Shown here piece after piece: positions 1 through 20,638 of a DNA stretch of 20,638 bases (within the stretch, counting starts at the first letter, position 1; every line of letters begins with the position of its first letter). The DNA is from Sphingomonadaceae bacterium (lineage in GTDB: Bacteria; Chloroflexota; UBA6077), in assembly GCA_050261575.1 (NCBI GenBank), contig JBLNDL010000070.1, forward strand, positions 62,001 through 82,638, written 5' to 3'. The notes below the pieces were generated by a model. It was not told where the DNA came from. It saw only the letters and a program-made list of their open reading frames with translations, and did not search any database. Position numbers and translations under genes: made by a program.

Positions 1-398
1 ACGATCGCCCAGAAGCCGTACCTCGTCAGCCAGCGGTGTGCCCTCTGCCACCGCCTCCCCTCCTTGAGTCCCAGCACCGCCCCTCCACTCACCCCCAGAA
101 GGTAGCCCATCAGCTCACCGGTGGCGGCGCCCAGCCCACCGGCTAGGCCCACCAGCAAGGGGTTCCAGACGGTGCCGGCCGCAAGCACAGCCGCAAAGCC
201 GGGGGCAGGCAGCAGGACGCTGCTGGAGGAGAGGAACATCAGGACCGCAACACCGGGGTAGCCGAAGGCGGCCAGGGAGGCCGGATCGGGCCTCAAGAGG
301 AAGAAGGACCCTACCAGTCCCGACAGCAGTAGCAGCCCGACGATGGCGACCATCTTACGGGCTCTGGCTACCTGCTTAGCGCGATCACCTAAGAGCAC
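1..398 (-). CDS. VTT-domain (DedA/YqaA/SNARE-associated-like) membrane protein, 3' end truncated by window edge
   Basis: Manual translation from GTG 398: MLLGDRAKQVARARKMVAIVGLLLLSGLVGSFFLLRPDPASLAAFGYPGVAVLMFLSSSSVLLPAPGFAAVLAAGTVWNPLLVGLAGGLGAATGELMGYLLG...WLTRYGFWAI. The GYxG..LPxPG and NPLxVGLxxGxGAxxGExxGYxxG patterns are typical of VTT/DedA proteins. A purine-rich SD-like tract lies upstream. Not in the ORF track because it runs off the edge. Confidence 0.85.
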   Translation of the reverse strand, partial: MLLGDRAKQVARARKMVAIVGLLLLSGLVGSFFLLRPDPASLAAFGYPGVAVLMFLSSSSVLLPAPGFAAVLAAGTVWNPLLVGLAGGLGAATGELMGYLLGVSGGAVLGLKEGRRWQRAHRWLTRYGFWAI

Positions 399-505
399 GA
401 ATCCCCCTTGGGCTCACCTCATGGACTGGAAAGCCGTCAGCCATCAGCGGGAGAAGGCATCGGGGTCGCCGGCAGGGTGCCCTATTCCCTAGCCCAACCG
501 CCAAC

Positions 506-514
506 AGTATAGCA
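506..514 (-). promoter_or_regulatory. Putative extended -10 promoter (TG-C-TATACT) for the VTT gene
   Basis: Plus strand AGTATAGCA reads TGCTATACT on the minus strand, ~110 nt upstream of GTG 398. Confidence 0.45.
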
Positions 515-553
515 TGCTCAGCACGCTGCGCCACAGCCGCGGGAAAGGCGCTG

Positions 554-562
554 TGCTAAGAT
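554..562 (+). promoter_or_regulatory. Putative extended -10 promoter (TG-C-TAAGAT) for the small ferritin-like gene
   Basis: TGCTAAGAT ~30 nt upstream of ATG 594, flanked by inverted repeat GGCGCT (547-552)/AGCGCC (563-568). Confidence 0.45.
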
Positions 563-593
563 AGCGCCACTCACCACCCCGTAGGAGACGCTG

Positions 594-821
594 ATGCCGG
601 CCAAGAGGGAAGAACACAACGGAGTGAGGATCGAGACCCTCGAGATGCTCCTGCACGCCCTCGCCCACGAGATCGAGAGTCAGGCCTATCTTCAGATGGC
701 GGTGCGCGTTGCCGACGACGCCGATCTCAAGGCATTCCTAATCGACATCCTCGGCCAAGAACAGCTTCACGAGACCCGGCTGCGGGCCAAACTTCGGGAG
801 AAATACTGCCTGGATATCTAA
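594..821 (+). CDS. Small ferritin-like/rubrerythrin-like protein (single helix pair, 75 aa)
   Basis: SD AGGAG at 583-587. Pattern LxxALxxExxSxxY...D.DLKxFLxxIxxQExxHxxxL is one E...ExxH di-iron helix pair. Confidence 0.75.
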   Translation: MPAKREEHNGVRIETLEMLLHALAHEIESQAYLQMAVRVADDADLKAFLIDILGQEQLHETRLRAKLREKYCLDI

Positions 822-870
822 GTGGCATCAACTAAGGAACAGATCTTGCCGAAGGGTCAGCGACTCGCCT

Positions 871-895
871 GATCAGGCCGTTTGGCGGCCTGATC
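871..895. repeat. Perfect 10-bp inverted repeat (stem-loop)
   Basis: GATCAGGCCG-TTTGG-CGGCCTGATC; no U-tract. Confidence 0.8.
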
Positions 896-990
896 GCGGG
901 GGTGCTACGAGCCAACCTCTCCAGGATCCCTCGCACGCCCTCCTCGTAGCGCGGAATCACAACTCGCCCGCAAGGAGGTCACGAAGAGAC

Positions 991-1194
991 TTGCTGATCA
1001 CCGACGACAAGAGAAGCGAAGGCCGCGGCAACCAGGACGAGATGGCGGGATTATTCTTTCGTGTTCTCTACAAGTTGGGCGTCGACACTGGCGACTGGAA
1101 AACCTGGTACGGGACTCGGCCCATGCTATTCGCGGGTTTCGAGCGGCGACCGCCAGCGGTCCAGCCCCCCTCGAACCCAACTCAAACCCGGTAA
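991..1194 (+). CDS. Hypothetical small protein (67 aa)
   Basis: Strong SD AAGGAGGT (972-979) 11 nt before TTG. Stop lies 7 nt from the convergent ORF. No recognisable family. Confidence 0.5.
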   Translation: MLITDDKRSEGRGNQDEMAGLFFRVLYKLGVDTGDWKTWYGTRPMLFAGFERRPPAVQPPSNPTQTR

Positions 1195-1201
1195 CCGGCG
1201 A

Positions 1202-1402
1202 CTACCGGGGCGAATGGTCAACGCACTTTTCTGCAATCTGTCGAAGGAACGGGGTGCCCATCGCAAGACTGGTGATGGAGTACGCCCCCTTGTAGGCTCC
1301 GCCGCGGGTCGGGCGATCGAACCTGCCCAAGGCACAACGACTCTTGCCGGTACCGTCCACCGCTTCCAGGTACTGGCAGGTAAGACACTTGATCGCGGGC
1401 AT
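1202..1402 (-). CDS. Hypothetical small Cys-containing protein (CxxC-x13-C...C), possible metal/Fe-S binder
   Basis: SD AGGAGG ~10 nt upstream of ATG. AT-richer upstream segment containing TACAAT on the minus strand. Four Cys. Confidence 0.65.
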   Translation of the reverse strand: MPAIKCLTCQYLEAVDGTGKSRCALGRFDRPTRGGAYKGAYSITSLAMGTPFLRQIAEKCVDHSPR

Positions 1403-1515
1403 ACCGCACTATCCTCCTGAGGTCTGTAGGGGAATTGATGGAAGGATTGTAATGTCATCATACAGCTAGCCGCCCACCACGTCAACGAAGAAGCTGCGGC
1501 AGGTAGGAGGTGGAT

Positions 1516-1857
1516 CTACTCGAGGATCTCGTAGTCCGCGTCGATCACCTGCCCGCCCTGCTGCCCACTCCCTCCTTTCGGTCGGCGGCCAGCGGGCCCA
1601 GCCAGATGCTCTCGCACCACCTCCTGTGGGCACAGGCGGACAAAGAGCAACAGAGCCAGGACCAGCAGGGTGAGATCGTCGAACTGCCCAAGAGCGGGGA
1701 GGAAATCGGGCAGCATATCCACCGGAAAGAGGGCGTAGAGCAGGGCGCCGGGCGGCACCAGCTTCGTGGCCAAGGGCACCCTCGAGTCTCTCAAGAGCGG
1801 CCACGCCAGTCTCACGGTCTGCCACAATCGCCACACGAGAGCGATTCTGAGCCACAT
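1516..1857 (-). CDS. YkvA/DUF1232 family membrane protein
   Basis: RLAWPLLRDSRVP..K.....LLY...PVD.LPDF.P.LGQ.DD motif. ATG 1857 follows GAGGTG; GTG 1866 is an alternative start. Confidence 0.9.
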   Translation of the reverse strand: MWLRIALVWRLWQTVRLAWPLLRDSRVPLATKLVPPGALLYALFPVDMLPDFLPALGQFDDLTLLVLALLLFVRLCPQEVVREHLAGPAGRRPKGGSGQQGGQVIDADYEILE

Positions 1858-1896
1858 CGTCGGCACCTCACCTGAGTCCTTACAGTACCGCGCCGA

Positions 1897-3174
1897 CTAT
1901 GGCCTGGACACCGCGAACGCGGCGAAGGGGAAATCCGACCCACCCCAGGCTCGCTGCAGGTCGTCGGCGCTCATGACCCGGCCGTATCCCGGGCCGTCGA
2001 CGTCGACCGAGTCGTTGTAGACGAAATCGTCTCCCAGCATGCCGGAGATGACCACGTAGTGATCGTCCCAGCTATCGGAGTCGGCCCTGCCCGGCATATA
2101 TCGGAAACGCAACTCGACGATGGCAGGACGGCCCTGGCCCAGTTGAGATCTGAGATCCTCGAGGCTCCAGCGGCGGAAATTGACCCCCTCGTATAGACCA
2201 TGCACCCTCAGCCCATAGCGTTCCACCAACTGTGCCAGGAACTCGATCCCGAACCCGTTGTCCGGTCCCCAGGTGCCCTGCAGCCTGTTGGCTTCGGTCC
2301 GCAATTCGTCCGTGGGAACGAAGGAGTGCAACTGCTCCAACACCATGCCCACGCTCGCCGGTCCGCAGTTGGACGACTCCGCGGGGCTACCATCCATCTG
2401 ACTGCGGAAGGGGACCCTCATCCACAGCCCCTCTCCGGCGTGCAACGATGCCACCTCCGAGCGGGTTAGCCGCCTCATCCCACGCCTCTCCGCAGCCAGC
2501 ATGGTACCCGCGGCTACGACTTCCGAGGCACTCACCCACCCCTCGAGTGGATCGAAATCGCGACCGTTACCCAGATAGAACACCCGAAGGTCGCTGCCCC
2601 GATCCTCCAGGACCTCCACCACCGCCCGCTTCGGCAGTCTGCCCGCAGTGTCGGAGCCTCTCCGCAAACCGGTTCGGAGTTCGGTTTCCTGCGGAGCCAG
2701 CACCCACCTCGGAGCCGGAGCTGGCTCCACCTCCGACTGGTCCACCCATCCTTCACCTTCGGACTCGTCCGCGTCGCCGCCATCTCCTTCGTAGTACACT
2801 TGGATCCGACCATCGCCGGTCCCGAGCACCTTGAGTGGATGGCCCTCTGGCAGCGGCGCGACCACTTTGGATGGCGGTGATGGCTCACTCCAGAGGGTTG
2901 TGGCGCGCCGCGTCCGCACCCACTCAGGTCGCGTCGCCGGGCCGGGGGTAGCGGTCGGAGCGCCCAGCGCCGACACCCCCACCAGCGCCTCCGGCCGCTC
3001 GGTCGGTCCTGGCGAGCCGTCCGACATCCCCGAGGGGATGGGCTCTGCCGCGCGGATCGAGGGCGCTTCCTCCGGGGCAGCCGGCAGGGCGTCCAGCAGA
3101 ACGGCCGCTATTGAGAGAACACTGACTGTGGCAATACATAGCCGCAGAAGCCGCTGGGAATGGCGGGTGGTCAT
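1897..3174 (-). CDS. Secreted/membrane-anchored C39-like (papain-fold) peptidase with two SH3-like modules
   Basis: N-terminal hydrophobic segment and Pro-rich linker, then two repeats ending in GWV. Catalytic-domain motifs VPFRSQ, NCGPAS, HYVVI, YNDS. Start placed at ATG 3174 from promoter geometry. Confidence 0.8.
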   Translation of the reverse strand: MTTRHSQRLLRLCIATVSVLSIAAVLLDALPAAPEEAPSIRAAEPIPSGMSDGSPGPTERPEALVGVSALGAPTATPGPATRPEWVRTRRATTLWSEPSPPSKVVAPLPEGHPLKVLGTGDGRIQVYYEGDGGDADESEGEGWVDQSEVEPAPAPRWVLAPQETELRTGLRRGSDTAGRLPKRAVVEVLEDRGSDLRVFYLGNGRDFDPLEGWVSASEVVAAGTMLAAERRGMRRLTRSEVASLHAGEGLWMRVPFRSQMDGSPAESSNCGPASVGMVLEQLHSFVPTDELRTEANRLQGTWGPDNGFGIEFLAQLVERYGLRVHGLYEGVNFRRWSLEDLRSQLGQGRPAIVELRFRYMPGRADSDSWDDHYVVISGMLGDDFVYNDSVDVDGPGYGRVMSADDLQRAWGGSDFPFAAFAVSRP

Positions 3175-3180
3175 GCGGCA

Positions 3181-3208
3181 ATTATGCACTCTCGCCCGGC
3201 GCTGTCAA
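3181..3208 (-). promoter_or_regulatory. sigma70-type promoter TTGACA-N16-CATAAT for the C39 peptidase gene
   Basis: Plus strand TGTCAA 3203-3208 and ATTATG 3181-3186; predicted +1 falls at about ATG 3174. Confidence 0.6.
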
Positions 3209-3224
3209 TGCGCTCCCGTGGCGT

Positions 3225-3239
3225 TGGCACGAGTATTGA
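3225..3239 (+). promoter_or_regulatory. Possible sigma54 (-24/-12) promoter for the L,D-transpeptidase
   Basis: TGGCACG-AGTA-TTGA: perfect -24 element, but -12 is TTGA instead of TTGC; 40 nt upstream of ATG 3279. Confidence 0.35.
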
Positions 3240-3278
3240 TGACCTGGTTGAAGAAGCTCTCTTGGAGGTAGTGACGGA

Positions 3279-4532
3279 ATGCCACCAGTTCCAGGCGGCC
3301 ACCGGCATCGGCGCCCCCGATCCCTCCTGTCGTGCCTCTCTCTTCTACTAGGAGCGACCCTGCTGCTCCTGTCACCAGCACAGGGCTCCTCCGCATTCGA
3401 GCCGTGGTGGGTTCAGAACCATCAGGAGACCCAGCTCTGGTCTGGACCGGATGCCCAGGCGATCTCGTTCGGCCGGGTGCCCCAGTGGAGCTACTTCCAG
3501 GTGGTGGCACCACAGAAGGGCTCCCGGCTGTACGTGCTCAACCCCCAGACGGGTGGGTTCGCCTACATCGATGCTGCGGCGGTGGGCCCCAGCGCACCCC
3601 CGCCAACGGCCTCACCCGCGATCCTCAACGTGGAAGCGGCAGCCCCTCTGCGTCGCGCGCCGGAGATGCCACCAGGTTTCCAGGGTTGGTGGGTATCCAA
3701 CTTCGAGGAGACGGAGATGTGGTCCGGCCCTGGAGGTGATGCCATCAGCCTCGGCAGGGTGCCGCAGTTCAGGCGCTTCTTGGTGGTGGAGCCACAGCAG
3801 GGCGAGCGGCTCAAGGTATGGAGTCCGGAGACGGAGCAAACCGGCTACGTCGACGTCTCGGTGTTGGGCCCATCAGGCCCCTCGGTCTGGCTGGCAGCCA
3901 TGCAGGTGAAGCTGGTGAGACAGGTGTACCTTCCCGGTCGATCCATGGGGAACAAGAGCTACGTGCGGAACTTGCCCGTGTACGACGACGAGACGGAACT
4001 GCGCCACGCTCCCCACAACACCCGGCTGCAGATCCGAGAGATGGTGGTGGCACCGGACGGCAGCGAGTGGTACACCGTGGACGGAGGAGGGTACATCCGA
4101 GCGGCAGAGGTGAGGCTGCCACGCCCGGTGTCGACGATCCCAACGGCCGGGCGATGGATCGATGCAGACCTGGAGGAGCCCGCCCTGCTGACCGCCTACG
4201 AGGGCGATAGGGCCGTCTATTCCGCCATGGCCATCAAGGGCTTCACGGCGACCCCGACCCTGCGCGGTACGTTCCAGATCCTTCGCCGGGTCGAGAACGA
4301 GACCATGGATAGCGAGACCATCGGGATCCCGAGGAACGGGCCGGGCGGCTACTACCTCAAGAATGTGCTCTACACCCAGTACTTCACCCACGATGGGGCG
4401 TCTCTCCACTACAACTACTGGCTGGGGACCTTCGGCTACCCTGGGAGCCATGGCTGCCTGGGGCTCAGTCTCGAGGATGCCCGCTGGTTCTGGGACTGGG
4501 CCACCGTGGGCACCCCGGTGATTATTCGCTAG
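3279..4532 (+). CDS. L,D-transpeptidase (YkuD family) with signal peptide and duplicated N-terminal SH3-like modules
   Basis: SD GGAGGT. C-terminal domain TPTxxGxFxI..R...LHxxYW...FGxPxSHGCxxL (HxxxHGC catalytic motif). Internal repeat WWVxNxxETxxWSGP. Confidence 0.92.
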   Translation: MPPVPGGHRHRRPRSLLSCLSLLLGATLLLLSPAQGSSAFEPWWVQNHQETQLWSGPDAQAISFGRVPQWSYFQVVAPQKGSRLYVLNPQTGGFAYIDAAAVGPSAPPPTASPAILNVEAAAPLRRAPEMPPGFQGWWVSNFEETEMWSGPGGDAISLGRVPQFRRFLVVEPQQGERLKVWSPETEQTGYVDVSVLGPSGPSVWLAAMQVKLVRQVYLPGRSMGNKSYVRNLPVYDDETELRHAPHNTRLQIREMVVAPDGSEWYTVDGGGYIRAAEVRLPRPVSTIPTAGRWIDADLEEPALLTAYEGDRAVYSAMAIKGFTATPTLRGTFQILRRVENETMDSETIGIPRNGPGGYYLKNVLYTQYFTHDGASLHYNYWLGTFGYPGSHGCLGLSLEDARWFWDWATVGTPVIIR

Positions 4533-4756
4533 AGGCTCCCTCGATTCGAGGTGGCCGGACGGGTCACCGGCTGGGCGGAATCCGGCGGGGACGACGAGGC
4601 CCCCGCCTGCTCGAGGGATTCGATCGTGACGCCCGCAGCGTTCAGACTTCCGCCGCGGGCCTCCTATTTCCACCACTTCGGGTGACTGCCTGGTCTACTA
4701 GATGCGAAACAACCCCCTTCTAAGCGATAATAGTGGCCAACCTCAAGGAGATCAGC

Positions 4757-5875
4757 GTGCGGGAACGAAGCGAACCAGGACAACGACTCTACTCCCAGGC
4801 AATCCGGCGGACCCGGCCTCGACGCGCAGCCAACCCCCTCTTCGGCAGACCCAAGGCATTGCTGCTCGTAGCACTGGCTCTGGTCGCCGTGGCCGTGGCA
4901 CTCGTTACTCGATCCGCTCCCCAGAATGCGACGGGCTCCATGGGATCGGAGCCTCGCAGCAACGCGTCCCTGGCGTCCAGGGCAGGCTCCGAACCGGCCG
5001 GCGCTTCCGTCCAGCCGACCCCTACCCCAGCGGCCATACGCCCGTTGGCGGTGCCCACCGCCAGCCCGTTGACTTCGACGGCCGCTCCCCCGGTGCGCAA
5101 ACCGGGCACCCCCGATCCCGACCCATCCACCGACCACGTCGTCGTGATGGACGGGGACTCGGGCGCCATCCTGTTCGAGCGCAACGCCCACGAGCCGGTC
5201 GCCATGGCCAGCCTGACCAAGATAATGACCGCGATCCTCGGGATCGAGTACGGCAACTTGACCGATCGCCCCAGGATCGACGTGAACGCCCGGGATCTGT
5301 CTGACAGCACACTGATGGGGTTGGAACCGTGGTTCGACGTGAGCTTCCAGGACCTGCTGTACGGGCTGATGCTGCCCTCTGGCAACGACGCCGCGCTCGC
5401 CATCGGGCGCTACGTCTCCGGCAGCGACGAGGCGTTCGTGACCCTGATGAACCAGAAGGCAGCCTGGCTGGGGCTGAGGTCCACCAACTTCACCAACGCT
5501 CACGGGTTGGACGATCCCAACCACTACTCCACCCCCTACGACATGGCGACGCTCGCCCGCTACGGAATGCAGTACCCTACCTTTCGGAAGCTAGCCGCCG
5601 CCAAGACGTACGACGTAGTGGGAAGCAACATCTCCTACACCATCCACAACCTCAACCCCGTGATCGGTGCCTACGAGGGAGCCGACGGGGTCAAGATCGG
5701 CTACACGGACAATGCGGGGCGGGCAATGGTTGCTACCGCCGTCAGGGACGGCCATCGGGTCTACGTCGCCTTCATGCGCAGCGAGGCCGGGCTGGCGCCT
5801 GACACCACCCTGTTGCTGGACTGGGCATTCAACTCCCACGTCTGGCCCACGAGCGGAGGATCTGAGCAGCCATGA
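4757..5875 (+). CDS. D-alanyl-D-alanine carboxypeptidase (peptidase S11), N-terminally membrane anchored
   Basis: SxxK (ASLTK), SxN (PSGND), third motif KIG. SD AAGGAG at 4745-4750 favours GTG 4757 over 4733. Confidence 0.92.
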   Translation: MRERSEPGQRLYSQAIRRTRPRRAANPLFGRPKALLLVALALVAVAVALVTRSAPQNATGSMGSEPRSNASLASRAGSEPAGASVQPTPTPAAIRPLAVPTASPLTSTAAPPVRKPGTPDPDPSTDHVVVMDGDSGAILFERNAHEPVAMASLTKIMTAILGIEYGNLTDRPRIDVNARDLSDSTLMGLEPWFDVSFQDLLYGLMLPSGNDAALAIGRYVSGSDEAFVTLMNQKAAWLGLRSTNFTNAHGLDDPNHYSTPYDMATLARYGMQYPTFRKLAAAKTYDVVGSNISYTIHNLNPVIGAYEGADGVKIGYTDNAGRAMVATAVRDGHRVYVAFMRSEAGLAPDTTLLLDWAFNSHVWPTSGGSEQP

Positions 5876-6495
5876 CGCCAAGATGCTCCATCTGTGTCTT
5901 CTGCGCCTCCAGCGAACAGATCGCCTCCCGCTACTTCGAGCAGGCCAGGGAGCTTGGGCAGGAAATGGCCCGACGCGGCCACCAGTTGGTGTACGGCGGA
6001 GGTCGACTCGGTCTCATGGGGGCAGTAGCTCGGGCGGTTCACGACGCAGGCGGAAGGGTGATCGGCGTAATCCCCCGTCGGGCCGATTGGGCTGAGGCGG
6101 TCTACCAGGAGGCGGACGACCTGATCTACACCGCCACCATGAGGGAACGCAAGGCCATCATGGAGGAGAAAGCCGACGCATTCCTCGCCCTCCCCGGAGG
6201 CATCGGCACCCTGGAGGAGCTGCTGGAGATCATCACCCTCCGGCACCTGGGCTACCACGAGAAGCCCATTGTCATCCTGGATAGATACGGCTACTTCGAC
6301 CCCCTGATCGAGATGCTGGTAAGGTCGATCGTCGAGGGCTTCGGCCGACCCCGCCTCCGAGACATGTTCCACGTCGCCACCACGGTCACCGACGCCCTTC
6401 ATCACATCGAGACCTACGCAGCCCCTCGAGAGAAGAAGGCCACGGCAACCGAGGTGCTTGAGAGCACGACGGAACCGGGAGCCGACCAAAGCTGA
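5872..6495 (+). CDS. LOG-family nucleotide phosphoribohydrolase (TIGR00730 Rossmann-fold protein)
   Basis: ICVFCASS, LVYGGGxxGLMG, MxERK and PGGIGTLEE motifs; ATGA overlap with the upstream gene. Confidence 0.95.
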   Translation: MTPRCSICVFCASSEQIASRYFEQARELGQEMARRGHQLVYGGGRLGLMGAVARAVHDAGGRVIGVIPRRADWAEAVYQEADDLIYTATMRERKAIMEEKADAFLALPGGIGTLEELLEIITLRHLGYHEKPIVILDRYGYFDPLIEMLVRSIVEGFGRPRLRDMFHVATTVTDALHHIETYAAPREKKATATEVLESTTEPGADQS

Positions 6496-6845
6496 GGGGT
6501 GAGGAGACCGCCGTCTCCCCTCCAAGACAGCGCGTAACACGACTCCTCCACCCAGCCAATACCCCCCACCCGGCTGGTCCCCTCCAAGCGACACGGCTCA
6601 CATGCGCCTCCCCTTCCGGATCGACTCTTCCCCTGCCGCACGAGTGTAACCGGGTCGCCGAACCACCTCCCTCTAAGCGGGTTTCTCCAGATGGAGCACA
6701 CGGTTCCGGCTAGAGAAGTCAGCATGGGCCAGAGATACCTCCTTAGCTCTTACCGTGGACTGCTTTCTGCGTTCAGACCCCCTCCACGGCTCCGCCGCCA
6801 GGAGTCGCTGGCCCGCAACCTCTCCTGCAGAAGGGGGTGCTACCA

Positions 6846-7883
6846 GTGAACGAAAGCCTCGAGGGGATGCGCCACAAGCTGGAAGGGCTATTCGACGCCG
6901 AGGACGGCTACACGGGGCCGATACTGCTCCTCGGTGTCCTGCTCCCCATGCTGGTGCTCGGACTCCTGATGCTGTCCCTGAGTGTGCTCGGCCCAGCCGG
7001 GGCGCCGCCGTCGGTACCCGACCCTCGCGGCCTTGGTCAGGGGAGCGCGATGTCCTCTCGCGCCGAGCTTGCCCCAAGCGTCCAGGATCTGGCCCAGGAA
7101 CTAGACCGAGCCATTGCGACTGTGGAGAACGGCAGATGGCTCATCGCCGATCGACTGGACGGGCTGAGAGAGAAGCTGACCGCTGAGCGCAGGGCCGTGC
7201 AAAGCATGGAAGCCATGCTTGAGGAAATGAAGCAGGACGCCAACGCACACGCAGGCTCGAGCCCGCAGTCGGGCAACCTGCTGGTGAAGTATGGCGCCCT
7301 CCAGCGAGGCTACGAGAGTTGGCAAGCCGCAGCGACCGACCTCAACGCGGTCGCCGCGGAGATGGAGTCCGCGCTGGCCCTGGTGCAGGAGCACTCCGCG
7401 GAGGCGGCACAAGCCTCCCATCGACTCGCCGTAACGCTCCAGCAGGCCGGGGAGGCTCATCAGCTTCACCCGGTGCCCGGCGACGAGAAAGCGCCCATCG
7501 CAGAGTATGTCTCGGTAGCGCGCATCTCCACCCAAGAGCTTTCATCGACCAGGGCAGCAGACGCCCAGCTCGTGCAGAAGGCTAACGAGCTGTTGGGACA
7601 GGGCAGGGCCCTGGCGGAAGCTGCCCAACAGGCAGCTAGGTCCGTCCATCGGCCTCAGTTCCGCATGGGCTTCAAGCTGCTGGCCGATCAAATCCCCACT
7701 GTCGTGGGAGAGCCGATGGAGGACGAGCACCCGGACCCGGCCACCGGCAACATGGTCCAGCGCACCACTCGAGGCATGATGACGTGGCGAAAAGCCGACA
7801 ACTGGACCGGGTTCACAGACGGAGTCCGAGTCTGGTACCTGACTCCCTCCGGCGTCCAGGTGCAGCCCGACGAGGGGAGATGA
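6846..7883 (+). CDS. Hypothetical membrane-anchored coiled-coil protein with a C-terminal extracellular module (F.xGFK.L....P.VVG.P.E.E...Q.TTxG...WRKADNWTxFTDG)
   Basis: TM segment near the N-terminus, a long Ala/Glu/Gln/Leu-rich helical region and a compact C-terminal domain. SD-like GGGGGT precedes GTG 6846 (6837 is an alternative). Stop overlaps the next ATG. Confidence 0.8.
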   Translation: MNESLEGMRHKLEGLFDAEDGYTGPILLLGVLLPMLVLGLLMLSLSVLGPAGAPPSVPDPRGLGQGSAMSSRAELAPSVQDLAQELDRAIATVENGRWLIADRLDGLREKLTAERRAVQSMEAMLEEMKQDANAHAGSSPQSGNLLVKYGALQRGYESWQAAATDLNAVAAEMESALALVQEHSAEAAQASHRLAVTLQQAGEAHQLHPVPGDEKAPIAEYVSVARISTQELSSTRAADAQLVQKANELLGQGRALAEAAQQAARSVHRPQFRMGFKLLADQIPTVVGEPMEDEHPDPATGNMVQRTTRGMMTWRKADNWTGFTDGVRVWYLTPSGVQVQPDEGR

Positions 7884-10800
7884 GCGCCGAAGGAACCAGC
7901 CGTCTGTCGGTTCGTCACTCCGGGGTGCCCGGTCGGATCAGATTCTCCGTCGTGGGACTGCGACGCAACCCGGCGTTGAAGGCTGCGGTCGAGGCGGCCT
8001 TCAACGACCTGGCGGGGGTACGCTCCGCGTCGGCGAACCCGCTGACGGGCAACGTCCTCGTCCACTACGACCCGCACCGTTGGGAAGGCTCCGATCTGAT
8101 GAGGGAGGCGGGGCGCAGGTTGAGTGGCGTCACGGGTCCACGAGCCCCCGACGTTTCCCCCCACGACGGAGCGCAAGCCACGACCAGGAATCCGGCATCT
8201 GGTGCCCGACCGAACCCACCGGCCTGGCACGCCCTCCCCGCTCAGGAGGCGGTAGCCCTGCTGGGCGCAGATCCTGAGAGGGGGCTCTCCAACGAGGAGG
8301 TGGAGCAGCGGCTGAGGCGCTTCGGGCCTAATCGTCTGCCGGAGCCGAAGGAGCCCTCCCTCGCAGAGCTGCTCGTCAGGCAGATACTCAACGCCCCAAC
8401 GGTGCTGCTGGGCGTCGGCGCTGCGCTCTCCCTCGCCATCGGGGCTGTCGTCGATTCCCTGCTGATCGGTGGCGTCCTGGTGGCCAACGCGGTCATCGGT
8501 GCGACCACCGAGCATTCAGGACAGAGAGCGATCGCGGCACTCCGCCGTGCCGCCCCGCTCCGCGCTCGAGTGGTCCGGAACGGCGTCACTGAGATCGTCG
8601 ATGCCCACAGGCTGGTACCTGGCGACACCATCCTGCTGCTGCCCGGCGACCCGGTCCCCGCCGACGCTCGCCTGCTGGAGGCTCACCGGCTGACAGTCGA
8701 GGAATCGGCCCTCACTGGAGAGTCCCGGCCCGTGGAGAAGTCGCCCGAGCCGGTGGAGCCCGCCGCCGCGCTGGCGGACCGGCGATCCATGGTTCACAGG
8801 GGAACCACTGTCACGGGGGGTCGCGGGAAGGCCGTCGTCGTGGCCACAGGTGGGAGAACGGCCATCGGAGAGTTGCACCTCCTGGCGGCCAAGGCGGCAC
8901 CCCCGCCCACACCCCTCAAGCGAGACCTTGCGCGGATCGGTCGGCAGCTAGCCGCCGCGTCGGCCGCCGTCTCCCTGGGCGTGATGGGACTCTCGCTGCT
9001 ACGAGGCACGCCCTTGTCGCAGGCCGTCACGACCGCCGTCGCCCTGGCCGTGGCCGCGATGCCCGAGGGGCTCCCCACCGCCGCGACCACCGTCCTCGCC
9101 CTCAGCTCCGGCCGAATGAGGCAGAAGGGGACGCTGATCCGCTCCCTCCACGCGGCGGAAGCCCTCGGATCGGTCACCGTCGTCTGCGCCGACAAGACGG
9201 GGACGATCACCGAGAACCGGATGTCGGTGGGCGAGATACTGGTGGACACACGGAGGATCTGGGTCTCCGGCCCCGCCCTCTCGACATCCGGCGCCCTGTA
9301 CAGCGATGGTCGGAGGATACTGCCCGATGGCGATCCCGCCCTGCGGGAGTTGCTCATAATCGGAGTGCTATGCTCCGACGCCGAGATCGCCGCCCAGCAC
9401 GACGCCGAGATCACGATCGACGGCTCCCCCACCGAGGGCGCTCTCCTGGTGGCTGCCCTCAAGGGGGGCCTGCGGGTGGACGACCTGCGGCAACGCTATC
9501 CACGCATCGACCGTCGCGACCGAGTCGCAGGGCGACGCCACATGATCACCGTCCACAGAGGGGAAGAAGGGTTGTTCGCCCTCGCCAAGGGGGCTCCGGA
9601 CGAACTCTTGGAGATCTGCGATCGGGTGCTGGCCGGAGGGGAGATCCGGCATCTACACCCGGAGAGAAGGGCCGAGTTCAGCCAGAAGAACGCCGAGATG
9701 GCAGGAAAGGCCATGCGGGTGCTGGCTTTCGCCCGCCGGGCCATACCAGAAGGCTACAGCGAGGCGGACCTCTCCAGCGGCTTCATCCTGTGGGGTTTGG
9801 TGGGGCTGACCGATCCCATTCGCCCGGGGGTGCCGGCGGCGGTGCGAGCCCTGCATCGGGCCGGTATTCGAACCGTCATGATCACGGGGGACCAGGCTGC
9901 GACGGCCGAGGCCGTCGCCCGCCAACTGGGGCTTCCCCGGAGGGGACCGCTCCACGTCCTCGAGGCGGGCGACCTATCTGAGATGGACCCGGAGGTGCTG
10001 CGCGGTCTGGTGAGGGACGTGGAGGTGTTCGCTAGGACCCCGCCCGAGATGAAGCTGGCCATCGTCCAGGCCCTCCAGGCCAACGGCGAGGTGGTGGCGA
10101 TGACGGGGGATGGGGTGAACGACGCCCCGGCCCTCCGAGCGGCCGACGTGGGGGTCGCCATGGGTGAGCGCGGCACCGAATTGGCTCGAGAGATCGCCGA
10201 CGTGGTGCTGTCCACCGACGACTTCACTCGAATGGTGGATGCGGTCGAGGAAGGACGGTTGGTCAGAGCCAACGTTCGACGCATGCTGCACTACCTGCTC
10301 TCCACGAACGGCAGCGAGGTGTGGGCGGTCACCGCGGCCGTGGCGCTCGGATTGCCCGCTCCCCTCACTCCGGGACAGTTGTTGTGGCTGAACTTGATCT
10401 CAGATCTCACCCCGGCCTTGGGGCTCGCCACGGAGCCGCAGGACCCGGATCTCATGGTGCAGCCGCCCCGCGACCCGGCGGAACCGATCATCCCGCCTTT
10501 CCTCCAGCGCCGCATCCTGGGAGAATCGGCCGCCCTCGCCGCCGGATCGCTTTCGGCCTACGGGTTGGGTACCCTCCGCCACGGCCGGGGCCAGATGGCC
10601 CAGAGCATGGCTTTCTGGAGCCTGGCCCTGGCGGATCTGCTGCACGTCGCCCTGGCGAGATCCGGCGCCCGGCCAGCTCTGGGCTACGAGCGGGCGGTCA
10701 GCCGCTCGCTGGCACTCAGCGTCGGCATCTCGGGGCTCCTGCAACTGGGAGTGCTGCTGCTCCGGCCCCTCCAGAGGCTGCTGGGCAGCAGCCCGCTCGG

Positions 10801-10945
10801 CTTCGTCGACACCATCATCTCGCTGGTGGCCGGCGTCACCCCCATCCTCGCCATCGAGGCACAACGCAGATCGAGCCCGTTTGCCCTTCCCCCTCCGAGT
10901 GAGATCGGGGCTGGCGGCCGGCAACCGCTGAAGGAGGCAGCATGA
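7880..10945 (+). CDS. Cation-transporting P-type ATPase (P2A/Ca2+-type signature) with N-terminal Cys-less HMA-like domain
   Basis: LTGES, AMPEGLP, CADKTGT, KGAP, DP.RP, MITGD, MTGDGVNDAPAL, LSTNxSE and LWLNLISD motifs. Start at ATG 7880 (SD GAGGGG; ATGA overlap), not 7784. Confidence 0.93.
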   Translation: MSAEGTSRLSVRHSGVPGRIRFSVVGLRRNPALKAAVEAAFNDLAGVRSASANPLTGNVLVHYDPHRWEGSDLMREAGRRLSGVTGPRAPDVSPHDGAQATTRNPASGARPNPPAWHALPAQEAVALLGADPERGLSNEEVEQRLRRFGPNRLPEPKEPSLAELLVRQILNAPTVLLGVGAALSLAIGAVVDSLLIGGVLVANAVIGATTEHSGQRAIAALRRAAPLRARVVRNGVTEIVDAHRLVPGDTILLLPGDPVPADARLLEAHRLTVEESALTGESRPVEKSPEPVEPAAALADRRSMVHRGTTVTGGRGKAVVVATGGRTAIGELHLLAAKAAPPPTPLKRDLARIGRQLAAASAAVSLGVMGLSLLRGTPLSQAVTTAVALAVAAMPEGLPTAATTVLALSSGRMRQKGTLIRSLHAAEALGSVTVVCADKTGTITENRMSVGEILVDTRRIWVSGPALSTSGALYSDGRRILPDGDPALRELLIIGVLCSDAEIAAQHDAEITIDGSPTEGALLVAALKGGLRVDDLRQRYPRIDRRDRVAGRRHMITVHRGEEGLFALAKGAPDELLEICDRVLAGGEIRHLHPERRAEFSQKNAEMAGKAMRVLAFARRAIPEGYSEADLSSGFILWGLVGLTDPIRPGVPAAVRALHRAGIRTVMITGDQAATAEAVARQLGLPRRGPLHVLEAGDLSEMDPEVLRGLVRDVEVFARTPPEMKLAIVQALQANGEVVAMTGDGVNDAPALRAADVGVAMGERGTELAREIADVVLSTDDFTRMVDAVEEGRLVRANVRRMLHYLLSTNGSEVWAVTAAVALGLPAPLTPGQLLWLNLISDLTPALGLATEPQDPDLMVQPPRDPAEPIIPPFLQRRILGESAALAAGSLSAYGLGTLRHGRGQMAQSMAFWSLALADLLHVALARSGARPALGYERAVSRSLALSVGISGLLQLGVLLLRPLQRLLGSSPLGFVDTIISLVAGVTPILAIEAQRRSSPFALPPPSEIGAGGRQPLKEAA

Positions 10946-12123
10946 CTCAGCGGCGCTTCTTCACCTCTAGTTCGGTGCTACTGGGGCACCCCGATAAGCT
11001 GTGCGACAGGATCTCCGATGCCCTGGTGGACGCTCACCTTGCGGTGGACCCCACGGCCAGAGTCCGCGCGGAGGCCGCCGCGGCGGGCCAGGTCATCTTC
11101 TTGGCGACAGATGCATCCCTCCGGGGCGAGGTAGACGTCACGGGGGTGGTCAGGAGGGTTATCGCCGAGACGGGCTACTTTCCCCAGGACATGGATGCCG
11201 ATCGCTGCGCCATCCTCGCCCAGTCCAGCCTCATGACCCCGCCCTGGTCCAGGAGGCAGCCCTCAGTCCTGCAGCCACCCGAGAGACGGCTGGCCTCTGA
11301 GCAAACGACGGTCTTCGGGTACGCCTGCTCCGAGACGCCGGAGAGAATGCCGTTGCCGATCCAGTTGGCCCATCGGATCTCCACCACCATCGGCACATTG
11401 GCGCTTCAGAGGGCCATCCCGGGCCTGGGACCGGACGGCGACGTGCTGGTTACGGTGGAGTACGAGGACAACCGGCCAACCCGGATCGACACCATCATGG
11501 TCCAGCTACAGCACAGGGGAGAGCCACGGGACCTCGTGGAGGGACTGAAGACCATCGCGTTCGCCTCCATCTTCGACGGCATGTCGCTTGCGCCCGACAG
11601 TTCCACCCGCTTGCTAGTGAACCCCGGCGGCCCGCTCGAGGCGGCGGGGCCAGCGAGAGACGCCGGGCATACGGGCCGGAAGAACGCCGACGACACGTAC
11701 GGTGGCGCGGCTCGCCATGGCGGCCACGCCCTCAGCGGCAAGGATCCCAGCCGGCTGGATCGCTCCGCCAGCTACGCCGCCCGCCACGCGGCCAAGAACG
11801 TCGTAGCCGCCGGTCTCGCCTCCGAGTGTGAGATAATGCTATCCTACGCCATCGGAGAAGCACGCCCGACCACCGTCTCCGCCCGTACCTTCGGCACGGG
11901 CGTGCTCCAGGATGAACGGCTCTCGGAGATCATCGGCGAGGTCTTCGACCTGCGCCCCGGTCTCATCGAGGAGCAACTGCGCCTGCGGTGGCTCCCGCGA
12001 GAGCGAGGAGGGCGCTTCTACCAGCGGCTGGCCGTCGGAGGACAGTTCGGGCGTATGGACCTCGACTGCCCCTGGGAGAGGCTAGACGCGGTAGACGCCC
12101 TGCGGGACGCCCTGAAATCGTAG
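10942..12123 (+). CDS. metK: Methionine adenosyltransferase (SAM synthetase) homologue, divergent paralogue
   Basis: GHPDK, TGRK, DTYGG, SGKD.S..DRS.SY.AR..AKNVVAAGLA and C-terminal FGR...PWE motifs. Full length, SD AAGGAGG. Several canonical active-site residues are substituted. Confidence 0.85.
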   Translation: MTQRRFFTSSSVLLGHPDKLCDRISDALVDAHLAVDPTARVRAEAAAAGQVIFLATDASLRGEVDVTGVVRRVIAETGYFPQDMDADRCAILAQSSLMTPPWSRRQPSVLQPPERRLASEQTTVFGYACSETPERMPLPIQLAHRISTTIGTLALQRAIPGLGPDGDVLVTVEYEDNRPTRIDTIMVQLQHRGEPRDLVEGLKTIAFASIFDGMSLAPDSSTRLLVNPGGPLEAAGPARDAGHTGRKNADDTYGGAARHGGHALSGKDPSRLDRSASYAARHAAKNVVAAGLASECEIMLSYAIGEARPTTVSARTFGTGVLQDERLSEIIGEVFDLRPGLIEEQLRLRWLPRERGGRFYQRLAVGGQFGRMDLDCPWERLDAVDALRDALKS

Positions 12124-12181
12124 GGCAACCACCCCCAACCATGCCGGAAGAGACGGCTCCGGCTGCGAGGGAGCAGCAACA

Positions 12182-12586
12182 GTGTCGGGCACGTCAGAGA
12201 GCCGCAACGTGGGCAGCCACCAGACGATCGCCGATGATCCCGCCTTCAACCAGCAGGTCTACGAGATCGTGGCCCGAATACCCAGGGGCAAGGTGACGAC
12301 CTACGGCGCCATCGCCGAGGCCCTGGGCGACAGGCGGAAAGCCCGCGAGGTCGGCTGGGCCCTCTACGCCAAGCCCAGGGATGTCGATGCACCCGCCCAC
12401 AGAGTCATCAATCGGGAGGGGAAGCTCACCGGTGGGTGGGCTTTCGGCAGCCCTGACGTGCAGCGCGGCCTGCTCGAGGCCGAGGGTGTTACCTTCCTGC
12501 CGGATGATCGTGTAGATCTGCGAAAGCACCTCTGGAAGCCCGAGGGATGCGCCTCCGGCGAGGAGGGCCAGCCCCGCCTCTTCTGA
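12182..12586 (+). CDS. MGMT-family alkyltransferase-like (ATL) DNA-binding protein lacking the catalytic Cys
   Basis: FNQQVYEIVARIPRGKVTTYGAIA...AREVGWAL...PAHRVIN..G.L...Q..LLEAEGV; PCHR is replaced by PAHR. Confidence 0.9.
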   Translation: MSGTSESRNVGSHQTIADDPAFNQQVYEIVARIPRGKVTTYGAIAEALGDRRKAREVGWALYAKPRDVDAPAHRVINREGKLTGGWAFGSPDVQRGLLEAEGVTFLPDDRVDLRKHLWKPEGCASGEEGQPRLF

Positions 12587-12615
12587 GAGGCCCTGACAGA
12601 TCCAAGGAACACCCA

Positions 12616-13335
12616 TTGGCATCGCTGCAACGAGACCTAGACGGATCCAACTCCCAGGGGAACCCCTCTCGACCACGGAGGCGGCCTCTTCGCTTGCTCC
12701 TGCTGGGGCTCGCCCTGGCCTGCCTGCTCGCGGGCGCGGGTGCGGTGGTGCCCGCCCTGTGGGTCTACCTGGCGGGGCAGCAGGGCATATACGACGATCC
12801 CGCTCAGGTCCCCCAGATGCCGGTGGCGATCGTCTTTGGAGCGGGATTGAACCCCGACGGGAGTCCCAGTTGGATGCTGGCGGATCGAGTCGACGCGGCT
12901 GTGGCACTGCACAAAGAGGGCAAGGTGCGCCGGATCCTGATGACCGGTGACAACAGCTCGGTGGGCTACAACGAGGTTGCGGCGATGAAGCGGCGCGCCG
13001 TCGAGCAAGGGGTGCCTCAGGAACTGGTCAACCTGGACTACGCCGGATTCCGGACCTACGACAGTTGCTACCGGGCAAAGTCCATCTTCGGCATCGATCA
13101 GGCGGTCCTCGTCACGCAGCGATACCACCTGCCGCGCGCCCTTTTCCTGGCCCGGTCCTTCGGCATCCAGGCGGTGGGGCTTGCCGCCGGACGCGACCGA
13201 TATCCCCGTCAGGAGTATTACGATATGCGCGAGGCGGTCGCCCTGTCGATGGCCTGGTACGAGGTGATGCTCCTGCGCCCCTTACCCCGCTACCTGGGAG
13301 AGCCGGTGGACCTGGAGCTTCAGAACCGGGAGTAA
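12616..13335 (+). CDS. SanA/YdcF/ElyC-like DUF218 membrane protein
   Basis: AIVFGAG, LADRVD.A..L, ILMTGDN...YNE, DYAGFRTYDSCYRA, VTQ.YHLPRA and REA motifs. SD AAGGA precedes TTG 12616. Confidence 0.9.
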   Translation: MASLQRDLDGSNSQGNPSRPRRRPLRLLLLGLALACLLAGAGAVVPALWVYLAGQQGIYDDPAQVPQMPVAIVFGAGLNPDGSPSWMLADRVDAAVALHKEGKVRRILMTGDNSSVGYNEVAAMKRRAVEQGVPQELVNLDYAGFRTYDSCYRAKSIFGIDQAVLVTQRYHLPRALFLARSFGIQAVGLAAGRDRYPRQEYYDMREAVALSMAWYEVMLLRPLPRYLGEPVDLELQNRE

Positions 13336-13352
13336 ACCCAGAGATGGATCCC

Positions 13353-14147
13353 TCACCGTCTCCAGGGCAGCCTCGGATGGATCAAGTTGGCGCGCACGAG
13401 CAGATCGGTATCGGCCAGGATCGTCTGGACAGGCCCATCCGCTATTGGCCGCCGCTCCCGGTCCCCGAAGACGACGGCCCGAACCCCCACCTCTCTCGCC
13501 ACCTCTAGCTCCTGGGTGGTAGTCACGACGGTTCTCCCCTCCCCGCCCAGCCGAAGGATGAGGTCGATCAGCACCGCCTTGCTTCGGGGATCGAGGCTGG
13601 CCGTCGGCTCGTCCAGCAGCAGCAGCTCCGGGTCCACCGCGAGCACCGTCGCTATCGCCGCCCGCTTCTTCTCCCCCTCCGACAGCTCGTAAGGTGCGCG
13701 TTGGGCCAGATCTGCGATCTCCATCAGCTCCAGCGCCTCCTCCACCCTGCGGTTGACTTCGGCTGGATCCCAACCCAACTGGAGCGGCCCGAAGGCTACG
13801 TCGTCCCACACGGTGGGCGAGAACAACTGAACGTCGGAGTCCTGGAAAACCAGCCCCACCCGACGATGCAGCCGACGCGAGGCGCCGATATCGTCGGCAA
13901 CTCGGGTGATGTCCTCCCCGAAAGCCTCGATCCGCCCGGAACTGGGATGGAGCAGTCCGTCCATGATCTTCAACAGGGTGGACTTGCCGCAGCCGTTCGC
14001 TCCCAGGATCACCACCCGCTCACCCAGAGCCACGGACAGATCCACCGAGTCCACGGCTGGGTACCGTCCCAGGTAGCTGTAGGACACCCCCTCCAGACGC
14101 AGCACTATCTCGGCCTTGCCGACGGCAACCTCAGAATCCACCTGCAC
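13353..14147 (-). CDS. cbiO: ECF transporter ATPase component (CbiO/NikO)
   Basis: Walker A GANGCGKST, Q-loop VFQDSDVQLF.PTV.DDVAFGP, signature LSEGEKKR, Walker B LLLLDEPT. Confidence 0.92.
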   Translation of the reverse strand: MQVDSEVAVGKAEIVLRLEGVSYSYLGRYPAVDSVDLSVALGERVVILGANGCGKSTLLKIMDGLLHPSSGRIEAFGEDITRVADDIGASRRLHRRVGLVFQDSDVQLFSPTVWDDVAFGPLQLGWDPAEVNRRVEEALELMEIADLAQRAPYELSEGEKKRAAIATVLAVDPELLLLDEPTASLDPRSKAVLIDLILRLGGEGRTVVTTTQELEVAREVGVRAVVFGDRERRPIADGPVQTILADTDLLVRANLIHPRLPWRR

Positions 14148-14150
14148 CTC

Positions 14151-14999
14151 TCAAGCCATCCAAGAATCGGCCAGCAATAGTCCCGCGGCGAGCACCACTG
14201 ATAGCGCCAGGAAGAACCGGTCCCCATCCCGCATCCTCGGGGGGCGGCTCGAGCGGATCTCCCCACCGAAACCGCGGGCCTCCATCGCGAGCAGTACGTC
14301 GGTGCTCATCTTCATGGAGCGACTAGCCAGGGTACCGGCTGCAGCGGCCGCCCAACGACGCTGCTCCGCGCCCGAGGTCTCGCCCACCGTGCGGCTCGCT
14401 CGGGCCTGGAAGAGGCTGTTGGCGGATCTCAGGAAGAGGAAGAGGTAACGATAGGTCATCGCCAGCACCACCAGGAAGCTTTCGGGCACCCGAAGCACCC
14501 GCAGCGCCGCCAGCAGGTCGGTCCAGCGGGTCGTGGTGACCAGCAGTAGCGCAATGGCGACGGATGTCCCCACCCGCGACACGAAGAGCAGGACGCTGGC
14601 AAGCCCGTTATCGGTCACGACCAACGGGAGGGGCGGACCGCCCCACAACACGAGGAGGGGCGCACCCGGCAGCATCACCAACGAGGGGAACGCCACGAAC
14701 CCGGCGAAGAGGGGTATTCCCAGCCACACTCGCCTGGAGAACTCCCCCAAGGGGAGCCGAGAGGCCAGGCCCAGCAGCACCGTCACTACGTAGGCTGCCA
14801 CGACCGGCGGCAGGTGGCGAGCCAACCCCACGCCCACGAGCAGCAGGAGGGCCGCGGCAACCTTGGCACGCGGGTCGATCCCCTGCAGGAGGCCCGGTAG
14901 GCGCGCCTGCTCCTCGGTAAAGACTGCCCGCTCAAGCGATGCCGTTATCCCCGCCACCGTCTTGGCGACGAAGTCGCCACGATGACCGGCCCAGCCCAT
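14151..14999 (-). CDS. cbiQ: ECF transporter T component (CbiQ/NikQ)
   Basis: LQGIDPRAK, TTTRW.DLL.ALR.L.VP, MTYRYLF, ARASR and AMEARGF motifs. SD GGAGG 6 nt before ATG 14999. Confidence 0.92.
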   Translation of the reverse strand: MGWAGHRGDFVAKTVAGITASLERAVFTEEQARLPGLLQGIDPRAKVAAALLLLVGVGLARHLPPVVAAYVVTVLLGLASRLPLGEFSRRVWLGIPLFAGFVAFPSLVMLPGAPLLVLWGGPPLPLVVTDNGLASVLLFVSRVGTSVAIALLLVTTTRWTDLLAALRVLRVPESFLVVLAMTYRYLFLFLRSANSLFQARASRTVGETSGAEQRRWAAAAAGTLASRSMKMSTDVLLAMEARGFGGEIRSSRPPRMRDGDRFFLALSVVLAAGLLLADSWMA

Positions 15000-15056
15000 T
15001 CCCATCCTCCCCGCTGTCTCCAGCCCTTGACGCACGCGGCCGACGCCGGCCCATAC

Positions 15057-15153
15057 GTAGGGGCTGTGCCCGTGAGGCGGGCGAGCACAGACTCACGGGC
15101 ACGGTCGCGTCAAGCTGTGTATGCCAGGGGCAGACACACGGGTCCGCCCCTAC
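15057..15153. repeat. REP-like palindromic element(s) with GTAG ends
   Basis: Minus strand GTAGGGGCGGACCCGTGTGTCTGCCCC (15127-15153); inverted GTAGGGGC at 15057-15064; internal 11-bp inverted repeat GTGCCCGTGAG/CTCACGGGCAC. Confidence 0.7.
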
Positions 15154-15237
15154 AACCGCCCGCAGTCCCAGTCTGCTCCGCGCGCCAACGTGCATCGCTC
15201 CTTCCGGCCCGCGGCAGTCAGCCGCATCCCCAAACGG

Positions 15238-16257
15238 TCAAGGCAAGCGTCGAGTTGCCAGGAGGCGAGCGGCGAAGAAGAGGGCGAATATGATCCCTAT
15301 CCCGACGACGGCTGAGAGAATGTAAGCCGGCGCCTGCTGCAGGAAGGAGCCCTCCGCGGCGACCGCGGCCAACTGGTAGTCGGGCAGGGGCGCCCATCCC
15401 CACACGGAACCCGCCTGCTCGATTCCTGCCGGAATGTAGCCGACCATCTCCAGCAGCTCCTCGCCGCCCCACTCGAAATCGGCACTGCCGGGCGCCAGCA
15501 GCCCCAACGGAGTCAAAGTGACCATCAGCGCCAGCAGCGCCACCAAGGACCAGCCGGCCTTGCCCAGCCCCTGTCCGCGATCCACCCCCGATCCGACCCC
15601 GAGGAGCGAGGGATGGGTACGCAGCAGGTACGCTACGGCGAGAGCCGTCACCGCCGCCTCGGCGAAGCCCGCCAGGGTGAGGTGCACGGCGAGCATCGTG
15701 GGGAGAGTAACCTCCAGACCGTAGGGATTGTAGAGGGCACGACCTCCGTCGCTCCAGAGCAGGGGTTGGATGCCCAACTCCAAGCCGGTCAACAGGGCGG
15801 CCACGTTGATCCCCACGTAGCCGCCCACTGCCGCCGCCACGATGCGGCGTCTGGCCGAGGGCTTGTGTCCAGCCAACAGCCGGTACACCGCGTACCCCGA
15901 GAGCGGGAGTGCGATCCCAAGATTGAAGCAGTTTGCGCCGATTGCAGTAATGCCCCCGTCGCCGAAGAAGAGAGCCTGGATGATCAGGGCGGTGGATACC
16001 CCCACCACAGCGGCCCACGGACCCACGACGACCGCCATCAGGGTGCCGCCAACCGCATGAGCGGTGGTGCCACCTGGAACTGGGATGTTGAACATCTGCA
16101 CGGTGAAGCTGAAAGCGGCGAAGAGGGCGATCAGCGGCGCGCTCCGACCACGAAGCATGCTCTTCACCCTGCGGCTCGCGTGATACCAGAAGGGCGCCGC
16201 GGCTCCGTACGCCACCGCCACTGTCGCCGGGCTCAAATACCCATCGGGAATGTGCAT
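15238..16257 (-). CDS. cbiM: ECF transporter substrate component CbiM/NikM fused to a C-terminal PDGLE/NikN-like membrane domain
   Basis: Invariant N-terminus MHIPDGYLS after SD GAGGAG. PGGTTAH, QALFFGDGGITAIGAN motifs; C-terminal EWG..EL...GY.P.G....APLPDY. Confidence 0.93.
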   Translation of the reverse strand: MHIPDGYLSPATVAVAYGAAAPFWYHASRRVKSMLRGRSAPLIALFAAFSFTVQMFNIPVPGGTTAHAVGGTLMAVVVGPWAAVVGVSTALIIQALFFGDGGITAIGANCFNLGIALPLSGYAVYRLLAGHKPSARRRIVAAAVGGYVGINVAALLTGLELGIQPLLWSDGGRALYNPYGLEVTLPTMLAVHLTLAGFAEAAVTALAVAYLLRTHPSLLGVGSGVDRGQGLGKAGWSLVALLALMVTLTPLGLLAPGSADFEWGGEELLEMVGYIPAGIEQAGSVWGWAPLPDYQLAAVAAEGSFLQQAPAYILSAVVGIGIIFALFFAARLLATRRLP

Positions 16258-16321
16258 TTCCAACTCCTCTTCATGCCTGCCCTGAAGGGCGGTCGAACGG
16301 GAGTGCGCCGCTGCGCTCCAC

Positions 16322-16340
16322 GCTGCAACTGAGTTGCAGC
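16322..16340. promoter_or_regulatory. Putative Fur-family operator, copy 2
   Basis: Perfect 9-1-9 palindrome GCTGCAACT-G-AGTTGCAGC between the fur stop and the cbiM start. Confidence 0.75.
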
Positions 16341-16357
16341 CATTCCGTATGAAAGGG

Positions 16358-16831
16358 CTAACTGCTACGGCAAGCAGAGCAAAGTCCGAAGATCGGGTAG
16401 CTCTCCAGGTCGGCCTGGAAGCCGTGGAGGGCACGCAGCCCCGCCTGGAGCGTGACGGCGACGCCGTCGTCCAGGTCCAACAACTCCCCACAGCGGCGGC
16501 AAAGCAGATGGCTGTGGCGCCCGCGGGAGGCCGGCTCGTACTGTGCCCGCTCGTCCCCGCACTTGTGCTCGGTGATGAGCCCCAACTCCAGTAACAGGTC
16601 CAGCGTACGGTAGACCGTGGTCTTATTCACCTTCAGGTCGGGGTGATGCGCAGACACCTTTTCCAGGATGTGTTCAGCGCAGATGTGGCCCGGGCAGCCA
16701 AAGACCGCCTCGCATACCGCTTCCCGCTGGGGGGTGAGGCGCAGCCCGCGCTCCGCCAGCGCCGCGGCGACCATCTCCCGCTCCGGTAGACCGAATCCGT
16801 GCCACTGGTCGAAGCCGGTCGAAGTGCACAC
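16358..16831 (-). CDS. Fur-family metalloregulator (Zur/Nur-like)
   Basis: GLRLTPQR, H..AE.I, TTVYRTLDLL.ELGLI, HSHLLCRRC and terminal GLCSAC motifs. GTG 16831 has SD GGGAGG 8 nt upstream. Confidence 0.93.
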   Translation of the reverse strand: MCTSTGFDQWHGFGLPEREMVAAALAERGLRLTPQREAVCEAVFGCPGHICAEHILEKVSAHHPDLKVNKTTVYRTLDLLLELGLITEHKCGDERAQYEPASRGRHSHLLCRRCGELLDLDDGVAVTLQAGLRALHGFQADLESYPIFGLCSACRSS

Positions 16832-16861
16832 GCATCGAGCCTCCCATCTGGACTGCTTCAT

Positions 16862-16876
16862 TGCAACCAGGTTGCA
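16862..16876. promoter_or_regulatory. Putative Fur-family operator, copy 1
   Basis: Perfect 7-1-7 palindrome TGCAACC-A-GGTTGCA immediately downstream of the fur promoter. Confidence 0.8.
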
Positions 16877-16884
16877 GCGCGCGC

Positions 16885-16913
16885 ATTCTATCCCAATCGG
16901 CCCCCTATGTCAA
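16885..16913 (-). promoter_or_regulatory. sigma70-type promoter TTGACA-N17-TAGAAT for fur-cbiMQO
   Basis: Plus strand TGTCAA 16908-16913 and ATTCTA 16885-16890, 17-nt spacer. Confidence 0.8.
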
Positions 16914-16985
16914 AGAGGATTCCCTTAGCCACGGGGGCTTTCAGTGTTGCCGGGGGCGTGGCCCTACCATCCGGGCACGGCGCAC

Positions 16986-17015
16986 TGGACAGCGAAACAC
17001 GGGTGGCGGTACTAT
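16986..17015 (+). promoter_or_regulatory. Possible sigma70-type promoter TGGACA-N18-TACTAT for the TauE/SafE gene
   Basis: Near-consensus hexamers in the divergent intergenic region. Confidence 0.35.
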
Positions 17016-17181
17016 TCCACAGACAGAAGGGGAACGCATGCAGGCAGCGTGTTCGCCCGCTGAAGCCCTCCTGACTCAGCAGGTGCCTCTCGCCGCCGCC
17101 TGGCCATCCGGAACACACCCGCCATCCTCGGAGGCGGACCTGATCGGCCGGAAACCTCGGAGTCCCCAGCACGAGGTATTG

Positions 17182-17937
17182 ATGGAGTTGACATCCTTCG
17201 CCCTTCTCACCGCCATCGGGCTGGTGGGCGGCTTCATGGCAGGCTTCCTCGGCATCGGCGGCGGCATCGTCATGATCCCTCTCCTGATGTACGGGGCCGG
17301 CCTTCCCGTGAAACTGGTTACGGGGATCAGCATGGTCCAGGCCTTTTTCGCAACCTCCTCGGGGCTGTTCATCCATCGCCGCCAACGAACGGTGAACTCG
17401 AAGCTGGGCATCACCCTTGGCATCGCGGGGGTAGCGGGAGGGCTGGCGGGAGCGGTCGGCTCATCCCTGGTGAGCGGCCGGACGCTGCTCAGCATCTACA
17501 TGGTGCTCGTGGCGATCGCCATCATGCTCCTCGTCTTTGCCCCTCGCAACGAGAAGACGGAGTGCCCCGACATCCGTGTGTGGAAGGCTTTCCCCCTCGG
17601 TCTCGCCGTCGGAACCCTGGCGGGAATGCTGGGCGTGGGTGGCGGCTTCATAATGACTCCCCTCATGATCTCGGTGCTGCGAATCCCCACCAAAGTCGCC
17701 GTCGGCACCTCCCTGCTGATGATCCTACCCACCACCTTCTCAGGGGCCGTCGGGAAGATCGCCACCGGCCAGTTCGACCTCCTGATAGCGGTCGCAGTGA
17801 TCACCGGCTCGATCATCGGGGCTCAGTTCGGCGGCCGGGTGAACTCCAGGGTCTCGCCCCGAGTGATCCGAGCGTCGCTCGCACTCGTCCTGGTCGCCAT
17901 CCTGATCCGAACCGGGCTGGACCTCTTGGCCGGTTGA
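17182..17937 (+). CDS. Sulfite exporter TauE/SafE family (TSUP) permease
   Basis: Duplicated GxxxGxxGxGGG..xxP motifs (GFLGIGGGIVMIP; GMLGVGGGFIMTP), AVGTSL, ~8 TM. SD GAGGT before ATG 17182. Confidence 0.92.
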   Translation: MELTSFALLTAIGLVGGFMAGFLGIGGGIVMIPLLMYGAGLPVKLVTGISMVQAFFATSSGLFIHRRQRTVNSKLGITLGIAGVAGGLAGAVGSSLVSGRTLLSIYMVLVAIAIMLLVFAPRNEKTECPDIRVWKAFPLGLAVGTLAGMLGVGGGFIMTPLMISVLRIPTKVAVGTSLLMILPTTFSGAVGKIATGQFDLLIAVAVITGSIIGAQFGGRVNSRVSPRVIRASLALVLVAILIRTGLDLLAG

Positions 17938-17945
17938 CACGACCG

Positions 17946-17962
17946 GGGCAGGAAACCTGCCC
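17946..17962. terminator. GC-rich hairpin between convergent genes, possible terminator
   Basis: GGGCAGG-AAA-CCTGCCC; no U-tract. Confidence 0.35.
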
Positions 17963-17977
17963 TGCCCTGCGTTCGCG

Positions 17978-18358
17978 TCAGCTCTCGCTGTGCCTGGTCC
18001 ACTCTGGAAGAGGCTTACCCGTCGCCTGGTTCTCCAGCCAGTCCTTGATCTCCTCGGCGCTATGCGCCCGGAAGCTGAAGCTGAAGGCCCCTGAACGCTC
18101 CTGCGCCCGGATGTCTACGTAGGGCTCGCTCCACCGCTGGTTCAGCCAGCTCTTCAGTTCGTTGATCCCCTGCAGAGTGGGACTCGCTATCCTCAGGATG
18201 GCCAGCGGGCTTCCCGAGGCTATCGCCAATTCCTCTTCCGAGGCCATTTGCTCCGGCGCCGGCATCACGCCCTCTCGCTGAACCTCGGCTACCCCCTGCA
18301 GGACGTTCTCCACCTCGTCGGCCCGCTGCTGGGGAACGACAATCCGGAACTCGTACAT
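17978..18358 (-). CDS. Hypothetical protein (126 aa)
   Basis: SD GGAGG before ATG 18358. Globular alpha/beta-like composition (MYEFRIVVP...). The upstream extension in the ORF track does not look protein-like. Confidence 0.75.
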   Translation of the reverse strand: MYEFRIVVPQQRADEVENVLQGVAEVQREGVMPAPEQMASEEELAIASGSPLAILRIASPTLQGINELKSWLNQRWSEPYVDIRAQERSGAFSFSFRAHSAEEIKDWLENQATGKPLPEWTRHSES

Positions 18359-18432
18359 CGGTCCCTCCACCGCCCCTACTCGGGCAGCCCGAACCTCCCG
18401 GTCCGGCGCTGTCCCCACAGGGCAAGAGGAGG

Positions 18433-18447
18433 GCAACCTACATGCCA
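18433..18447 (-). promoter_or_regulatory. Putative sigma54 (-24/-12) promoter for the hypothetical gene
   Basis: Minus strand TGGCATG-TAGG-TTGC matches TGGCAYG-N4-TTGC. Confidence 0.6.
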
Positions 18448-18646
18448 CCCACGGCACGGTCCAACGGTTTGCCACGGCACGGCCAAGCCGCCAGCCCCTC
18501 CCCGTCGCTCGATCCCCGACCGATAGCTGATTGCTTACGGCTGGCGGCCAGCTTACGAGCGCCACATTCGGCCGGTGGTAAGGCACATCCTCGCGATTGC
18601 CACCCTTTCTCGCCGCTGCGCGGACCATCCTGAGAGGAGGAAATGG

Positions 18647-18661
18647 TGGCATGGCCCTTGC
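18647..18661 (+). promoter_or_regulatory. Putative sigma54 (-24/-12) promoter for the ferritin-like gene
   Basis: TGGCATG-GCCC-TTGC matches TGGCAYG-N4-TTGC. Confidence 0.6.
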
Positions 18662-18759
18662 CGCCTAGTGCGCCGCGGTGCCCGACGTTGTCGACCGCTC
18701 AGATTCAGCAGCACTGCCCGTTCTGCGGGGCATCGATGGCTAAGAAAGGGATACTCTCG

Positions 18760-19392
18760 ATGGTTATGCAGCCTGGACGAGTCAAGATCTGGGAAGACCG
18801 ACTTCGGGACATTGCCAGCAAGGGGCGCCAGAACCTGGAAGAGGGGATGGTCACCGAGAGCTACAAGGCCAACAAGGATCAGGTGATCCAGATCCTCAAC
18901 CGTGCCCTGGCCAGCGAGTGGATAGCCTTCATGCAGTACTGGCATCACTACTTCATGGCCACCGACATCCACAGTCCAGAGATCCGGGAAATGTTCAAGG
19001 ATGCGGCGGGAGAGGAGTTGCACCATATCGAGGAGATCGGCGAGCGGGTCCAGGCCCTGGGTGGGGTGCCCGTAGACAAGCCCGAAGACATCACCCAGCA
19101 GTGGATCAAATCCGTGGACTACGGCCACGACCTCCGGAGCATGCTGGAGATCGACCTTGCCGACGAGAGGGCCACGGTTGCCTTCTACAGTGAGATAGTA
19201 CGCTTCTGCGGGTTCGACGACATCGTGACCCGGTCGATGTTCGAGGAGATACTGCGAGAGGAGGAGGAGCACGCCAACACGCTGGCCGACATCCTCTACG
19301 CCTACGATTCCAGCACCAACCGGCGCACCTCGTCACTCCACCAGCAGGTGGCCGAGGAGGCGATTCGCATCCCGCAGCAAAGGGCCGCATAG
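18760..19392 (+). CDS. Ferritin-like protein (bacterioferritin/DPS-like)
   Basis: LNRALASEW....QY, EE..H...IGER...LGG.P, DL..E..T...Y and IL.EEEEH di-iron ferroxidase motifs. Start 18760 has SD AAAGGGA and lies downstream of the sigma54-like site. Confidence 0.88.
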   Translation: MVMQPGRVKIWEDRLRDIASKGRQNLEEGMVTESYKANKDQVIQILNRALASEWIAFMQYWHHYFMATDIHSPEIREMFKDAAGEELHHIEEIGERVQALGGVPVDKPEDITQQWIKSVDYGHDLRSMLEIDLADERATVAFYSEIVRFCGFDDIVTRSMFEEILREEEEHANTLADILYAYDSSTNRRTSSLHQQVAEEAIRIPQQRAA

Positions 19393-19396
19393 AAGA

Positions 19397-19548
19397 CGGG
19401 AACGGGGCAACTCGGGATGAGGAGACCCGGGGACGAGGAGACAGAAGTGGGTTCCACAAGCTCGTCGGGAGATGCGTGACAGGTCATCGGAAGCCGATCC
19501 TGCACATCCCGCTTCGCTCCTCCCCGGGTCTCCCGTCCCCGTGTCCCG
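19397..19548. repeat. Long imperfect inverted repeat between convergent genes
   Basis: Perfect 13-bp core GGAGACCCGGGGA (19421-19433)/TCCCCGGGTCTCC (19521-19533). Outer arms CGGGAACGGGG/CCCCGTGTCCCG; inner arms GAAGTGGG/CCCGCTTC. Confidence 0.7.
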
Positions 19549-19561
19549 CGGCGCCAGCGTC

Positions 19562-20545
19562 TCAGGCGAGCAGCTCCACGATGTCGCCGTCGTGCAGTAC
19601 GTACTGGCGCCCGACTCGCTGGCCGTGGAACTTGCCGGAGCCCCACAGCACCCCGTACTTCAGCTTCTGATGCAGTTCCTTGTGGATGAGCGCAGCGAGG
19701 TCGTCCACGGTGCTGCCTGCCCTCAGCACGGTTGGCTCCTCCATGTTCGCATCCCTGCCTGGGGGCTTGGTGTAGACCCTGATCACCCCCAACCGCTGGA
19801 ACAGCAGCCTCCGAAGCTCCCCCAGCCCCGCCCCCGTCTCGGCCGACACGGCGATGGTGGGCCACCTTCCGGCAGCCACCTCTTCGAGCAACTCGTAGTT
19901 CGCTGGAGCGTCCGGCTCGTCCAGCTTGTTTCCGGCCAGCACCGACCTCTTGCCCACCACCAGATCCCCGGCATTCCCCTCCGGCTCGTCGGCCACGGGC
20001 TCGATCCGCATCGCGGCCAGTTCGCCGAGTATGGTGTCGAGGTCGCTGAGCGGGTCCACCGATAGGTCCACTACCATCAGCAGCAGGTCGGCGTATCGAA
20101 GCGCCGGCCGCATCCAACCTGGCGTGCCTCGGTCCGCGACGGGGGGGAGATCGACCAGTTGGATCTGCACGTTCTCGAAGGGCATCATGGCGGGCTGGGG
20201 AAGCTGCGTCGTGAAGGGGTAGGGTCCGACCTTGGGAGTCGCACCGGTGAGGGTGGACATCAGGTGGGACTTCCCCGCGTTGGGGGGACCGACCAGTGCC
20301 ACCTGACCCGCGCCCTCTTTGGGCACGTGGTGAAGCTGGGCACGGCCCCCACCGGACTTGCGCTCCACCTCCTCGGTGAGCTTGGCGATGCGTGCCCTCA
20401 GCTCTCCCCGAAGGTGGTCAGTGCCCTTGTGCTTGGGCATGATGGCCAGCATGTTCTCCAGCGCATCGATCTTCTCCTGCGCCGTCCTGGCCTGCCGGAA
20501 CGCCTTCTCGGCTTCGAAGTATTGCGGCGGAAGGTTGGTCGGCAT
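19562..20545 (-). CDS. DRG/Obg-like GTP-binding protein with C-terminal TGS domain
   Basis: MPTNLPP..., PKHKGT, G1 GPPNAGKS, G2 YPFTT, G4 NKLD, G5 SAE, and TGS-type IRVYTKPPG...GSTV.D.A..IHK...GQRVG...L.DGDIVEL. SD GGAGG before ATG 20545. Confidence 0.92.
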   Translation of the reverse strand: MPTNLPPQYFEAEKAFRQARTAQEKIDALENMLAIMPKHKGTDHLRGELRARIAKLTEEVERKSGGGRAQLHHVPKEGAGQVALVGPPNAGKSHLMSTLTGATPKVGPYPFTTQLPQPAMMPFENVQIQLVDLPPVADRGTPGWMRPALRYADLLLMVVDLSVDPLSDLDTILGELAAMRIEPVADEPEGNAGDLVVGKRSVLAGNKLDEPDAPANYELLEEVAAGRWPTIAVSAETGAGLGELRRLLFQRLGVIRVYTKPPGRDANMEEPTVLRAGSTVDDLAALIHKELHQKLKYGVLWGSGKFHGQRVGRQYVLHDGDIVELLA

Positions 20546-20638
20546 CGCGGCCTCCGCAGCCATCGGCTTCCCTGGGATTCTACCCACTGGCGGGCCGTTC
20601 CGCCAGATGCTGGCCACGAAGGAAGCGCGCGCCCATCT

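Follow-up and report, generated by a model that had tools for sequence, protein, structure and literature searches.

A methionine adenosyltransferase (MAT, MetK) paralogue with a rewired methionine and adenine site lies directly behind a P-type ATPase gene in the 20,638-nt stretch of DNA that we analysed (the window), in a genome that relies on another, canonical metK for its SAM. The paralogue retains the residues that hold phosphate and metal, is maintained by purifying selection, and occurs with the same type of pump across several phyla. From these sequence comparisons, we give roughly even chances to the explanation that we consider best, namely that the protein binds phosphate and metal as an accessory partner of the pump and makes no SAM.

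A MetK paralogue with an altered active site

The paralogue, hereafter type A, occupies positions 10942..12123 of the forward strand and encodes 393 aa. An earlier note on this DNA had described the ORF as full length, free of frameshifts and preceded by a strong Shine-Dalgarno (SD) sequence. The frame is indeed open, with an ATG start and zero internal stops, whereas the opposite strand carries stops throughout, and the SD sequence is GAAGGAGG at 10930-10937. PF00438, PF02772 and PF02773 in Pfam all match the query, with E-values from 4e-23 to 4e-48. Its AF2 model (pLDDT 83.7, pTM 0.86) reaches Foldseek TM-scores of 0.80-0.87 against solved MATs, and in the ESM Atlas the query simply clusters with MATs. 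It passes the NCBIfam TIGR01034 equivalog cut-off narrowly (314.0 against 309.4 bits). The query thus shares the three-domain fold of canonical MetK (EC 2.5.1.6; E. coli, PDB 1fug and 7ll3), to which it is about 40% identical.

We aligned the query with E. coli K-12 MetK (from NC_000913) using MAFFT. The substitutions that the earlier note had named, E8S, E55D, Q98M, K165D and K269R, are present in this alignment, as are the adenine-contact changes R229P and F230L. Both family signatures are broken as it had described, GAGDQG reading LASEQT (D118E, G120T) and GGGAFSGKD reading GGHALSGKD (G260H, F262L), and I102W is found in addition. The residues it had listed as kept (H14, D16, K17, E42, D163, D238, R244, K245, K265 and D271) are retained, as is the whole GxTGRK...DTYGG...SGKDP...DRS loop. 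The roles of the phosphate and metal ligands other than H14 are established in the literature on E. coli MAT; the query, like canonical MetK, keeps D16, K17, E42, R244, K245, K265 and D271 together with H14, with K165 as the exception. According to an excerpt of PMC3853416, H14 is the catalytic acid of E. coli MAT, E55 and D238 serve the methionine amino group, Q98 and K269 its carboxylate, and I102 its side chain. Among these methionine contacts, only D238 is kept in the query, and leucine takes the place of the adenine-stacking aromatic F230. The gating loop is also replaced. With the methionine and adenine contacts and this loop exchanged, we infer that the protein no longer makes SAM.

A further difference from canonical MetK is an 8-residue insertion, WLPRERGG (residues 350-357; 11989..12012, forward strand), ahead of the C-terminal FY...GG.GR motif, which our alignments show in all ATPase-linked paralogues. 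The check that the earlier note had proposed for a second, canonical metK in the genome yielded one on contig C93 (596.4 bits, all motifs intact), besides an additional copy on C37 whose residues are likewise canonical. The MetK-like ORF is therefore not the housekeeping enzyme.

Nor are the substitutions private to this strain, an outcome that the earlier note had wished to see checked. In a clade set of 85 type-A homologues (60-88% identity), most of them recur in 71-84 members: E55D in 82, Q98M in 73, I102W in 71, D118E in 79, G120T in 78, R229P in 72, F262L in 81 and K269R in 84. K165 is kept in none of the 85 rows. Conversely, H14, D16, K17, D163, R244, K245, K265 and D271 are each invariant (85/85), and E42 is retained in 84. 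At position 238, 41 members have N and 29 have D; the F230 position is L in 54, F in 12 and W in 10. L241H is a type-A change in the methionine pocket. Judged from the alignment, the substitution pattern exceeds chance by far. The gene is intact in all 17 type-A cases examined, and dN/dS, which the earlier note had suggested should fall below 1, has a median of 0.20 over 122 pairs (0.055 for the closest informative pair). Intact genes, purifying selection and clade-wide substitutions bear out its view that the ORF is maintained rather than decaying. Together with the canonical metK elsewhere in the genome, conservation across the 85 homologues and a dN/dS well below 1 point to a gene that is maintained and is not the housekeeping copy.

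The partner ATPase and its linkage to the paralogue

The gene directly upstream (7880..10945, forward strand) encodes a P2A-type (SPCA/LMCA1/SERCA-like) cation ATPase with intact DKTGT, PEGL, TNGSE, NLISD and TGDGVNDAPAL motifs. Translation probably begins at ATG 7880, whereas the longest ORF extends back to GTG 7784. The pump matches SPCA1 (8iww), Listeria LMCA1 (6zhf) and SERCA at E-values of about 1e-134, and it shares with Ca2+/Mn2+ P2A ATPases the DKTGT and PEGL motifs and the ion-site residues of TM5 (N/E) and TM6 (N/D). Unlike SPCA1, LMCA1 and SERCA, the partner pumps carry one, sometimes two, Cys-less HMA_2-like domains at the N-terminus and are coupled to a gene for a soluble MAT-fold protein. 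In the window this domain spans 7904..8086 on the forward strand (Pfam PF19991, 32.4 bits; cut-off 30). An alignment with 13 partner pumps gives its signature as GRIR..V.GL...NPLTGNVLVHYDP, without CxxC, and an HMA_2-like N-terminus is present in 8/9 full-length pumps scanned (that of the window, that of another type-A locus, L094, and six of seven others). In 26/26 partner pumps, all motifs for catalysis and at the ion site are conserved, and by this measure the pumps look functional. In NCBIfam, the partner pump scores under every equivalog cut-off. A ferrosome (P1B-6 ATPase) cluster was rejected because the pump has P2 architecture (Cation_ATPase_N, Cation_ATPase_C).

The two genes meet at a coupling junction (10930..10945, forward strand), which contains the SD sequence, the MetK-like ATG at 10942-10944 and the pump TGA at 10943-10945 in an ATGA overlap. 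This coupling is absent from the earlier note. The same 4-nt stop/start overlap occurs in eight type-A loci, counting the window, and in eight type-B loci (see below), and an overlap is the usual arrangement of such pairs.

For a count of linkage, loci were classed by the insertion, and at least 1 kb of upstream sequence was required. Among the loci that our pattern scans returned, which are not a random sample and include non-independent relatives, a homologous ATPase lies directly upstream on the same strand in 34/34 with the insertion (33 distinct proteins) and in 1/57 without it. As the sole exception is a type-A gene whose sequence stops short of the insertion, effectively 0/56 canonical metK genes are pump-linked. 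A contig scan with the full-length alignment returned mostly canonical metK through the shared GHPDKLCD, along with type-B loci and no type-A locus. The pairwise p-distances of the MetK-like proteins and ATPases are closely correlated (r = 0.96 over 325 pairs; r = 0.93 within type B), and 0/2000 Mantel permutations gave a correlation as high. With a mean p-distance of 0.45, compared with 0.53 for the pump, the MetK-like protein evolves more slowly.

In three relatives, close pump orthologues (59-65% identity) with the HMA_2-like domain have no MetK-like gene downstream; in one of these, G001, the locus is syntenic and the genome 97% complete. This suggests that the pump does not need its MetK-like partner and that the latter is an add-on rather than an obligate subunit. 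Among longer homologues (120 listed of 187), none joins a MetK-like protein to an ATPase or to HMA_2, which is weak evidence; the fusions in that list are only canonical MetKs, intein-bearing or otherwise fused. In a literature search that covered few subscription journals, and in the review PMC10654040, we found no mention of a pairing between a P-type ATPase and a MetK-like gene.

Upstream of the pump is a lineage-specific 348-aa ORF (6837..7883, forward strand) that has a hydrophobic stretch at its N-terminus and is otherwise rich in Ala and Gln. Since its TGA (7881-7883) overlaps the pump ATG at 7880, it is probably the first gene of a pump/MetK-like operon. It has only 3 homologues in a set of 5.8 billion proteins, no match in Pfam or NCBIfam, and no homology to the upstream ORFs of other loci. 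Rfam at the gathering threshold returned nothing in the window and 11 loci, and a scan of 6400-12800 for promoters and terminators found none with a consensus that may not be the organism's. A look-up of RNA runs for positions 9800-12200 gave no entry.

Distribution of types A, B and T

By alignment and phylogeny, the pump-paired MetK paralogues are an old superfamily marked by the 8-residue insertion; type A belongs to Chloroflexota, and other lineages have types B and T. All three types carry the insertion, which is absent from the canonical rows P0121, P0122 and L060 and carried by 0/56 of the canonical loci counted. In an IQ-TREE phylogeny (LG+C20), 20 canonical rows split from 39 paralogues with an SH-aLRT of 99, the query falling on the paralogue side, and the same split is recovered (SH-aLRT 94) after removal of 48 diagnostic columns. 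On these trees, the ATPase-linked paralogues have a single origin. In the genomes that we searched, type A is restricted to a single order of Chloroflexota; carriers of type B include Nitrosospira sp. Nsp14 (L021), Nitrospirota, Thermodesulfobacteriota and Binatia.

Type-B proteins are only about 41-48% identical to the query, yet they share with it the insertion, F262L, K269R, the loss of Q98 and E55, an upstream HMA_2-type P2 pump, the 4-nt overlap and the same side of the tree. They differ at the methionine site, with E55R and D238H where type A has E55D and D238N/D, and they mostly retain K165, E8 and F230, which the query does not. Against the metK model they score 363-392 bits, and in 4/5 type-B genomes tested a canonical metK (480-619 bits) is present besides the paralogue (346-384 bits).

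Type-B loci also encode standalone HMA_2 proteins and a repeat protein of ~230 aa, neither of which occurs at type-A loci. NCBIfam offers no name for these HMA_2 proteins or for the repeat protein, and the latter falls only in 'hypothetical protein' clusters in the ESM Atlas. Mg2+/Ca2+ transporters (CorA, MgtE, Na/Ca exchanger) are often near type-B pairs. The pump/MetK-like module is ancient and occurs in at least six bacterial phyla. In the majority of these it forms part of a larger, wholly uncharacterised cluster that also encodes small HMA_2 membrane proteins and the repeat protein.

Possible roles of the MetK-like protein

The loss of methionine-binding residues and a position always directly behind the pump gene suggest that the protein works with the pump and not in SAM synthesis. 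Among the roles that the earlier note had entertained, namely use of another substrate, triphosphatase activity or ligand sensing as a partner, translational coupling to a P-type ATPase and a pairing conserved across phyla favor that of a partner. We hypothesize that the MAT fold, having kept the residues that hold Mg2+, K+ and triphosphate and replaced those for methionine, for the adenine stack and in the gating loop, would take a metal-triphosphate, for instance Mg-ATP or PPPi, as its ligand and might also hydrolyse it. Produced in step with the pump, the protein would act in the cytoplasm as its accessory, and ligand binding would modulate or serve the pump. More tentatively, the fold may have become a dedicated soluble partner of P2-type pumps, its Mg2+/K+-triphosphate pocket reading or spending a nucleotide or polyphosphate signal and thereby gating divalent-cation transport. 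We note that H14 and all the phosphate/metal ligands are almost perfectly retained, as would be expected of a working enzyme more than of a passive regulator, and this counts against an accessory role.

A working enzyme with a changed substrate is a possibility that we hold doubtful. It would cleave the C5'-O5' bond of an NTP or hydrolyse tripolyphosphate, with a nucleophile or ligand other than methionine. Its chemistry would be linked functionally to the cation that the pump moves, which it might for instance require or buffer, with no stable complex between enzyme and pump. In its favor, H14, D16, K17, R244, K245, K265, D271 and the ribose ligand D163 are not only invariant in type A but also kept in types B and T and the insertion-bearing representatives. 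The slower evolution of the MetK-like protein relative to the pump, the ability of the pump to exist alone, and a methionine pocket that is conservedly remodelled rather than degraded (Q98M, I102W and L241H in type A; E55R and D238H in type B) point the same way. Set against this are the loss of K165 in all type-A rows, a neighbourhood that yields no candidate substrate and in which the pair has no further biosynthetic gene as a conserved neighbour, and a codon overlap across phyla that suggests a fixed proportion of products, more typical of complexes.

That the protein has remained a SAM synthetase, as a divergent isozyme co-expressed with the pump, seems improbable. The query is above the TIGR01034 cut-off, and type B is more comfortably so; E55D and K269R are conservative, and the excerpt of PMC3853416 describes archaeal MATs that hold the methionine carboxylate with different residues. 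However, Q98, I102, F230, R229, K165, both signatures and the gating loop are replaced family-wide, type B has reversed the charge at the methionine amino-group site, and the genomes concerned also carry a canonical metK. A low metK model score and broken signature motifs could also be read as a decaying, non-functional duplicate or incipient pseudogene, but with every examined type-A gene intact, a low dN/dS, and derived residues and genomic partner conserved in several phyla, this is scarcely credible.

The accessory role that we favor has a partial precedent in the trypanosomatid AdoMet decarboxylase 'prozyme', which an excerpt of PMC6221367 presents as a catalytically altered paralogue acting as partner or regulator. 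Both are enzyme paralogues that selection has preserved for something other than the reaction of the parent enzyme. The prozyme, however, pairs with its own active paralogue, whereas the partner of the MetK-like protein is an unrelated membrane pump, and the MetK-like protein has not lost its catalytic phosphate/metal residues.

MetK is usually regarded as a single, almost invariant housekeeping enzyme. The family described here is a conserved, selected offshoot that has kept the phosphate-site residues, discarded the methionine site and become genetically tied to a membrane pump. Because every ATPase-linked paralogue tested passes the metK equivalog cut-off, such proteins are liable to be named 'methionine adenosyltransferase', and SAM synthetases may be miscounted in metabolic reconstructions. 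Nitrosospira sp. Nsp14 is a cultured carrier in which function is directly testable. For the biology of P-type ATPases, the pairing points to an unstudied pump subfamily, with a P2A core, a Cys-less HMA_2 domain and a soluble enzyme-derived partner; if true, this partner would represent a class of P-type ATPase accessory for which no counterpart is described.

Substitutions in the MetK-like active site

The MetK-like ORF runs uninterrupted from an ATG at 10942 to 12123 on the forward strand (393 aa), with a Shine-Dalgarno sequence, GAAGGAGG, at 10930-10937; the opposite strand is closed to ORFs. Pfam matched the N-terminal, central, and C-terminal methionine adenosyltransferase (MAT) domains, the NCBIfam metK equivalog scored 314.0 bits (cut-off 309.4), and bacterial MATs are the best-matching solved structures (E ~1e-90). 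An AlphaFold2 model built on a 34-sequence alignment (pLDDT 83.7, pTM 0.86) superposes on solved MATs with TM 0.80-0.87. Its only low-confidence parts are the gating loop (102-104) and the 240-266 loop, which in solved MATs lies at the dimer interface.

We aligned the protein and its homologs to E. coli K-12 MetK from NC_000913, using the usual numbering (Met1 removed). The alignment bore out the substitutions that the earlier note had listed from the sequence alone: E8S, E55D, Q98M, K165D, R229P, F230L, and K269R, with GAGDQG changed to LASEQT and GGGAFSGKD to GGHALSGKD. I102W is also present. The residues it had described as apparently conserved (H14, D16, K17, E42, D163, D238, R244, K245, K265, and D271) are likewise kept. 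Close homologs, which carry Chloroflexota as source label, form a tight clade (P0002-P0085, 60-88% identity over at least 97% of the length), hereafter type A, beyond which full-length matches fall to 51% identity or less.

The substitutions recur across the 85 type-A rows, over which we counted residues: E8 is S in 57 and N in 17, E55 is D in 82, Q98 is M in 73, I102 is W in 71, D118 is E in 79, G120 is T in 78, R229 is P in 72, L241 is H in 78, F262 is L in 81, and K269 is R in 84. Lys165 is found in 0/85, and H14, D16, K17, D163, R244, K245, K265, and D271 are each unchanged in 85/85. The 29-row comparison set has a few odd residues because it includes four pump-linked paralogs of the type-B group described below (P0113, P0115, P0116, and P0119).

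PMC3853416 assigns residues of E. coli MAT as follows: His14 is the catalytic acid, Phe230 stacks on the adenine, and Asp163 and Asp238 hold the ribose hydroxyls; of the methionine, Ile102 contacts the side chain, Asp238 and Glu55 hold the amino group, and Gln98 and Lys269 hold the carboxylate. In the paralogs, the gating loop and the residues that contact methionine or adenine are systematically replaced, and the catalytic acid and the phosphate/metal ligands are preserved. Of the kept residues, D16, K17, E42, R244, K245, K265, and D271 are phosphate and metal ligands in MAT.

A P-type ATPase gene directly upstream

The ATG of the MetK-like gene (10942) overlaps the TGA (10943-10945) of a P-type ATPase gene on the same strand, a context that the earlier note had overlooked. 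This pump (1021-1053 aa) likely starts at the ATG at 7880, preceded by GAGGGGAG. It matches Cation_ATPase_N, E1-E2_ATPase, Cation_ATPase, Hydrolase, and Cation_ATPase_C and, marginally, HMA_2 at the N-terminus (32.4 bits; cut-off 30), and its N-terminal domain has no CxxC motif. The nearest relatives are SPCA1, Listeria LMCA1, and SERCA, and its NCBIfam scores fall under every equivalog cut-off.

The stop of a further ORF (6837-7883, forward strand, 348 aa) overlaps the pump ATG, which points to a possible three-gene operon. This lineage-specific ORF encodes a hydrophobic N-terminal stretch followed by an Ala/Gln-rich body, matches no family, has only 3 homologs in the database, and is not conserved at other type-A loci. 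At gathering threshold, Rfam gave no hint of a regulatory RNA in the window and 11 loci. Downstream, 59 nt past the MetK-like stop, lies a 134-aa MGMT-family DNA-binding-domain protein (PF01035; 12182-12586, forward strand). Alkyltransferases carry their catalytic Cys within PCHRV; this protein reads PAHRV and, by that motif, would be alkyltransferase-like (ATL) and not an active methyltransferase.

The type-A gene is present in 5/60 relatives' genomes, one of them unpublished (G037), all within the window's order: 2/4 genomes of the window's family and 3/10 of family f5. Of 400 further genomes sampled evenly across the phylum, only 2 held it, both seen before. Where upstream sequence was available, in three relatives, the end of the pump gene overlaps the MetK-like start by 4 nt. 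A clade-specific C-terminal alignment, scanned against metagenomes, returned 32 loci, in which the pump is present wherever upstream sequence reaches at least about 300 nt. A distant subclade (L111-L115) is also paired, with the MetK-like protein 44% and the pump 36-38% identical.

Pump-linked paralogs in other phyla

A pattern scan of genome contigs returned chiefly canonical metK loci and 19 type-B loci, with E55R, Q98L/M/F, D238H, F262L, and K269R, from Nitrosospira, Rhodoplanes, Geobacteraceae, Desulfovibrio, Syntrophobacteraceae, Nitrospirota, Binatia, and a Leptolyngbyaceae cyanobacterium. A third, small group, T, comprises P0089, P0091, and P0098. All three types share an 8-residue insertion (residues 350-357 of the window's protein) that canonical MetK lacks, and types A and B both differ from the canonical residue at 24 common alignment columns.

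Trees were built with FastTree (104 rows) and with IQ-TREE LG+C20 (59 rows); the latter splits 20 canonical proteins from 39 paralogs at SH-aLRT 99, still 94 with 48 diagnostic columns removed, and gives type A a stem of 0.97. We searched an A+B+T profile against 1.84 billion cluster representatives. The best 150 matches included 100 canonical proteins and, as superfamily members, the type-A representative, 17 insertion-bearing proteins, and ~4 fragments; at 50% identity, the superfamily therefore makes up roughly 20 clusters. Many MetK proteins of ~830-1240 aa, including P0280, P0284, and P0287, carry LAGLIDADG/intein domains (PF14528, PF14890) and are intein-interrupted canonical MetKs; where named, their sources are DPANN-type archaea (Aenigmarchaeota, Woesearchaeota, Nanoarchaeota).

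When loci were classed by the insertion alone and at least 1 kb of upstream sequence was required (leaving out 13 loci), a homologous pump lay directly upstream on the same strand in 34/34 insertion-bearing loci (33 distinct proteins) and in 1/57 loci without it, counts that cover loci returned by pattern scans and include non-independent relatives. The one exception, L110, is a type-A gene truncated at the contig end, ahead of the insertion. Stop and start overlap by 4 nt in eight loci each of types A and B; other pairs are separated by 4-62 nt, and L111-L113 by 475-588 nt. The pairwise distance between two MetK-like proteins correlates with that between their pumps (r = 0.96 over 325 pairs; r = 0.93 within type B), and 0/2000 Mantel permutations gave a value as high. 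No fusion of the two proteins was found among 120 of the 187 longer homologs. Our literature search, which reached few subscription journals, found no report of a MetK-like gene paired with a P-type ATPase.

All 26 aligned partner pumps carry DKTGT, (I/V/M)PEGL, TNxSE (TM5), NLxxD (TM6), and TGDG(V/I)ND, and 8/9 full-length pumps scanned have an HMA_2-like N-terminus, some in two copies. Type-B clusters are larger than those of type A, which lack their extra genes: standalone full-length HMA_2 proteins (157-194 aa, hydrophobic tail), ~120-aa HMA_2 proteins encoded on the opposite strand, and a conserved ~230-aa repeat protein rich in Val, Gly, and Ala. The small standalone HMA_2 proteins, of either size, flank the pairs at L021, L031, L032, L034, L038, L051, L063, L067, L068, L070, L111, L113, and L114 and have no Cys motif. 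The repeat protein lies directly 5′ of the pump at L015, L031, L034 (1623-2318), L037, L038, L063, L067, and L074, reaches 77% identity between phyla, and matches no Pfam or NCBIfam family and only "hypothetical protein" clusters in the ESM Atlas. CorA, MgtE, a Na/Ca exchanger, PhoU, or a second HMA_2-type pump is often nearby, and the neighborhood looks like an uncharacterized divalent-cation gene cluster.

The window's genome has a single standalone full-length HMA_2 protein (C70:4090-4602, 170 aa, 80 bits), followed by a YtfJ/GerW-like gene, on the pump's contig ~65 kb upstream. Within the family, synteny with the pump locus extends to DUF218/SanA-like and cbiM-cbiQ-cbiO (ECF cobalt transporter) genes (window 12547-16491, L091, L092, L107, L130). 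This conservation is lost at more distant loci, and the synteny therefore probably reflects neighborhood, not function.

A putative partner of the pump

Contig C93 of the genome (3.7-Mb assembly, 103 contigs) encodes a canonical metK with every motif intact (596.4 bits). The short contig C37 carries a third copy (358-1461, 494.8 bits) whose active-site residues are canonical and whose branch is very long (1.1-1.5); with contamination of the assembly estimated at 4.76%, this copy may be a contaminant from binning rather than a true second housekeeping gene. A canonical metK is also present in 4/5 type-B genomes tested; in the fifth, a 2.5-Mb MAG, the paralog is the only metK-type gene found. 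All 17 type-A genes recovered as DNA have intact frames, and Nei-Gojobori dN/dS, limited to the 122/136 pairs with 0.05 < dS < 2, is 0.20 at the median and at most 0.43 (0.055 in the closest informative pair). These values exclude a decaying MetK duplicate, in line with the earlier suggestion that the gene is maintained. The MetK-like gene is neither the housekeeping enzyme nor decaying.

Four observations (a canonical metK in genomes that carry the paralog, the paralog's obligate place behind the pump, the codon overlap, and the co-divergence) lead us to infer that the MetK-like protein would work in the cytoplasm as a partner of the pump, having lost SAM synthesis and retained the binding of a metal-triphosphate ligand. 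The main rival to this partner reading, nearly as likely given how well the catalytic residues are kept, is a true enzyme that has a new substrate and only a functional tie to the pump. Residual SAM synthesis is unlikely.

We never saw the MetK-like gene on its own, and the pump does occur without it. Close pump orthologs without any MetK-like gene (59-65% identity, N-terminus alike) are found in G001, G009, and G018; G001, of the window's family and 97% complete, has a syntenic locus of pump, DUF218, and TauE. The matched frames at G018:C20:42115-45156 and G009:C164:58018-61002 each contain one TAG, which probably precedes the true start; these loci nonetheless have open frames of 1125-1126 aa. 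Since the pump occurs without the MetK-like gene, the putative cytoplasmic partner would be an add-on to it.
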